Assembly: GCA_015520605.1 (NCBI GenBank)
Contig: WAPT01000024.1
Coordinates: 12,645-76,644, forward strand
DNA: 64,000 nt
DNA from: Nanobdellati archaeon
Lineage (GTDB): Archaea; EX4484-52; WAPT01
Reading direction: 5' to 3'
Shown here: positions 1 through 64,000 of the stretch, piece after piece
How the letters are laid out: every line of letters starts with the position of its first letter
Numbering within the stretch: the first letter of the stretch is position 1
Translations under genes and position numbers: made by a program
Notes under the pieces: generated by a model
The model's database searches: none
Seen by the model: only the letters and a program-made list of their open reading frames with translations
What the model was told of the DNA's origin: nothing

Positions 1-421
1 GTTCCCCTCCCTGAAACTCAATCCCAATGTATTTTTTGGGAAGTTTTTCAATGAACCTCACACAATCTCTCATGATTTCTCCGTCCATCTCCACGAACCT
101 TTCGGGTGAGGATTCCGCATGGCAATACCTACATGCAAGATTACACCTCAGCGTTAGATTTATCTGAACGGTCACCATCGGCATCGAATGAATATAGCCC
201 AACCTTTTAATTATGTTCTTCAACACCCTGTTGATATTTCCCTCCGTTATGACAATGTTTCTTTCTTCTAACTTTTTCAGAAGGTCATCACTCACCTCTC
301 CCCTCCTGAGCATCCTCAGCTCCTTTTTGTCCAGAATTATCCAGTCTCCGAATCTTGTGGTCAGGAGCACTTTTCCATTGCTTAATTTTTTCTCGAAACA
401 TTCATTGGGTAGGTAGCGCAT
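1..421 (-). CDS. Radical SAM protein (second of a tandem pair), 5'-partial at the window edge. The N-terminus is present; an ~90-aa extension precedes the CxxxCxxC motif and may be RRE/PqqD-like.
   Basis: Hand translation of the minus strand from ATG at 421 gives MRYLPNECFEKKLSNGKVLLTTRFGDWIILDKKELRMLRRGEVSDDLLKKLEERNIVI...LTLRCNLACRYCHAESSPERF. The C-x3-C-x2-C motif (CNLACRYC) is typical of radical SAM enzymes. A GGGTGGTGGG Shine-Dalgarno-like run lies directly upstream, 14 nt after the stop of the preceding radical SAM gene. The ORF runs off the window start. Confidence 0.6.
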   Translation of the reverse strand, partial: MRYLPNECFEKKLSNGKVLLTTRFGDWIILDKKELRMLRRGEVSDDLLKKLEERNIVITEGNINRVLKNIIKRLGYIHSMPMVTVQINLTLRCNLACRYCHAESSPERFVEMDGEIMRDCVRFIEKLPKKYIGIEFQGGE

Positions 422-435
422 CCCACCACCCTATT

Positions 436-1359
436 TTATTGGGTTATGGGCACGATTTCATCAGCGCCGAAGTAATCGATATAAGAGTACCATACCCCCC
501 AGCATTTACTCCTCATCACGCATTTCTCGCAGGGTTCCAGCAGCCCGTAATTGTCCTCGAAACGCCTGTTTATTATCTGTTTCGTGGGTGATTTGTAACC
601 GTAAATGGTCTTCGGCTGCGGTGCGACAAACCTCCACAGGTGTTCCGGAAGGACGCAGTAGGGGAACCCGTAGAACTTAACTCTCAGTCCCGAGCTTTCC
701 ACGATCTCCGCGGCTCTGCTGAGGTTTTCGGTGATATCCGTCATTCTCACCGCAAAGAGCTCGGCATTTCTCAGAGCGTTTCCCGTTATGTCGAGAGCAT
801 GGAAGGAAAAAGCTTTAACATCGTCAAACATGCTCAGCACAAGGCTTGCGATTCTCTCCAGCTCCGTATAGTTTGCTTTCGTGACTATCGTCTTCAGCTC
901 AACGTTCATCCCCGCATCGAGAGCGTTTCTCACACCATGAATTGTTTCTCTGAAGCTCCCTCTCGCTCCCGTGACCCAGTCGTGTTTTTCCTCCTTCCAG
1001 GAGTGAAGCGCCACTATAACATGAATTATAGGATAAGCTGAAAGTCTCTCGGCAAAACAGCGCGAAGATAACCTCCTGCCGTTGGTGAGGAGAACGTAAC
1101 TCAGCCCGGGCCTTCTCGATTTTATCCTCTCAAGTATCTCAAAGAAGTCGTTCCTCACGGTTGGCTCGCCACCGGAAATTTCAAGGATTTGTATGTCTTC
1201 TGGCAGTGAAAGAACAAAATTCACAAGCTCGTTGGTACTTATTTTTTCCTTTTTCGCCCTCTCTCCGGAGCTCACCGCGCATATTTTGCAGTTATTGTTG
1301 CACTGATACCCGAAAACACAGTAGGCCTTTTTTATTTTCATCGTGCTCATATTCTTCAC
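436..1359 (-). CDS. Radical SAM protein with a SPASM/twitch-like Cys-rich C-terminal domain; putative peptide-modifying maturase.
   Basis: The ORF-track protein contains CNNNCKIC (CxxxCxxC) near the N-terminus and a GGEP glycine-rich motif. The C-terminus reads ...GFPYC...EPCEKCVMRSKCWGVW (CX2CX5C), as in SPASM domains. The codon at 1359 is GTG; in-frame ATGs at 1350 and 1341 are alternative starts. Confidence 0.8.
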   Translation of the reverse strand: MKNMSTMKIKKAYCVFGYQCNNNCKICAVSSGERAKKEKISTNELVNFVLSLPEDIQILEISGGEPTVRNDFFEILERIKSRRPGLSYVLLTNGRRLSSRCFAERLSAYPIIHVIVALHSWKEEKHDWVTGARGSFRETIHGVRNALDAGMNVELKTIVTKANYTELERIASLVLSMFDDVKAFSFHALDITGNALRNAELFAVRMTDITENLSRAAEIVESSGLRVKFYGFPYCVLPEHLWRFVAPQPKTIYGYKSPTKQIINRRFEDNYGLLEPCEKCVMRSKCWGVWYSYIDYFGADEIVPITQ

Positions 1360-1413
1360 ACATGAATGAATGCAAACTGAACTGTCCTTCTCAACAAAAC
1401 CATCTGCGATATT

Positions 1414-1707
1414 TTAGTGTCCCCCATTACTCCAGTTACTCCAATCACACCATTCACTCCAATCGTGCCAGTTTATCCAGTTGTTCCAGTGGTTGTTCAA
1501 CCAGTTGTTGTACTCATTTTGGAGATCCTTCCAGCTCTGCTCGTTTGTAACGCAGTTATGGTGAGTGGATTGGGTGTGTGCAAGTTTTGAAAGGAGAGGG
1601 AGGGAACACACCGCAGTAAACAGGAGAAACATGTTCAGCGCCCCTTCACAGTCATCCTTGGATACCAGCATGGATCTCATTTTTCTAAACCGATCTCTCC
1701 AGCTCAT
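1414..1707 (-). CDS. Trp/Asn-rich repeat peptide; candidate RiPP precursor or secreted peptide. It has an N-terminal polar region, a hydrophobic signal-like segment, and a C-terminal (W-x-x)n core.
   Basis: The ORF-track protein ends ...NNWLNNHWNNWINWHDWSEWCDWSNWSNGGH. Trp recurs every third residue seven times in a row, mirrored in the DNA as CCA every 9 nt on the plus strand. Arg codons are AGA/CGG, matching genome usage. An AGGTG Shine-Dalgarno-like motif lies 8 nt upstream of ATG 1707. The gene sits 54 nt upstream of, and co-directional with, two radical SAM genes. The hydrophobic stretch MFLLFTAVCSLPLLSKLAHT resembles a Sec signal or TM segment. Confidence 0.45.
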   Translation of the reverse strand: MSWRDRFRKMRSMLVSKDDCEGALNMFLLFTAVCSLPLLSKLAHTQSTHHNCVTNEQSWKDLQNEYNNWLNNHWNNWINWHDWSEWCDWSNWSNGGH

Positions 1708-2056
1708 TCTCTACACCTTCATAATCTTCAGACTGTTTTGATATGTCCGGTATCACCCCCTTTATCGCCAGCTCCAGCAGGAGTTTTCTTACATCTCCAA
1801 ACCTGCGTAGATTCATCTCTTCCATCTCCGCCTGCAGCAGTTCAGCAAAGAACGCATCAATGAGTTCCTCTGTGTTCTCCCCTTCAGGCGGCTTTAACTC
1901 CACAGTGATCTCCTCGATACCGTCTCCGAGCACACGAACTCTGCATGTCTCAAGCATTCTGTATGCAGCTCTCATAACAGTGCTTTTTGAATAAAGTGTC
2001 GAAGGGAGCTTTATTTTAACAATACCGTCGGCAACTTCAACAGTTTTTTTATCCAT
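1685..2056 (-). CDS. Hypothetical 123-aa acidic protein in the pilin/rSAM array, with unknown function. The track ORF extends to a GTG at 2176.
   Basis: ORF-track frame 1685..2176 (GTG start). The first in-frame ATG is at 2056 and gives MDKKTVEVADGIVKIKLPSTLYSKSTVMRAAYRM... Its stop overlaps the start of the W-rich peptide gene, which is an operon-like arrangement. Confidence 0.45.
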   Translation of the reverse strand: MDKKTVEVADGIVKIKLPSTLYSKSTVMRAAYRMLETCRVRVLGDGIEEITVELKPPEGENTEELIDAFFAELLQAEMEEMNLRRFGDVRKLLLELAIKGVIPDISKQSEDYEGVENELERSV

Positions 2057-2115
2057 ATTCCGATTATGGAATGGGGAATTTTTATTTTTAATTGATGGAA
2101 AGGGATAACCCAGTA

Positions 2116-2316
2116 TCATTTCGGCAACAGACCGGCCACATACTTCCCAATACCCACGATCTTGCCAAGCCACCACCAGTTGGATTGAATGGCACTGATG
2201 ATGGGGGATGCCACAGTTTCAAGCAGGATGTATGCGAGGGCGATACAGAGTATAAACACGACAATATAAATTATCAGCATTATCTGCCCGCCGACCAGAG
2301 CCTTTCTTCTGACCAT
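2116..2316 (-). CDS. Small hydrophobic membrane protein (66 aa, two predicted TM segments).
   Basis: ORF-track protein MVRRKALVGGQIMLIIYIVVFILCIALAYILLETVASPIISAIQSNWWWLGKIVGIGKY. It has an ATG start and lies 12 nt downstream of the preceding small ORF on the same strand. Confidence 0.35.
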   Translation of the reverse strand: MVRRKALVGGQIMLIIYIVVFILCIALAYILLETVASPIISAIQSNWWWLGKIVGIGKYVAGLLPK

Positions 2317-2328
2317 AAAATCGACCTT

Positions 2329-2484
2329 TCAGCCTCCAGCCTTTTCCCAAGGGAGGTCTGCGAGACCGAAGATTTTGTCCACAGAACCTTTACCTAATTT
2401 TATTATTATAAGTACCACGGCAGTCATTAATAATATAATAAAGATGATCTCCACCCAGGAGAGACCTTTATTGCTTCCGCGCAT
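2329..2484 (-). CDS. Small class III signal peptide (archaeal type IV pilin-like) protein of 51 aa. It falls below the ORF-track size cutoff.
   Basis: Hand translation: MRGSNKGLSWVEIIFIILLMTAVVLIIIKLGKGSVDKIFGLADLPWEKAGG. It carries a KG|LSxxE prepilin-peptidase-type motif followed by a hydrophobic helix. Its ATG overlaps the TGA of the upstream pilin-like gene (TGATG). Confidence 0.45.
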   Translation of the reverse strand: MRGSNKGLSWVEIIFIILLMTAVVLIIIKLGKGSVDKIFGLADLPWEKAGG

Positions 2485-2990
2485 CAGCACTCACCTGTTT
2501 TCCCACAAGTAGAATTAATGACTATACATATGCTCTGACAATTATCTTTGGTAATTGTGATATTAGTTTCCTTACCGTCTGCGGGTGCGGTAATTTCTGC
2601 GGTGCAGGTGCCGTCATCGGACACGGTGCACTCAGCTTCCGGCTTATCATTCGATTTTATAGTTACCGTGCCGCTTGTGGTGCCTGTGAGTTTCAGGTTT
2701 ATAACGCACTTTCCATCGTTGTTCTTTGTTATGTCCTTCAGCTCAATTGAACATGATGTGCTGCTGCCACCCCCCACGGTTTCATTGACTTTCTCCCCTA
2801 TGCCCACGGTTGTCTGATTTATCGATTGTTTTGTGGATTTGAACGCAGGAAGCAGAGTACCGCCGTATACCCGTATTATAATCGCAGCCATTATCATGAG
2901 TATAAGAAGAATTATTATTATTTCCAAAAATGAAAGACCTTTTTTATACCAATCCCGTATGTTTTGTGTAAACATTTTGCGTTGGGGCAT
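2484..2990 (-). CDS. Archaeal type IV pilin-like protein with a class III signal peptide and a Thr/Cys-rich C-terminal domain.
   Basis: The ORF-track protein has ...YKKGLSFLEIIIILLILMIMAAII (KG|LSFLE, Glu at +5) followed by a Ser/Thr/Cys-rich secreted domain. Its start codon directly abuts the stop of the upstream gene. Confidence 0.6.
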   Translation of the reverse strand: MPQRKMFTQNIRDWYKKGLSFLEIIIILLILMIMAAIIIRVYGGTLLPAFKSTKQSINQTTVGIGEKVNETVGGGSSTSCSIELKDITKNNDGKCVINLKLTGTTSGTVTIKSNDKPEAECTVSDDGTCTAEITAPADGKETNITITKDNCQSICIVINSTCGKTGEC

Positions 2991-3194
2991 TTACCATTTA
3001 CCTCCTGTTATGTTCTTCATACCTTCCTGTACCGTCTGGTTAGATTTTTCTATACCCGAACTGACGAGTTCTCCGAACTTGTGCAGGTTGGCACCCCCTA
3101 TTTTAATAATAATATATCCCATAACCATGGCGATTATGATAACTATAACTATCCAGAACACCTTCTCAAAACCCTTTCGCACACTTGCCATCAA
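2991..3194 (-). CDS. Small membrane protein, possibly a minor pilin-like protein.
   Basis: ORF-track protein MMASVRKGFEKVFWIVIVIIIAMVMGYIII... It has an N-terminal RKG motif followed by a hydrophobic helix, and a 4-nt ATGA overlap with the upstream gene. Confidence 0.4.
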   Translation of the reverse strand: MMASVRKGFEKVFWIVIVIIIAMVMGYIIIKIGGANLHKFGELVSSGIEKSNQTVQEGMKNITGGKW

Positions 3195-3379
3195 ATCACC
3201 ACTCCGAATTTCGCCCTTGCAACATCCATAATTTTGTCAAAAATACTCTTTATTTTTTCATCAAGTTTAACATTCCAGTGTTTGAAAAGTACAATAAAAA
3301 TAAAGGTCAGAAACACAAGCAACAGTATAATAAACACAACTTCTATATGAGATGTGCCCTTCTTTCCCTGCTTGACCAT
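3191..3379 (-). CDS. Small class III signal peptide (pilin-like) protein.
   Basis: ORF-track protein MVKQGKKGTSHIEVVFIILLLVFLTFIFIVLF... It has a KG|TSHIE motif (Glu at +5) and is the first gene of the minus-strand array. Confidence 0.5.
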   Translation of the reverse strand: MVKQGKKGTSHIEVVFIILLLVFLTFIFIVLFKHWNVKLDEKIKSIFDKIMDVARAKFGVVI

Positions 3380-3557
3380 AACTTATAAATGTGATACTCA
3401 CCTTAAATATATTATGGTATTTCTCAGCACGAATAGTACAACATACAGAAAGGGTCTGCAGCTGTCGATATCTCTTCTCATAACTCTCCTGTTCGGAATC
3501 CTGCTCCTCTACGTGCTCTTTCACACAGCATTGACATATTTTGGAAGGTAGTGGTTC

Positions 3558-3773
3558 ATGCCGGGAGGCACATTTAAAAGAAGGAAAGGTCTTGAATTGG
3601 GCCTAACGGAATTCGGGCTGATAATGCTGGCACTTTTCATAGGTATGATTATTTTTGTTTTTTTGACCAAGGAAGGCGGATTTCTGGATAAAGTCAGAGA
3701 AACGGGATGCGACCTCAGCAGTTTCATAACAGGTTTTCTGAAAATCATCGGTATCAATACGTCCATTTGCTAA
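3558..3773 (+). CDS. Small pilin-like / class III signal peptide protein, divergent from the minus-strand array.
   Basis: The ORF-track protein has ...KRRKGLELGLTEFGLIMLALFIGMIIFVFL, with a KG motif followed by a hydrophobic helix. It is convergent with the IleRS gene. The antisense ORFs 3521..3766 and 3603..3785 were judged less likely. Confidence 0.4.
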   Translation: MPGGTFKRRKGLELGLTEFGLIMLALFIGMIIFVFLTKEGGFLDKVRETGCDLSSFITGFLKIIGINTSIC

Positions 3774-3781
3774 TAAACGAG

Positions 3782-6700
3782 TCACGCCCCAATAATTCTG
3801 AATTTGATCCGGATTCCCTCAGTTTCAAATTCATCTCCGTCCTCCACAGTTTCAAACCTAACGGATATATTGGTGTCCTTTTCAATCATTTCCTTCCATC
3901 TCTCCACGAACTCCTTACTTCCCTCAACAGCAACCACAGCCTTATCCTCAAACCTCAGACCAAGTTCCTTCCTCGCGAGCTGAATTCTCCTTATGAATTC
4001 CCTTGCGATACCCTCCTCCTTAAGCTCGGGTGTTAGTTCAACCTTAAGAAGCACGGCGGTGTTCTTCACCACTCTGCCGTCATAGCCTTCGGGCAGGGAA
4101 ACCAACTTCACTCTAACATCGATCATGTCTCCTGTTAGTTCAAAACCACCAATCTCGATTCTTCCATCTTTTTCAAGAGCTTCGAGCACATCCTTTCCGT
4201 TTAGAGACTTGAGCGCCTCCACAACCTCTCTAGTTCTCTTTCCGAATCTGGGTCCTATAACATCATACCTTGGTCTCACTTCGTAATCTAATTGGATGTC
4301 ATCCCTTATTTTAACTCTCTTCACATTCGCGAGTTTCATGATTATCTCCTTTAGATTACCAAGAGCTTCGGTGAGCTCATTCGCGGAGAGCACAACCTCT
4401 TCGAGAGGCCACCTGAGCCTTATATTGCGGCTCTGCCTCATGGAGTTTACCTCCTCCACCACACCCATGACAAGATCCATTTTGCTTTCCAGAGTTTCGT
4501 CGATTTCCTTTTCGTTCCATGAAGGCCAGGACAGCAGATGTATGGATCCCTCTCTTACAATCTCTCTGAAAACCTTGAGATAGAGGTACTCAGCAACATA
4601 CGGTGTAAACGGCGCAAGCATTTTCAACACTTCGAAGTAAGCTCTGGAGATGACGTAATCCATGGCATCCCTGTCCACACCTTCATCGTACCTCTCCTTT
4701 GCTATTTTCAGGTAGAATCGCGAGAAGTCTTCCATCACGAAGTTCACGATTTCCCTGGCAGCGTAATGGAAGTGGAAGGTGTCTATGTACTCAGTAACTC
4801 TTTTTATGGTTGAGTTCAACCTCGAGAGCAACCATCTGTCTTCGGCCCTGCTTACATACTGTTGGTTATCAAGCCTTATCTTTACACCGTACATGTCGAT
4901 GAAATTGGAAATATTGACAAGAATGTTCATGAAGCGGAAAAGCTCCTTTGCTTCATTCATGCTGAACTTGTGCGTTTCCCATGGAGCTGTGCTGTAGCAT
5001 ACGTAAAGCCTTAGAACATCAGCACCAAGCTGCTCGAAGGCCTCCTCAGCCGAGATCACGTTGCCCAAGCTTTTGCTCATCTTCTCTCCTTTTTCATCAA
5101 GAACCCATCCGTTCATGCACACAACATCGTATGGCCTCTCTTTGAAAGTTGCAGCTGACATGAAAAGCATCGCGTGGAACCATCCTCTTATTTGATCCTG
5201 AGATTCATCAACCAGATCAACGCGCCACAACTTGTTAAACAGACCGCTATCATTGTAAGGGTAGCCGAGTGATGCCCAAGGAGCGACACCGCTCTCCACC
5301 CATATATTTATTATGTCTGGAATCCTTTTCATTTCCCCTCCACACTTCTCGCAGCGCAGCACAACTTTATCAACGACATGCTTGTGAAGATCATCAAGCT
5401 TAACTTCATTTATCATTCTCTCATCCAACTCCTTTTTGCTGCCGATGGCAATCATGTGTCCACAGTTCTTACACTCCCAGATTGGGATCGGAGCTCCCCA
5501 GTAGCGCTGCGTGGATATACACCAATCCTCTTCATTCTCCACCCAATGCTTCATTCTCTCCCTTGCAAAATCAGGGAGCCACATTGTTTCTTCGTTGAAT
5601 TTGAGCATGAGATCCTTTATCGGATCGATGCGGAAGAACCACTGGTCGGTGGTGCGATAAATTAAAGGTGTCTTGCACCTCCAGCAGAGCGGGTAGCTGT
5701 GTACTATTCTCTCAGCATGGAAGAGCAAACCTTTTGCTCTCAGATGTTCTATTATCTCCTTATCGGCATCCTTCGCAAACTTACCTTTAAGCCATCCAGC
5801 CTCGCTGGTAAACCTGCCCTCATCATCAACAGGAGAGAGCACGGGCAGGTCATAATGCTGCCCGAGCTTGTTATCCTCAGGCCCGTGGCCGGGGGCACAG
5901 TGCACTATCCCTGTACCGACATTCATCGTTACCATGTGGCCGAATACTTCCTCTTCACTCTCCTTACTTTCGATCTCTTTCTTGACCATAACCTTAGAAG
6001 CAACTACTTTCTTCAGAATCGGTACAGACAGCACTACCCTATGGGCTCTCCCGCTCTTTGCAGCTTCCTGCTGAACCGGCAGCTCTGACATGAGGGGCTC
6101 ATATTCTATCCCGTCAAGATCCTTACCCTTTAAGACTTCCACAACCTCATAACTTTCAATTCCCGCTCTTTTCATCACATCTTCAAGCCTTTTCTCAGCA
6201 AGAATGAGAATCTCATCATTGACCTTCACTTTAACGTAGTTCTCGTCTGGATGCACAACGAGAGCTACATTGGCTGGCAGAGTCCACGGTGTGGTGGTCC
6301 ACGCAAGGAGGTATTCATTCTCCTTGTCCTTAACCTTGAACTTAACATAAATGGAAGGGTCTGTGACATTCTTGTATGAATCCGTTGCCTCATACCCCGA
6401 AATGGAGGTCTGACACCTCGGGCACCAGTGGATTGGTTTTTTACCCTTGACCATCAACCCTTCATCGAAGAGCTTCTTGACGGTCCACCATGTGCTCTCT
6501 ATATAGTATGGCTCATAAGTCAAGTAGGGCTGTAGCCAACCCTTCCAGGCTGCAAGATCTTTATAGTAGTTCATCCACTCGGTAAGATTCTGAGTGGCAA
6601 ACTCCTTACACATCTTTATAAAGTTCTCAACACCAACTTTTTCTTCAATCTCCTTTTTGGATTGTATGCCAAGTCTCTTTTCCATCATGTTCTCAATTGG

Positions 6701-6973
6701 CAGTCCGTGGCAGTCAAAACCCGGCTGGAACCAGACAGCATAACCATTCATGAACTTAAACTTACCCCAGAGATCCTTGAAGACTATGGTCATGGCATGC
6801 CCGGCGTGGGGTGGCGCATTTGCATACGGAGGACCATCAAGTAGATAGAATTTCTTACCCTTTTTCTTTAGATTCTCCTCGAAGTCCACAATTTTTTCTG
6901 GGACTTTGTTCTTCTCCCAGTACGCCTTAACTTCCTGCTCGATCTTTCTGAAATCGTACTGCATGGTGATCAC
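3782..6973 (-). CDS. ileS: Isoleucyl-tRNA synthetase.
   Basis: 1063-aa class I aminoacyl-tRNA synthetase with a PPYANAPPHAGHA (HIGH-type) motif, a KMSKSLGN motif and Zn-finger cysteines. The codon at 6973 is GTG; an in-frame ATG (MQYDFRKIEQ...) lies at 6964. Confidence 0.93.
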   Translation of the reverse strand: MITMQYDFRKIEQEVKAYWEKNKVPEKIVDFEENLKKKGKKFYLLDGPPYANAPPHAGHAMTIVFKDLWGKFKFMNGYAVWFQPGFDCHGLPIENMMEKRLGIQSKKEIEEKVGVENFIKMCKEFATQNLTEWMNYYKDLAAWKGWLQPYLTYEPYYIESTWWTVKKLFDEGLMVKGKKPIHWCPRCQTSISGYEATDSYKNVTDPSIYVKFKVKDKENEYLLAWTTTPWTLPANVALVVHPDENYVKVKVNDEILILAEKRLEDVMKRAGIESYEVVEVLKGKDLDGIEYEPLMSELPVQQEAAKSGRAHRVVLSVPILKKVVASKVMVKKEIESKESEEEVFGHMVTMNVGTGIVHCAPGHGPEDNKLGQHYDLPVLSPVDDEGRFTSEAGWLKGKFAKDADKEIIEHLRAKGLLFHAERIVHSYPLCWRCKTPLIYRTTDQWFFRIDPIKDLMLKFNEETMWLPDFARERMKHWVENEEDWCISTQRYWGAPIPIWECKNCGHMIAIGSKKELDERMINEVKLDDLHKHVVDKVVLRCEKCGGEMKRIPDIINIWVESGVAPWASLGYPYNDSGLFNKLWRVDLVDESQDQIRGWFHAMLFMSAATFKERPYDVVCMNGWVLDEKGEKMSKSLGNVISAEEAFEQLGADVLRLYVCYSTAPWETHKFSMNEAKELFRFMNILVNISNFIDMYGVKIRLDNQQYVSRAEDRWLLSRLNSTIKRVTEYIDTFHFHYAAREIVNFVMEDFSRFYLKIAKERYDEGVDRDAMDYVISRAYFEVLKMLAPFTPYVAEYLYLKVFREIVREGSIHLLSWPSWNEKEIDETLESKMDLVMGVVEEVNSMRQSRNIRLRWPLEEVVLSANELTEALGNLKEIIMKLANVKRVKIRDDIQLDYEVRPRYDVIGPRFGKRTREVVEALKSLNGKDVLEALEKDGRIEIGGFELTGDMIDVRVKLVSLPEGYDGRVVKNTAVLLKVELTPELKEEGIAREFIRRIQLARKELGLRFEDKAVVAVEGSKEFVERWKEMIEKDTNISVRFETVEDGDEFETEGIRIKFRIIGA

Positions 6974-6997
6974 ACAGCTTAATGTTTAAGGGAGGAA

Positions 6998-7010
6998 AAT
7001 TTTTAAGGGT
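6998..7010 (-). promoter_or_regulatory. TATA-like box (TTAAAAATTTT on the minus strand) about 30 nt upstream of the ileS start, suggesting a leaderless or short-leader transcript.
   Basis: An AT-rich TATA-like motif lies at archaeal promoter spacing from the start codon, and no Shine-Dalgarno sequence sits between them. Confidence 0.3.
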
Positions 7011-7305
7011 AAACGAGACATGAGGAAAAACAAAATCACATTGTTGAATGAAAATTATTTTAATTTTTAAAAGGTTTTAAAAGAAAAATTCCCGTAAACA
7101 GAACTGCGTACTGCATACTGATATTAAGTTAAGGAGCACAAGCTCGAGGTTAGTAATATTCCTTTACTCTCTGAAGTCGGAATTGTATTGACGGTTTAAG
7201 ACTGCCAATGGTTTGAAGGATAAGAAACAAAAAGTGAGAGATTCTACGAGAAAAATTAATCTGGTCAATCGGTGTTAGCAGAAATAATGTTGAGGTGTCT
7301 GAAAT

Positions 7306-8229
7306 ATGAAAAACTACGAAAAAATTATGAAAAACATTGAACGGCTCGGTGAGAGATATTGCAGAAGATATCTTGACCCGTGGAACAAAGAAAGGTTGCA
7401 GACCAATTGGTGGGAAGCGCTAAAATTCCTTCTTAGCCATTCGTTTATGAGAGGAAGACGAGACAAATTGTCTAACGAATATTATTATTTTACCATTGAA
7501 ACTTTGAAAGATTATTTTTCCATCACTGATGGAGATCTGAACACATCTTATGAGAAGCTTAAAGAAAAGAAAAAATATTTTGACAAAGAATGTATTTTGA
7601 AGTTCAAGAAGAATAAAAATATTGGAAGAAAAAATAGCATTAAAGATCCAGATTTCAGGAAGGAAGTAGTAGGAAAAAATCCAATTGTAAAGCTTCTAAT
7701 TACTCCAAAAGAAGTCAAAGTAAAATGGGACAACAAAACTTACAATAAGGTAACTTGCTTAGGTAATGATGAAGATATAATGATGGTTCTTGATGTTTTG
7801 AAGCTCATTTCAGATGATGATAAGAAGAATATTTACAATTATTTAAGAGATGCGATTGTCAATTTCGGGGTTAAAGCAGCGTATGAAGAATTGATAAACA
7901 TAAGAGCTGTTTCAGATAAAATCTCCACTTTCATCATCAGAGATATTGTTTTAATGAATCCACAAATAAAAATGACATATGAGGACGCCAAATGGGCATT
8001 TCCTATGGATACGTGGGTAATTAAAATTGCCCATAAGTTAGGTTGTAATAGTGAAGATATCGAAAAAATCAAAAACCATCTAATTGATAGGTGTAGGGAA
8101 TTGGGGGTAGATCCGTTAAAGTTTGTAGCAGGGCTATGGTTCTTGGGTTACCATTCGCTTGATATATTGCTAGAAAATTGTATAGGAGAGATCAAAATTG
8201 GGGACATTACTTCGGATAGCATCGGATAA
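7306..8229 (+). CDS. Divergent HhH-GPD-superfamily (DNA glycosylase-like) protein, encoded in an AT-rich island.
   Basis: The ORF-track protein contains ...AVSDKISTFIIRDIVL...FPMDTWVIKIAHKLG. This resembles the helix-hairpin-helix plus catalytic-Asp motif (xPVDTHVxRV) of EndoIII/Ogg/AGOG-type glycosylases. The gene and its flanks (about 6974-8416) are markedly more AT-rich than the rest of the window. Confidence 0.45.
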   Translation: MKNYEKIMKNIERLGERYCRRYLDPWNKERLQTNWWEALKFLLSHSFMRGRRDKLSNEYYYFTIETLKDYFSITDGDLNTSYEKLKEKKKYFDKECILKFKKNKNIGRKNSIKDPDFRKEVVGKNPIVKLLITPKEVKVKWDNKTYNKVTCLGNDEDIMMVLDVLKLISDDDKKNIYNYLRDAIVNFGVKAAYEELINIRAVSDKISTFIIRDIVLMNPQIKMTYEDAKWAFPMDTWVIKIAHKLGCNSEDIEKIKNHLIDRCRELGVDPLKFVAGLWFLGYHSLDILLENCIGEIKIGDITSDSIG

Positions 8230-8416
8230 AAAGTTTTTCACCACATCCACCAAATTGTTTTCAGAATCCTTTTGTCCGCAAATCATCAATAGCGTTCGTA
8301 ATTATTAATTTTTATTTCGATTTCTGGGACGTTAATTTCATGCAACGGTAAAACCACCGTTAACGACACCAAAATTCAAAAACCCGAAAACATAACTTGA
8401 ATGTCCGAAGCTTGGA

Positions 8417-9004
8417 CTATTTAAACTTAGGTGTGCCGTCATCATTGAAGTACTCGCTTTCATAGGGCAGGGAGCTTGATTTACCACTTTTCTCCGAGTT
8501 CCCCTCTCTTTCTTCCTCCTCATGGCCTTTCTGCTCTTTCTTTTCCTCACTCCTGAAGATGGGTTTTATTTCTTTGGTTAGTTTCACTTTCTCCGCTATA
8601 TCGTTTAGCATGCTTTTCGCTTTTTCATCGACAGGGAACGCAACTTCAAAACCCATTCCTTGTTTCTCATCCTTGTAGCGCGGAATTATGTGCACATGGA
8701 GATGGGGTACAACCTGCCCTGCCACTCTGCCGTTGTTTATCATAATGTTGTAGCCCGCTGCGCCCAAATTCTCCACAAGATTCTTTGCTATGTGTTTGAC
8801 CACAACAAAAAGATGCGCTATTGCTTCATCACCCAGCTGGTCAAGTGTGGAAACGTGCACTTTAGGCACAACTAAAACATGGCCCTTAAACCTGGGATTT
8901 ATATCTAGGAAAGAGATCACGTAAGGATCTTCATAGATGGTGGCCGAAGGTATTTTCTTTTCAATTATCTTACAGAACACACATTCCGTATCGTAGCTCA
9001 TCAT
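8417..9004 (-). CDS. HIT-family (histidine triad) hydrolase with a charged low-complexity C-terminal tail.
   Basis: HLHVHIIPR histidine-triad motif and an N-terminal CVFCKI segment. Confidence 0.85.
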   Translation of the reverse strand: MMSYDTECVFCKIIEKKIPSATIYEDPYVISFLDINPRFKGHVLVVPKVHVSTLDQLGDEAIAHLFVVVKHIAKNLVENLGAAGYNIMINNGRVAGQVVPHLHVHIIPRYKDEKQGMGFEVAFPVDEKAKSMLNDIAEKVKLTKEIKPIFRSEEKKEQKGHEEEEREGNSEKSGKSSSLPYESEYFNDDGTPKFK

Positions 9005-9023
9005 AGCACCACCCTCTCATTTT

Positions 9024-9233
9024 TTATTTACAGGGGCTCCATCCACACGATGGGCAGAAGGCACAACCTTCTGCAGGGATCAGCTCTGTACCGCACTCCG
9101 GGCAAACCATTTCATCTTCATTTGCAGCTTCTCCAATGTTATCGACTTCCACGCTTCTCAGAAGCCTTTCCTTTATTTTTGATATCTCTTCCACGCCATC
9201 CATAGCACCACCACTTAACCATAGCGCTGCCAA
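9024..9233 (-). CDS. Small zinc-ribbon protein.
   Basis: CPECG...CAFCPSCG double CxxC motif. The probable start is at MDGVEE (9203). Confidence 0.35.
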   Translation of the reverse strand: MAALWLSGGAMDGVEEISKIKERLLRSVEVDNIGEAANEDEMVCPECGTELIPAEGCAFCPSCGWSPCK

Positions 9234-9600
9234 AAAATATTAAGTTATGGTTTTGGTTCAGGAACTGATACTTAGTCACTGAAAAATTCAGGCACTAAAA
9301 GACTTTGAATTCAAAACCTTGGATGGCTTCTGGAAAATTTTTGACCTTTTGCATTGGATTTGAATGTGGTTCGGAGTCTGACACAATGTGTCAAATTTAA
9401 AAAATTTGCATATAATACAGTGATGTTAGCTAATTTTGCATTTTATTGCTTTTATGGTAAAAGGGCACCAGTCAATTGGTGGTTGGGGGCACCTTCACCA
9501 AAATATTTAAATCTTATTATTTTCATGATAACAAATCTCCTCCTGTAGGGATTAGTTGCCCCATTGGTGGAAGCACATTCCATCTTAAAATCCCCAATAT

Positions 9601-10611
9601 GTGGTTGAAATGTCAAGTAGATACCACCCGAGAAGAGGATCTCTCCAGTACTCTCCAAGAGTGAGAGCCAAAAGGATCTACCCGAGGGTAAGGCATGTTC
9701 CTGTGGTTGAAGGCAAGAATGTTGTGGAGTTTGCAGGCTATAAGGTTGGGATGCTCCAAGTGGATTATATTGAGAAGAGAAAAAATAGGTTCACCAATAG
9801 AGAGGTTGTGGAGCCTGCAACGTTAATAGAAGCTCCCCCGCTCAAGGTTCTTGCCGCTAGGTTCTACGAAAAGACTCCTTATGGTTCCAGAACAGTAACG
9901 GAGCTCTGGAGCGATAAAATAGAGAATAATGTGGCGAGGAAGATAACTGGAATAAAGCCCAACAAGGATAAAGATAGCGTTCTGGACAAGATAAAGGAAG
10001 GGTTCGATAAAATAAAGCTGATCGTGGCAACACAGCCGAAGCTGGCAGGAATAGGAAAGAAGGCACCAGAGGTATTTGAGATTCACTATTTCCCCACAAC
10101 CCCTCTCCCTTCTGAGCCTTCTTCTGATAACTCCTCCCAACTCCTCGATGAGATTTCCTCTCTTCTTGGCAACGAAATCTGCGTGGGTGATGTTTTCGCT
10201 CCCGGTGTTTTTGTTGATGTTATAACCGTTACCAAAGGTAAAGGCTTTCAGGGTTCCGTTAAGAGGTTCGGTGTGAAGCTACTCTCCCACAAAGCGAGAA
10301 AGATCAGGAGGAAAGCAGGAACTCTCGGTCCGTGGCACCCTGCAAAGACCAGATGGACCGTGCCGCAGACGGGTCAGATGGGTTTCCACACGAGAACCGA
10401 GTTCAATAAGTGGGTTATAGAAGTTGGAGATGAACCTTCTCGTGTTTCTAAATCTGGTGGGTGGAAGCACTACGGTGTTGTGAAATCCGATTACATCATC
10501 CTTCACGGCTCGGTTCCCGGCCCGTCAAAGAGACTGATAAGGTTAAGATATGCAATAAGGTGCCATGAGCCCCCAACAGAAGCGCCCGAGATAAAGCAGC
10601 TTATATGGTGA
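9601..10611 (+). CDS. rpl3: Ribosomal protein uL3.
   Basis: The N-terminus (HPRRGSLQYSPRVRA) is typical of archaeal L3, and this is the first gene of the conserved L3-L4-L23-L2 operon. Confidence 0.95.
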   Translation: MVEMSSRYHPRRGSLQYSPRVRAKRIYPRVRHVPVVEGKNVVEFAGYKVGMLQVDYIEKRKNRFTNREVVEPATLIEAPPLKVLAARFYEKTPYGSRTVTELWSDKIENNVARKITGIKPNKDKDSVLDKIKEGFDKIKLIVATQPKLAGIGKKAPEVFEIHYFPTTPLPSEPSSDNSSQLLDEISSLLGNEICVGDVFAPGVFVDVITVTKGKGFQGSVKRFGVKLLSHKARKIRRKAGTLGPWHPAKTRWTVPQTGQMGFHTRTEFNKWVIEVGDEPSRVSKSGGWKHYGVVKSDYIILHGSVPGPSKRLIRLRYAIRCHEPPTEAPEIKQLIW

Positions 10612-10618
10612 GAATGTT

Positions 10619-11440
10619 ATGGATGATCTGAAGGTGCCTGTTTACGACCTTGAAGGAAAGAAAAAGAGCGAGATAACCCTGTCGGAGCAGTTCAGATATG
10701 AGTTCAGACCGGATCTCATAATCAGAGCTTTCCTTGCCACCATGAGTCACAAAAGGCAGCCCTACGGAGCTGATCCGATGGCTGGAAAGAGGACGAGCGC
10801 CGATTACAGAGGGAGAAGAGGAGCATATGGATCTTGGATAAACCGCGGCCTCGCAAGGCTGCCGAGGATAAGGGTTAAGTCCGGCCACATGACCGGAGTG
10901 GTGAGATTTGTGCCTCATGCTGTTAAAGGTAGGAAGGCTCACCCGCCAAAAGCCGAGAAGAAGTGGGAACAAAAAATAAATATAAAGGAGAGGAGAAAAG
11001 CCATACTCTCAGCTATATCCGCACTTACTAACAAGATGCTTGCTATTAAGAGGGGACATAAGGTAGAGAAGGTGGAAAAGCTACCGATAGTTGTGGTCAG
11101 TGATCTCGAAAGCGTCAAGAGGACCAGACAGCTGGAAAACTTGCTGAGAAAGCTTGGACTTGATGAAGAGCTTGAGAGAACGAGGGAGAAGAGATACAGA
11201 GCTGGCAAGGGCAAGATGCGCGGCAGGAGGTACAAGAAAAGAAAGGGCCCACTCATAGTGGTTAGTAAGGATGAGGGCATATTCAAGGCAGCCAAGAATA
11301 TTCCCGGTGTGGATATCTGCCTTGTTAAGGATCTCAACGTTGAGCTGCTTGCTCCTGGTGGGCATGCAGGCAGGGTAAGCGTTTGGAGCGAGAGCGCGAT
11401 AAAGGAGCTTGAGGAGAAAAGGCTCTTCATGGTGAGCTAA
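10619..11440 (+). CDS. rpl4: Ribosomal protein uL4.
   Basis: Conserved operon position and L4 sequence features. Confidence 0.93.
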
Positions 11441-11441
11441 C

Positions 11442-11711
11442 ATGGCATCCAAAAAAGCTTTTGAAGTACTGCTTTATCCCCTTATGACAGAGAAGGCCAT
11501 ATCTCTCATAGAGAGGGAGAACACCATAACCTTCATCGTGGACAGGAAGGCAAACAAGCAGGAGATAAAGAAAGCATTTGAGGAAATGTTTAAGGTTAAG
11601 GTCAGGAAGGTTAGAACTCTTGTGGACACAAAAGGAAGGAAGAAAGCATACATAGCCATAAGTAAGGAACACAACGCAGCAGATATAGCTGCAAAGCTTG
11701 GAATGATGTGA
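11442..11711 (+). CDS. rpl23: Ribosomal protein uL23.
   Basis: 89-aa protein at the conserved position between L4 and L2. Confidence 0.93.
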
Positions 11712-11731
11712 TGATGGAGCTGTGATGTCGT

Positions 11732-12445
11732 ATGGGGAGAAGAATACTCGTGCAGAGGAGGGGAAGAGGAGTATCCAAGACTTTTCTAGCGCCGAGCTTT
11801 AACTATGTTGCTGATGTTAAGTACCCCCCAATTCAGCGAGGAAGCTTGAAGGGTAAGGTCATAGACATAGTGGATGATCCCGGAAGGACAGCTCCCCTTG
11901 CACTTGTAAAGTTTGACGGCTCTTCCGAAAAGTGGTATTTCATAGCAAGTGAGGGTGTAAAAACAAACGACACCATAAAGGTTGGAGAAGGTGCATCCAT
12001 CAAGATCGGAAATGTACTCTTCCTGAAGGACATCCCTGAAGGTACGCCGGTATTTAACATCGAGGTTGTTCCTGGGGATGGAGGGAAGCTCGTGAGGGCG
12101 AGTGGAGGTTATGCTATAGTGCTCTCAAAGGATGCCGATAAAGTCACGATTCAGCTCCCATCCAGAAAAATAAAATCCCTAAACCCTAACTGCAGAGCCA
12201 CTATAGGAATAGTTGCTGGAGGTGAAAGGCCCAAGAAACCGTTTGTTAAAGCCGGCAATAAATGGCATGCCATGAAGGCAAGGGGTAAGAAGTATCCCAA
12301 GACCAGAGCAAAGGCGAAGAACGCATGCGATCACAAGTTTGGAGGTAAGAGCTTCGGTGTGCCAAAGACCGTTAGCAGGCATGCACCACCAGGAAGGAAG
12401 GTTGGTAGCATAGCTGCAAGAAGAACCGGCAGGAGGAAGAGGTGA
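11732..12445 (+). CDS. rpl2: Ribosomal protein uL2.
   Basis: N-terminus [13 protein letters not shown] and C-terminal RNA-binding domain. Confidence 0.95.
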
Positions 12446-12843
12446 AACTGAATATGGCTAAAAAGGAGTTCAGGTTTAGAGGATACACACTTGAAGAGCT
12501 CCAAAAAATGAGCCTTGAGGAGTTTGCCGAGCTACTCACAGCCAGAGTAAGAAGACACTTGAGGAGGGGGCTCACCCATGCCGAAAAGAAGCTCCTGGAG
12601 AAAATAAGAAAAACTTCTAAGGACAAGTTCATAAAAACACATGCGAGAGACATGATAATACTGCCTGAAATGGTCGGCAGAACCATTGGTGTTCACAACG
12701 GAAAGGAGTTCGTACCGGTCACCATAACCCCAGAAATGATAGGTCACAGGCTTGGTGAGTTCGCTTTGACAAGAAAGCCTGTACAGCACAGTGGTCCTGG
12801 TATAGGAGCATCCAAGTCCACAAAGCATGTGGGTAGGAAGTGA
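12442..12843 (+). CDS. rps19: Ribosomal protein uS19. The likely start is at 12454 (MAKKEF...).
   Basis: S19 signature ...GKEFVPV...GHRLGEFA. Confidence 0.92.
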
Positions 12844-12855
12844 TGGTGATGGCCT

Positions 12856-13296
12856 ATGTACAATGTTGAGAATTATGATCCCGCAAAGATGTCGAGGGCA
12901 TGCAAGCGCTACGTGAGGATCTCGTGGAAAGCGTGTGTTGAGATAGGTAAAGTGATAAAGGGAATGAAAGTGGATAAAGCAAGAAGGCTGCTCCAAGACG
13001 TAATTGAGATGAAGAGATCTATACCTTTCACCCGCTTCACTGAAGGTGCTGGTCACAAGCCGGGAGCTGGGCCGGGAAGGTATCCCGTAAACGCCGCAAG
13101 GGAAATACTTGACTTGATAAACAGCGCTGTCAAGAATGCTGAATATCAGGGGCTTGATAGTTCAAGGCTTTACATCAAGTCGTTCCTCGTCATGAAAGCG
13201 CCAACGTTTTACAGACCGAGAAGATCCCCACTTAGGGGGCAGAAGAGAAAGAACGTACACATATCCGTGGTGTTGGAAGAGGGTGAAGGAAAATGA
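12856..13296 (+). CDS. rpl22: Ribosomal protein uL22.
   Basis: Operon position and L22 fold motifs. Confidence 0.92.
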   Translation: MYNVENYDPAKMSRACKRYVRISWKACVEIGKVIKGMKVDKARRLLQDVIEMKRSIPFTRFTEGAGHKPGAGPGRYPVNAAREILDLINSAVKNAEYQGLDSSRLYIKSFLVMKAPTFYRPRRSPLRGQKRKNVHISVVLEEGEGK

Positions 13297-14066
13297 TCGA
13301 GAGGAAGTTCGTCCAGGAGGGCATAGTGAACATGAAGATTGCGGAATTCCTTGACAAAGAGCTTGACAGGGCAGAGTATAGCGGGTGCGAGATAAGAAGA
13401 ACACCCCTTGCAACACGCATTGTGATTCGTGCCGGTAGACCGGCGATAATAATAGGTAGAGGAGGTGAAAGAATAGCAAGACTCCAGCAAACCTTGAAGG
13501 AGAAATTCGGATTGGAGAACCCACAGATAGAAGTGAAGGGAGTAGATAATCCCTATCTTGATGCAAAGATAGTTGCCAAGAGGATAAAGTTCGCCCTTGA
13601 GCGGGGGCTGAATTACAGAAGAGTCGTTAACATGTTTCTCTCGAGAGTCATGGAAGCCGGTGCTGTTGGCGTGGAAATAGATGTGAGCGGTAAGCTCACA
13701 GGGGAAAGACACAGGACGGAAAAGTACTTTGCGGGATATGTGATGAAATGTGGCTTTCCCGCTCAAACGTATGTTGATGTTGTTCAGGAACAGGCTGTAC
13801 TAAAACCGGGAGTTATAGGGATAAAAGTGCACATCATGCCCTTTATGCCACCCGAGATGGAAATGGAGAAAAAGGTCGCAAAAGGAGATGTAGAAATAAA
13901 AGAAGAGGTCATAAAGAAGCTTATGCCGAAGAAAGAAGAGGAGGAAAATAAGGAGGGTGAAGGTGTAAAGTCAGAAGAAAAGGAAGCAGAAACTGAAGAA
14001 AAGACTGAAAAGGAAAAGGAAGGTGATGAGAAGAAAAAAGAAGATAAGGTTAGTAAGGGTGAATGA
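13293..14066 (+). CDS. rps3: Ribosomal protein uS3 with a Glu/Lys-rich C-terminal tail.
   Basis: KH-domain motif IIGRGGERI and conserved operon position. Confidence 0.93.
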   Translation: MIERKFVQEGIVNMKIAEFLDKELDRAEYSGCEIRRTPLATRIVIRAGRPAIIIGRGGERIARLQQTLKEKFGLENPQIEVKGVDNPYLDAKIVAKRIKFALERGLNYRRVVNMFLSRVMEAGAVGVEIDVSGKLTGERHRTEKYFAGYVMKCGFPAQTYVDVVQEQAVLKPGVIGIKVHIMPFMPPEMEMEKKVAKGDVEIKEEVIKKLMPKKEEEENKEGEGVKSEEKEAETEEKTEKEKEGDEKKKEDKVSKGE

Positions 14067-14281
14067 TTATGGCTATCCTCAGAGCTAAGCAGATGAGGGA
14101 AATGAGTGATGAAGAGCTTGATAAAAAGCTTGCAGATCTTCGAATGGAGCTCATGAAAGAGAGGGCAAAGGCGAAAGTTGGCGGTGTGCCAGACAATCCC
14201 GGAAGAATGAGGGAAATAAGATTAACAATCGCCAGGATACTCACAATCAAAAAAGAACGAGAGGTGCTTAACAAGAGATGA
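14063..14281 (+). CDS. rpl29: Ribosomal protein uL29.
   Basis: 72-aa helical protein at the position after S3. Confidence 0.9.
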
Positions 14282-14583
14282 CCGAGATCTGTCCGGTCTG
14301 CGGGCTCCCAAAGGAGCTCTGTGTGTGTGAGACGATAGCCAGAGAGCAGCAGAGAATAAAAATTTATGTTGAAAAAAGGAAGTTCGGCAAGACCATGACC
14401 ATAATAGAAGGTCTTGACGGGAAAAGCATCGATATAAAATCTCTCCTGAAGAAGTTCAAGAAAAAACTGGCATGTGGAGGCACATACAAGGATGGCAGGA
14501 TTGAGCTACAGGGCGATCACAGGCTGAAGGTCAAAAAGCTGCTGATCGATGAGGGCTTTCCCCCGAGCTCAATAGTTGAGTGA
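14278..14583 (+). CDS. sui1: Translation initiation factor aSUI1 (eIF1 homolog) with an N-terminal Zn-ribbon.
   Basis: N-terminal [14 protein letters not shown] motif and the SUI1 domain core ...[18 protein letters not shown]..., at the canonical archaeal position between L29 and Rpp29. Confidence 0.85.
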
Positions 14584-14894
14584 GTCGGATGCCAACAACT
14601 CCAAAAAACTTGATAAGACACGAGCTCATAGGCCTCAGGGTTAAGATAGCGAAGAGCAGAGATCCCTCACTGATCAACGTTGAGGGAGTGGTGGTTGATG
14701 AGACCAAAAATACGCTGGTGATAAGAAAGCAGAACGGCAGGGAGATAATGGTGCAGAAAGATATCTGTGTGTTCCATTTCATGCTCGATGATGACAATGC
14801 TGTCGAGGTCAGTGGTGAGGTACTGGTGGCGAGACCCGAGGACAGGATAAAGAAAAGAGTTCCTAAGAAGCTGTGGGGTGGACTGGATGGCTGA
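14580..14894 (+). CDS. rnp1: RNase P protein component Rpp29 (Rnp1).
   Basis: Sm-like Rpp29 core (ELIGLRVKI...[13 protein letters not shown]), at the conserved position before S17. Confidence 0.85.
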
Positions 14895-15309
14895 AAAAAT
14901 TCGCTCCAAAAAATCCTCCAACGCAGAAGTAAAAGTGGAAAAGAAAAAGACTGAAAAAAAGGTGGAAATGGTGAAAATCGGAGATATAGGTATAGATGTT
15001 AAGAACCCGCCAACGGAAGTCTGCAACGATGATAAATGCCCCTATCATGGTCACCTCAAAATAAGAGGTAGGATATTCCAGGGCGTTGTGATTTCAGACA
15101 AGATGAATAAAACCGTTGTTGTGGGCTGGGAATACCTCCGGATGATTAAGAAACTCAATAGGTATATGCGCTGCAGAACCAAAGTGATAGCGCACAATCC
15201 ACCCTGTATAAACGCGAGGGAGGGCGATATCGTCAGGATAGCTGAGTGCAGGCCCCTTAGCAAGACCAAAAGCTTTGTGGTTATAGAGGTCGTTAAGAGA
15301 GCGCAGTAA
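14878..15309 (+). CDS. rps17: Ribosomal protein uS17, possibly with a Lys-rich N-terminal extension. An alternative start lies near 14968 (MVKIGDIG).
   Basis: S17 OB-fold with its conserved Cys cluster, and operon position. Confidence 0.9.
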   Translation: MDWMAEKIRSKKSSNAEVKVEKKKTEKKVEMVKIGDIGIDVKNPPTEVCNDDKCPYHGHLKIRGRIFQGVVISDKMNKTVVVGWEYLRMIKKLNRYMRCRTKVIAHNPPCINAREGDIVRIAECRPLSKTKSFVVIEVVKRAQ

Positions 15310-15323
15310 GCGGTGGTGGTTTT

Positions 15324-15722
15324 ATGAAGGCCATAAGCACAAGGCCAATAAAGGCCGTGCAGATAGGAACCGTGCTTAAATGCATAGACAACACAGGAGC
15401 AAAGTTGCTCAAGGTTATAGGTGTTAAGGGATATAAAAGCACAAGAAGAAGGCTGGCCAAAGCGGGAGTGGGTGATGTTGTCATCTGCACCGTGATAAAG
15501 GGTACCGAAAAACTGAGAAATGAAATCGTTCATGCTGTCGTTGTCAGGCAGAGGAGAAAATACAGGAGGAAGAACGGTATGTTCGTATGTTTTGAGGACA
15601 ACGCAGCTGTGTTGATAAACGAGAGGATGGAGCCGAGAGGAAGAGAGATAAAGGGTGTCGTCGCAAAGGAAGCTGTGGAAAGGTTTCCGGCAGTGGGCAA
15701 GATAGCGAGTATGGTAGTGTGA
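15324..15722 (+). CDS. rpl14: Ribosomal protein uL14.
   Basis: L14 motif ...IDNTGAK... Confidence 0.95.
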
Positions 15723-15723
15723 G

Positions 15724-16149
15724 GTGAGAAAAGTGAAGGTAAAGTTTTCACGTAACTGGGTGAGAAGCAGAAGTCCCAGAAAGCAGAGAAAGTATATAGC
15801 AAATGCTCCACTTCATATTAGAAAAAAGTTCCTATCCGTCAACATTTCAAAGGAGCTCAGGGAAAAGTACAACACACGCAACGTTGTTGTCAGAAAAGGT
15901 GATGTTGTTAGAGTGATGCGCGGCTCCTTTAAGGGTGTTGAAGGAAAAGTGGTCAGAGTTGATATCAAGAAAATCAGGGTCTATGTTGATGCTGTGAAAA
16001 GGAAAAAAACTGACGGAAGCGAGGTGCTTGTTCCAATCCACCCGTCAAATCTGCAAATAATCGAGCTCAACCTCGAGGATGAAAAAAGAATTAAAAAACT
16101 TAGGGAGAAAAGAGCCTCCGCCAAGCCTGGAAAAGAGGTGAGTAGCTGA
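15724..16149 (+). CDS. rpl24: Ribosomal protein uL24 (KOW domain).
   Basis: KOW motif [15 protein letters not shown] and operon position. Confidence 0.92.
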
Positions 16150-16871
16150 TGCCACACTTGAAAAGATATGCAGCCCCTCCATGTTACAGCATACCTGTGA
16201 AGGTTAAGAAGTTCGCACCCGTGATAATGGGGGGAGGACACCCGCACGATAGAGCCATACCTCTCAGGATTATCCTCAGAGATATGCTCGGCTACGCAAG
16301 AAATACGAGGGAAGTAAAGAAGATAGTCTCCGCTGGTAAGGTCATCGTGGATGGTGTGGTGAGGAAGGATGATAGGTTTGGGGTTGGGGTTATGGATGTT
16401 ATATCATTGCCTGATGTTGGTGTGCACTTTAGAGTCTTGCCTAGGAAGGAGAAGCTCGTGCTGGTTGAAATTCCCGAGAAAGAGGCAAACATCAAGTTGT
16501 GCAGAATAATGAACAAGACGGTAGTGAGAGGTGGGCACATCCAGCTCAATCTTCATGATGGAAGGAACATACTCATAAGAGTTAAGGATCCATGCAACCC
16601 TGTTGAGGATGTTTACAAAACGATGGACTCACTCCTCATAAGCCTACCCGACCAGAAGATTCTGAAGCATATAAAGATGGAGGAAGGTAAGATTGCTATG
16701 ATTTACAGAGGTAAACGAGCAGGAGAAATGGGCAAGGTTGAAAAGATCGAAATAATTAGAGGTTTTGACCCCAACAGGATAACACTCCAGACAAAGAAAG
16801 GCTGTGTTACATCTCCAGCGGATTACGTATTCGTTGTTGGTGATACGACTCCGGAGATAACGATAGAGTGA
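16149..16871 (+). CDS. rps4e: Ribosomal protein eS4.
   Basis: N-terminus HLKRYAAP, characteristic of S4e. Confidence 0.93.
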   Translation: MPHLKRYAAPPCYSIPVKVKKFAPVIMGGGHPHDRAIPLRIILRDMLGYARNTREVKKIVSAGKVIVDGVVRKDDRFGVGVMDVISLPDVGVHFRVLPRKEKLVLVEIPEKEANIKLCRIMNKTVVRGGHIQLNLHDGRNILIRVKDPCNPVEDVYKTMDSLLISLPDQKILKHIKMEEGKIAMIYRGKRAGEMGKVEKIEIIRGFDPNRITLQTKKGCVTSPADYVFVVGDTTPEITIE

Positions 16872-17464
16872 TGAGCGTGATGATTATGACCAAGAATCAG
16901 ACCGTGGCGGAGGTAAAGACGAAGGGTGAGGATAAAAAGAGCAAGGATGCTAATCCAATGAGGCAGATAAGGATCGGGAAGGTTGTGATCAACATAGGAG
17001 TGAAGGATCCTATTGCTGAGGTGGAAAAAGCGTACAGGTTGTTAGAAAAAATCACGGGTAAGAAGCCTGTAAAGACCAAGGCCACAAGAAAGGCGAGGAC
17101 CTTTGGTATAAGAAGAGGTCTTCCGATCGGTGTTAAGGTCACCATCCGTGGTGGGGGGGCTGAAGAACTTGCAGAAAAGCTCCTCGAAGCTGTGGATAAA
17201 AAACTTAAGATAACAAGCTTTGATAATGAGGGTAACGTTAATTTTGGGATAAAGGAATACCTTGATATTCCTGGTGTAAAGTATGATCCTACCATCGGTA
17301 TCTTTGGAATGGATGTTGCCATACAGCTTGAAAGACCCGGCTTCAGGGTTAAGAGAAGAAGACTCGGGAGAGCAAGGATTGGTAAGCACCACAGAATAAG
17401 GAGAGAGGAAGCCATCCGCTTCATGAAGGAGAGGTTTGGTATAGAGGTTGTTGAGGAAAGGTGA
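16868..17464 (+). CDS. rpl5: Ribosomal protein uL5.
   Basis: L5 signature and operon position. Confidence 0.93.
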   Translation: MMSVMIMTKNQTVAEVKTKGEDKKSKDANPMRQIRIGKVVINIGVKDPIAEVEKAYRLLEKITGKKPVKTKATRKARTFGIRRGLPIGVKVTIRGGGAEELAEKLLEAVDKKLKITSFDNEGNVNFGIKEYLDIPGVKYDPTIGIFGMDVAIQLERPGFRVKRRRLGRARIGKHHRIRREEAIRFMKERFGIEVVEER

Positions 17465-17470
17465 TGATGT

Positions 17471-17701
17471 ATGGGTGGTCATTACACAAAATGTCTCAAG
17501 ATTTACATGAACAAACCTGGAAAGCTTAAGAAGGTGCTCAGGCACAACTCCAGAAAGGAAAGGACCACCGGTTATGCTACAGCACGCTGCATAAGATGCG
17601 GTAGAATGGGAAGAGGTCTGATAAGAAAGTACGGCCTGAACATCTGCAGACAGTGCTTTAGAGAAGTTGCCAAAGAGATGGGATGGAAAAAGCTTGAGTG
17701 A
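17471..17701 (+). CDS. rps14: Ribosomal protein uS14 (Zn-binding type).
   Basis: CIRCGR...CRQC Zn-ribbon. An alternative start lies at MNKPGKLKK (17507). Confidence 0.9.
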
Positions 17702-18096
17702 GGTGCGCAACCATGAGACATGATTTGCTCTCTGATGTCATGTCAGCAATTAAAAATGCCGAGAAGGTTGGAAAGAAGGAGTGTGTGGTTCCAGCGTCTA
17801 ACCTTGTGAAAAACGTGCTGAAGGTCATGCAGGAACACGGCTATATAGGCAACTTCGAGTATATCGATGATGGAAGGGGTGGAAAGTTCAGGATAGAGTT
17901 AAAGGGAAGAATAAATGAATGTAATGCCATAAGGCCAAGATTTTATGTTAAAAAGGACGAGTTCGACATGTGGGAAAAACAATACCTCCCAGCAGCCGGG
18001 GTGGGAATACTTATAGTCACAACTGACGAGGGCGTTGTTGCCCACACGAAGGTTAAAGGTAGAAAGGGAGGAGCATTACTGGCTTATGTCTATTAG
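17698..18096 (+). CDS. rps8: Ribosomal protein uS8. The likely start is at 17713.
   Basis: S8 signature (N-terminal [12 protein letters not shown]-terminal GGALLAYVY) and operon position. Confidence 0.92.
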
Positions 18097-18173
18097 ATGA
18101 CATCGGGCATCCCTTATCATAACTTTTCATATTCATTCATCTAATCCCCTTCAATGCTGAAGCGTGATCGGTT

Positions 18174-18749
18174 ATGGCGGAGCAAAAGCAGGAAGTTATG
18201 GCAATTCGGAGGGAAATAAAGATCCCTGAAGGTGTAGAGGTAAGGCTGGAGAATGAAGAGCTTGTGGTGAAGGGTCCCAAAGGCGAGCTGAGGAGAGTGT
18301 TCTCTCACCCGAGGGTGAGGGTTGAAGTAGCTGATGGTGTTGTGAGTGTGATTAGTGATTCCACCAGAAGGAAGGACAAAGCGATAGTCGGAACCTGGGT
18401 GTCTCACATTAAAAACATGATGTATGGTGTCGTGAAGGGTTTTCAGGCAAAGCTAAAGATAGTTTACACACACTTCCCCATGAACGTAAAGCAAGAGGGT
18501 GATTACATAATCATAAGTAACTTCATGGGTGAGAAGGGGATAAGAAAGGCCAAGATCTTTGGAAACGTCACGGTCAAGATAGACAAGGAGGAAATAATGG
18601 TGGAGGGAATAAACATAGAGGAGGTGGGACAGACAGCTGCCAATATCGAGCAGGCATGCAAGTACAGAGCTAATAGAGATCCAAGGATCTTCTTTGACGG
18701 AATATACATCTATCAAAAGCCGAAGAGGAGTGATGATCTATGGCAATGA
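18174..18749 (+). CDS. rpl6: Ribosomal protein uL6.
   Basis: L6 two-domain protein at the operon position. Confidence 0.93.
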   Translation: MAEQKQEVMAIRREIKIPEGVEVRLENEELVVKGPKGELRRVFSHPRVRVEVADGVVSVISDSTRRKDKAIVGTWVSHIKNMMYGVVKGFQAKLKIVYTHFPMNVKQEGDYIIISNFMGEKGIRKAKIFGNVTVKIDKEEIMVEGINIEEVGQTAANIEQACKYRANRDPRIFFDGIYIYQKPKRSDDLWQ

Positions 18750-19456
18750 AGGAGCTTGTGAAGCTCAGGGAGGAAGTCAAGAAAAGGAAACCTGAGTTTA
18801 GGAGATATCTGGCTGATAGGATAAAGAAACTCAGTAGAAGCGGCTACAGAAGGCCTAAAGGCATACAGAATAAGATGAGAAAGAGAATCTTTGGAAAGCC
18901 GAAAATGCCATGCGCTGGTTATGGAGGTCCGAGAGAAGCAAGGCACCTTCACCCTTCAGGTTATAGAGAGGTACTTGTATATAATCCTGCTGATCTCGAT
19001 AAAATAGACAAGGAAAATGAGGCTGTGAGAATAGCTTCGTGCGTTGGCACAAAAAAGAGGCTGGAAATTTTGAAGAAAGCTGAAGAGCTTGGAATAAAGG
19101 TGCTCAACCCGAGAATAAAGAGGAGAGCTTATCTCGAGCTTAAGAGAAGGGAAGAAGAAAAGAAGAAGAAAGAGAAGGAAAAAGCTGAGGAAGCAAAGGA
19201 GGAAAAAGCAGAAAAATCTGAGGAAAAGGAAGAGAAGAAGAAAGTCTCGGAGAAAAAGGAGAAAGCAGAGGAATCCATTGCTCAGCAAAAGGAAGGTGTT
19301 GAAAAATCGAAGGATGAAATAGAAGAGGCGAAGAAGGGAAGAAAGAAAAAGAACACCACACCTCAAAAACGCGCTGAAACATCCGCCAAGAAAGGTGGAA
19401 AGAGATCCAGCAGATCTTCTCCAGCTTCCAAAACAAAAAGGGGTGAGAAGTCATGA
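18740..19456 (+). CDS. rpl32e: Ribosomal protein eL32 with a ~100-aa Lys/Glu-rich C-terminal extension.
   Basis: L32e core in the N-terminal half, followed by a KE-rich low-complexity tail. Confidence 0.88.
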   Translation: MAMKELVKLREEVKKRKPEFRRYLADRIKKLSRSGYRRPKGIQNKMRKRIFGKPKMPCAGYGGPREARHLHPSGYREVLVYNPADLDKIDKENEAVRIASCVGTKKRLEILKKAEELGIKVLNPRIKRRAYLELKRREEEKKKKEKEKAEEAKEEKAEKSEEKEEKKKVSEKKEKAEESIAQQKEGVEKSKDEIEEAKKGRKKKNTTPQKRAETSAKKGGKRSSRSSPASKTKRGEKS

Positions 19457-19635
19457 TCATCGAAATACCTTTCGTTCACTTTCATGAAAGAATCTGTCCT
19501 GCATGCGGAGCTCTGACAAGAGAGCTGAAAATTGAAGGTGTCACTATTTATTCATGCAAAAGGTGTGGGATTGCCTATACAAGGGAGGCTATTATCCTTA
19601 CACAACAGAGAGATATAGAACCAGTGAATAATTAA
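19453..19635 (+). CDS. Small Zn-ribbon protein (60 aa) inserted between eL32 and eL19.
   Basis: CPACG...CKRCG double CxxC motif. It is translationally coupled to its neighbours through overlapping start and stop codons. Confidence 0.5.
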   Translation: MIIEIPFVHFHERICPACGALTRELKIEGVTIYSCKRCGIAYTREAIILTQQRDIEPVNN

Positions 19636-20117
19636 TGGTCGTGGTGATCGCAATGAATTTGAGAACACAGAAAAGGATGGCCGCACAGATACTTAAGTGT
19701 GGGATCCACAGAGTGTGGATTGATCCAGAGCATGTGGATGAAGTAGCAGAAGCCATCACTAAGGATGACATAAGAAGACTTATAAGGGAGGGCAAGATAG
19801 GAGTGCTGCCCAAGCAGGGTGTGAGTACAGCACGCGCTAAATACATAAAAATGCAGAAGAAGAAGGGTAGGAGAAGAGGACATGGATCAAGAAAGGGTAA
19901 GAAAACTGCGAGAATGCCAAGAAAGCTCGCATGGATGATCAGAATCCGCGCTTTGAGGAGACTCCTGAGAGAGCTCAGGGCCAGGGGAGAGATAACCCGC
20001 TCTGAATACAGGATGCTATATGCTCATGCTAAGGGTGGTATGTTCAGATCGAAAGCTCACCTTCTTCAGAGGGTTGAGAAGCTGAAGGAGATGAGAAGCA
20101 AGGAAGCAGAGGCGTGA
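19635..20117 (+). CDS. rpl19e: Ribosomal protein eL19. The likely start is at 19653.
   Basis: N-terminus [17 protein letters not shown] and operon position. Confidence 0.92.
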
Positions 20118-20674
20118 TGAGTATGGCGAGAGCAGGCTATGTCATGAAGTTCAGGAGAAGGAGGGAAGGTAAAACAGACTATAGAAAAAGGCTTGCTCTT
20201 GTGAAGAGTGGTAAGCCCATACTTACCGTCAGGAGAACGAACACACAGATAATTACCCACATAAGGGAGTTTAATCCTGCTGGAGACATAACAAGAGTTA
20301 TGATAACCTCAAAGAAGCTTGCTGAATATGGGTGGGAACACTCATCATTCAAGAACACACCCGCAGCCTACCTTACTGGATATCTTATAGGCAAAATGGC
20401 GCTGCAGCAGGGAATAAAGGAGGCCATACTCGACATTGGCAGGCATGCTGCCACAAAAGGAGCGAGGGTCTTTGCAGTGCTCAAAGGGGCTGTTGACGCT
20501 GGCCTTGAAATCCCCCATTCAGATGATAAGGTACCCGATGAGAGCAGGATTAGAGGAGAGCATATAAGCGATGATGTTGTGGAAATGTTCAAAAAGGTTA
20601 AGGAAAATATTGATAAGATGTTTTCCGAAGCAGGAAGTGCACAAAAAAAGAAGAAATCTAGTAAGAAGGAGTGA
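20114..20674 (+). CDS. rpl18: Ribosomal protein uL18.
   Basis: L18 signature with a KK-rich C-terminus. Confidence 0.92.
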
Positions 20675-20680
20675 TGCTCA

Positions 20681-21382
20681 ATGCCAGTGAAAATGTCTCT
20701 TGAGGATTGGGTGCCAAGGACCGAGCTTGGGAGGATGGTGAAGGAGGGAAAGATTAAGTCGATAGAGGAAATTTTCCAGAAAGGATACGTTATAAGAGAG
20801 GCCGAAATCGTTGATTATCTCGTACCTGACCTCAAGGAGGAACTCATAAATATAGGTGGTGTTAGCGGTAAAGGTGGTGGTAAGAGAAGAGTGCCTGTAA
20901 GGTCGACGGTTAGGATGCACAAATCTGGTAGGAGAAGAACCCTTCATGCTGCTGCAGTAGTTGGCAACGAAAACGGCCTTATAGGGTTCGGTGTAGCAAG
21001 GGGAAAGAGTGCGAGAGAGGTTATAGAAAAAGCAATAAGGAATGCAAAGCTCAACATCTTCCCAGTAAGGAGGGGTTGTGGATCGTGGGAATGTGGTTGC
21101 AGAACGCCACACTCCATTCCCTTTAAAGCTGAGGGCAAGATGGGAAGCGTTAGGGTTATCCTTATGCCCGCTCCTAAAGGTGTGGGTCTTGTCATAGGGG
21201 ATGAGTTGAAGAAAGTTATGAGACTCGCTGGGATCAAAGATGTATGGTCAAAATCTTTTGGAGATACGAGAACTAGACTCAACTCTGTAGGAGCGGCTAT
21301 TAAAGCCTTCAAAAACCTTAACAAGATGAAGATCACAGAGGAAGATATCGAAAAGACAGGGATGGTTCAGGGTGCTGTGTGA
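20681..21382 (+). CDS. rps5: Ribosomal protein uS5.
   Basis: dsRBD and S5 C-terminal domain motifs, at the operon position. Confidence 0.93.
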   Translation: MPVKMSLEDWVPRTELGRMVKEGKIKSIEEIFQKGYVIREAEIVDYLVPDLKEELINIGGVSGKGGGKRRVPVRSTVRMHKSGRRRTLHAAAVVGNENGLIGFGVARGKSAREVIEKAIRNAKLNIFPVRRGCGSWECGCRTPHSIPFKAEGKMGSVRVILMPAPKGVGLVIGDELKKVMRLAGIKDVWSKSFGDTRTRLNSVGAAIKAFKNLNKMKITEEDIEKTGMVQGAV

Positions 21383-21813
21383 TGTACGCTGTGGTGAGGG
21401 TTAGAGGTACTGTCGGAGTAAGGGAAGATATAGAGAGAACATTAAAATTTCTCAACCTTAATAAGCCACACCACTGCACAGTTGTGCCCAAGACATCTTC
21501 ATACGAGGGTATGATATTCAAGGTAAAGGACTACGTTACTTGGGGGGAGATTAATGAAGAAACGCTCAGACTACTAGTTGGGAAAAGAGGTGAGCTCGAG
21601 CGCGGAGGCAGAGTACCTCCTGAAAAGGTTGATGAGCTCGTTGAGAGGATAAAGGAATTTGGGCTCAAAAAAGCCGGTCTGAAGCCGGTATTCCGTCTTT
21701 CTCCTCCCAGAAGGGGGTACGAAAGGAATGGAATAAAGAAACCGTTTAAACTGGGTGGAGCTCTTGGTTACAGGGGGGAAAAGATAAACGATCTGATAAA
21801 ACGGATGGTATAA
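21379..21813 (+). CDS. rpl30: Ribosomal protein uL30.
   Basis: N-terminus MYAVVRVRG, as in L30. Confidence 0.92.
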   Translation: MMYAVVRVRGTVGVREDIERTLKFLNLNKPHHCTVVPKTSSYEGMIFKVKDYVTWGEINEETLRLLVGKRGELERGGRVPPEKVDELVERIKEFGLKKAGLKPVFRLSPPRRGYERNGIKKPFKLGGALGYRGEKINDLIKRMV

Positions 21814-21822
21814 GAAAGGTGG

Positions 21823-22335
21823 GTGATGATGGTCGTCCGGAGGAAGAAAAGGAAGACCAACAAGTTCAGAGGATCAAAGACGCACGGTTGGGGGTCAAAG
21901 AAGAAACACAGGGGTAAGGGTTCGAGGGGGGGTAAGGGAAACGCAGGGATGGGTAAGAGAGGACAACAGAAGCTTACAGTGCTGTATGCCGAGGGCAAAC
22001 TCCCGCTTGGCAGAGCTGATAAAGGCTTTACAAGACACAAATCTCTGATCAGGGAGAAGAAATACATAAACGTTGGAGATTTGGAACTCTATCTTGAAAG
22101 GTTTGAGGCTATGGGCGTAGCGGAAAAGAAGGGTGATGTTTACTCTGTTGATCTGGAAAAGGCAGGTTACGATAAGCTATTGGGGGCGGGTAAGATCACC
22201 ATTTCCATAGAGGCAAGGATAGCTGAAGCCACACCTAAAGCCATTCGGAAAGTTGAAGCCGCCGGAGGTAAGGTTGTGATCTCATCTCGGGGTGAGGGTG
22301 AAGAAGCCATCGAGTCTGCACCAACCACCGAGTAG
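21823..22335 (+). CDS. rpl15: Ribosomal protein uL15.
   Basis: Gly/Lys-rich N-terminus and operon position. Confidence 0.9.
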   Translation: MMMVVRRKKRKTNKFRGSKTHGWGSKKKHRGKGSRGGKGNAGMGKRGQQKLTVLYAEGKLPLGRADKGFTRHKSLIREKKYINVGDLELYLERFEAMGVAEKKGDVYSVDLEKAGYDKLLGAGKITISIEARIAEATPKAIRKVEAAGGKVVISSRGEGEEAIESAPTTE

Positions 22336-23753
22336 TGCCTTCAAGGTTGTTCGAAATGGACTGGGAAAGTATTTTTCAACTTCTGCCTGGAGTAGAACAC
22401 CCGAAAAAAAAGCTCACGCTTAATGAGAGGCTCAAATGGACAGGTATAATTCTCATTCTTTACTTTATCCTCATAGAAATAAAGGTATATGGTATAAGTC
22501 CTGAAATTGCGGAGCGCTTTGCTGAGTGGGAGATGCTCCTTGGGGCAAGAACAGGCAGCCTCATGACTCTCGGTATAGGTCCGATAGTAACAGCGTCCAT
22601 CCTCCTGCAGATGCTGGTCGGGGCAAGAATAATTAACTGGGATCTTAACACGACACATGGCAGAATTATGTTCCAAGGTGCACAGAAGCTTCTTGCCATC
22701 ATAATAACAGTAATGGAAGCGACCGCATGGGTACTCTTCGGGCCAATAAAGCCAGCTGAATACACGCTCTGGAACACCCTCATAGTGATCCTCCAGCTCT
22801 GCATAGGCGGGTGGCTGGTTATTTTCATGGATGAGGTTGTGAGCAAGTGGGGGTTCGGTAGCGGAATTTCACTTTTCATTGTCGGAGGGATTTCACGACA
22901 GCTTTTCATAAAGCTGTTCAGTTTTGAAAGCGCCGGCGAATATTACGCAGGAAGGCTTCTCGCTTTCATTCAGATGCTGATCCAGGGTAACCCGCAATGG
23001 GTACTCCTCGTGCCGATAATAACAACATTTCTGATCTTCATAATAGCGGTCGTGGCCCAGGGCATGAGGGTCGAGATACCTCTTGCGTTTGGAACACTCA
23101 GAGGTTTCGGAAGAAAATGGCCGCTGCGATTCATTTACACCAATGTCATACCTGTTATTCTGGTAACAGCACTCCTCATCAACATAGAGATGACGGGCCA
23201 GATGATCGCTCATCCCGTTGAAGGCTCCCTCTCCCTAAGGTGCGGCCCGCTGGGATGCTTTGACGAGCATGGTCGTCCGAAAAGCGGACTGGTATATTAC
23301 ATCACACCTCCATACAACTTTATGATTTCCCTTATTTATGGGAGCATTACCACCCGAGAGTTAATCAGAGCTATTATTTATCTTTTGATAATGATTTTTG
23401 GTACCGCTCTGTTCTCATACTTCTGGGTTATGACCTCAGGTATGGATGCTAAAAGCGTCGCTGAACAGATACAGGCTGCAAGCCTGCAGATACCGGGTTT
23501 CAGAAAAGATCCGAGGGTTATTGAAAAGGTTCTTGACAGGTACATAACACCGCTAGCGATCATGGGCGGAGCTTTTGTCGGATTCCTTGCAGCCATAGCC
23601 GATCTTATGGGGGCGCTTGTCAGAGGCACGGCAATCTTGCTTGCCGTGATGATAGTGTACAACATGTATGAAATGCTGGCCGTTCAGCAGCTTGAGGAGG
23701 CTCATCCGCTTGTGAGAAAGCTCATGAGCTCAGCCAGGGGGAAAGGCGAATGA
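22335..23753 (+). CDS. secY: Preprotein translocase subunit SecY.
   Basis: 472-aa protein with 10 TM segments and SecY motifs, located after L15. Confidence 0.95.
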   Translation: MPSRLFEMDWESIFQLLPGVEHPKKKLTLNERLKWTGIILILYFILIEIKVYGISPEIAERFAEWEMLLGARTGSLMTLGIGPIVTASILLQMLVGARIINWDLNTTHGRIMFQGAQKLLAIIITVMEATAWVLFGPIKPAEYTLWNTLIVILQLCIGGWLVIFMDEVVSKWGFGSGISLFIVGGISRQLFIKLFSFESAGEYYAGRLLAFIQMLIQGNPQWVLLVPIITTFLIFIIAVVAQGMRVEIPLAFGTLRGFGRKWPLRFIYTNVIPVILVTALLINIEMTGQMIAHPVEGSLSLRCGPLGCFDEHGRPKSGLVYYITPPYNFMISLIYGSITTRELIRAIIYLLIMIFGTALFSYFWVMTSGMDAKSVAEQIQAASLQIPGFRKDPRVIEKVLDRYITPLAIMGGAFVGFLAAIADLMGALVRGTAILLAVMIVYNMYEMLAVQQLEEAHPLVRKLMSSARGKGE

Positions 23754-23771
23754 TGATGGGGGTGGTAATGG

Positions 23772-24218
23772 ATGCAGATTCTTGAATACTTATCCTCCGT
23801 TGATCCGCTCATTGGTGTGACAGCTTTCTCCATCTTCATGGCTTTTCTGTTCCCTCTGATCTATCTCTTCATCATCGACGTTGAGAGGGCGAAAGAACTC
23901 AAAAGGAAAGCAAAGGATTACCAGAAGAGGATGAGGGAAGCGAGAAAACGTGGGGATGAAAAAGAATTAAAAGATTTGCTTGAAAAAAATATGAGTCTCC
24001 TAGGCGAGCAGATGAGTCTAACCCAGAAACAGCTTATATGTACCCTCGCGATAATTATAGTTGTTTTCCCAATCCTAAAGCGGCTGTACGGTAATGCGAC
24101 ATTTAAACTTCCATTCCCACTACCCTTCGTGGGAAGCGATGTGGGGATAATAGGGCTCTACATAATCATATCAATTCCTGCATCAATGTTTTTCAGAAAG
24201 CTGCTTCGTGTGGATTGA
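23772..24218 (+). CDS. DUF106 membrane protein, the archaeal Oxa1/EMC3-like insertase homolog.
   Basis: 148-aa membrane protein with a KE-rich cytosolic coiled segment, at the conserved position after SecY. No adk or cmk lies in between. Confidence 0.7.
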   Translation: MQILEYLSSVDPLIGVTAFSIFMAFLFPLIYLFIIDVERAKELKRKAKDYQKRMREARKRGDEKELKDLLEKNMSLLGEQMSLTQKQLICTLAIIIVVFPILKRLYGNATFKLPFPLPFVGSDVGIIGLYIIISIPASMFFRKLLRVD

Positions 24219-24229
24219 GGTGAGATGAA

Positions 24230-24496
24230 ATGAGGCCATCACTCAGAGGCGGTAAATGGAAGAGAGTAAGGACCCCGGGAGGAAGACTTGTAATTCGTAG
24301 GGTTGAGAGAAAGGTTAACTTTGTAAGATGCGGACTGTGTGGCACAATTCTTAGTGGTGTGCCCAGAGAGAGGACCCACACCTTCAAGGGTCTCGCAAAA
24401 ACAAAGAAAAGACCCGAAAGGATGTACGGAGGTGTACTTTGCCCATCCTGTCTTAAGAAAAAAATAGTTGAGGCGGTCATAAAACTTAATGAATAA
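24230..24496 (+). CDS. rpl34e: Ribosomal protein eL34.
   Basis: C4 Zn-ribbon motifs CGLCG...CPSC. Confidence 0.9.
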   Translation: MRPSLRGGKWKRVRTPGGRLVIRRVERKVNFVRCGLCGTILSGVPRERTHTFKGLAKTKKRPERMYGGVLCPSCLKKKIVEAVIKLNE

Positions 24497-24508
24497 AATG
24501 GCGGGTGA

Positions 24509-24790
24509 GTGTGGATGCTTGAGGTGGGTAGAGTCTGTGTTAAGAATGCAGGAAGAGATGCGGGAAGCTTTTGTGTTGTGATAGATGTTATAGATGATAA
24601 CTTCGTCATGATCACGGGGCCAAAAAGCCTTACCGGCGCGAGAAGAAAAAGGTGCAACATAAGACATCTTGAGCCGACACCTTACAAGGTGAAAATAAAT
24701 AAAAATGCGAGCGATGAGGAAGTGCTGAATGCGATAAAGGAAGCTGGCATTGAGGATCTTATGAGTAAGAGAATTAAAATAGAGGTCTAA
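24509..24790 (+). CDS. rpl14e: Ribosomal protein eL14 (KOW).
   Basis: KOW-like motif and operon position. Confidence 0.88.
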   Translation: MWMLEVGRVCVKNAGRDAGSFCVVIDVIDDNFVMITGPKSLTGARRKRCNIRHLEPTPYKVKINKNASDEEVLNAIKEAGIEDLMSKRIKIEV

Positions 24791-24811
24791 CTTTCAAAAA
24801 TTTATTAAAAG

Positions 24812-25807
24812 ATGCTCTCTACTTCTATCTGCATGCTGCTTGTGAGAGAAAAAGTAGAAACATCGGAAAAGTATGGATATTATCCTCATGAAAGGCCCGT
24901 AGAACAGCTTTTGAACTATGGCGCTGTCATAATCGACAAGCCACGCGGACCCACAAGCCACCAGGTTGTTGCGTGGGTTAAAGAAATTCTTGGCATAGCA
25001 AAAGCGGGTCAGACAGGCACTCTTGATCCAAACGCTACAGGAGTTCTTGTCATTCTTCTCAACCACAGTGTAAAGATCACACAGATACTTGCAAGAAGTG
25101 ATAAGGAATACGTTGCTCTGATGAAACTACACGCTGATGTCGAGCCCGAGAGGGTGATGGATGCTGTGAAGCGATTTGAGGGTACAATAACGCAGATACC
25201 TCCAGTCAGAAGTGCTGTCGCCAGAAAACCAAGGAAAAGGAGAATATACTATATAAACGTTCTTGAAATGGAGGGAAGGTACGTCCTCTTGCATGTGAAG
25301 TGTGAAGCAGGCACTTACATAAGAAAGTTATGCGTTGATATAGGCAAGACCTTGGGTGTGAATGCAAACCTCCAGGAGCTGAGGAGAATTGCGGTGGGAC
25401 ACATAAGCGAGGATAAATCCCACTATCTTCAGGATTTGGTTGATGCTTACGTGCTTTGGAAGGAAAAAGGTGATGACTCGCTCTTACGAGAGGTTGTGCT
25501 GCCTGTGGAATATCTCCTGAAGGATGTTAAGAAGGTTCTAATTAAGGATAGTGCCATTTCACCCATATGTTATGGGGCTCAGCTCCATGTGGGTGGGATC
25601 TCAATGGTGGACTCTACCATAAGGAAAGGAGACACGGTTGCGATAATGAGTCTGAAGGGCGAGCTTGTTGCGATTGGTAAAGCTGAAATGAGCGCCGAGG
25701 AGATGGTCAATAGAAAGAAAGGCGTGGCTTGCACCATAAAAAGAGTCATAATGGAGAAGGACACCTATCCAAAACTGTGGAAGACTCAGAAAAGCGAAAT
25801 AAAATAA
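24812..25807 (+). CDS. cbf5: H/ACA RNP pseudouridine synthase Cbf5 (TruB family, PUA domain). An alternative start lies at 24833.
   Basis: TruB catalytic motif GTLDPNATGVL and a C-terminal PUA domain. Confidence 0.93.
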   Translation: MLSTSICMLLVREKVETSEKYGYYPHERPVEQLLNYGAVIIDKPRGPTSHQVVAWVKEILGIAKAGQTGTLDPNATGVLVILLNHSVKITQILARSDKEYVALMKLHADVEPERVMDAVKRFEGTITQIPPVRSAVARKPRKRRIYYINVLEMEGRYVLLHVKCEAGTYIRKLCVDIGKTLGVNANLQELRRIAVGHISEDKSHYLQDLVDAYVLWKEKGDDSLLREVVLPVEYLLKDVKKVLIKDSAISPICYGAQLHVGGISMVDSTIRKGDTVAIMSLKGELVAIGKAEMSAEEMVNRKKGVACTIKRVIMEKDTYPKLWKTQKSEIK

Positions 25808-25846
25808 TAAAAATGATCAGAACTTAATGGTTTGGAGGTGTTGTAT

Positions 25847-26053
25847 ATGGGTGTTGATAAGAGACTGCTTGAGATTCTTGCTTGTCCGAAGTGTAAGGGA
25901 AATGTGGTTGAGAAGGGCATGTTTCTGGTGTGTGAGAAATGCAAGCTTGCTTTTCCAGTGCTTGATGGAGACGTGCCGGATATGTTACTTGAGGACGCAT
26001 GGGAACTGGAGAAAGCTGAAGAAGCGGGGTTCAAGCACAATCTCAAACTTTAA
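25847..26053 (+). CDS. Trm112-like small Zn-ribbon protein.
   Basis: LLEILACPKCKG...L.CEKC...FPVLDGDVPDML matches the Trm112/UPF0434 fold. Confidence 0.6.
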   Translation: MGVDKRLLEILACPKCKGNVVEKGMFLVCEKCKLAFPVLDGDVPDMLLEDAWELEKAEEAGFKHNLKL

Positions 26054-26084
26054 AGATTTTCCAATACCAACAATTACCTTAAGT

Positions 26085-26327
26085 ATGACAGATTATATGT
26101 TTGCCTACAAAGAACTAATAAAGGCAGGATATCAAGACCCTCCTGTCGACTTCTGCCCTGCGTGTCCGTTTTTTGAAGATGACTATCTGCCGCTGTGCAA
26201 CCACCCTGGGTATGGAGAAGTAAAAGAAGTAAAATGGAACGGAACTGCGATTCTTGTGAGTTGTCCACTTCAACTTGAGTACCTCGATAAGTTGGAAAAA
26301 GAAAATTTAAAAATACAGCTTCAATAA
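26085..26327 (+). CDS. Hypothetical small Cys-containing protein (80 aa).
   Basis: In-frame ATG within the track ORF 25827..26327, containing a CPACP...C...C pattern. Coding status is uncertain. Confidence 0.3.
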   Translation: MTDYMFAYKELIKAGYQDPPVDFCPACPFFEDDYLPLCNHPGYGEVKEVKWNGTAILVSCPLQLEYLDKLEKENLKIQLQ

Positions 26328-26351
26328 AGGAACTAATTAGGCTTCTTTTGT

Positions 26352-26438
26352 GCCGCGGTCGCATAGCCTGGTAGTGCGCCGGCCTTGAGAGCCGGTGCCC
26401 GCAAGGGCGCGCAGGTTCAAATCCTGCCCGCGGCGCCA
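26352..26438 (+). tRNA. tRNA-Ser (anticodon TGA).
   Basis: Hand-folded cloverleaf with acceptor GCCGCGG/CCGCGGC, anticodon loop CTTGAGA, a long variable arm (GCCC/GGGC stem), T-arm GCAGG-TTCAAAT-CCTGC, and an encoded CCA. Confidence 0.85.
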
Positions 26439-26613
26439 TTGATAACTTTTTAAATTTTACGTGAGTATAAATTGTCACGTTTTTAATACTGAAAATAGTC
26501 ACCTGGACTGTGGTCCGGTGGCCTCCAGAAAGGATCACTGGGAGCATAAATCCGGGCCGGTTCTTAGGGGGAGCAGTGCTGTTAATGATATTAAAACCGT
26601 TTGGTGTGGAGTC

Positions 26614-27072
26614 ATGGCAGCGAGAGAGGTTAAGGCTGAAGAGGTAGTACGTATAGCCGGTACGGATCTCAACGGCGACTATTACGTTTATATGGCACTC
26701 CAGGGTATAAAGGGTGTTGGTTACAATTTTGCGAGAGCTCTCGTTAGGCTTCTTGGGATAGACGAAAGCAAGAAGTTGAAAGAACTCGGTGAGGAGGAGA
26801 TTAAGAAGATAGAAGACGCTCTTAAAAACCCTATGAAATACGGGATGCCTGCGTGGATGCTCAACAGGAGAAAAGATAGAGAAACTGGAAAGGACATGCA
26901 CCTGATCGGTACGGATCTTGAGCTTCAGGTTAAGGAGGACATAAATAGGCTTATTCGTATAAGGTGTTATAGAGGAATAAGACACCAGATGGGTCTGCCG
27001 GTTAGGGGACAGCGTACAAGGACAGGGTTCAGGAAGGGTATGACTGTTGGTGTGCAAAGAAAGAAGAAGTGA
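26614..27072 (+). CDS. rps13: Ribosomal protein uS13. The track ORF is over-extended upstream to 26461.
   Basis: N-terminus [19 protein letters not shown], typical of S13. Confidence 0.92.
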
Positions 27073-27082
27073 CGTGGTCGAT

Positions 27083-27628
27083 ATGGGAGATCCTCGAAGG
27101 ATAAGAAGGAAATGGAAACCACCACGCAAGAGGTGGGATGCTGAGAGGATTAGAGAAGAGAGAAAGTTGATGAGACAATACGGCTTAAGGAGAAAGAAGG
27201 AGATAAGGAGAGCAGAGGAAATTGTGAGGAGGCTTAGAAGGAGGGCAAGGAGCCTCATAGCAAATCCAAACGAGGAGGAGGAAAAATCTCTCATAAAGAA
27301 AGCCTATGAGATGGGCCTTGTTGATGAAAACGCGACTCTTGATGACATCCTCAGCATAACAGTTAAGGATCTCCTTGAAAGGCGACTTCAGACGATGGTT
27401 TACAGACTGGGATTAGCAAGAACCATAAAACAGGCGAGACAGTTTATAGTTCACGGACACATCATGGTGGATGGACAAAGGGTGGTGACTCCCAGCTATA
27501 TAGTTCATAGAGATGAGGAAAACACCATAGATTTCCATCCAAACTCTCCAATAAAGGAAATGTACGAAAAGGGCTTTGGTATTTTTGCTGATTTCAAGAA
27601 TAAGGGAGCAGAGGTTCAAAACCAATAA
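27083..27628 (+). CDS. rps4: Ribosomal protein uS4.
   Basis: S4 domain (…[15 protein letters not shown]…). An alternative start lies at 27047. Confidence 0.92.
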
Positions 27629-27647
27629 ATCCAAGTGGTGATATTTC

Positions 27648-28052
27648 ATGGCCACAGAAAAACAGAAGCAGGAAAGGTGGGGGATAGCACACATTTACAG
27701 CAGCTTTAACAACACCATAGTACATATAACGGATATAACCGGGGCTTATACGATCTCTAGGGTTTCCGGAGGATTCGTTACGGACAAGGGCAGACTTAAG
27801 GGTGCCCCCTATCAAGCTATGCTCGCTGCTAAAAGAGCAGCCGAGGAGGCTCTTGAAAAGGGCATTACAGCTGTACATGTTCGTGTTAGAGCGCCGGGCG
27901 GACACCTTTCGAGGATCCCAGGTCCTGGAGCGCAACCGGCCATCAGGGCGCTTATACAGGCGGGGTTGAAGATTGGAAAGATTGAGGATGTAACGCCAAT
28001 TCCTCACGACCGCACGAGAAAACCCGGAGGAAGGAGAGGTAGGAGAGTGTGA
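27648..28052 (+). CDS. rps11: Ribosomal protein uS11.
   Basis: S11 signature [16 protein letters not shown]. Confidence 0.93.
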
Positions 28053-28057
28053 TGTGA

Positions 28058-28876
28058 ATGGCTGGGGCAAGAACATCTTCTTCATCTTTTGACATCAAGA
28101 TTCTTGAAAGTGATAATGGGAGGATAAGATTTGAGGTTAGCGGGATAAATCCGGCGATAGCTAACGCTATAAGGAGGGCAACGTATTCGGAAGTGTACGT
28201 TATGGCTATAGAGTATGTCGATATTGTCAAGAACACATCAGCCCTTTACAACGAGTTGCTTGCCCATAGAATAGGGCTCATACCTCTGACTTTTGACCCG
28301 CTTCGCTATACCCCCAGGGAGAAGTGTGACTGCAAAGGAGAAGGATGTATGAAGTGTCAGGTCAAACTCGTGTTGAAGAAGAAGGGCCCGTGTGTTGTTT
28401 ACGCTAGAGATCTTGAATCCACAAATCCGGATGTTAGGCCTGTCTATGGTGGTGAGATAATCGTCAAGCTGCTTGACGGTCAGGAAATAGAGCTGGAAGC
28501 GGTTGCAATACTCGATAAGGCTGATAGACACGCAAGATGGCAGAGTGCGGTTGTGGGTTATCAGTATTACCCTGTCATTGAGAGCGAGGAGCTTGATGGC
28601 AATGCTAATGCATCAAAGCTCTGCCCAAAGGGGGCTCTGGAGATAAAGGATGGCAAAGCTGTAGTGAAAGATCCTTACCTCTGCGACCTCTGCGGACTAT
28701 GTGAGGAGAGATCTAATGGTAAAATAAAGGTTGTAGGTGACCCCTCAAGAATCATATTCAACATAGAAAGTGTTTGTGGTCTCACCCCTGCACAGATAGT
28801 GTTGAGTGCTATCAACGGGATAAGGGAAAGACTGCAGGAGTTTGAAAATCAATTTAAAGCTCAGCTTAAAAAGTAA
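28058..28876 (+). CDS. rpoD: DNA-directed RNA polymerase subunit D (Rpo3) with a 4Fe-4S cluster domain.
   Basis: Conserved position after S11 and the cysteine cluster CDLCGLCEE. Confidence 0.9.
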   Translation: MAGARTSSSSFDIKILESDNGRIRFEVSGINPAIANAIRRATYSEVYVMAIEYVDIVKNTSALYNELLAHRIGLIPLTFDPLRYTPREKCDCKGEGCMKCQVKLVLKKKGPCVVYARDLESTNPDVRPVYGGEIIVKLLDGQEIELEAVAILDKADRHARWQSAVVGYQYYPVIESEELDGNANASKLCPKGALEIKDGKAVVKDPYLCDLCGLCEERSNGKIKVVGDPSRIIFNIESVCGLTPAQIVLSAINGIRERLQEFENQFKAQLKK

Positions 28877-28889
28877 GGCTGTGCTCTGT

Positions 28890-29030
28890 GCAGGGGTGGC
28901 CGAGAGGTCAAAGGCGCCGGACTTAAGAGGCCTGTCATCCTGCTAAGAAATCCGGTGGGCGCAGGCCCGTCGTGGGTTCGAAGCACTCCTGCACGAGGCA
29001 GGAGTGTCGAGATTCCCACCCCCTGCACCA
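28890..29030 (+). tRNA. tRNA-Leu (anticodon TAA) with two putative introns: ~22 nt in the anticodon loop and ~31 nt in the T-loop.
   Basis: Acceptor GCAGGGG/CCCCTGC, discriminator A, encoded CCA. Anticodon stem CCGGA...TCCGG has loop CTTAAG interrupted by AGGCCTGTCATCCTGCTAAGAA. The long variable arm marks it as type II. The T-stem GTGGG/CCCAC encloses the loop TTCGA plus an inserted hairpin (CACTCCTGC-ACGAG-GCAGGAGTG) plus TT. Confidence 0.7.
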
Positions 29031-29061
29031 ATCGAAATAATTCACCGAAGGTGAAAACACC

Positions 29062-29427
29062 ATGAAGCCAACAGGTCCGACAAATCCTGTACTCAGAAGC
29101 CTGATAAGAACGCTAATAAAGGCCAGCCGTGAGAATAAAGCACCCATTTGGAGGGCGGTTGCTGAGGAGCTGGAAAGACCGAGGAGAGTCAAGAAGCCCG
29201 TTAATGTGGGCAAGCTTGAGAGATACTGCCGGGAGGGAGAGGTTGTTGTTGTACCTGGTAAGCTCTTGGGAGGGGGTGTACTTACAAAAAAAATCACAGT
29301 AGCATCTTTCCAGGTATCTCCCCTTGCCATAAAGAAGCTGGAGAAAGCGGGAGGGAGGTGGATGAGTATTGAGGGGCTTATAAAGGAAAATCCCACCGGC
29401 AGCAACGTGAGGGTAATGAAAGGGTGA
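29062..29427 (+). CDS. rpl18e: Ribosomal protein eL18.
   Basis: L18e N-terminal signature (PTNPVLRSLIR) and its position before L13. Confidence 0.9.
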   Translation: MKPTGPTNPVLRSLIRTLIKASRENKAPIWRAVAEELERPRRVKKPVNVGKLERYCREGEVVVVPGKLLGGGVLTKKITVASFQVSPLAIKKLEKAGGRWMSIEGLIKENPTGSNVRVMKG

Positions 29428-29849
29428 GTCTAATGATAGTTATAGATGCTACCGATACAATCCTTGGGAGGATGGCGTCATTTGCTGCTAAGAAGGCTCT
29501 GGAAGGAGAGACTATAGTCATAGTTAACGCTGAGAAGGCGGTTATTAGCGGTAATAAAAACAACATAAAGAGGAAATACAAAACGAGGAGGGAAGTTGGC
29601 GACAGGTACAAGGGTCCGTTCTTTCCCAGGATGCCTGATAGAATAGTCAGGAGAGCCATAAGGGGTATGCTTCCTCACAAGACAAGGAGAGGTAGAGAAG
29701 CTTACAGGAGGGTTAAGGTTTTCATCGGCGTGCCCAAAGAGTTTGAGAACGCTGAGAAACTCAGACTCGAGTGGACTGTTGATAAACTGAAGCACAGAAA
29801 ATATATAACAGTCGAGGAGCTCACAAGATGGCTGGGTGCAAGGTGGTGA
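29424..29849 (+). CDS. rpl13: Ribosomal protein uL13.
   Basis: L13 signature. Confidence 0.92.
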   Translation: MSLMIVIDATDTILGRMASFAAKKALEGETIVIVNAEKAVISGNKNNIKRKYKTRREVGDRYKGPFFPRMPDRIVRRAIRGMLPHKTRRGREAYRRVKVFIGVPKEFENAEKLRLEWTVDKLKHRKYITVEELTRWLGARW

Positions 29850-29853
29850 TCTC

Positions 29854-30261
29854 ATGAAGCCGTTCGTCACAGTCGGTAAGAGAAAAACCGCGGTAGCAAG
29901 AGTATATGTTAAGGGAGGTAATGGTATAATCAGGATAAACAAGGTGCTGCTCAATATTTACAAACCGGAGCTGCTGAAGCTTAGAATAATGGAGCCTATC
30001 ATATTGGCTGGAGAGGATAAAATAAAGAACGTTGACATAGATGTCGTGGTGCAGGGAGGTGGAATAAACGCTCAGGCAGAAGCGGCAAGACAGGCTATAG
30101 CAAGAGCCATAGTCAGGTTAACGAAAAGCGAGACAATAAAGAGAAAGTTCCTCGAGTATGACAGGAGCATGTTGGTTTATGATCCAAGAAGGACAGAACC
30201 CCACAAGCCGTCAAGATCCAAGAAGGGTGCAAGGAGAATCAGACAGACGAGCTACAGGTGA
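29854..30261 (+). CDS. rps9: Ribosomal protein uS9. The track start at 29836 is possible.
   Basis: S9 C-terminal RR.QTSYR motif. Confidence 0.92.
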   Translation: MKPFVTVGKRKTAVARVYVKGGNGIIRINKVLLNIYKPELLKLRIMEPIILAGEDKIKNVDIDVVVQGGGINAQAEAARQAIARAIVRLTKSETIKRKFLEYDRSMLVYDPRRTEPHKPSRSKKGARRIRQTSYR

Positions 30262-30305
30262 TGAATACACCCTCTTCATTCCATTTCCTTGTGAGGTGTT
30301 TCGAG

Positions 30306-30542
30306 ATGATCATTCCCATAAGGTGCTTTTCATGCGGTAAGGTGCTTGCCGATAAGTGGGAGAAGTTTCAGGAAGAGATTAAAAAGGGTAAGGAACCAGC
30401 GGAGGTTCTTGATGAACTGGGGATAACAAGATACTGCTGCAGGACAGTGATGATTACCCATAAGGATTTCATAGATGAGATAGCAAAATACAGAAGATTT
30501 CTTTTACCTGCAGAAGAAAGGGAGGGTGCGGGGAAGAAATAA
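30306..30542 (+). CDS. rpoN: RNA polymerase subunit N (Rpo10) with a short C-terminal extension.
   Basis: N-terminus MIIPIRCFSCGKV...RYCCR, the Rpb10 Zn-bundle. Confidence 0.85.
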   Translation: MIIPIRCFSCGKVLADKWEKFQEEIKKGKEPAEVLDELGITRYCCRTVMITHKDFIDEIAKYRRFLLPAEEREGAGKK

Positions 30543-30593
30543 AGGTGAAGTCTTTAAATAATTTCTATTTATTTATTTTCTTAACATTCTCTC

Positions 30594-30667
30594 GCCCCCG
30601 TAGTCTAGTCAGGCAAGGATATCGGCCTCTCGAGCCGATGGCCCGGGTTCAAATCCCGGCGGGGGCA
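30594..30667 (+). tRNA. tRNA-Glu (anticodon CTC).
   Basis: Acceptor GCCCCCG/CGGGGGC, anticodon arm TCGGC-CTCTCGA-GCCGA, T-arm CCGGG-TTCAAAT-CCCGG. CCA is not encoded. Confidence 0.8.
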
Positions 30668-30717
30668 TACATTTTTAGATTTAGAAAATAAAAATATACA
30701 AAAAATAAAAAAATCCA

Positions 30718-31302
30718 TTAGAACTCTTCACACCTGAATTGGAAATAGTTATATGGATGCTCACAGGAAGGGCATTTGGCTGGGGGCTCTGCGCCCACAT
30801 GAACGTAACCGCACTTTCTGCAGACCCATACGACTTCTTTACCTCTCTTGAAGAATTTACCTTCCCTCACGAGCTCCAGCAACTTTCTGTATCTTTCTTC
30901 ATGATGTTCTTCAGCCTTGGCTATGGCTCTGAGTCTCTCTGCAATGTCCTTCAGGCCTTCTTCTTCTGCAACTCTGGCAAATTCGGGATACATTTCAGCA
31001 TTCTCGTAATGTTCACCTTCTATGGCTGCCTGTAAATTCTGGATAGTGTCTCCGATAACAAGCGGGGCTTCAACCTCAACCCTCATACTGCTTACGCTCT
31101 TGTCGGATTTCTTCAACAATTCCTGGATCATGGTCATGAGCCACTTTGCATGCTCCCTCTCGTTTTCAGCCGTTATCTCAAAAATTTCTGCAATCTGTTC
31201 GTATCCCTCTCTCTTAGCGATTTTGGCATACATACTGTAACGGTTTCTTGCCTGACTCTCTCCTATGAATGCCTTAACGAGGTTCTCCAGAGTTCTTTCC
31301 AT
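30718..31302 (-). CDS. rbr: Rubrerythrin (ferritin-like diiron domain plus a C-terminal rubredoxin-like CxxC...CxxC domain).
   Basis: EGE.YENA / E..H motifs and C-terminal CRKCG...CPSCEHP. Confidence 0.9.
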   Translation of the reverse strand: MERTLENLVKAFIGESQARNRYSMYAKIAKREGYEQIAEIFEITAENEREHAKWLMTMIQELLKKSDKSVSSMRVEVEAPLVIGDTIQNLQAAIEGEHYENAEMYPEFARVAEEEGLKDIAERLRAIAKAEEHHEERYRKLLELVREGKFFKRGKEVVWVCRKCGYVHVGAEPPAKCPSCEHPYNYFQFRCEEF

Positions 31303-31387
31303 TTCACATCACCTTTTCGAAAATTTTGGTTTTTATTATAAACATAAAATGCAAAGATTTAAAAAATTTAAGTTCGATATACGAACT

Positions 31388-31819
31388 ATGCGAAAAATAA
31401 ACGACAAGCTGCTGGTAAGGGTATTGATAAGGAATCCGCGTCTTCCCAACACTGCGATAGCAAAGCTATTTGGTGTTAGTGAAGCGGCGGTACGAAAAAA
31501 AATCGAAAAACTTGAGAACGATGGTACTGTCATAGGATACACAACGATCGTTGATCCAACGAAGGCGGGGCTTGCAATTTCTTATACGGGCATAGACGTC
31601 AGGCCAGAAAAGATGATGGAAATTTACGAAAAACTTCAAGAACTCAGGGAGGCCGAGGTGATATTTTTAACTTCAGGAGATCACAACATTCTGGTTAAAC
31701 TAGTGTGTAACAGTATGAATGAGCTTATGGAAGTGCACAAAAGGATAGAGAAGATGAACGGTGTGACGAGAGTATGCCCCGCTGTCATCACAAGTGTCTG
31801 GAAGAGAGGCCGGAAGTGA
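31388..31819 (+). CDS. Lrp/AsnC-family transcriptional regulator.
   Basis: N-terminal HTH (DKLLVRVLIRNPRLPNTAIAKLFGVSEAAVRKKIEKLENDG) and a C-terminal RAM domain. Confidence 0.85.
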   Translation: MRKINDKLLVRVLIRNPRLPNTAIAKLFGVSEAAVRKKIEKLENDGTVIGYTTIVDPTKAGLAISYTGIDVRPEKMMEIYEKLQELREAEVIFLTSGDHNILVKLVCNSMNELMEVHKRIEKMNGVTRVCPAVITSVWKRGRK

Positions 31820-32451
31820 TAAGAGCGATCCGCGAAAGAATCTTGAGGTTTCTGGAACTCGGAAAAAAAGGTAAAACGTGGTTCGATTTCAAACCTTACT
31901 GTGAAATCGAGTTCGAGTCATCCACAGCATCGGAGCTTGTATTCTGTATTTCAGCTGCAAATTCGTCAGCAATTTCGGCGCTCAAACTTCAGCAAAAGAT
32001 ATACGAGAAAGGTATTGATATGAAAGATGAGAAATGGATTATGGAGTTGATGAAGGAGTGTGGTGTGAGGTTTTACAGAAGAAAAACAAAGTATGTAATA
32101 AGTGCCTTGGAAAGGCTGGAGGAAATTGAGGGGATAATCGGGACTTATGATCCCGTTTTGGCCAGAGAGTGGCTGGTGTTGAACGTAAAAGGGTTGGGTT
32201 ATAAAGAGGCCAGCCACTTTTTAAGAAATACTGGTAAGTTTGATGTTGCTATAATCGACAGACACACACTTAGATGGATGGAGAAAGAGAATTACATACC
32301 TTCTTTCATAAAGCCCGTTAACCCTTCCAGACGCAGAGACTACTTTTTGCTGGAAAAATTGCTCGCGGGTATCGCACACTATCAGAACATGTCTGTGGGG
32401 GAACTTGATCTCCTTATCTGGTGGCACGCTACAAAGAAAGTGTTGAAATAA
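31774..32451 (+). CDS. Archaeal Ogg2-type N-glycosylase/DNA lyase (HhH-GPD).
   Basis: KGLGYKEASHFLRNTG...DVAIIDRHTLRWM matches the HhH-GPD motif of Ogg2. The start is uncertain because the gene overlaps the end of the Lrp gene. Confidence 0.75.
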   Translation: MPRCHHKCLEERPEVIRAIRERILRFLELGKKGKTWFDFKPYCEIEFESSTASELVFCISAANSSAISALKLQQKIYEKGIDMKDEKWIMELMKECGVRFYRRKTKYVISALERLEEIEGIIGTYDPVLAREWLVLNVKGLGYKEASHFLRNTGKFDVAIIDRHTLRWMEKENYIPSFIKPVNPSRRRDYFLLEKLLAGIAHYQNMSVGELDLLIWWHATKKVLK

Positions 32452-32455
32452 TTCT

Positions 32456-32531
32456 GGTGGACCGGCCGGGATTTGAACCCGGGGTCTCCGCCTTGCGAAG
32501 GCGGCGTCCTTCCAGGCTAGACTACCGGCCC
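32456..32531 (-). tRNA. tRNA-Ala (anticodon CGC).
   Basis: Minus-strand cloverleaf with acceptor GGGCCGG/CCGGTCC and the G3:U70 identity pair. Anticodon arm CCGCC-TTCGCAA-GGCGG, and an encoded CCA. Confidence 0.85.
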
Positions 32532-32658
32532 ATTGCGACAGGATTATGTGGTAGACTTTATTTAAATTTTTATTTTTAGAAAATAATCAGGAGAAATTTC
32601 CCATAAACAAAAAGAAAAATAAAAATGGAAAAATCATAGAAATTATTTTTATACTAGA

Positions 32659-32964
32659 TCAATCTTCGATGTAGTATGCGTAATAAAGAGTCTCCGCTTC
32701 ATCTGGCCTTAGTGGTGCGTTCCAGTCTTTGCTATCTATGATGTGCTTAAGAACAGCCCCTATAATTTCTTCAAGGTCGATAATATCCATACACGCTTTC
32801 CCTGAGTTTATCACTCCTGCTCTTTTCCCGTACTCCAACAGTTCTTGTATTTGTTCCCTAGACAATTCTACTAGAATCCCTATCCAGTCGAACCCCGGAA
32901 TTTTCTTTCTCCTACTTATCTCACCTTTTTCCATTTCCAGATCTCTTCCGCTCCCGACCATCAC
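32659..32964 (-). CDS. Hypothetical protein (101 aa).
   Basis: ORF-track protein only; it lies in an AT-rich, ORF-poor stretch. Confidence 0.35.
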   Translation of the reverse strand: MMVGSGRDLEMEKGEISRRKKIPGFDWIGILVELSREQIQELLEYGKRAGVINSGKACMDIIDLEEIIGAVLKHIIDSKDWNAPLRPDEAETLYYAYYIED

Positions 32965-33113
32965 CTCACCTCCCCAAACTCAACAATGACTTCTCCTTCG
33001 GGTTATGGTATATTCTACACACCACATATTCGTCTGTCTCACACAACTTCATTCCGGCTTTCGGACAACAACATCTAAACGGACACATTTCTTCACCTCC
33101 TTTCACAAAACCC

Positions 33114-33155
33114 GCGGCCGCCCGGACTCGAACCGGGAAAACACCTTTCGGCCGC
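33114..33155 (-). other. tRNA-like minihelix: a 7-bp acceptor-like stem directly joined through an 11-nt linker to a canonical T-arm, with no D or anticodon arms. Possibly a tRNA remnant, a split/half-tRNA-related element, or an integration-site relic.
   Basis: The minus strand reads GCGGCCG-AAAGGTGTTTT-CCCGG-TTCGAGT-CCGGG-CGGCCGC. The stems are perfectly complementary and the T-loop is of TTCRAnT type. Confidence 0.4.
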
Positions 33156-33305
33156 ATTTGGGACAAGCAGAAAGAGAAATACCGCTACCGATTTATCCCA
33201 TAAAATCCCCACAGACATTCGCATTATCTATCCTTATTCATTCTCATATCTGTTTTACAACAGAGAAGTAGGTAACTATGGAGAAGTAGGTAACTATGAA
33301 AAACT

Positions 33306-33773
33306 TTAAAGCTTTTTGATCCGCCTGGCTTTCGGTATGAGGTTTTTGATAAACCTTCCCTGCTTGAGCCCTATACCGAGAATGTGTTCCTTGTATTTTA
33401 AAATCACGTAACCATCTTCAGCATCGCACTCAATATCGTAGAGATTGAGGCCACAGAGAACATCGTGCACTTTACCCTCACTTACTTCTACAACATTTTT
33501 TGTTGCATGCATGCCGAACATCTGTGCACCGTTCGTTGTTAGCTTTATTCGTTCCTTCTTCTTCTCCCATCTTAGGAACAACATTCCCACAGCTTCTACA
33601 TTCAGACCGGAGAAGTTCTTATCCACAACATCCCTGTTTGTTATCCAGATTTTCCTTCCACTCTTGACAAAAACGTAGTCCTCGAAGAGTTCTTTCTTCA
33701 AACCAAATCTCTCCTCCAGATACTTCAACATTTCTCCCTTTTCCTCCTCACTCATTATTTTAAGCTTGCTCAT
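33306..33773 (-). CDS. PUA/pre-PUA-like small protein, encoded downstream of a NOL1/NOP2/Sun methyltransferase. It may be a split C-terminal domain.
   Basis: 155-aa protein. Its stop lies 6 nt before the start of the methyltransferase gene, and similar domains are fused to archaeal Trm4/NOL1 proteins. Confidence 0.5.
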   Translation of the reverse strand: MSKLKIMSEEEKGEMLKYLEERFGLKKELFEDYVFVKSGRKIWITNRDVVDKNFSGLNVEAVGMLFLRWEKKKERIKLTTNGAQMFGMHATKNVVEVSEGKVHDVLCGLNLYDIECDAEDGYVILKYKEHILGIGLKQGRFIKNLIPKARRIKKL

Positions 33774-33779
33774 CTCCCA

Positions 33780-34715
33780 TCACTCTTTTCTCAGCCTCGC
33801 AACAAAAAACCCCTCACTGTTATTGTCCTGAGGCCAAATACGCAAGCAGTTCTTCACACTCTTATCGAATTCCTGCCCCTCCCATTCCAGTATTCCGTGC
33901 CGTGCTTTAAGACCCCTGACCTTAACTTTTTCAACCACCAGTCCATGCTTCCTTACAGCATAATCCACTACAGCTTCATTTTCCTCTGGCGCCATCGTAC
34001 AGGTTGAGTATACAAGCACATCTCCTCTCTTTAAAGTTACGGCAGCAGCATCTATCAACCTCTTTTGAAGTCGTGCCATCTCCTTTATAAAACGAATGTT
34101 CCACCTCGAAAATGCCTTCCAATCTTTCCTCATTATGCCCTCTGATGAGCACGGAGCATCAAGCAATACCTTATCAAAACGCTCCCTGAACTTTATGAAC
34201 CTCCTGCCATCCATTCTCGTCACAACCGCGTTTATTACGCCAAGCTTCTCGAGGTTGAAGCGCAGAATCTTAATTCTCTGAATCTGAATGTCGTTGGCAA
34301 CTATGCACCCTTTGTTCCTCATCATCTCTGCCATCTGTGTTGTTTTTGAGCCCGGTGCAGCCGCTAAATCAAGCACGAAGTCCCCTTCCTCTGGTTGTAG
34401 TACAACAGGTGGAATCATCGATGAGGCTTCCTGAACGTAAAAGTATCCCATGAAATGCTCGAGTGTGTTGCCGAGCTGCTCCTCGTTTCTGTTCTCCACC
34501 CAGAAACCATTCTCATACCAAGGCACGGGTTTGAGCTCCCAGCCTTTTGCCTCTAACATCCTGAGACACTTCTCCCTCTCGATCTTCAGAGTGTTTATCC
34601 TGATACTTTTCCTCAGTGGCTTTAAACAATACTCTACCAGGGTTTTTACCTCATCCCCTAAAATTCGTCTGTACCTTTCCCTGAAAAGCCGCGGGACATT
34701 TATTTTGTGGGTCAT
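33780..34715 (-). CDS. NOL1/NOP2/Sun-family RNA (cytosine-C5)-methyltransferase.
   Basis: SAM-binding motif DLAAAPGSKT and catalytic motifs DAPCS / TCT (TCTMAPEENE). Confidence 0.88.
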   Translation of the reverse strand: MTHKINVPRLFRERYRRILGDEVKTLVEYCLKPLRKSIRINTLKIEREKCLRMLEAKGWELKPVPWYENGFWVENRNEEQLGNTLEHFMGYFYVQEASSMIPPVVLQPEEGDFVLDLAAAPGSKTTQMAEMMRNKGCIVANDIQIQRIKILRFNLEKLGVINAVVTRMDGRRFIKFRERFDKVLLDAPCSSEGIMRKDWKAFSRWNIRFIKEMARLQKRLIDAAAVTLKRGDVLVYSTCTMAPEENEAVVDYAVRKHGLVVEKVKVRGLKARHGILEWEGQEFDKSVKNCLRIWPQDNNSEGFFVARLRKE

Positions 34716-35314
34716 AATCTGACTTCCCTCACCTCTCCTTTCTCAAGCTCCACAAGGTATATTTTTCTGGATGGTGTTGCGGCACAGTTAACAAAGATCG
34801 TATTATTCTTTATGATATATCCGTTATCCTCATGTATGTGCCCGAAAGCATGCAAAATTGGCTTTGCTCTCTGATCAAACTCAAGATAACCTTCATAACC
34901 CACATGCTCGTTTGACCATATCCTGTCCAATATGCTTTTGGGAGGATAATGTGTAACGAAAACAAGCCTACTGCTATCTATTCCCTTCACATCACTTAGA
35001 GCCTCATCAAGTGAGAATGGATAGGTCGCGCTAACAAGCAGAAAGCGATACCCCCCTATCCTTCTCAGCCCGTAGATGACAATCTCAGCCTTCTTTCCTT
35101 CATACACGAAGCCCATATCAAGATTACCACAGACTGCAAGAGCATAAACACCGGTCTCATTTTCAACTCTGCTGAGCAGTTCTTCTGCATAGCTCTGAAA
35201 CACGAAATCTCCGCAGTAAAGGAAGACATCAACATCATGCTTCTGGATGGCATCGATCGTACTGTCTATAAAGTGGTGGTTACCGTGATAATCCGAAGCG
35301 CACAGCACTCTCAT
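34712..35314 (-). CDS. Metallophosphoesterase (calcineurin-like).
   Basis: Motifs DYHGN...GDFV...GNLD...GHIHE. The start is assigned at MRVLCASD. Confidence 0.8.
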   Translation of the reverse strand: MRVLCASDYHGNHHFIDSTIDAIQKHDVDVFLYCGDFVFQSYAEELLSRVENETGVYALAVCGNLDMGFVYEGKKAEIVIYGLRRIGGYRFLLVSATYPFSLDEALSDVKGIDSSRLVFVTHYPPKSILDRIWSNEHVGYEGYLEFDQRAKPILHAFGHIHEDNGYIIKNNTIFVNCAATPSRKIYLVELEKGEVREVRL

Positions 35315-35364
35315 CTCACTCACCGTAATATTTTCTTGAAAAATCAATAGCATAGATAGATGGT

Positions 35365-35952
35365 TCAGAAAGCGCCGATATTCTCGAGTTTTTTCCTGAG
35401 CTTCTGCACGGCCCTCTTCACTTCATCAAGCGATCTTGCGCCTGTGCACACAAGTCTGCCGGAGTTGAAAATCAGGAAAACCACGCGTGGTTCTTCCATC
35501 CTGTGCACAAGCCCGGGAAACTGCTCCGGCTCGTACTCACAATCTTCGAGTTCATAAACTATTTTGTTGAGGTCAAACCTGGACTTGAGGTTTGCTGATG
35601 CTACCAGATTCTCAACCTTGAGCTCTGGCTCTCCTTTTATTTCGATTCCTATTTTCTTGAGATCTTCTATCACTTTCTTTATAGCCTCCATCGCTATGTC
35701 CTTGGACCTTGTTCCCGCACAGATTATCTTACCGGTGGTGAATATGAGCAGAGAGGCTTTAGGCTCTTTTATTCTGTAAACAAGTCCCGGAAAGCTTTCA
35801 GGCTCGTATTCTGCCCCCTCAAACTCCATCGCTATCTTTTCCAGTGGGAGCTTGGTTTTGAGATCGGCAGACACAACAACGTTCTCTATCTTTATCTCAT
35901 CTTCTCCTATAACTTCCCCTGCCTTGAAATCCTCGCTTTCTTTTTTTGTCAT
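35365..35952 (-). CDS. tbp: TATA-box binding protein.
   Basis: Two direct TBP repeats (NVVVSADL... / NLVASANL...) preceded by a short acidic N-terminal extension. Confidence 0.92.
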   Translation of the reverse strand: MTKKESEDFKAGEVIGEDEIKIENVVVSADLKTKLPLEKIAMEFEGAEYEPESFPGLVYRIKEPKASLLIFTTGKIICAGTRSKDIAMEAIKKVIEDLKKIGIEIKGEPELKVENLVASANLKSRFDLNKIVYELEDCEYEPEQFPGLVHRMEEPRVVFLIFNSGRLVCTGARSLDEVKRAVQKLRKKLENIGAF

Positions 35953-36096
35953 GTGAGCATCACCCAGTATCTTTAAATTTCATGTGTATCTTTAAATGTT
36001 TATTTGTTTTAAATTGTGATCATCAAAAAGTAACAAAAAATTTAAATAGTTTAGCCGACCATTATAATAACAACAAGACTTGGGGGTGATCGTAAA

Positions 36097-36402
36097 ATGA
36101 GTTCTTTGGAGAGACCTAATGAAGTGATTAGGAAGGAAAGAAATAAAGCATATCAAGAGCTTAAGGAAATTTACACTCTCCTTAAAATTCTTTCAAGGTC
36201 GGGAGGAGAGGACGTAGGAGATGGAGAGTCCATTATGGACCATGTGAACAAGAGACTGAGGTATGTTAGTTCAGTGTACGGATTTCCGACTCCTCAGCCA
36301 AAAACCCCACAGCAGGCTTTGGAAGTAGCAGAACTCTACATAGACATGATAAGAAAGAAGCAGGAACAGCTGTGCGCAAAATACGGCATTGACAGAATTT
36401 AA
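36097..36402 (+). CDS. Hypothetical protein (101 aa).
   Basis: ORF track only; the gene is divergent from tbp. Confidence 0.4.
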   Translation: MSSLERPNEVIRKERNKAYQELKEIYTLLKILSRSGGEDVGDGESIMDHVNKRLRYVSSVYGFPTPQPKTPQQALEVAELYIDMIRKKQEQLCAKYGIDRI

Positions 36403-36452
36403 TATAGTGTGGTTGAAATTTCTTGTTTTATTATTTTCTTCGAGAAATCTAA

Positions 36453-36614
36453 TCAACCTTGCAATAACTTCAAAATCTCCCCTTTGGCAAGTTTAACGTC
36501 CCTTATGGTGAGCTCCTCCCCGCAGATGTCGCACACACCTTTCTGACGGCCCCATTTCCATTCGAACGTACCTCCACATTTAGAACATATTACCTTAACG
36601 TATATGACCAAGGA
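36453..36614 (-). CDS. Possible small Zn-ribbon protein downstream of hypD. It would need a non-ATG (GTG) start.
   Basis: The C-terminal segment VICSKCGGTF...CDICGEEL of track ORF 36453..36782. The N-terminal part of that ORF overlaps the hypD coding region and contains no internal Met. Confidence 0.2.
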   Translation of the reverse strand, partial: SLVIYVKVICSKCGGTFEWKWGRQKGVCDICGEELTIRDVKLAKGEILKLLQG

Positions 36615-36699
36615 TCTCACCTCTCGACTATCCGGGACGGAGCACTTTATGATATGTTGACATATTGTGAGTCTAAAAACCTTTATATAAGTTACAGTT

Positions 36700-37806
36700 T
36701 TACCACTCTCGTTCTCGTTCAGAATGTTCTCGAAGATGCCCGCCGTCCAAAGAGTCGCACCATATTCTGCACGCGCCTTCAATACTTACCATGCACGGAC
36801 CCACGGGGTTGGACGGACTGCAAACCCTGCCGAAGAGAGGGCAGTCCTCCGGCGTTATGTTTGCTAGTAGAACGTCCCCACACCTGCAGAGTTTTTTAGC
36901 AGGATCCTCACGAAATTCGAACTTTTGAAAAATTTTCTCAAAAACCTTTTCAGCATCTCTATCCTCCCATTTCTTTTTGATCGTAGGTTTGCTGTTTTTT
37001 ATTTTTCCGAGTCCTCTCCACTCACAATCACAGCTTCCGAACACCATTCTTATGAGTTTCTTTGCCTCCACATTACCGTTTTCCCTCACAACACGTCCGT
37101 ACTGGTTGATCACATCCGTTTCTCCCTCTACCAAAAGATCAAGGACTATTTTTACCGACTCCAGCACATCGAGCGCTTCAAACCCGGAGACAACCATCGG
37201 GAGGGGAAAGCGACGGAGAATGCTTCTGTAAGGTCTGATGCCAGTTATGGCTGAAACGTGTCCCGGGCATATGAGAGCATCGACTTTCCTTTTTGTTGAA
37301 GATAGAAGCGCAGGTATCGCAGGTATGAAAAATCGATGAGCATTGAAAACATAAAAGTTGGAGGGCGCTTCCAGGATTGCTATTGCGGTTGAAGGCAGGG
37401 TGGTTTCAAACCCAACGGCTATGTGAACGATATCCTTGCTCTTATTTTTTTCGGCAATTTTCACCGCATCGAAAATGCTGTAGACGATTTTTATTTTTGA
37501 GCCTCCTGCCGTTGCAAGAGATATGCCGTGGTATTTCAGCTGCGAGACATCCCCAAAACAGGTTACTATCCCATCAAAATTCTCAATAAAATACAGAAAT
37601 CTTGCGATCTCTTCATCATTTATCACACATACAGGGCAGCCCGGACCCGGCACAAGCTTGATGCATGAAGGGACAATTTGCCTTATTCCGTATTTGGATA
37701 TTGTATTTTCGTGTGTTCCGCAAAGGGAAAGGATCGTGATGTTTTTCCCAACTGTGGATGCAAGGTTCCTGATCTCTTCGAGCAGTTTTTTTGCATCATT
37801 CCTCAT
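36700..37806 (-). CDS. hypD: Hydrogenase maturation factor HypD.
   Basis: GPGCPVCV and CPVC-type motifs, and a C-terminal CxxH... cluster. Confidence 0.93.
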   Translation of the reverse strand: MRNDAKKLLEEIRNLASTVGKNITILSLCGTHENTISKYGIRQIVPSCIKLVPGPGCPVCVINDEEIARFLYFIENFDGIVTCFGDVSQLKYHGISLATAGGSKIKIVYSIFDAVKIAEKNKSKDIVHIAVGFETTLPSTAIAILEAPSNFYVFNAHRFFIPAIPALLSSTKRKVDALICPGHVSAITGIRPYRSILRRFPLPMVVSGFEALDVLESVKIVLDLLVEGETDVINQYGRVVRENGNVEAKKLIRMVFGSCDCEWRGLGKIKNSKPTIKKKWEDRDAEKVFEKIFQKFEFREDPAKKLCRCGDVLLANITPEDCPLFGRVCSPSNPVGPCMVSIEGACRIWCDSLDGGHLREHSEREREW

Positions 37807-37975
37807 GAACGTCCCTCACCTTTTCTATGGCAAAACCGGCATGCACCACCACTTTGTCCCCCACCTTGACGTCTGGTACGAGATCTACACGCACAAATCT
37901 TCTTGCCCCTCCAAAATTCACGAGAGCTTCCTTTTCCTTGATTTTTTCAACAATTCCCACGACACCAATACACAT
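37796..37975 (-). CDS. hypC: Hydrogenase maturation factor HypC (59 aa, absent from the ORF track).
   Basis: Hand translation: MCIGVVGIVEKIKEKEALVNFGGARRFVRVDLVPDVKVGDKVVVHAGFAIEKVRDVHEE. This is the canonical MC-start HypC. It overlaps the hypD start by 11 nt. Confidence 0.85.
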   Translation of the reverse strand: MCIGVVGIVEKIKEKEALVNFGGARRFVRVDLVPDVKVGDKVVVHAGFAIEKVRDVHEE

Positions 37976-38029
37976 AATCAGATATTTTTTCAGAAAATAC
38001 TAATTAACTTTTTGCAAATAATCTGTTAG

Positions 38030-40381
38030 ATGGATGCATGGAGAATTATCATAAAAGGAACAGTTCAGGGTGTTGGCTTTAGACCGACTGTTGCCAGAGT
38101 GGCACGAAAACTGAAAGCGAGAGGGTATGTCAGAAACCTTGGAGGAGGGGAGGTTGAAATAGTGACCGATTTTCACCCTGAGAAATTTATCGAGAAACTA
38201 TACAATAACCTTCCGAGACTTGCGAGGATTGAGGAAGTAAGGGCGGAAAAGATCAGCACATATTCCTTGCCGGATCCTTTCGCAATTCTTAAGAGCACAT
38301 CTTTTTCCTCAGAGGTCGAAGAAACGATAAGACTGCCTCCTCCCGATGCGGCGATATGTGAGATTTGCCTTGCGGAGGTATTTTCGGAGGACAACAGAAG
38401 ATACCTGTATGCTTTCACTTCCTGTACTGCCTGCGGACCGAGGTTTACAGCGTTTCTTGGACTTCCCTTCGACAGGGAGAATACAACTTTTGGCTCTTTC
38501 CCGCTCTGTGCAGATTGCACCAGAGAATACGAGGATGAAATTAACAGAAGGTACCATGCACAGACCACGTGCTGTCCTGTGTGTGGGCCAACATATTCCT
38601 TGGTATCATCCGGTGGCAAAACTATCGCAGAAGGTCTTGAAGCCATAAGGATGGCCGCCAGAATGGTGGATGATGGCGAGATTCTAGCTGTGAAGGGATG
38701 GGGAGGTTATCACCTTGTCTGCGACGCGGAAAAAGATGGTAGTGTCAGCAGATTGAGGGAGAAGTTGAAGAGGCTCCAACAACCATTCGCAATAATGGCG
38801 AGGGATATGAATGCGGTTAAGAGGATCTGCATCCTTAATGAGCGGGAAGCGGAGGAACTTTCCAGTCCAGCAAGGCCGATCGTGATCCTGAGAAAGAAGG
38901 AACCATCCATTATGAAGGAGGTGGCTCCCATGCTTCACACTCTTGGTATGATGCTCCCTTATTCGGCGCTACATCACATTTTGTTTTCACATCTCAATAC
39001 AGACTTCATTGTGGTTACATCTGCAAACCTTCCCGGAGAACCAATGATGATCGACGAAAAGATAATCAAAAAAATCAAAGTGGATGCCTATCTCATCCAC
39101 AATTTGAGGATAGCGAACAGGTGCGATGACTCCGTTCTCAGGGTGGTTGATGAAAGAAGGGTTTTTGTGAGGAGATCTAGAGGTTTCGTACCATTTTCCC
39201 TCGAGCTTGGAAAAAAGACTAACGCTCTCTGCCTTGGGGCGGAACTTTTCAATTCAGTATGTTTCGTCAAAAACGGCAGAGCGTATCTCAGTCAGTATCT
39301 CGGAGACACTTCAAATTACCTCACCTACAAAGAGCATTTCATCCCCACCATCCAGAAATGGAGAAAATGGCTCTCCCTCGATAAGTGTGATGCAATTGTG
39401 TGTGACCTCCATCCCTCTTACACCACAACCTTCTTTGCGGAAAACGTTGCGGAGAGTCTTGATATCCCTCTCTACAGACTTCAGCATCACTTTGCACATG
39501 CGATGGGAGTGATGTTCGAGCATAACCTTGAGAGAGCTGTTGCTATATGCTGTGATGGCACTGGATACGGTTTGGATGGCGGTGTGTGGGGTGGGGAAGT
39601 CCTTTATATTGATTTTGAAAAACATGAGTTTGCGCGTGTCGGCCGCCTTGAAAATTTCCATCTTGTCGGAGGAGATAGTGCAACTCTAAATCCGAGAAGG
39701 ATAGGAGCATCCCTGCTTTTCTTAGCAGGGATGGAAAAAGAGGCGGCAGCACTTCTTGAGGAAAAGGAAAGGGAACTCGTCATGGCAGCCATCCAGAACA
39801 AAATAAATGTGGTGGAGTGTTCCTCAGCAGGCAGAGTTTTTGATGGTGTGGCATCAATCCTTAACATTTACAATAAGAGAACTTATGAGGGCGAGGGGGC
39901 AATGAAACTTGAGACCATGGCATCTCTGGCGGAGGGGAAATGCAAGGAAGTTGAGAGCTTAAAACCAAAAATCGCAACCACACAGGAAGCTACAAGATAC
40001 AGGAACCCTTACTTAATGGAAGGATGTGAAGGAAATCCGCGAGCAACACAATTTCCGATAAAGGTACTTAAAATTTCGAAATTAATAAAAGAAGCTTTTG
40101 AAAAATTGAAAGAAGGATGGGAGATGGAAAGGATAGCCTTCGAAACGTTTTCTTATGTAGGGCGGGGACTTGCCACAATAGCCGTTGAGACAGCAAAGAG
40201 ACGTAACTGTAAAATAATTCTCGCTGGAGGATGTATGGTAAATCCCATCTTTGTGGAAAGCATTATGAATGTTACGAGAACTGGTGGGGTTGAAACAGCA
40301 CTCCCTCAAGAAGTGCCCATTGGAGATAACGGGATAAGTATGGGACAGGCGTATTTGCTCAAATTCGTTGAGACGAGGTGA
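38030..40381 (+). CDS. hypF: Carbamoyltransferase HypF.
   Basis: Acylphosphatase domain (VQGVGFRP), two Zn-finger CxxC pairs, and YrdC and Kae1-like domains. Confidence 0.93.
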   Translation: MDAWRIIIKGTVQGVGFRPTVARVARKLKARGYVRNLGGGEVEIVTDFHPEKFIEKLYNNLPRLARIEEVRAEKISTYSLPDPFAILKSTSFSSEVEETIRLPPPDAAICEICLAEVFSEDNRRYLYAFTSCTACGPRFTAFLGLPFDRENTTFGSFPLCADCTREYEDEINRRYHAQTTCCPVCGPTYSLVSSGGKTIAEGLEAIRMAARMVDDGEILAVKGWGGYHLVCDAEKDGSVSRLREKLKRLQQPFAIMARDMNAVKRICILNEREAEELSSPARPIVILRKKEPSIMKEVAPMLHTLGMMLPYSALHHILFSHLNTDFIVVTSANLPGEPMMIDEKIIKKIKVDAYLIHNLRIANRCDDSVLRVVDERRVFVRRSRGFVPFSLELGKKTNALCLGAELFNSVCFVKNGRAYLSQYLGDTSNYLTYKEHFIPTIQKWRKWLSLDKCDAIVCDLHPSYTTTFFAENVAESLDIPLYRLQHHFAHAMGVMFEHNLERAVAICCDGTGYGLDGGVWGGEVLYIDFEKHEFARVGRLENFHLVGGDSATLNPRRIGASLLFLAGMEKEAAALLEEKERELVMAAIQNKINVVECSSAGRVFDGVASILNIYNKRTYEGEGAMKLETMASLAEGKCKEVESLKPKIATTQEATRYRNPYLMEGCEGNPRATQFPIKVLKISKLIKEAFEKLKEGWEMERIAFETFSYVGRGLATIAVETAKRRNCKIILAGGCMVNPIFVESIMNVTRTGGVETALPQEVPIGDNGISMGQAYLLKFVETR

Positions 40382-41415
40382 GCGTGATGAGCTGGCAGGA
40401 GAGGGTAGGTGACGTGGGAGATGGTGGGAGAAGAATGATGGAATTTCTTGAAAAGTACATTTTTCCGAAAATTAATGTAGAGAGCAGAGAGGATGCGGGA
40501 ATAGTGAACGAAGATTTCATCATAACAACCGATAGTTACACTATTAAGCCCATAATTTTTCCCGGCGGCAGTATAGGGAAGCTTGCCATCTGCGGGTCAG
40601 CAAATGATGTAGCCGTGATGGGCGCAAAACCTACATACTTTCTTCTATCTTTAATAGCAGACGAGAACCTTGAGATGAACAAGTTTTTGCATGTTGTTGA
40701 AGATATCTCGAAATATCTGAGAGAGATTGATGGCAGGATGCTTGGCGGAGATCTCAAAACACTTAAGGGAGATGGAGAGGAAATTTATGTAAATACCACA
40801 TGCATAGGAACGCGAAACAGATGGCTTGAATTAAATCTCGAAGTGGTGAGAAATTATCGCAACTATCCACACTCATGGATAAGGAATTGTGGCGCTGGAG
40901 AGGACGAGGTGGTGATAATAACTGGAAACATCGCGGAGCACGCCACAGCAATTTTGCTTGCAAGGGAGGAGCTTGGTTTCCAGCTGGATGTATCCTCGGA
41001 TTGCAAACATCTATGGTTTCCAATAAGAAAAGCGATGGAGGAGGGTGGCATAACGGCAATGAAAGATGCTACTCGCGGTGGTATTGCGTCTGCGCTCAAC
41101 GAGATAGCGGAGCAAAGCGGTGTGGGTATGGTAATTGAGGAAAACAAAATACCAATAAGGGAAGAGGTAAGGAGTTTCTGCGAGGTGCTTGGACTTGATC
41201 CCTATGCAATGGCAAACGAGGGTGTGAGTGTGATGACCGTTGTGCGGGAAATGGCTGAGGATGTGCTTGAAGCTCTTCACAAAGCGGGAGAGAAAAATGC
41301 GAGGATTGTGGGCTACACAACCGCAGAACATAGAGAGGTTATTCTGAGAACCGAGCTTGGAAGCGAGAGAATTCTTCATATGCCTTACGGAAGCACAGTG
41401 CCCAGAATATGTTGA
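40378..41415 (+). CDS. hypE: Hydrogenase maturation factor HypE.
   Basis: PurM-like fold with the conserved C-terminal ...PRIC. Confidence 0.9.
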   Translation: MSVMSWQERVGDVGDGGRRMMEFLEKYIFPKINVESREDAGIVNEDFIITTDSYTIKPIIFPGGSIGKLAICGSANDVAVMGAKPTYFLLSLIADENLEMNKFLHVVEDISKYLREIDGRMLGGDLKTLKGDGEEIYVNTTCIGTRNRWLELNLEVVRNYRNYPHSWIRNCGAGEDEVVIITGNIAEHATAILLAREELGFQLDVSSDCKHLWFPIRKAMEEGGITAMKDATRGGIASALNEIAEQSGVGMVIEENKIPIREEVRSFCEVLGLDPYAMANEGVSVMTVVREMAEDVLEALHKAGEKNARIVGYTTAEHREVILRTELGSERILHMPYGSTVPRIC

Positions 41416-41466
41416 TCAAAACTCATTAATGAAACAAATTTCCCGAAAATACAAAAAACAAAACAA

Positions 41467-41694
41467 TTAAAAATAAAAAATAATATAAAACTTATAGCCA
41501 TTTTCAAGCTTAACTTTTTCAAAACCAACTACATATCGTTTCCGTTTTTTTGAGAATATGCAGATTTCTGTCACATCCTCAAAGGCTATTGGTGTATGTT
41601 TCAGAATTTCCCTTATTCTTTTAGGTTCTTCATTCAGAGCCTTGCACGCATCCTCAAAACTCCACATCACAACCGGCTCTATCCCGTTCAACAC
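41467..41694 (-). CDS. Hypothetical small protein (75 aa).
   Basis: ORF track only. Confidence 0.35.
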   Translation of the reverse strand: MLNGIEPVVMWSFEDACKALNEEPKRIREILKHTPIAFEDVTEICIFSKKRKRYVVGFEKVKLENGYKFYIIFYF

Positions 41695-42021
41695 CCCACC
41701 CCCTCTTAGAACTAATTAGGATCCCGCGTCCCAACATTTTCAAGAAAACGGGTTTTTTACACCATAAATCAAGAAAGTAAACTTTAAGAGTGCTACTTGT
41801 AGTTCTCGATTTCCACCCACGACAAATGTCGAATGTTTTACTACCAAACTTGTATAACATTTTTAAGTGTGTGTTGGATTTTAACTATTATCAATCAAAA
41901 TAATGAAAAGTTCGAAAAATGGAATTCAGAAAATTAAAGGATGTCTGACGCATTCTTAGCGATGTTCATCCTTTCTTTCTGTCCCAACTCTCCTAGTAAT
42001 TCCGCGGCCCTTGGATTTTTA

Positions 42022-42096
42022 TGGGGCCGCCCGGATTTGAACCGGGGTCACCGGCGCCCGAGGCCGGGATGATGGACCAAGCTACACCACGGCCCC
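42022..42096 (-). tRNA. tRNA-Pro (anticodon CGG).
   Basis: Minus-strand cloverleaf with acceptor GGGGCCG/CGGCCCC, anticodon arm CCGGC-CTCGGGC-GCCGG, and T-arm CCCGG-TTCAAAT-CCGGG. Confidence 0.8.
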
Positions 42097-42172
42097 GAGA
42101 TTACCTCGTGGCGTTAATGCAATAGACTCTATCGGATGAAATTTTTTAAATGCGTGGTTTGGGGGTGAGAGT

Positions 42173-42958
42173 TTGGAGGTCCGGAAGGTATTGTGTGTTG
42201 TGGCCGTGTTTCTGCTGGTGTGTGGTGTTGTGCTCCCACCTGCTGTTGCCGGCGGTCTGTGGGAGCATGTAAAGGAAAAATGGAGCGAAGTCAAGGAGAA
42301 AGTTTCCGAGAAGTATCGTAGAACCAAGGAAAGGGTCTCGCACGGGTGGAACAGGATCAAGGAGGGAACACGGGAGAGATATGAAGAGACAAAAGAAAAG
42401 ATCAAGCAGAAAGTTTCGGAGGGAAAGGAGAGACTCGAGCATAGACTCGAGCATGAGTGGAACGAAATAAAGTCCAGAGCAAAGTTCAAATCACAGAGGG
42501 TTGCAACAAGAGCCTGGGAAACATGGAAAAACATGCCGGAGGAGGACAGGAAAAAAGTGAAAATGGCTCTGATAGGTGGAGCCGTTCTTGTGGGAGTGAC
42601 ATATATGGCGGTGCATCACCCCGGTGCTGTGGCTACAGCTGCGAAATATGCAACAGCGATAATGATCAAAGACGGCAAGCTTGCCGTTTATGATCCAGAA
42701 ACAAAGGAAATCATTGAGTCGGCAGCAATGCAGGAAATCTCAAATAAGACGCACGGGCTTGTCAAATCGAACAATTTTGAGGTTGAGAGTGTTGAAAAGA
42801 TGCCCGATGGCAAGTACAGAATCAAGGTAAGCGCTGATGTCAATCTCTTCTGGTTGATTCCATGGAAACTCGAGAAGGACATCATCATCGATCCCGCAAC
42901 CGGAAAAGCCCAGGTGGATATGGCGTGGTGGGAGACCCCGCCTTTCTATACCGCTTGA
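42173..42958 (+). CDS. Secreted or lipid-anchored protein. After the signal peptide come amphipathic E/K/W-rich helical repeats.
   Basis: The signal peptide MEVRKVLCVVAVFLLVCGVVLPPAVAG is followed by repeated ~11-residue units (WEHVKEKWSEV / KEKVSEKYRRT / KERVSHGWNRI / KEGTRERYEET...). Confidence 0.6.
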   Translation: MEVRKVLCVVAVFLLVCGVVLPPAVAGGLWEHVKEKWSEVKEKVSEKYRRTKERVSHGWNRIKEGTRERYEETKEKIKQKVSEGKERLEHRLEHEWNEIKSRAKFKSQRVATRAWETWKNMPEEDRKKVKMALIGGAVLVGVTYMAVHHPGAVATAAKYATAIMIKDGKLAVYDPETKEIIESAAMQEISNKTHGLVKSNNFEVESVEKMPDGKYRIKVSADVNLFWLIPWKLEKDIIIDPATGKAQVDMAWWETPPFYTA

Positions 42959-42979
42959 TTTTCTAAAATTTTTTAGGAG

Positions 42980-43990
42980 GTGTGGGAAATGGAGGATGTA
43001 GAGGATGTAGGGGAGATTAAGGATGAGGATGTTAAGTACCTGGAAAAAAAGTACCTGGAAAAAATGATAAAGAACAACAGTATGTTCTTCACAAAGAAAG
43101 CTTCCATCTATCCCATCGTGGGCGGGATTCAGGGAGCGCTGTTCCTAATCGTCGGAGCTGTGCCGACCTTCGTTGCTTTTCTGACGTTCCTTATCCTACG
43201 ATCCGGTGCGGGGATATTTCTAAGTTTCGCCGGAGAAAGGGTGATATGGAGCGTAATGCTGCGGATAATCCTAACTTTCATGTTCGGTCTGTGGATGCTC
43301 GCGTTCCTACATTCCGCTGTACTTAGAGAGTTTATGCGTTCGTCTATCGGAGCTCTTATCGGCGGGCTTATCAGCGTTTTCATGACACCCCAAGCTTTTC
43401 CAGAAGTGAAAACTGCAGGACTTCTTCTTATCTTCTCAAGCTTTGTGACCATGGCCTGCATCGTGATATGTAATGAAGAGGCCAAGAGGATAGCAAAGAG
43501 GAAAGTGAGGATAAAACAGGTGGATGAGGAGACTCTGAAGCTCATCAGGATCATGGAGAACATAAAGTCGTCCGCGGATTTCTATGCGAGGATCGTGAAC
43601 GCACTCTACTACATCTGCACAGGACTCGGGGTGCTTTTCGTGGGCAGCATGACTGTATTTTCCCATATTCCAGTTTATTCATACGTCCATGTAACATCAC
43701 ACCATCCCAATTTCTGGAGCATACTGTTATTTTCACTGGCATTCACCATGCCGCTGGCATTGGTGTTCTCATTCCGAAAATACCTTTACTGGACAGGCGT
43801 CGCATTCTTCAGTATCCTGGCCGTCGTTTTGGTAGCTAAGGCCGTATCCAGCAGACTGTACATAAACGTCTTGGGACTGATAGCTCTGGTAGCTGCTGTA
43901 GCAATGCCTGTCCTGGCACTGATGTTATCACCTATCCTGAAGCATCAGAGGCTAAGGGAGAAGGTGATGGAGATAGGAGAACTGCTTTAG
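42980..43990 (+). CDS. Polytopic membrane protein of unknown function.
   Basis: 336 aa with multiple hydrophobic segments and an acidic N-terminus. Confidence 0.55.
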   Translation: MWEMEDVEDVGEIKDEDVKYLEKKYLEKMIKNNSMFFTKKASIYPIVGGIQGALFLIVGAVPTFVAFLTFLILRSGAGIFLSFAGERVIWSVMLRIILTFMFGLWMLAFLHSAVLREFMRSSIGALIGGLISVFMTPQAFPEVKTAGLLLIFSSFVTMACIVICNEEAKRIAKRKVRIKQVDEETLKLIRIMENIKSSADFYARIVNALYYICTGLGVLFVGSMTVFSHIPVYSYVHVTSHHPNFWSILLFSLAFTMPLALVFSFRKYLYWTGVAFFSILAVVLVAKAVSSRLYINVLGLIALVAAVAMPVLALMLSPILKHQRLREKVMEIGELL

Positions 43991-44104
43991 CATTCTCATA
44001 TTTTTATTTTATTATTTTTTCTTATGTTTTGTTGGAAAATATTCCCATAAATTCAGATTATAACATTAAAAAATTCCGGCCACTTAATTTCCTCCACGAT
44101 TCTC

Positions 44105-45868
44105 ATGCTGGTGGGTGAAGTTTTCGGCAAGACCGGTACCAAAACCTTCCAGTTTCGAGCTTACAAGGAGGTCAACAGAATGGATTTTGTTACTGTGAAG
44201 AGTGTTGATGACCACTGGCTTCTCTGCCGGATTGAGGATGTGGAGATGTATCCTGACGGTAAGATAATCGGCAAAGCAAGGATAATCGGTTACAGAGAAG
44301 ATGGGATACTGAAGATCCCAAAGGTCCCCATTAAGCCCAACAGCCTTGTTTACAAAGCAGACAAGGGAATCATAACTGAAGTTCTCAATTTGAAAATGGA
44401 CGGCCTTTACATAGGCGTGCTTGAGGCTAATGAGGATGTGAAGGTATACCTTGATCCGCAGGAGCTCATATCAAAGCATGTTGCCGTGCTTGCCGCCACC
44501 GGATCGGGTAAGTCTTACACGGTCGGTGTGCTCATAGAGGAGATAGCGGAGAGGAGGATTCCGATCGTGGTGATCGATCCCCATGGCGAGTACACATCCA
44601 TGAGGTTTCCGAATGATCAGAAGGATGTTAAGGCTTTCAAGAAATTTGGAGTGAATCCGAAGGGTTATGATGTGCAACACTACAGCCCCGATCCCCGCGT
44701 TAACCCCGGTGCTATGCAGCTCAGCTTTGGTTACGATGAGATAGATCCGAGAGAGATAGGCATGCTGTTTCCCTCAAAGCCCACAGCTTCTCAGCTCGCC
44801 TTGCTTTATGCGGCTTTTAAGAGAATAAAATCCACAAAAAAGAACTTCACACTCGATGATATTATAGCGGATGTGGAACAGAGTCAGAGCCAGAGCAAGT
44901 GGAACGTAATAAACATGCTCGAGATGCTGAAGGATATGAGAATTTTCAGCGGGAATCCCACCCCCGTCACAAAACTGGTGGTGCCGGGAAAGATAACCGT
45001 TATTAACCTGAGAGGGGTAACGCAAGAAGTTCAGGCCTACGTCGTGTACAAGATGGTTGAAAGGTTGTTCGAAGCAAGAAAAATAGGGATGATAAATCCA
45101 TGTTTCCTTGTGATTGAGGAAGCGCACAACTTCGTGCCGCAGAGCGAGGCAAAGATAAGCTCAAAGATAATAAAAAACGTTGCTTCCGAAGGAAGGAAGT
45201 TCGGTTTGGGGCTTTGTGTAATAAGCCAGAGACCGGCAAGGATAGACAAGAACGTGCTGAGCCAGTGCAACACACAGATAATCCTAAGGATGATGAATCC
45301 AAACGATTTGAAAGCTGTGAGCTATGCTGAAGGGCTTAGCGCTGAGCTGGAGAAGGAGATAAAGAACCTCAACACAGGCACCGCTCTTATGATAGGGCAG
45401 GAATTTCCCATCATAGTTAAGATAAGGGTCAGGAGGAGCAAGCACGGCGGAACAACTCAAGACGTTACGGAGCAGAGAGAAAATACGATCCCAATATTCC
45501 TACCTCTCAAACCAGTTCAGCACGTGCCGTCTGGAAGCAAGGTTTACTATCCCTGCTGGGTTTTCAATTCTGAGGGGAAGCGCTATGTTATGGACGCGGT
45601 ACAGGGTAAGTTCCTCTTCTTTGATGGAAACGTCGTCAGAGAGCAAAACGGAAGTGGGAGTATATTAGAAATGAATATAGAGCACGGCACAGAAGAGATT
45701 GTCGGTAGAGTTATAAGGGCTGAAATAGGTCACAAACGGGCATTGAGCATCGGGAAGAAATTCTTTGGCAGAATTGATAGTGTACAACTTGTTTACTATC
45801 CTTACATTGTAACGGAGGATGAGCTCATCGATCTTGTAACCGGAGCGATGAAAAAGTTGGGAAGATAA
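44105..45868 (+). CDS. HerA-like / DUF87 P-loop ATPase (FtsK-HerA superfamily).
   Basis: N-terminal barrel-like segment, Walker A (AVLAATGSGKSY) and Walker B (...LVIEEAHNF). No NurA-like partner is present in the window. Confidence 0.75.
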   Translation: MLVGEVFGKTGTKTFQFRAYKEVNRMDFVTVKSVDDHWLLCRIEDVEMYPDGKIIGKARIIGYREDGILKIPKVPIKPNSLVYKADKGIITEVLNLKMDGLYIGVLEANEDVKVYLDPQELISKHVAVLAATGSGKSYTVGVLIEEIAERRIPIVVIDPHGEYTSMRFPNDQKDVKAFKKFGVNPKGYDVQHYSPDPRVNPGAMQLSFGYDEIDPREIGMLFPSKPTASQLALLYAAFKRIKSTKKNFTLDDIIADVEQSQSQSKWNVINMLEMLKDMRIFSGNPTPVTKLVVPGKITVINLRGVTQEVQAYVVYKMVERLFEARKIGMINPCFLVIEEAHNFVPQSEAKISSKIIKNVASEGRKFGLGLCVISQRPARIDKNVLSQCNTQIILRMMNPNDLKAVSYAEGLSAELEKEIKNLNTGTALMIGQEFPIIVKIRVRRSKHGGTTQDVTEQRENTIPIFLPLKPVQHVPSGSKVYYPCWVFNSEGKRYVMDAVQGKFLFFDGNVVREQNGSGSILEMNIEHGTEEIVGRVIRAEIGHKRALSIGKKFFGRIDSVQLVYYPYIVTEDELIDLVTGAMKKLGR

Positions 45869-45991
45869 TGCTCACAGGCAGACCAAAACACACACATCTA
45901 ATGGAAATGTTTCGGATCAAAATTTTTAAACCTTCATGTTTTATTACCATTTAGAGATATCAAAGCGCATTTCTTTGCTGGGACAATAAAT

Positions 45992-46084
45992 GTAGTGTCA
46001 TTTATGCACTCTGTCTCGCCTGACCCGCGGCAGAAAGGCAGAGATATACTTCATTAAACGTCCGTTAAACGTCCGCGGGGATGA
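45992..46084. repeat. Copy A of a ~93-bp intergenic element with a GC-palindrome-flanked core (GACCCGCGG-N31-CCGCGGGG). It contains an internal 11-bp tandem duplication (TTAAACGTCCG x2).
   Basis: The 43-bp core gacccgcggcagaaaggcagagatatacttcattaaacgtccg...cggggatga is identical to copy B at 48886-48936. It lies 45 bp upstream of the start of gene 46129. Confidence 0.8.
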
Positions 46085-46128
46085 TGGTTGTTGGTGTGGA
46101 AGAGAATTTTTAGAGGAGGTGGTGTGGT

Positions 46129-46719
46129 TTGAAGTCCAAGACCAAGATAGTTAGGGTATTTCAGCTTCTAGTTCTCGTCTTTTTTGTAGTTCAGGGAATG
46201 TACATAGCGCACTCGATAATCCAACATCACCACTATCTTCAGTCACTCCCAGATACCACACAGGAAATGTATTTAAATCAGGAAATTCTGAAGTGGGCTC
46301 GTCAGCAGAACATATCGGTCATTTTCGATGAGAACTACAAACCATTTATGAAAGTGAAGAACAGCAAAGAACTGATAACGAATTTTGAAGAAATTAAAGA
46401 AATAAAGACAGCGCTGATAATCTCAGTAATACCTAGAGAGCGGATTAATGATGCTTTCAAACCAGATCTCTTGATCAAATACTATCTAATATCTCCCGCC
46501 GGTATACGTTACTATGAGGACTATTACATAGCGCCGACAGGATACACGATAGTCAAGTACAACCAAAACGGTGTCGTTATTCTGAAAAAGGACGTCACAC
46601 TAGGGTGGCTCAGGACAATCACTCATGGAAGAAATGTTCTTGTGGGGATAGTGATGCTATTCATCGATGTGACCCTTCTGAGAGTAGCATTTCCGAAGGG
46701 AGAGAACACAGATGTCTAG
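46129..46719 (+). CDS. Membrane-anchored hypothetical protein (196 aa).
   Basis: N-terminal TM segment, with a GGAGG-type Shine-Dalgarno upstream. Confidence 0.55.
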   Translation: MKSKTKIVRVFQLLVLVFFVVQGMYIAHSIIQHHHYLQSLPDTTQEMYLNQEILKWARQQNISVIFDENYKPFMKVKNSKELITNFEEIKEIKTALIISVIPRERINDAFKPDLLIKYYLISPAGIRYYEDYYIAPTGYTIVKYNQNGVVILKKDVTLGWLRTITHGRNVLVGIVMLFIDVTLLRVAFPKGENTDV

Positions 46720-46775
46720 AGAGAACACCGAAGTGAGAGTTATTTTCCTTATTTTTTCTTTTATTTTTAGGAAAC

Positions 46776-47669
46776 TTATCCAACTTTCAAATCCACCGCA
46801 ACCCGATAATGATACGGTGCAACGGCCCCGCATTTCCTGAAGAAAACGACTCTTGCATCTTTTCCCGCATTTCTGCAACGTTCTTCAACCCTTCTTATCA
46901 CATCCCTGCTCTCAATTTCCTCCTCGCTTGCAAATGTGTAAAGATGTGTCATACCTCCTTTTTTCACCTTTTCAAGCGCAAGCTCAAGGTAGTCTGGAGC
47001 GTCCTTCGGAGCGGGCATAACGATGCGGTCAAATTTTCCTTCAAGCCTCGGTACCACTTCAGCAACATCCCCTTCAATAACCCTCACCCTGTCCTCAACT
47101 TTGTTCAACACGACATTCTTTCTAAAGTATTCAACAGCATGTGGATTAAGCTCAACTCCGATTACTTCTCTTGGTTTGGCATTCTTGGATATCACTATGG
47201 CAAACGGCCCAACTCCGGCAAACATAACGAGAACCCTCTCACCATCCTTAACCATTTCCGCGATCCTTTTCCTCTCAAACCCCAGCCTTGAGGAAAAGTA
47301 GACTTTAGCCACATCGAGCAGAAACCTGCATCCGTGCTCCGTGTGCACAGTCTCGGTTATTTTTTTTGGCCGGAATTCCTTTTTTATGGTGGGAAAGTCT
47401 CTCTCTTCCGGCTTTGCCAAGATAACCTCAAATTCAGGTACCCTAAACTTGCCTGCAACATCCCCTGTTTTGTTGAGCACCACTTTAACATTCCTGTTGA
47501 GTTGCATTATTGCTTTTGCTATCAACTCGGCATGCTTTCTCGCGACTTCATCCAATTCTACTATTGCAATATCCCCGATTATCTCGAAGGCCCGTGGGAT
47601 GTGTTCAAGTTCATCCCTCCTTACATCCCCTTCCAGCAGTTTACGGATGTTCAGCTTATCTCCGCTCAT
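46776..47669 (-). CDS. trm5: tRNA (guanine37-N1)-methyltransferase Trm5 / Taw22 family.
   Basis: Class I SAM-methyltransferase motifs (VLVMFAGVGPF; ...DRIVM) and the Met-10+ like architecture. Confidence 0.8.
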   Translation of the reverse strand: MSGDKLNIRKLLEGDVRRDELEHIPRAFEIIGDIAIVELDEVARKHAELIAKAIMQLNRNVKVVLNKTGDVAGKFRVPEFEVILAKPEERDFPTIKKEFRPKKITETVHTEHGCRFLLDVAKVYFSSRLGFERKRIAEMVKDGERVLVMFAGVGPFAIVISKNAKPREVIGVELNPHAVEYFRKNVVLNKVEDRVRVIEGDVAEVVPRLEGKFDRIVMPAPKDAPDYLELALEKVKKGGMTHLYTFASEEEIESRDVIRRVEERCRNAGKDARVVFFRKCGAVAPYHYRVAVDLKVG

Positions 47670-47729
47670 ATTCCACCAGCTACTTCCTGTTTTCCCAACT
47701 TTTTAAATATCCTCCTTCAAAGCTTCTTT

Positions 47730-48482
47730 ATGCTCTGGCTTATTGGGTTGGGGGTTGGAGATGAAAGGGATATGAGTATAAAGGGGCTTGAAGCATGCAA
47801 AAGAGCGGATGTGATTTTTCTGGAGAGGTACACCTCTCCGGTAAAGATAAACGTCGGGAACCTAAGAAAGCTTGTGGGAAAGGACGTTATTGAGCTCAGC
47901 AGGGAGGATGTGGAGGAAAAAAACCTCGTGGTTAGGGAGGCGGAAAAGAGGAATGTGGCTTTTCTCGTTCCCGGAGACCCGCTCTTCGCAACAACCCACA
48001 AGGAAATCGTGAGAGAATGCATGCTAAGAAAAATAAGAGTAGAGGTAATCCATGCCTCTTCCATTCTAACAGCTGTCGGGGAGAGTGGTCTTTCTCTCTA
48101 CAAGTTCGGAAGGGTGGTAAGCCTCCCTTTCCCGCAGGAAAACTACTTTCCTCTGAGTCCTTATGACCACATCCTGACAAATTTAAAAGCGGGTCTGCAC
48201 ACACTTATCCTCCTCGATATTGGGATGGATGTACACACAGCCATTGATGTGCTGCTGAGAATGGAAGAGAAAAAGAAAGGAAGAATATTTACGCAGGATA
48301 CGAAGCTCGTGGTTCTGTCAAGACTCGGCAGCCCTAACAAATCCATACTTTATAGTTCGATTTCGAAACTAAAAAGTATTGATTTCGGAGAATCACCTCA
48401 CTCTCTTGTCATACCGGCTGAGCTAGAACATCATGAGAAAGAATTCCTTGAGCTCTTTGAGGTGGAAAATGAGCAGCGATAA
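47730..48482 (+). CDS. dph5: Diphthine synthase (Dph5). The track ORF is over-extended upstream to 47334.
   Basis: Tetrapyrrole-methylase fold MLWLIGLGVGDERD... Confidence 0.88.
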   Translation: MLWLIGLGVGDERDMSIKGLEACKRADVIFLERYTSPVKINVGNLRKLVGKDVIELSREDVEEKNLVVREAEKRNVAFLVPGDPLFATTHKEIVRECMLRKIRVEVIHASSILTAVGESGLSLYKFGRVVSLPFPQENYFPLSPYDHILTNLKAGLHTLILLDIGMDVHTAIDVLLRMEEKKKGRIFTQDTKLVVLSRLGSPNKSILYSSISKLKSIDFGESPHSLVIPAELEHHEKEFLELFEVENEQR

Positions 48483-48720
48483 CCTTAAAGACGAGCTGAT
48501 AAGAGAAACGGAAAAGTGGCTGGAAAGGCTGGAAAGCATAGAAATAGAACTCCTTAACAGCTCTCATAAGGACTTTGTTGAAAATATAAAAGCATACATT
48601 GAGGATGCACGTTATTTTCTGGAAAAGCGGGACTATATAAGGGCATTCGAAGCTGTTGTGTGGGCTTGGGCTTGGCTTGAGATCGGCGAGAGGGTTGGGT
48701 TGCTGAGAAGAAAGGTTTAA
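48469..48720 (+). CDS. Hypothetical small helical protein.
   Basis: In-frame ATG overlapping the dph5 stop; unknown function. Confidence 0.4.
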   Translation: MSSDNLKDELIRETEKWLERLESIEIELLNSSHKDFVENIKAYIEDARYFLEKRDYIRAFEAVVWAWAWLEIGERVGLLRRKV

Positions 48721-48843
48721 ACAATAATTCATGAAATCGTAAAAACACGAGTAGAAAACTTTTTAAATTTTCTTGTTTAATCACAAATTCGTACTAAAAC
48801 CAGAAATTCTCTGACTCATCGGGATCGGATACTTCCATACAGA

Positions 48844-48936
48844 TAGTGTGGCTTCTGACTTTTTCTTGTCCCCGCTATCCCGGCGACCCGCGGCAGAAAG
48901 GCAGAGATATACTTCATTAAACGTCCGCGGGGATGA
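48844..48936. repeat. Copy B of the ~93-bp GC-palindrome-flanked intergenic element.
   Basis: Core identical to copy A, with partial similarity in the upstream arm (tagtgt...tgtc.cgc). It lies 46 bp upstream of the start of gene 48982. Confidence 0.8.
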
Positions 48937-48981
48937 GGTCGTGCGGTTTTTGATGGGTGGTGTAAAGGAAAAACTGGGGAG

Positions 48982-49425
48982 GTGAGAAAATTGGAGAAGA
49001 AAAAGGAAGCCCCACTAGGAATAAAGATACTGGCAGCACTATACTTTATTTCCCTTGCATTCTATCTTTTCGGTTTAGCGGTTCTGATACCCAGGCTCGG
49101 CTTCCTCTTCAGCTACAACCCAATGGTGGCTCTGCTGATAGTGATAACCACCATCATAATGATTGCACTGGCGGGTATGTGGTACGGGCTCTTGAAGCTA
49201 AATCCAACAGCATGGAGAGTTGCGATGGTTTTGTATGGCGTTGGATTGATCATCAATCTCCTCTCTCTGAATGTAATTGCTGTGATAGTGGGGATCATAA
49301 TACTATGGTACCTTTATTCCAAGAAGGAACTCTATCTGGGTCCTTCTGAGGTGGCTGGTGGAACCCCGGCAGCTCTTCAGACCCAAGAAGAACAGGGTTC
49401 ACAGACTCCAGAAGAACAGGGGTAA
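48982..49425 (+). CDS. Small polytopic membrane protein with a Gln/Glu-rich C-terminal tail.
   Basis: 4 predicted TM helices, and a C-terminus reading ...TPAALQTQEEQGSQTPEEQG. Confidence 0.55.
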   Translation: MRKLEKKKEAPLGIKILAALYFISLAFYLFGLAVLIPRLGFLFSYNPMVALLIVITTIIMIALAGMWYGLLKLNPTAWRVAMVLYGVGLIINLLSLNVIAVIVGIIILWYLYSKKELYLGPSEVAGGTPAALQTQEEQGSQTPEEQG

Positions 49426-49546
49426 ACCACAAAGAACAACCCTTGACCCAACTTCAATTTTTTAATTTTTTTATTTTCAAAAATGGGAAAAATTTCCTAT
49501 ATTACTATTCCGGTGGAGTGTTGTCCCTCAAGAACAACCCACATTT

Positions 49547-50248
49547 TTATCTCCCGAACCTTCTCTCCCTCCCGAAAAAATCTTTCAGCGCTTTTCCAAA
49601 CTCATCCCTGCTGAACTCGGGCCAGAGAGCATCGCTGAAGTAAAGCTCGGAATATGCGGCCTGCCACAAAAGAAAGCCAGACAACCTTTTCTCACCGCCG
49701 GTCCTTATTATGAGGTCGGGATCCGGCATACCATTCGTATAGAGATATTTTTGGAAAAGTCCTTCATCTATGCTTCGTCTATCGATCTTCCCACCCTTCA
49801 AGTCATTCAGCAGTTTTTTGACACCATCAACTATTTCGGCTCGCCCTCCATAGGCTATCGCAAAATTGACAACATAATCATCGTAATCTTTCGTTGATTC
49901 CACAGCCCTTTTTATGGCATCTTTAACATTAGATGGAAGCAGGTGAATCCTGCCTATCACGTTTATTCTAACACGGTTTTCATGAATTTCCTTATCCCTT
50001 GGAATTGCGTCGAATTCCTTTTTGAATATCCTCATCAGCATTTCAAGCTCTCTTTTTGGCCTCTTTGTGAAATTTTCAAGCGATAAAGAATAGAGAGTCA
50101 CATATTTGACATCAAGATCTCTGCACCACCTAAGCACTTCCCTGACCTTTTTGGCACCCCACTCGTGTCCCTTCCACGGCTTCTGCATTAAACGTCTGGC
50201 AAATCTCCTGTTCCCGTCCATGACGAAGGCTATGTGCTGAATCTCCAT
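49547..50248 (-). CDS. uppS: Undecaprenyl/cis-prenyl diphosphate synthase (UppS family).
   Basis: Motifs HIAFVMDGNRRFA...; RTGGEKRLSGFLLWQ. Confidence 0.92.
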   Translation of the reverse strand: MEIQHIAFVMDGNRRFARRLMQKPWKGHEWGAKKVREVLRWCRDLDVKYVTLYSLSLENFTKRPKRELEMLMRIFKKEFDAIPRDKEIHENRVRINVIGRIHLLPSNVKDAIKRAVESTKDYDDYVVNFAIAYGGRAEIVDGVKKLLNDLKGGKIDRRSIDEGLFQKYLYTNGMPDPDLIIRTGGEKRLSGFLLWQAAYSELYFSDALWPEFSRDEFGKALKDFFGRERRFGR

Positions 50249-50286
50249 ACTTCCCTTTTAAAGAAGGAAAAATTTATATGTGGCGT

Positions 50287-51507
50287 TTATCTCAAGATGG
50301 TGGCGAGCTTTATCAGCTTCGGTCTCCTCAGAAGGATTTTGGCAAGCTTTCTCAGGTTCTTGCCTCCGGCAAAATCAATTATATCCTGAACTGTCAGCTC
50401 ATCAGCCAGGAAATTGAGGTCGTCATCGCTCATCCTTTCTATTACCTGCCTGAGTTTCTCAATCCTCCTGAGCTTTTCTCCCCTTTCCTTCCACCACAGC
50501 TCGTTAAACTTCGCTAAAGCATCATGACTGACATCCTCCCTATTCAGACACTCACAAATTACTTCAGCGGCTATCTCTCCGGCTCTCGTACCCTCATCCA
50601 TGCCTCCGCCGTGTATGGGATTTACTGTATGGGCAGCATCACCAATAACAACAAATCCGTCCCTCACCATGTCCTTGAGCAACCCTCCAACAGGTATGCC
50701 GCCGGCGTTCTCCTCTATTACGCTTGCATCAGCAAAAATCTCTGGATGGTTCTCTATCCATGAGTCAAGGTACTCCTTTGCTTTTCTCTTGACTCCAGCC
50801 CCTCCCCCTATTCCTATGCCCACGTTCGCAACATGGTCTCCCTTGGGGAATATCCAGATGTAGCCTCTTGGAGCAATCTCGTTGCCGAGATAGAAGTAAA
50901 GCTTGTTTGCGTCTTTCAGCTTTAAGTTAGCCATCTCGTACTGGTAGCCGCTATCCACATTGATAAGCTTATTTGTGTTGTCTATGCCGGCTTTTCTTGC
51001 CATTTTCCCCTCTATACCCTCGGCTGAAACGACCACCCTGGCCTTTACCTCAAAGACATCTTCCCCGTACTTGATAACAACACCGCTTATTGCTCCATTA
51101 TCCTTAAGCAGATCTACTACCTCTATCTTGGTGAATACCTTTGCTCCGGCTTTGGCGGCATCATAAGCTAAGAATTTATCGAAAACCTTCCTCTCAACCA
51201 CACAACCTTGGGGTGAACCGTAATCCATCACGAATTCCTTGCCGTTTGGAGCGTAAAGGTAAAAGCCATCAATGTACTGTGCAACAAACCTTTCATTACC
51301 GTTATAACCCATTCTCTGCAGAGCCTTGACACCTATGCCCTCCGCACATCTCTTGGGTGAGCCTATCTCAGCCCTCTTCTCAAACACCGCAACGCTGAGA
51401 CCTCTATCAGCTATCAGCTTAGCACACCTGCTCCCAGCTGGACCTGCACCTATGACAACAACATCGTAAGCGTTTTTTAAACCAACAGGCCTAGGGATTT
51501 CGATCAC
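50287..51507 (-). CDS. Geranylgeranyl reductase (digeranylgeranylglycerophospholipid reductase).
   Basis: FAD-binding motif VVVIGAGPAGS and GGR family features. Confidence 0.88.
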   Translation of the reverse strand: MIEIPRPVGLKNAYDVVVIGAGPAGSRCAKLIADRGLSVAVFEKRAEIGSPKRCAEGIGVKALQRMGYNGNERFVAQYIDGFYLYAPNGKEFVMDYGSPQGCVVERKVFDKFLAYDAAKAGAKVFTKIEVVDLLKDNGAISGVVIKYGEDVFEVKARVVVSAEGIEGKMARKAGIDNTNKLINVDSGYQYEMANLKLKDANKLYFYLGNEIAPRGYIWIFPKGDHVANVGIGIGGGAGVKRKAKEYLDSWIENHPEIFADASVIEENAGGIPVGGLLKDMVRDGFVVIGDAAHTVNPIHGGGMDEGTRAGEIAAEVICECLNREDVSHDALAKFNELWWKERGEKLRRIEKLRQVIERMSDDDLNFLADELTVQDIIDFAGGKNLRKLAKILLRRPKLIKLATILR

Positions 51508-51704
51508 CTCTCGACCTCGTTAGTGGGTTTATCCTCCAGCGTCATCGCCCCTACCGGACAGAAAATAACGCATGTTCCGCAACCATTACATTTGCTTTCA
51601 TTAATGATTATCTTCATATCCTCGAGAGATATGGCATCATGGGGACAAACTCCAACGCAGCCTCCACAACTTAAACAGATGGACGGGATATTTTTCACTA
51701 CCAT
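51504..51704 (-). CDS. 2x[4Fe-4S] ferredoxin, the likely electron donor for the adjacent GGR.
   Basis: Two CxxCxxCxxxCP motifs, with the stop overlapping the GGR start. Confidence 0.85.
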   Translation of the reverse strand: MVVKNIPSICLSCGGCVGVCPHDAISLEDMKIIINESKCNGCGTCVIFCPVGAMTLEDKPTNEVER

Positions 51705-52501
51705 TAGTGCTCCACCCTTTTGATCGATGGAGGGACGTCGATAAATACTAATTCCAAACCTTTAAATGTGTTTTTCAGCTTCCCTCCTAAGAACTGCAGT
51801 CCGTATATTTCTGTTTTGTAATGCGTCGCATAAAAAACGTTGACTCCCAGCTCCTCATGGTGAAAAGCATAACCGTGCTTGAACTCTCCACAAAGGAAGG
51901 AGTCAATATCAACAGCTCTTATCACATCTTCCAGCATGGACATGCTTGAGCCGGTGATTATGGCAAGCCTCTTTACATTCCTGCCCGCTTGCTGGAATTC
52001 AACACTCACCTTGAGCCTTTCCGCCAGAAGCCTTGCAAACTCTCCAGCATTCATCTCGCTTTCCAACTCAGTTATGAGCACATTTCCATAAGGCCTACCA
52101 TGCCTTTTTAACTCAACGAGCTCGAAGTTTTCAAAGCCCAGCGTTTTTGCAAGCGCCACATGATTTCCAACCTCCCTATGAAAATCAAGCGGGAGATGGG
52201 CAACGTAGAGAGAGATGTGATTTTCCATCAGCATCCTTACGAGCTTTCCTTTTACCCCAACAAGCCTTGCTTCATCATGCCTTGTGAAGATGCCGTGGTG
52301 GGTGATGAGCAGGCTTGCATTTCTTTCTGCTGCGCTTTCAACAACTTTCTTGTTGACATCACATGCGAGGCACACTGTCCTCACTTCATCTTTAGCTTCA
52401 CAAGCATCCACCACAAGCCCGTTCAGAACAACATCTCCGTAGTCATCATAGATGTTAAGATAGCGATCCAGAAAGTCCACCACTTCATAAAGCTTAGGCA
52501 T
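51704..52501 (-). CDS. Nif3-family dinuclear metal centre protein.
   Basis: NIF3/YbgI family motifs (HH...H...E). Confidence 0.75.
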   Translation of the reverse strand: MPKLYEVVDFLDRYLNIYDDYGDVVLNGLVVDACEAKDEVRTVCLACDVNKKVVESAAERNASLLITHHGIFTRHDEARLVGVKGKLVRMLMENHISLYVAHLPLDFHREVGNHVALAKTLGFENFELVELKRHGRPYGNVLITELESEMNAGEFARLLAERLKVSVEFQQAGRNVKRLAIITGSSMSMLEDVIRAVDIDSFLCGEFKHGYAFHHEELGVNVFYATHYKTEIYGLQFLGGKLKNTFKGLELVFIDVPPSIKRVEH

Positions 52502-52633
52502 AAGGAAAATTGAGACCTTAGACTTAAATATCATTTACCGGGATCTAAACGCTGCCCCATATAGCATGATCTGGTTTCACAAACAGACCCGAGGCTTCTA
52601 ATGTACCTCTGATTCGGGATCAACACATGCTGT

Positions 52634-53650
52634 TTAACTCATCAGCTCTTCAACCACAGCGGGCTTATTTTCCTTGAATTCCCTCGCGGTCATCACATCT
52701 TTGCCAAGCTTTTTTGCAAGCTTCCACATTTCGGCTGTATTCTCTCTGAATCTTGGCTCTCTTGGTAGATGGTGGTCCCAGATAAAAAGTTCAAAATCAA
52801 TCTTCTGAATCATCCTGCAAGCATTGTTTATCGCCCTCCTTAAATTCTCACTGCTGAGCAGGTAGCCAAGCATGTATGTGTTAGGGCCGTCCACCACAAG
52901 ATAGTTCGGTTTTTCCCTTATCATAACTTCGGCATATTTTTCGATTATAGGCCCGCAGAGATCTGAGCTGTAAAGGAGCTTTTTACTTCCCTCCTCCACC
53001 ACGACCATGAACACCCATCCAACGCGAGAGCACTCAACGCAATGAAAAATAGGTCCGATGGTTTTCAGTTTTGTCCTGCCGAATGAAAGCTCGAGATTGT
53101 CCGCAAACCTTATTTTAAGGTTATCAAAATCCGCTTCCTCGATCTTTCTGTAACTCTTCCACTTTTTCACCCTTGCCTGAAACCACTTCACATGCTCCTC
53201 ATCCATCTCGCTGAGCTTAACAACGTCCAGCACATCAGCTCGGTCAAACTCCTCACGTTTTTGATGGTTTCCGGACTTAATCTCTTGGTCTCCAAACCAT
53301 CTCCAGAGGTTTTCGAAAAATCTCAGGGCTCTGCCTCTCTGCGAGTCATTTATGTATTTGTTCGGGTCTTTGGTAAGGAGGAGCTTACCCTCATAGATGT
53401 GTATTCTGTCAGGGCTGTGATGATCGTAATGGTAATGTGTGACTACAACAACGTCAGCTCTCCTCGCGGCTTTTTCCACCTCGTGCCAGCCTTTCTCCAA
53501 CCAGAACAGCTTTTTGGGCAGGCTTGCCGGAAAGCTCCTGTGCATAGTTGCCACGCCCGGATCGATGAGTATAGATACATCTTTCGTTTCTACAAGAACA
53601 CACGAAGATTTTGCCCCGAAGGAATCGAACCAGACAAGTTCAAAGTCCAT
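52634..53650 (-). CDS. MBL-fold metallo-hydrolase.
   Basis: HYHYDH metallo-beta-lactamase motif. Confidence 0.75.
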   Translation of the reverse strand: MDFELVWFDSFGAKSSCVLVETKDVSILIDPGVATMHRSFPASLPKKLFWLEKGWHEVEKAARRADVVVVTHYHYDHHSPDRIHIYEGKLLLTKDPNKYINDSQRGRALRFFENLWRWFGDQEIKSGNHQKREEFDRADVLDVVKLSEMDEEHVKWFQARVKKWKSYRKIEEADFDNLKIRFADNLELSFGRTKLKTIGPIFHCVECSRVGWVFMVVVEEGSKKLLYSSDLCGPIIEKYAEVMIREKPNYLVVDGPNTYMLGYLLSSENLRRAINNACRMIQKIDFELFIWDHHLPREPRFRENTAEMWKLAKKLGKDVMTAREFKENKPAVVEELMS

Positions 53651-53794
53651 AAGTAGAAGTATCATAATGAAATTTTATATACATCTTTTCTTTGGGCAAA
53701 AATCATTGCAGCATTTTCCTTACAGTAGGTGTTGCTTTACTTGAGGGGGCTCTTGGTTGGTGATACGGGTGGTGAAAAGTGGTATATTGCGAGC

Positions 53795-54907
53795 TCAAGC
53801 ACAGAATTGGAAATTGATGCACAAAAAATAAAGCACACAACAGCAGATAATCGGAATTGTAAGGTTATCGTCAAGTAGCATATTAAGCTTGCTGTGCTCT
53901 CTGTGCGGGAGAGACTCCACCAAGCTTGCTATGATTCCGTTCAGGAAAGCCAGCATCCCCGGCAAAAATGGAAGTGAGCCGACAAATGAAAAGAAAAGGC
54001 ACGAGAGCATTCCCTCAAAACTCTTAGCTCTATTGTACGGAAGCCTCATTCTCCCCCATTTTCTACCCACAACAGTAGCCATCCCGTCTCCGAGAGATAA
54101 AGCGGCTATACCACTTGCAGCTATACTGCTCGGAAATAAATACGTAACGATGGTGGCACTCAAAAAGAAGAACACGACACCCCTTAGCGGGAAGCTCTTA
54201 ATGTCCTCACCTCTCTCAGCATTCTCGATGAGCTTCATAATATCCTTGGGTAGTGTTTGCCTTTTAATGAGCACCGAAGCAATCATAGAAGCTGCTGTGA
54301 TCACCGTCAGATACACCACCGCTTTGCTGGAGTATTTCCACACAACCAGCCCTATTATGTATCCCACCACTATGTGTATTCCCTTCCTCGCCTTCTCGCT
54401 CTCGATCCTCTCATTCCATATACTCCAGCAAATAAGAACAAGAGTTAAGGAGATGATCCATCCGGCGACTATATCAACAAGGTAGTGAAGGAGCAGCACC
54501 CATCTTGACATACTCACAAGCATAGCCCACAGAAAAAGCAAAATTTTCATGTTCCTTTTCATGGCTTTCCCCGCAAACATAACTAAAGTTAAAAAGATGA
54601 AAAGAGAGAGCGATGCGTGCGTTGAAGGGAATGATGAGCCTATGTGATAAGTTACGGCTTCCACCCCATACACCTCATACGGTCTTGGAACGGATGTAAG
54701 GTGCTTCACACCATAAACACACACAAGAAGGATAGCGAGCATACACAACATAAGAGAAAAAATTTCCCTTCTTTTCATGTAGAAGAAAACAATCCAGAAG
54801 ATGAACACAGGATATAATGAGTAGGAAAGGATGAGCGAGAGCTTTAGTAGAATGCCATTACTATGAAGAACAAGGGCAGCTTCCTTCTCGAAGGCAAAGT
54901 GAATCAT
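53795..54907 (-). CDS. Fusion of a PAP2 phosphatase domain with a dolichol-kinase/CTP-transferase-like domain.
   Basis: N-terminal half carries the PAP2 motifs VPRPY, SFPSTHAS and SRWVLLLHYLVDIVAG. The C-terminal half is a polytopic domain with GDGMATVVGRKWG, as in the DolK/CarS family. Confidence 0.7.
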   Translation of the reverse strand: MIHFAFEKEAALVLHSNGILLKLSLILSYSLYPVFIFWIVFFYMKRREIFSLMLCMLAILLVCVYGVKHLTSVPRPYEVYGVEAVTYHIGSSFPSTHASLSLFIFLTLVMFAGKAMKRNMKILLFLWAMLVSMSRWVLLLHYLVDIVAGWIISLTLVLICWSIWNERIESEKARKGIHIVVGYIIGLVVWKYSSKAVVYLTVITAASMIASVLIKRQTLPKDIMKLIENAERGEDIKSFPLRGVVFFFLSATIVTYLFPSSIAASGIAALSLGDGMATVVGRKWGRMRLPYNRAKSFEGMLSCLFFSFVGSLPFLPGMLAFLNGIIASLVESLPHREHSKLNMLLDDNLTIPIICCCVLYFLCINFQFCA

Positions 54908-54961
54908 GGTAAAAAGAAGTATAGCTAACCTTTATATTTTTGAAAAAGCAAATCTTGCATT

Positions 54962-55735
54962 ATGACAAAAATAATAGCCGTTATTTCCGGAAAGGGTGGC
55001 GTGGGTAAGACAACTTTAGTTTCAAATATGGCTGCTGCACTTTCCAAAGCGGGAAAGCATGTACTGATCATAGACGGAAACGTGAGCGGCCCGAACCTTA
55101 CAGCACACCTCGGTATTCCTGAAACACACCCCATAACTCTAAACGAGGTTATAAAGAATGAGGCTTACATACTCCATGCTATCTACCAGCATCCTCTTGG
55201 TTTCAAGGTCATTCCTGCCTCCATGGCGGAATTGCAGGCTGAGCTGGGTGGGCTTGAGAAGCACCTTGCAAGGCTTATAGGAGTGTATGATGTCATTCTT
55301 ATAGACTCAGCTCCGGGTGTAAACGATGAGGTCAGGGCAGCTATTGAAGCGAGTGATGAAGTCGTTGTCGTCACAACTCCTGAAGTGCCGGCTGTACAGA
55401 ATGCAAAGATGGCCGTAGACTTCGCGAGGACTCTGGGGAAAAGTATAGCCGGAGTCATAATCAACATGCAAAGGAATGAAAGACACGAACTTAAGCCGGA
55501 GGAAATAGAAAGAATGCTCGAAACGAGGGTGCTCGGCGTTGTAAAGGAACACAGTAAAGTGAGGGAAGCGATATCAAAAGCTATTCCTGTCTATGCTTTA
55601 GATCCCTACATAAGGCCATCAAGAGAAATAAGGCGAATAGCACATCTTCTGCTGGAGGAGTCTCCGCCCAAAGAAAGCCTGAGAGAAAGAATAATTTCAT
55701 TGCTTAAAGCTGAGATCCACATCAACATCAGGTAA
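54962..55735 (+). CDS. minD: MinD/ParA-family P-loop ATPase.
   Basis: Deviant Walker A motif SGKGGVGKTT. Confidence 0.85.
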   Translation: MTKIIAVISGKGGVGKTTLVSNMAAALSKAGKHVLIIDGNVSGPNLTAHLGIPETHPITLNEVIKNEAYILHAIYQHPLGFKVIPASMAELQAELGGLEKHLARLIGVYDVILIDSAPGVNDEVRAAIEASDEVVVVTTPEVPAVQNAKMAVDFARTLGKSIAGVIINMQRNERHELKPEEIERMLETRVLGVVKEHSKVREAISKAIPVYALDPYIRPSREIRRIAHLLLEESPPKESLRERIISLLKAEIHINIR

Positions 55736-55766
55736 CTTTGCTTAAGAGAGAAACTTTGAGCCGCGC

Positions 55767-56162
55767 TTAAATGAACTTTTTCTCAAGCTCGAGCAGTTTC
55801 TTCTTGAGTTCAACACCGTAGGAGTAACCACCAATGCCTCTAACGCCCACCACTCTATGACACGGTACAACTATCGGCAGCGGGTTTCTTGCACAGAGCA
55901 TACCGACTTTTCTTGGATGCATACCAAGCATTTTTCCGAGCTGCCCGTAGGTTATTGTGGAGCCATACTCTACCTTAAGAAGGGATTCAAGAAACAGTGC
56001 TAGTTCATCATCAATCTTTGAGTAGTCTAGCGTGACGTCAAATTCCTTCCTTTTACCCTGCAGGTACTCTTCAAGCTGTTTTTTCAGTTCTTCCTCGCTC
56101 TTAGGGCTAAGAAGAAAGGAGGTGTCAATAAAAACCTCATGTTCAAAGATTTTTACCTTCAT
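55767..56162 (-). CDS. ogt: Methylated-DNA-protein-cysteine methyltransferase-like (Ogt C-terminal domain).
   Basis: PCHRVV active-site motif. Confidence 0.8.
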
Positions 56163-56563
56163 GCACCCGCCTGAGCAGGGGCCTTGATCAGAACAGCGTT
56201 CACAACTCCGTCCTGCCCTGGTCTGCTAGTAACTTTTGCAAGCGAGCCATTCTCGAGCTTTATTATCGCACCCTTCGTTATTATTTTCTCCCTCACAAAG
56301 TGTGGATTCGCTTTGTTCTCAACAACATCAACTATCTTCATTTTCGTTGCCTTACCACTTTCGGGGTCAACAACATTAGCATACTCTGCCTTCTTTAACC
56401 TGAACTTGTAGTTTCCACCCCTAACTCTTATGATCTCAAGCCTCGTACTTCCCACCTTTGTCAGAGCAGGAAGCCTACCAAGTTCGTACTTCTTGTGCTT
56501 TCTGTGGGGTTTGTACCTCCCTCCAGTGGGTTTTCTTTTTGAACGGCTGTGCCATATCGCCAT
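56159..56563 (-). CDS. rps8e: Ribosomal protein eS8. The track ORF is over-extended to 56614.
   Basis: N-terminus [29 protein letters not shown]. Confidence 0.9.
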
Positions 56564-56651
56564 AGGCACCACGCGAAAAAGAATGATAATGGTAATCTTT
56601 AAATAAGTTATCATGTATTTTATTGTGTAACCCTACGGAGTGGTGCTGAAT

Positions 56652-56885
56652 ATGGATAAGAGACCCATAGATGTGCTGGACAAGTCAAAGGGAAAGCGGG
56701 TTTTCGTACAGCTTAAAAATGGCTCAAAGCTCAACGGGATTCTTGAAGCTCTGGATATGCACCTTAATCTGTGGCTCTCAGATGCTGAACTTATAGATAA
56801 CGAAAGCGTTAAAAAACTTGGGGATGTTCTTATAAGAGGCGATACTGTGGTTTTTGCATCTCCGGAGGAGGAAGTGAAAAAGTAA
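56652..56885 (+). CDS. Sm-like archaeal protein (LSm/SmAP).
   Basis: Sm1/Sm2 motifs (GILEALDMHLNLWLSDAE...RGDTVVF). Confidence 0.85.
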   Translation: MDKRPIDVLDKSKGKRVFVQLKNGSKLNGILEALDMHLNLWLSDAELIDNESVKKLGDVLIRGDTVVFASPEEEVKK

Positions 56886-56901
56886 TGCGGTGTGATGTTT
56901 T

Positions 56902-57117
56902 ATGGCTGCCGTGAGACGTTACACTGCAGGCAGACCTTCCTTTGGAAAGAAGCAGAAGCGCACCCACAAGGTGTGCAGGAGGTGTGGTAGACACGCGTTC
57001 CACATAACCAAGAAGTACTGCGCAGCTTGCGGTTTTGGGAGGAGCAAGAGGCTCAGAAGCTACAGCTGGCAGACGAAGAAGAAGGTTGCTGTTTCTGTGG
57101 TTAGCAGGAGGAAGTGA
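56902..57117 (+). CDS. rpl37e: Ribosomal protein eL37.
   Basis: C4 Zn-ribbon CRRCG...CAACG, and its position after LSm. Confidence 0.88.
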
Positions 57118-57235
57118 AAAAGACCGGCGCTTTTCTAACCCCATAATCTCGTTAGGTAATGTGTCCTTGTCTTACTCCGATCAACATTTTTAAAAATTAT
57201 CCCGCCAATTATAGTCTCATCCATTCCTGGGTTTT

Positions 57236-57309
57236 GCGCCGGTAGTCTAGTGGTATGATACCGCCCTGCCACGGCGGGGGCCCGGGTTCAATTCCCGGCC
57301 GGCGCACCA
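57236..57309 (+). tRNA. tRNA-Gly (anticodon GCC).
   Basis: Acceptor GCGCCGG/CCGGCGC, anticodon arm CCGCC-CTGCCAC-GGCGG, T-arm CCGGG-TTCAATT-CCCGG, and an encoded CCA. Confidence 0.85.
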
Positions 57310-57345
57310 AATTCTTATTTAATATTTACAAGCAGAATTCTACCT

Positions 57346-57717
57346 ATGTCCGCAACAAGAACAAGAAAACCTTCCAGAAAGCCAAAGTGGCAGAGAGAGA
57401 TAGCAAAGGAAAGAATAGAGATCTTGTTCAGGCTGGCTGAGAAGGAATTCTCCTCTGGCAGGAAGGATCTGGCCAACCGTTACGTTAATCTTGCCAGAAA
57501 GATAGCAATGAGGTACAACGTTAGGATACCAGCACATCTTAAAAGGAGGTTCTGCAAGAAATGTCACGCTTATCTTGTGCCGGGAGTTAATGCCAGAGTG
57601 CGCATCAGATCAAAACAAAAGTATGTACTCATAACATGTCTTGAGTGTGGATACAAAATGCGCTTTCCGTATGTAAGGGAAAAGAAGGAAAGAAAAGGAG
57701 GAGAACTTCAAGCTTAG
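57346..57717 (+). CDS. rnp4: RNase P protein component Rpp21 (Rnp4).
   Basis: Rpr2 family Zn-ribbon motifs: FCKKCHAYLVPG...CLECGY. Confidence 0.8.
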   Translation: MSATRTRKPSRKPKWQREIAKERIEILFRLAEKEFSSGRKDLANRYVNLARKIAMRYNVRIPAHLKRRFCKKCHAYLVPGVNARVRIRSKQKYVLITCLECGYKMRFPYVREKKERKGGELQA

Positions 57718-57868
57718 TTAAGGGGGTGCTCATTTACCCCGGAATAGATCATCCGCGTGTCAGCGCTCAGTCTCTGACGGTAAAATCATCGTACCCCGAA
57801 GATAATTTTAAAACGGAACGTTAAAAGGTTTTCCTCGAACAACAACTTAATTAATCATATTATTCATT

Positions 57869-58666
57869 TTAAAGGGGTTCATATACAACCATCGTGGATT
57901 TTCCGTCAGGCTCTCCTCTAAGCTCAACTATCCATCCGAACCCATTCCCATCGCTATTCCGCTTCTTCAGAGGACTTCCATTCTGCATAACAGCGCAGTA
58001 ACTGCACCATGTCATTTTTTTCTGGTGGTAGTGTCCAAAATCAGAAAGATGAGGCGCTTCATAACCATTCCTTATACTCTTGAAGATATAGTAATCGGCA
58101 TACTTCTCTATACATCCTCCGTTGTTTCCCTGCGGGTGTAGAAGGTCGATGATGTATTCGCCGTTCAGCTCAACTCTCGCAAAACCCACACCGATAACCT
58201 CGATGTCAGCTCTATCTTCCAGAACTTCCCTGAACACCTCCTCGGCATCCTTCCATCCAATCTTTCCTGATTCCTTTCCGAGCAGGATACCAGTAGCATG
58301 AGTGTCGTGGTTGCCCAGCAAGAGGTAGTACTTATTGTCCTCAACCTCTGGTAGGCATTTCTTGAACTTTTCCACCTGCTCCCTCACTATGGCTCCCCCA
58401 AGCTCTTCAGAAACTCTGAGGTTGTAAGCACTCTCAACCACATCCCCAACAAGAAAATGGGTTCTTACACCCGTGCTGATCGCTTCCGAAAAATATTTTC
58501 TTATCCGAAGCTCATCACAGTCCGCATGCCCAATATGGTGGTCGGAGCTGAGAGAAACAAGAACCTTATCCTTAAGCTCGAGGGTGAAGGGTGAGCGGAG
58601 CTGCCTCTCAATCTGGTTGTAATGGACATCTAACCATTTTATCGTCCCGTTGTGCTTGGAGGACAT
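57869..58666 (-). CDS. Metallophosphoesterase.
   Basis: Motifs DHHIGH, GDVVE and GNHD. The start is assigned at MSSKHNG. Confidence 0.7.
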   Translation of the reverse strand: MSSKHNGTIKWLDVHYNQIERQLRSPFTLELKDKVLVSLSSDHHIGHADCDELRIRKYFSEAISTGVRTHFLVGDVVESAYNLRVSEELGGAIVREQVEKFKKCLPEVEDNKYYLLLGNHDTHATGILLGKESGKIGWKDAEEVFREVLEDRADIEVIGVGFARVELNGEYIIDLLHPQGNNGGCIEKYADYYIFKSIRNGYEAPHLSDFGHYHQKKMTWCSYCAVMQNGSPLKKRNSDGNGFGWIVELRGEPDGKSTMVVYEPL

Positions 58667-58789
58667 CGAGCAGGCCTCCCGCGATATCCAAACATATTGG
58701 ATCTCTATAATGACCTCCACGTTTCAATTATATAAATTTTTGGGCAGCTTTCCGAGCTCTTTTTAAAGCTATCCTGTTTAATACAACCT

Positions 58790-60559
58790 ATGCCTATAAG
58801 ACAGCCAATAATCAGCGTTCTGGCCCATGTGGATCACGGGAAGACAACTCTACTCGATTATATCAGAGGCACGGCTGTAACTGCAAAGGAAGCGGGGGGG
58901 ATAACTCAGCACATTGGAGCAAGTGAGGTGCCAGCCGAGGTGATAAACCAAAAGTGTGCATCTCTCCTCAAAAGGTGGAATATAAAAATAAGAATTCCGG
59001 GGCTTCTTTTCATCGACACGCCCGGACATGAAGCGTTTACATTTTTGAGAAAGAGGGGTGGAGCTCTTGCAGACATAGCTATACTTCTCATTGACGTAAC
59101 TGAAGGTGTGAAACCGCAAACAGTTGAGTCGATAAACATCCTGAAGCAGTACAGAACACCTTTTGTGGTTGCCGCTAACAAGATAGACAAGATTCCGGGA
59201 TGGGTTCCCGTTAAGGATGCGTGCTTCCTTGATAGCATTGAGAGACAGTCTGAGAGAGTGAAAGCACTACTTGAAACAAAGATCTACGAGCTTATAGGAC
59301 AGCTCGCGGAGCATGGGGTTTATGCTGAGAGGTTTGACAGGATAACTGACTTTACAAAGACAGTGGCCTTGATTCCCATCTCCGCCAAGACGGGAGAGGG
59401 CACGCCAGAGTTGCTCGCGATAATAACAGGACTTGTACAGAGGTATCTGGAAAAAAGGCTTGAGATTAATCCCGCTGGTATGGGCAAGGGTGTCATTCTG
59501 GAGATGAAGGAAGTCCCTGGTCTCGGTAAGGTAGCTGATGTGATACTTTATGACGGGATGATGAGAAAAGATGATGTACTTGTGATCGGCGGGCTTGAGG
59601 AAGTGGTTGTCACACACATTAAGGGACTTTTCAAGCCCGCGCCTTTGAAGGAGATGAGGGTTGAAAAGCAATTTGTGCAGGTTGAGGAAGTTTCTGCAGC
59701 GTGCGGTGTTAGGGTAGCCGCGCCGGACATAGAGAAGGCTGTTGCTGGCGCGCCGATCTTTGCCATAAGAAACGAGGAGGAGCTTGCGAAGGCCAAGCGC
59801 GAGATAAGACTCGAGATAGACAGCTTGGATATACGCGAGGAAAGTGAGGGTGTGGTGATAAAGGCAGATACACTTGGTAGTCTGGAAGCTCTGGCAAAGA
59901 TGCTAAAAGAAAAGGAAATACCCATAAGAAAGTTCGGCATAGGAACGCTAAGCAAGAAGGATCTTGTGTGGCTTGAGGAGATGAAGGAGGAATACCGTGT
60001 TGTTTTCGCGTTTAACGTTAAGGTCAGCGAAGAAGCGGAGGAATATGCGAAGCAAGCTAAAATAAGGGTAATGCGGGGTAGAGTCATCTACAAGCTGATG
60101 GAAGAGTATGAAGCATATCTGAAAGAGTTGGAGGAGAAAAGAAAGGTAGAGGTGTTCTCAAGGGTAAAACTACCCGCTAAAATAAGGTTCCTGCCAGAGT
60201 TCGTTTTCAGGCAGAGCAAGCCGGCCATCATTGGAGTGGAGGTCTTGGCGGGTACCTTACAGCAGAAAGTTGATCTGATGGACGAGGAGGGTAAAATTGT
60301 TGGGACGGTTCATGCCATCCAGAAGATGGGTGAGAACGTTGGCAAGGCCGAAATTGGGGAGAGAGTTGCAATTTCCGTTGATGGTGGGGTGGTAGATAGG
60401 AACTTGAAGAGAGGAGCTATATACTACACAGCTCTTTCAAAGGACGATCACAGACTTCTGAGGGAGAATGAGGATTTGCTGGCCGATCATCATAAGGTCG
60501 CGCTGGAGGAAATAGCGGAAATAATGAGGAAGAAGGACAGGTTCTGGGATGTGTTCTAA
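58790..60559 (+). CDS. infB: Translation initiation factor aIF5B (IF2 homolog).
   Basis: GTPase G1 motif VLAHVDHGKTTLLD and a four-domain, 589-aa, intein-free architecture. Confidence 0.93.
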   Translation: MPIRQPIISVLAHVDHGKTTLLDYIRGTAVTAKEAGGITQHIGASEVPAEVINQKCASLLKRWNIKIRIPGLLFIDTPGHEAFTFLRKRGGALADIAILLIDVTEGVKPQTVESINILKQYRTPFVVAANKIDKIPGWVPVKDACFLDSIERQSERVKALLETKIYELIGQLAEHGVYAERFDRITDFTKTVALIPISAKTGEGTPELLAIITGLVQRYLEKRLEINPAGMGKGVILEMKEVPGLGKVADVILYDGMMRKDDVLVIGGLEEVVVTHIKGLFKPAPLKEMRVEKQFVQVEEVSAACGVRVAAPDIEKAVAGAPIFAIRNEEELAKAKREIRLEIDSLDIREESEGVVIKADTLGSLEALAKMLKEKEIPIRKFGIGTLSKKDLVWLEEMKEEYRVVFAFNVKVSEEAEEYAKQAKIRVMRGRVIYKLMEEYEAYLKELEEKRKVEVFSRVKLPAKIRFLPEFVFRQSKPAIIGVEVLAGTLQQKVDLMDEEGKIVGTVHAIQKMGENVGKAEIGERVAISVDGGVVDRNLKRGAIYYTALSKDDHRLLRENEDLLADHHKVALEEIAEIMRKKDRFWDVF

Positions 60560-60579
60560 GTCAAAAAATTGGGAGGGAT

Positions 60580-61506
60580 TTACCTTTTCTCGAACCTTCT
60601 GAACACACCGGCAATATATGATGTGTAGAACAGAAATGAAAGTGTCGCTCCGACAAGGAATATACAACCTCCAACAAAAACCGTAGCTTTGTTCTGGAGA
60701 ATAGCTTTTATAATGGACATCACCAGTTCATAGGCTTTTGCCTGCGATGCGGACATTGATGCACTTTTTCCCAGTGGGACAAGAGCGGGATATATAACTT
60801 TGAGGATTATGAAACCCGCGGGTATGAGGAACGCGAAAATTATAACGAGGTTGACGATCGCTCCACATAAATATATAACAAGCAACTCCAGAGGGTTATC
60901 GAGAAACACCCTCCATGATTTCTTTATTGATTCGATGACACTCGTCCTCTTGAGCACAGCGTAAGGGATTGATAACAAGAATCCCAGTGAGAGTATTATG
61001 GAATAAGCGTCAAGAAGTAACTCCGTGGCGGAGCTTTTCCCAATACTTTTGAGCGCATCTATACCGACAACCGATAAAAGAAGGACGAAAGCTATTATTG
61101 CGATAACCACTGGAACCCTCCTTAATCCATAGGATAAAGAACTACTGAGAGTATTCACTTTCTTTTTGCGTCTCATTTCATCAAACCTCACGAGAAAAGC
61201 ATTGTACAGACAAAGCTTCGCGAAATAATACAGTGTGAATGCAGCAAATATCATCCACATTCTCACTACGATGCTGGTAGTCCTTTCAGATGGTAGAGTC
61301 GCCAAATTTCCGGTTTTACTTATTGTGCTCAGGGCGGATATAATACTCGGTCCCATTTGTATCAACGCATAAAAAAGACAGGATAAGAACATAATATCCA
61401 AAAGATATGTAAGAATAAACTCCCTGTAACTCACGCTGTGCTTTAGGGATATAGATATGTTTTCAGTTATGAAATTTACTAGCGATGACCTCCTTTTTCT
61501 TGCCAT
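60580..61506 (-). CDS. Polytopic membrane protein of unknown function.
   Basis: 308 aa with multiple TM segments. Confidence 0.5.
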   Translation of the reverse strand: MARKRRSSLVNFITENISISLKHSVSYREFILTYLLDIMFLSCLFYALIQMGPSIISALSTISKTGNLATLPSERTTSIVVRMWMIFAAFTLYYFAKLCLYNAFLVRFDEMRRKKKVNTLSSSLSYGLRRVPVVIAIIAFVLLLSVVGIDALKSIGKSSATELLLDAYSIILSLGFLLSIPYAVLKRTSVIESIKKSWRVFLDNPLELLVIYLCGAIVNLVIIFAFLIPAGFIILKVIYPALVPLGKSASMSASQAKAYELVMSIIKAILQNKATVFVGGCIFLVGATLSFLFYTSYIAGVFRRFEKR

Positions 61507-61561
61507 TAAAGTTTAAGGATAAAAACTAATATATAAAAGTTTTGATTGCTTTTGCTTCCCT

Positions 61562-62050
61562 ATGCCCCCTCAATATTTAGCTCGCACTTTTCACAAGAAA
61601 ATAATGGTCGCGGTGCTGATACTTTCCATTTTTGTTTTTGTCGTTGCTGCCTCGTCCATTTATGTACAAGAACACATCTTCACCGGTAACGTGTGTGGAT
61701 GCGCCATCCCCATCTACCTTTTCATACCGTTCATGGCATCGCTGGGGCTGCTTATAGGAACCCTCACTTATTATTTGCTTTCTCCATCTATCGGGAATGA
61801 TCTAAAACAGAGAAAGCTTGTTCTTGCTTTGCTGAGAGATGACGAAGCGAGAATCATGCGAGTTCTGATGGACAGTAACGGTGAAAGTACCCAAGCACGG
61901 ATAGCAAAGCAGGCAAATCTGGACAAGCTGCGAGTTCACCGCGCAGTGAGGCGTCTGGAGAAAAGAGGAATCGTGGTCAGAGAAAGGGAAGGAAGGGTTG
62001 TGGTGGTAAGGATAAACGATCCCTACAGGAAGCTATTTTTCTCAGAGTAG
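61562..62050 (+). CDS. Membrane-anchored winged-helix (MarR/ArsR-like) transcriptional regulator.
   Basis: Two N-terminal TM helices, then an HTH region (ARIMRVLMDSNGESTQARIAKQANLDKLRVHRAVRRLEKRGIV). Confidence 0.6.
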   Translation: MPPQYLARTFHKKIMVAVLILSIFVFVVAASSIYVQEHIFTGNVCGCAIPIYLFIPFMASLGLLIGTLTYYLLSPSIGNDLKQRKLVLALLRDDEARIMRVLMDSNGESTQARIAKQANLDKLRVHRAVRRLEKRGIVVREREGRVVVVRINDPYRKLFFSE

Positions 62051-62929
62051 AACACACAAAAGATCTTCAAACAGATTCCTGTAATGTTCGTCATATTTCG
62101 GTAAAGGTGTAAGATGGTTTACCGCTTCTATGACTTTTCGATCATGCGGAATTTTTGCGATTACATCCGATCCGTACTCTCTTGCAAGCTTCTCGATTTT
62201 ATTACACCAGGTATTGTTCAGATTGTACTTGTTTATGATAATGCTTTTCTCTATCCCAAAATGATCGGCAAGCTCAAGCATCCTGATGAGGTCGCTTACT
62301 CCTGTTGGGGTGGGTTCCCCAACCAGCAGGGCATGATCCATAAATGCAAGAGATGCTATAACCGGACAGCCTATTCCGGCTGAGGCATCTACCACCATTA
62401 CATCCGCACGCACTTTTCTTGCGATTTCCACAGCCTTTTTCTTCACATCAATCACGATTTTTCCGCTTGCAGATTCTCCCACATAAAGCTCGCCACAGAC
62501 AAGGAACAGGTTACGATTTACCCTGCACCACCCTATCCTGCCGTTTTTCACAGCCTTTATTTTTATCGCTTCTGTTGGACACACCAGCGTGCACGCACCG
62601 CAACCCTCACAGTAAATATATTTAATCTGAGGTGCACCGCCATCACGATTCCATTTTATGGCCTTAAACACACATACGTCCATGCATTTTCCACAACCGA
62701 TGCATTTCTTCTCGTTTATGAAAGCTTTTTCTGAGGTGCTCACCTCTATCCAAGCAAACTCATCATCTTTATCCTTTCCGAGGACGAGACGGAGGTTGGG
62801 CGCATCAACATCGCAATCAGCAGCCACTACATTATGCTCAATGGACGCAATCCAGGATAGGGATGATGCTACTACTGTTTTGCCTGCTCCACCCTTTCCG
62901 GAAGCAACGACGATTTTTTTCATTGGCAC
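62042..62929 (-). CDS. MinD/ParA-superfamily ATPase with an inserted 2x[4Fe-4S] ferredoxin domain.
   Basis: Walker A motif SGKGGAGKT and two CxxCxxCxxxC motifs. Confidence 0.8.
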   Translation of the reverse strand: MPMKKIVVASGKGGAGKTVVASSLSWIASIEHNVVAADCDVDAPNLRLVLGKDKDDEFAWIEVSTSEKAFINEKKCIGCGKCMDVCVFKAIKWNRDGGAPQIKYIYCEGCGACTLVCPTEAIKIKAVKNGRIGWCRVNRNLFLVCGELYVGESASGKIVIDVKKKAVEIARKVRADVMVVDASAGIGCPVIASLAFMDHALLVGEPTPTGVSDLIRMLELADHFGIEKSIIINKYNLNNTWCNKIEKLAREYGSDVIAKIPHDRKVIEAVNHLTPLPKYDEHYRNLFEDLLCVLL

Positions 62930-62936
62930 ACACCAT

Positions 62937-63791
62937 CTACCTTTTCAGGAGCTCATCCAGTTTTGCAACAATGCTGTTTATTCCTTCAATCTCATTGACT
63001 CTTCCTTTTGTGTAGAGCATAACCACGTTTTCAGAATAGGGGACAACACCAATGACGGGAAACGGAAAGATTTTCCTGATTTTTTCAAGATCCTCTTTGG
63101 GACCAAGAGCACGATTGACCACAATAAAAGCGCGTTTATTCATCAACCTTATCAGCTCTGCAACCCTTCTCGCATCCTCAATTCCCAACGGTGTGGGTTC
63201 CATAACAAGAAGAGCAGCGTCACACGTCTCGAGAGGGGCCACAACATTGCACTTCACGCCGGGAGGAGCATCCACCACCACGAAATCAAAATCATTCTCA
63301 TGTTCCTCAACAACGTTCATGAGCTCTCTGACCACCGGTGTTGGCTCCTCATTCCCGACTTTCATCTCACCCGAGATAATGTGGAGACTCTCCTTAATCT
63401 CCCCTGTTTTAATCTCCCCCACACAGACCTTCCTTCTTCTTATAGCTCCCGCAGGACATGCAATGATGCAGGATCCGCACCCGTTGCACTGCTCCTCAAT
63501 TAGAATCGGTGCTTTCCCCTCCACCCTGAAGAGGGCGTTTCTTCTACAGGCATCAACACACCTGTAGCATTTTACGCAACTGCCTTCGTTTATCTCCGGT
63601 AAGAAGGAGAAAACCTCCCTTTCCTTCGCAAGCTTTCCCGCTCCCAAAACTATGTGAAGGTTGGGGCACTCGACATCAGCATCGACAGCCATGACTTTCA
63701 ATTTTTCCGCGAGGTGCACGGAAATAGCGGCGGCCACCGTTGTCTTGCCAACCCCACCCTTCCCGGAAAGTACACATAGCTTGAATGTCAT
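62937..63791 (-). CDS. Second MinD/ParA-superfamily ATPase with a 4Fe-4S ferredoxin domain. The track ORF is over-extended to 63986.
   Basis: The start at MTFKLCVLSGKGGVGKTT is supported by the upstream gene's coding frame occupying 63832-64000. Two Cys clusters are present. Confidence 0.75.
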   Translation of the reverse strand: MTFKLCVLSGKGGVGKTTVAAAISVHLAEKLKVMAVDADVECPNLHIVLGAGKLAKEREVFSFLPEINEGSCVKCYRCVDACRRNALFRVEGKAPILIEEQCNGCGSCIIACPAGAIRRRKVCVGEIKTGEIKESLHIISGEMKVGNEEPTPVVRELMNVVEEHENDFDFVVVDAPPGVKCNVVAPLETCDAALLVMEPTPLGIEDARRVAELIRLMNKRAFIVVNRALGPKEDLEKIRKIFPFPVIGVVPYSENVVMLYTKGRVNEIEGINSIVAKLDELLKR

Positions 63792-63831
63792 ACGGCACCG
63801 CTCATTTGCAGGAATCCTAACACCGTAAACT

Positions 63832-64000
63832 TCAGTGATGTGAACATCCACCCTCGAATCTCTCCAGCCTGTCGAGGTTTTCCACAACATCTTTAGCTCT
63901 TCTGTACGGTCCGGTGAGAACCACAACTCCGGCTTCCTCCAGCATACACCTTGCCCTGTACCCCATACCAAGAACGTACACAGCATCCACGCCCAGCTCC
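63832..64000 (-). CDS. NifB/NifX-like dinitrogenase FeMo-cofactor-biosynthesis-domain protein. Only the C-terminal part lies in the window; the N-terminus is beyond the window end.
   Basis: Hand translation of the minus strand gives ...ELGVDAVYVLGMGYRARCMLEEAGVVVLTGPYRRAKDVVENLDRLERFEGGCSHH*, typical of the Nitro_FeMo-Co domain. Confidence 0.55.
   Translation of the reverse strand, partial: ELGVDAVYVLGMGYRARCMLEEAGVVVLTGPYRRAKDVVENLDRLERFEGGCSHH

Follow-up and report, generated by a model that had tools for sequence, protein, structure and literature searches.

The DNA analysed here, a 64,000-nucleotide stretch referred to as the window, carries two copies of a short element with a GC-rich palindrome, each upstream of a different gene, and the question was whether this element acts as a DNA site, as part of an RNA or as a mobile repeat. 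The original prediction had offered a shared promoter plus operator defining a small regulon, a structured 5' leader or small RNA, and a miniature repeat element. Among these three options, the structured 5' leader fitted best: a TATA box was located upstream of each copy, and the whole intergenic unit was conserved across lineages. It is tentatively proposed, with a probability of roughly 0.42, that the element is a cis-acting, protein-binding leader RNA containing a kink-turn-like hairpin that would serve as a site for a protein such as L7Ae. Judged by its sequence, it looks like a kink-turn-like hairpin in archaeal leaders and resembles a promoter or a mobile element less. The coordinates of the features are collected in Table 1.

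A repeat search demonstrated that positions 46022-46064 were identical to 48885-48927 (43 nt) and positions 46065-46084 to 48917-48936 (20 nt). The 52-nt core common to both copies, GACCCGCGG-N31-CCGCGGG-GATGA, was matched in none of 100 shuffles of the window, and the 43-mer repeat gave a BLAST E value of 3e-19. The identical core, the 7-bp GC-rich inverted repeat CCCGCGG/CCGCGGG in copies A and B, and the tandem TTAAACGTCCG of copy A (46054-46064 and 46065-46075) were all found as originally described. This 11-bp duplication, which was also seen in L001 and L004 of the same species, lengthened the loop of hairpin A from 31 to 42 nt and left the stem unbroken. The diverged upstream arm was real as well: similarity 5' of the core was weaker (TAGTGT at 45993 and 48844), and the homology of the two copies reached back to a common TATA box.

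Table 1. Features of the two units in the window (all on the plus strand; promoters and leaders are inferred).
Feature	Positions	Strand	Details
Inferred promoter, unit A	45917..45931	+	BRE-like CAAAAT; TATA TTTTTAAA at 45923-45930
Inferred 5' leader, gene A	45955..46128	+	~175 nt; transcription start estimated ~25 nt after the TATA box
Conserved blocks, 5' domain of leader A	45978..45998	+	CTGGGACAAT ... TAGTGT
Hairpin A	46022..46084	+	CM score 80.8 bits; GA 46022-46023; left arm CCCGCGG 46024-46030; loop 46031-46072 (42 nt); right arm CCGCGGG 46073-46079; bulge GAU 46080-46082; GA 46083-46084
11-bp tandem duplication, TTAAACGTCCG x2	46054..46075	+	within loop and right arm of hairpin A
Shine-Dalgarno and gene A	46115..46719	+	Shine-Dalgarno GGAGGTGGTG 46115-46124; TTG start, gene 46129-46719; 196-aa orphan
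Inferred promoter, unit B	48753..48768	+	BRE-like GAAAAC; TATA TTTTTAAA at 48760-48767
Inferred 5' leader, gene B	48792..48990	+	~200 nt
Conserved blocks, 5' domain of leader B	48809..48849	+	CTCTGACTCA, CGGGATCGGAT, AGATAGTGT
Hairpin B	48885..48936	+	CM score 87 bits; GA 48885-48886; left arm 48887-48893; loop 48894-48924 (31 nt); right arm 48925-48931; bulge GAU 48932-48934; GA 48935-48936
Shine-Dalgarno and gene B	48976..49425	+	Shine-Dalgarno GGGGAGGTGA 48976-48985; probable TTG start 48991, end 49425; four hydrophobic segments

Both copies were followed by plus-strand genes whose products have transmembrane-length hydrophobic segments, in agreement with the claim that membrane proteins are encoded there. 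In the product of gene A, these segments were located at the N- and C-termini. No Pfam family was found for this protein, its sole homolog found was a 99%-identical protein from the same species, and the genes at the A site of relatives were unrelated to it. The start codon of gene A was located 44 nt past the core. For gene B, the TTG at 48991, 54 nt past the core, was the most likely start rather than the GTG at 48982, judging from the position of the Shine-Dalgarno sequence and from the length of the database protein (144 aa). Orthologs of gene B were found in L018 and L003 (134 aa, 55-57% by BLASTP) and in L012 (91 aa, 51%). All of these genes follow a B-type leader apart from that of L003, whose contig begins 20 nt before the gene. 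The family was narrow, and a profile search returned only weak distant relatives, the loci of which lacked the element.

The distribution of the element was studied in a small group of uncultured archaea (hydrothermal-type metagenome bins) that comprised only four independent lineages. Each genome region carried one to three copies, every one of them at one of three sites spanning ~6 kb, and no further copies were found in ~170 kb of other sequence. In genome and metagenome contig collections, a 19-mer from the variable loop (GGCAGAGATATACTTCATT) gave only chance matches to unrelated contigs, and the arm pattern had no matches in viral contigs. The proposed small regulon gained some support: a third gene in a relative had gained the unit, and of the seven genes that follow an intact copy, six encode membrane proteins. 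One decayed copy, at the A site of L012, stood before a gene for a soluble protein.

The check for conservation in related genomes gave a positive result, since three other lineages kept the element at syntenic positions. Across the lineages, GACCCGCGGCAG and ACGYCCGCGGGGATGA were invariant blocks; in seven copies from four lineages, the 12-nt left block and the 16-nt right block were identical save for one Y position. The lone substitution in the right-hand block was T to C in L014, at a position that RNAalifold leaves bulged. Third codon positions of the neighbouring dph5 gene were only 37-41% identical between the lineages (41% between the window, W, and L012), and the invariance of the blocks was taken as a sign of strong constraint. 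The hairpin loop of 29-31 nt differed between lineages.

According to one explanation, this loop is the BRE/TATA promoter of the downstream gene and the palindrome flanks it, as in the original prediction. The loop of the window copies holds AAAGG...GATATAC, and the start codons follow 44-54 nt after the core. However, the GATATAC segment differed in every lineage (GAAACAT in L010 and L018, GAGCGAT in L012, TTGCTTT in L014), and the TATA consensus of the genome, TTTAAAWA, had a copy upstream in every unit. A promoter in the loop was considered extremely improbable, and the promoter half of the original promoter-plus-operator claim failed because the supposed BRE/TATA-like sequence was not kept in relatives.

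The upstream TATA box, TTTTTAAA, was present in every unit ~100-140 nt 5' of the hairpin, and the same motif was found at the tRNA and leaderless genes of the window. The TATA box of unit A aligned with those of unit B and of the units of relatives, and the promoter of unit B was kept in W, L018, L012 and L026. Most genes in the window had their TATA box just 30-45 nt before the start codon. Between hairpin and start codon, no conserved promoter was found, and no other promoter-like motif was found before the Shine-Dalgarno sequence of gene A. With a typical TATA box at this distance, the hairpin was placed inside a leader of ~175-200 nt; it would thus be a part of a transcribed leader whose transcription starts upstream.

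This location also bears on the operator half of the claim. If the element acted as DNA, two CCGCGG palindromes, separated by 35-37 bp or, in copy A, by 48 bp, would be bound by a sequence-specific transcription factor that controls the genes behind them, for example through a roadblock or looping, and the element would be the binding site of a regulator in an uncultured lineage. The arms were invariant without covariation, as base-specific recognition of DNA predicts, each arm contains a self-complementary hexamer, and the 11-bp insertion in copy A corresponds to approximately one helical turn. However, the inferred transcription start would be ~70-110 bp upstream of the site, whereas archaeal repressors usually act over the BRE, the TATA box or the start. 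In addition, the centre-to-centre spacings (35, 37 and 48 bp) were out of helical phase, the conservation extended beyond the arms over the whole 200-nt unit, and the invariant nucleotides were asymmetric (GA at the left side and GGATGA at the right, with CAG and ACGY between them), in contrast to what is expected of a symmetric operator. An operator was therefore judged unlikely.

Several features of the putative leader were conserved along its length. The leader of gene A was orthologous to the A-site leader of L010, and the pattern GGGA(Y)C...YAGYGUK recurred across A-type and B-type leaders in all lineages; the UAGUGU of copy A lies in the loop of a 7-bp hairpin in the RNAfold prediction. 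The conserved sequence AUUCGUACUAAAA is predicted to be the initially transcribed sequence of the unit. The part from the TATA box to the hairpin aligned between lineages with 72% (W and L018) and 56% (W and L012) identity, and the remainder of the unit aligned as well. The invariant AUG within GAUGA could open an upstream open reading frame, but this had only 3-10 codons, an unconserved peptide and the wrong Shine-Dalgarno spacing, and was regarded as incidental.

Both window copies have a tract of five U (46107-46111 and 48947-48951) that lies 10-25 nt 3' of the hairpin. Since such tracts could terminate archaeal transcription, and since the unit has its own strong TATA box and the conserved AUUCGUACUAAAA, it was considered whether the copies are independent small RNA genes of ~150-190 nt, with the hairpin at the end, that merely lie upstream of protein genes. 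Yet the protein genes behind the unit are preceded by Shine-Dalgarno sequences and lack separate promoters, a U-tract between the hairpin and the Shine-Dalgarno sequence was present in only four of six units, being absent from L012 and L014, and the duplicated unit of L018 takes in the start of a coding sequence. Independent small RNA genes thus appeared quite unlikely.

A kink-turn in the leader RNA, the preferred reading, is suggested by the flanks of the stem, which were invariant in all seven copies: GA-[CCCGCGG...CCGCGGG]-GAU-GA. At the sequence level, GA on both strands and a 3-nt GAU bulge were in register for tandem sheared G:A/A:G pairs. The C helix, CCGCGGG/CCCGCGG, consisted of seven pairs, which were 100% paired in six distinct sequences, every pair being invariant. 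The general pattern of GA, a stem of at least 6 bp and NNNGA occurred six times in the window versus 0.94 expected. Positions 3b:3n to 8b:8n of the NC helix were 50% paired, no better than in shuffled and slid controls, and 3b:3n in the hairpin copies was U:U, G:C or C:U.

A kink-turn with this GAU bulge was described for L7Ae-binding 5' UTRs, including that of the autoregulated l7ae gene (Daume et al. 2017, PMC5539422; Huang, Ashraf & Lilley 2019, PMC6298567). In half of those cases the terminal loop was on the C helix, and L7Ae was also found to bind and repress other mRNAs (PMC6298567; PMC5539422). The present element shares with these UTR kink-turns (PMC5539422; PMC6298567) a stem-loop in a 5' leader, a GAU bulge followed by GA with GA opposite, a terminal loop that may be on the C helix, and a genome dominated by leaderless or short-leader genes. 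An NC helix, if one forms here, would be weak as in those cases, and folding of the motif would then be expected to need protein. Unlike in the known cases, the C helix is long (seven GC-rich pairs) with a loop of 29-31 nt (42 nt in copy A), the conserved leader extends far beyond the hairpin, the gene products are membrane proteins and orphans instead of L7Ae or Nop5, and the element is multi-copy with concerted evolution; its protein-binding site is predicted from sequence. In contrast to l7ae leaders, the Shine-Dalgarno sequence lies 30-40 nt downstream, outside the hairpin, and therefore the known occlusion mechanism is not directly transferable. A rough regular-expression search of all six frames of the window for two short L7Ae-like peptide motifs gave no l7ae-like match.

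The flanks of copy A, CUGA ... AUGAUGG, also resemble box D and box C, and U:U, G:C, G:C and U:G are possible beyond the G:A pairs. Box C/D sRNAs carry a C box (RUGAUGA) close to the 5' end and a D box (CUGA) close to the 3' end, as well as C'/D' boxes and guides of 10-12 nt. Copy A resembles their internal D'/C' arrangement in that CUGA and (R)UGAUG-like boxes flank a helix with the D-like box first. However, what separates the boxes is a hairpin of at least 45 nt and not a loop of 3-9 nt, the flanks of all copies lack an upstream terminal C box and a downstream terminal D box at guide distance, and no guide complementarity was evident. At gathering score, Rfam 15 returned five tRNAs and nothing else for the whole window. 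Over the element, there was no match at E values up to 10, and weak C/D matches in the region were elsewhere and on the other strand. A box C/D sRNA was rejected because of the D-then-C order around a large hairpin and the lack of both a terminal C/D pair and an Rfam C/D family match.

All seven pairs of the stem were constant, and the check for covariation across related genomes was accordingly negative for them. Because the pairs never vary, pairing is not demonstrated, and a reading at the DNA level explains the invariance equally well. The folding energies of hairpin and leaders were not better than those of shuffles (z = +0.1 to +1.0). Among the B-type leaders, of which there were only three, 3 of 34 pairs predicted by RNAalifold had compensatory changes, in the 5' domain, and a long-range helix closing the leader was not significant (p 0.06-0.9). 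A pseudoknot joining the leader to the loop's conserved 3' half was rejected because the only complementary 7-mer, GUUUAAU, was located upstream of the inferred transcription start and did not covary in L012.

These data were also considered with regard to a ligand-sensing riboswitch, in which the leader, as aptamer and expression platform, would respond to an ion or small molecule that the small membrane proteins encoded downstream handle, and the kink-turn would be merely architectural, as in the SAM-I, lysine and cobalamin riboswitches, where kink-turns occur. Such a riboswitch would account for a long leader with several conserved blocks before small four-segment, transporter-like and other membrane proteins, for the few compensatory pairs in the 5' domain and for the U-tract between hairpin and Shine-Dalgarno sequence in four of six units. 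Nevertheless, the testable stems did not covary, and no covarying multi-helix aptamer like those of kink-turn riboswitches was seen; no Rfam family matched, no ligand was suggested by the genes, those at the A site being unrelated orphans of which one is soluble, and the distribution was very narrow. A ligand-sensing riboswitch was regarded as fairly improbable. There also appears to be a rather small chance that the unit represents an undescribed kind of archaeal regulatory leader RNA, either a new riboswitch class or a kink-turn RNP switch, which would control small membrane proteins and recruit new genes by duplication of promoter and leader, with gene conversion keeping the copies matched to one trans-acting partner.

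On the protein-binding leader reading, each copy would be the invariant hairpin on the 3' side of a long, structured leader that is transcribed from the conserved TATA box together with the downstream, usually membrane-protein, gene. The GC-rich C helix capped by the large loop, the GAU bulge and the sheared G:A pairs would present a site to a kink-turn-binding protein, which may determine how well the message behind it is translated or how stable that message is. The evident candidate for such a binder is L7Ae since, to our knowledge, it is universal in archaea. Several membrane-protein genes behind one leader could thereby come under a single post-transcriptional control. We know of few cis-regulatory RNAs in archaea and, outside l7ae itself, of very few described natural mRNA targets of L7Ae-type regulation. 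If the reading is correct, this leader, conserved across species, absent from Rfam, located before membrane-protein genes and copied to a further gene, would illustrate in a compact natural case the growth of a post-transcriptional regulon in archaea.

The history of the copies was also studied. In a relative, the third membrane-protein gene sits behind a duplicate of the whole promoter-leader unit: in L018 and L010, ~215 nt at 100% identity, together with a more diverged start of gene B, precede a different membrane-protein gene. This new C copy is a duplicated segment that includes fragments of flanking genes, and the L018 unit carries the start of the coding sequence. That a new gene captured the entire unit would be expected if the leader gives useful control. 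Paralogous copies inside one genome were homogenised and evolved in concert, which points to short-tract gene conversion. The unit may spread locally by segmental duplication, while conversion would keep the copies identical. The invariance of the arms at deep divergence in L012 and L014, which have single copies, is not attributable to gene conversion.

The same observations bear on a non-regulatory explanation, namely a recombination substrate or selfish repeat, such as a cassette-exchange site resembling integron attC, with gene conversion accounting for the identity of the copies. The A-site homology of W and L010 stopped exactly at GGGGATGA and was followed by unrelated genes, the A cassette was present or absent within one species, and toxin-antitoxin genes were found near the locus in relatives. 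The element shares with attC, REP and MITE sequences a short imperfect palindrome beside variable orphan genes and a homogenised species-specific sequence. Unlike them, it lacked a cassette array, terminal inverted repeats and target-site duplications, and occurred, in the sequence covered, in only one to three copies, each within a promoter-leader unit. No integrase or transposase was found near the element among the called genes of any locus, the C copy arose from a segment duplication rather than a site-specific insertion, and, as noted, the arms were invariant in single-copy lineages. This explanation was considered very unlikely. An integron attC site was rejected, the RYYYAAC ... GTTRRRY (R/L) boxes being absent and housekeeping genes lying between the copies. 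The miniature repeat option of the original prediction was likewise not upheld, and a MITE or IS-derived repeat was rejected: in the sequence covered, the copies were confined to the three neighbouring sites, new ones derived from segmental duplications, and the indel junction of the A cassette showed no duplication. Att sites of an integrated element were rejected because the DNA between them encodes Tyw2, diphthine synthase and a DUF357 protein in conserved synteny. It was also observed that the repeat breaks metagenome assemblies at this locus.

Comparison of four lineages shows that the repeated element is genuine and strongly selected. It is a lineage-restricted, putative structured leader whose hairpin resembles a kink-turn; Rfam has no match to it, and it has been locally duplicated and homogenised. 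In the window, a repeat search found two exact direct repeats, of 43 and 20 nt, which when joined form the 52-nt core GACCCGCGG-N31-CCGCGGG-GATGA. This core had zero matches in shuffled windows. The two-copy repeat of the original prediction was real, as was the tandem duplication of TTAAACGTCCG in copy A. When the intergenic regions of genes A and B, which follow the two copies, were aligned, weaker homology continued upstream via TAGTGT to a common TTTTTAAA box. The window has a G+C content of 45%, and its sequence is archaeal. The copies flank the genes for Tyw2/Trm5 (minus strand), diphthine synthase (Dph5) and DUF357, with HerA upstream and undecaprenyl-diphosphate synthase downstream. 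Because these housekeeping genes keep conserved synteny between the copies, att sites of an integrated element were excluded. The divergent Tyw2/dph5 intergenic region holds a single near-palindromic TATA, AACTTTTTAAATATCC, of the same motif as the leader promoters; it could serve both genes.

The products of genes A and B were both orphans in homolog searches. Diphthine synthase was taken as the anchor for collecting syntenic loci. These came from the same species (L001, L002, L004) and from lineages with Dph5 identities of 94% (L010, L003, L018, L019), 75% (L012, L013, L026), 65% (L014, L015) and 62% (L016). Copies were detected by pattern scan and covariance model R1. Further copies with invariant arms were found at syntenic sites of relatives, and the A copy of L012 was decayed with GCAGAGATAT still kept. 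L016 had no copy. No copy was found in viral contigs, nor beyond sites A, B and C in ~170 kb of window and loci, and a 19-mer from the variable loop gave only chance matches in genome and metagenome contig collections.

Coordinates and sequences of the element, its copies and neighbouring features (window positions unless a locus is named)
Feature	Position	Sequence or basis
Exact direct repeat, 43 nt	46022-46064 = 48885-48927	window repeat search
Exact direct repeat, 20 nt	46065-46084 = 48917-48936	window repeat search
TATA box, unit A	45923-45930	TTTTTAAA motif
TATA box, unit B	48760-48767	TTTTTAAA motif
Shine-Dalgarno, gene A	46115-46124	
Shine-Dalgarno, gene B	48976-48985	GGGGAGGTGA
U5 tracts after copies A and B	46107-46111, 48947-48951	
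ORFs opened by GAUGA	46080-46111, 48932-48952	
Second generic signature, 3' end of gene A	46671-46705	GA + 6-bp stem + NNNGA
Near-palindromic TATA, Tyw2/dph5	47697-47720	AACTTTTTAAATATCC
Tandem repeat, 3' end of gene B	49378-49421	
Gene A and its L004 counterpart	46129-46719; L004 120-728	
A-site region and L018 counterpart	45868-46776; L018 8976-9046	
HepT/MNT beside Tyw2	L012 9144-9948; L026 69-873; L010 3798-4600	
Site A (after HerA), intact copies	window, L010, L014	pattern scan + R1
Site B (after DUF357), intact copies	window, L010, L018, L012	pattern scan + R1
Site C (before ortholog of the 336-aa membrane-protein gene, 42980-43990)	L010, L018, L019	pattern scan + R1
Variable loop, window		AAAGGCAGAGATATAC
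Variable loop, L010/L018		AGGGGCAGAAACAT
Variable loop, L012		AAGGGCAGAGCGAT
Variable loop, L014		TGATACATTGCTTT

GACCCGCGGCAG and ACGYCCGCGGGGATGA were invariant in all four lineages having copies, whereas the ~20 nt between these blocks varied by lineage. Third codon positions of dph5 were identical at 83% between the window and L018, at 41% between the window and L012 and at 37% between the window and L014. Invariant arms at 37-41% third-position identity place these arms under strong purifying selection, and the loop centre is close to neutral. The BRE/TATA sequences earlier proposed within the loop were not borne out, because this segment varies between all lineages.

In every unit (TATA box, leader and hairpin), a BRE-like A-rich stretch and TTTTTAAA preceded the hairpin by 100-140 nt. 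The same motif stands ahead of tRNA genes, and at dph5, Tyw2 and other genes it precedes the start codon by 30-45 nt. Genes A and B are unusual in that their start codons are 200-230 nt away from the nearest upstream consensus TATA. Because this box is far upstream, the Shine-Dalgarno sequences are good and no promoter-like motif was found between the two, we infer leaders of ~175-200 nt containing the hairpin. Stand-alone sRNAs ending near the hairpin are possible, given the U5 tracts that follow both window copies, but genes A and B would then be without a promoter. Binding of the arms as DNA by a transcription factor would account for their invariance; such an operator, for which the TrmB/MarR-like protein at 61562-62050 would be a candidate regulator, is nevertheless unlikely, as it does not explain why the conserved flanks are asymmetric, why the unit is conserved throughout or why the site is so far downstream of the TATA box.

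From TATA box to hairpin, B leaders were alignable between the window and L018 (72%) and between the window and L012 (56%), with the recurring blocks CUCUGACUCA, GGGAUCGGAU and AGAUAGYGUGG; GGGAYC...YAGYGUK was common to A- and B-type leaders. An RNAalifold model of three B leaders contained three compensatory pairs in the 5' domain; the 7-bp stem, invariant in every copy, gave no covariation for or against pairing. RNAfold energies of hairpin and leaders on either strand were no better than those of shuffles; therefore, thermodynamics alone was uninformative. For each leader, a closing helix could be drawn that pairs the pyrimidine block with sequence 3' of the hairpin, but it was not significant. 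Apart from five tRNAs, Rfam 15 recognized nothing in the window, and the element had no match even at E up to 10. A ligand-sensing riboswitch is an attractive explanation of a long leader before a small four-segment membrane protein, but it has neither covariation support nor an Rfam relative. The AUG in the invariant GAUGA opens a 3-10-codon ORF in each copy; in copy C of L010 and L018 it is in frame with the downstream gene and is the gene caller's start. The encoded peptide showed no conservation across copies.

Beyond the stem, the invariant nucleotides were GA directly 5' and GAUGA directly 3'. As RNA, this reads 5'-GA-(C helix ... C helix)-GAU-GA-3', with GAU as a 3-nt bulge and GA on the non-bulged strand, and the GA dinucleotides would be placed to pair as tandem sheared G:A/A:G. 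L7Ae-binding motifs of archaeal l7ae 5' UTRs have been described in matching kink-turn terms, and other mRNAs are also bound and repressed by L7Ae via such motifs (PMC5539422). The flanks of copy A are CUGA and AUGAUGG, which are box D- and box C-like, followed by U:U, G:C, G:C and U:G. However, the NC helix was 50% paired across copies, with controls equally good; the Shine-Dalgarno sequence lies 30-40 nt from the hairpin, whereas it is inside the hairpin in l7ae leaders; and the generic signature (GA, stem of at least 6 bp, NNNGA) occurred six times in the window against ~1 expected and is therefore uncommon but not unique. Because these points count against it, the putative kink-turn/L7Ae mechanism is kept as a proposal only, though the best specific one. 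The element may be grouped, as a candidate, with K-turn-bearing regulatory leaders; the predictions are well defined and could be checked at low cost. The second generic signature, at the 3' end of gene A, is probably due to chance.

The evolution of the units was also considered. Units of the A and B types each have their own old flanks, for which the window and L010/L018 are orthologous. The variable loop was identical among paralogs of each genome (A and B in the window; A, B and C in L010/L018) and differed from one genome to the other, with four substitutions and a 2-nt indel. Loops that agree within and differ between genomes amount to concerted evolution, explained most simply by short-tract gene conversion with the invariant arms as anchors; a possible alternative is co-evolution with a trans factor. 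In L018, the C unit matched the B unit at 100% identity over ~215 nt, from the TATA box through 15 nt beyond GAUGA. The C copy also contains ~15 nt from the end of DUF357 and ~10 codons from the start of gene B (EKKEAPLGIK), this gene B start being fused to a 329-aa membrane protein. As the window ortholog of this protein lacks the DUF357 end, the unit and the gene B start, the whole promoter-leader-start segment was duplicated before another membrane-protein gene.

Intact hairpins preceded membrane-protein genes in six of seven cases, and the decayed copy preceded a soluble protein. The A-site genes behind the leader were unrelated between lineages (196, 127, 185 and 320 aa). L018, a strain of the L010 species, lacks the A unit and the orphan gene; its HerA and Tyw2 stops are 70 nt apart, and the junction showed only 3-nt microhomology and no target duplication. 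Such cassette-like gene turnover suggested a recombination site or selfish repeat, but neither a recombinase nor an array was found among the called genes of the loci, and the arms are invariant in single-copy lineages, which is beyond gene conversion to explain. The neighbourhood of HerA, Tyw2 and dph5 is a hot spot for rearrangement. A HepT/MNT (nucleotidyltransferase) toxin-antitoxin pair is inserted beside Tyw2 in three loci of relatives, as a decayed remnant in L010, and the window has none. The metagenome/Logan contigs L002, L004, L010, L019, L020 and L003 start or end inside the repeat, and L010 has an identical 127 nt at both ends; the repeat breaks assemblies and yields pseudo-circular contigs.

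Gene B, originally placed at 48982-49425, was retained as a gene (database protein, 144 aa) with a probable revised start. GTG 48982 falls within the Shine-Dalgarno sequence and is probably not the start; TTG 48991, 5 nt after this sequence, most likely is. The 3' end of gene B holds an imperfect tandem repeat of 24 nt. It encodes QTQEEQG/SQTPEEQG, an acidic, low-complexity tail that orthologs lack or have in shorter form. The 3' end of gene A is frameshifted in L004 (202 aa instead of 196 aa), which suggests that this orphan is under weak constraint.
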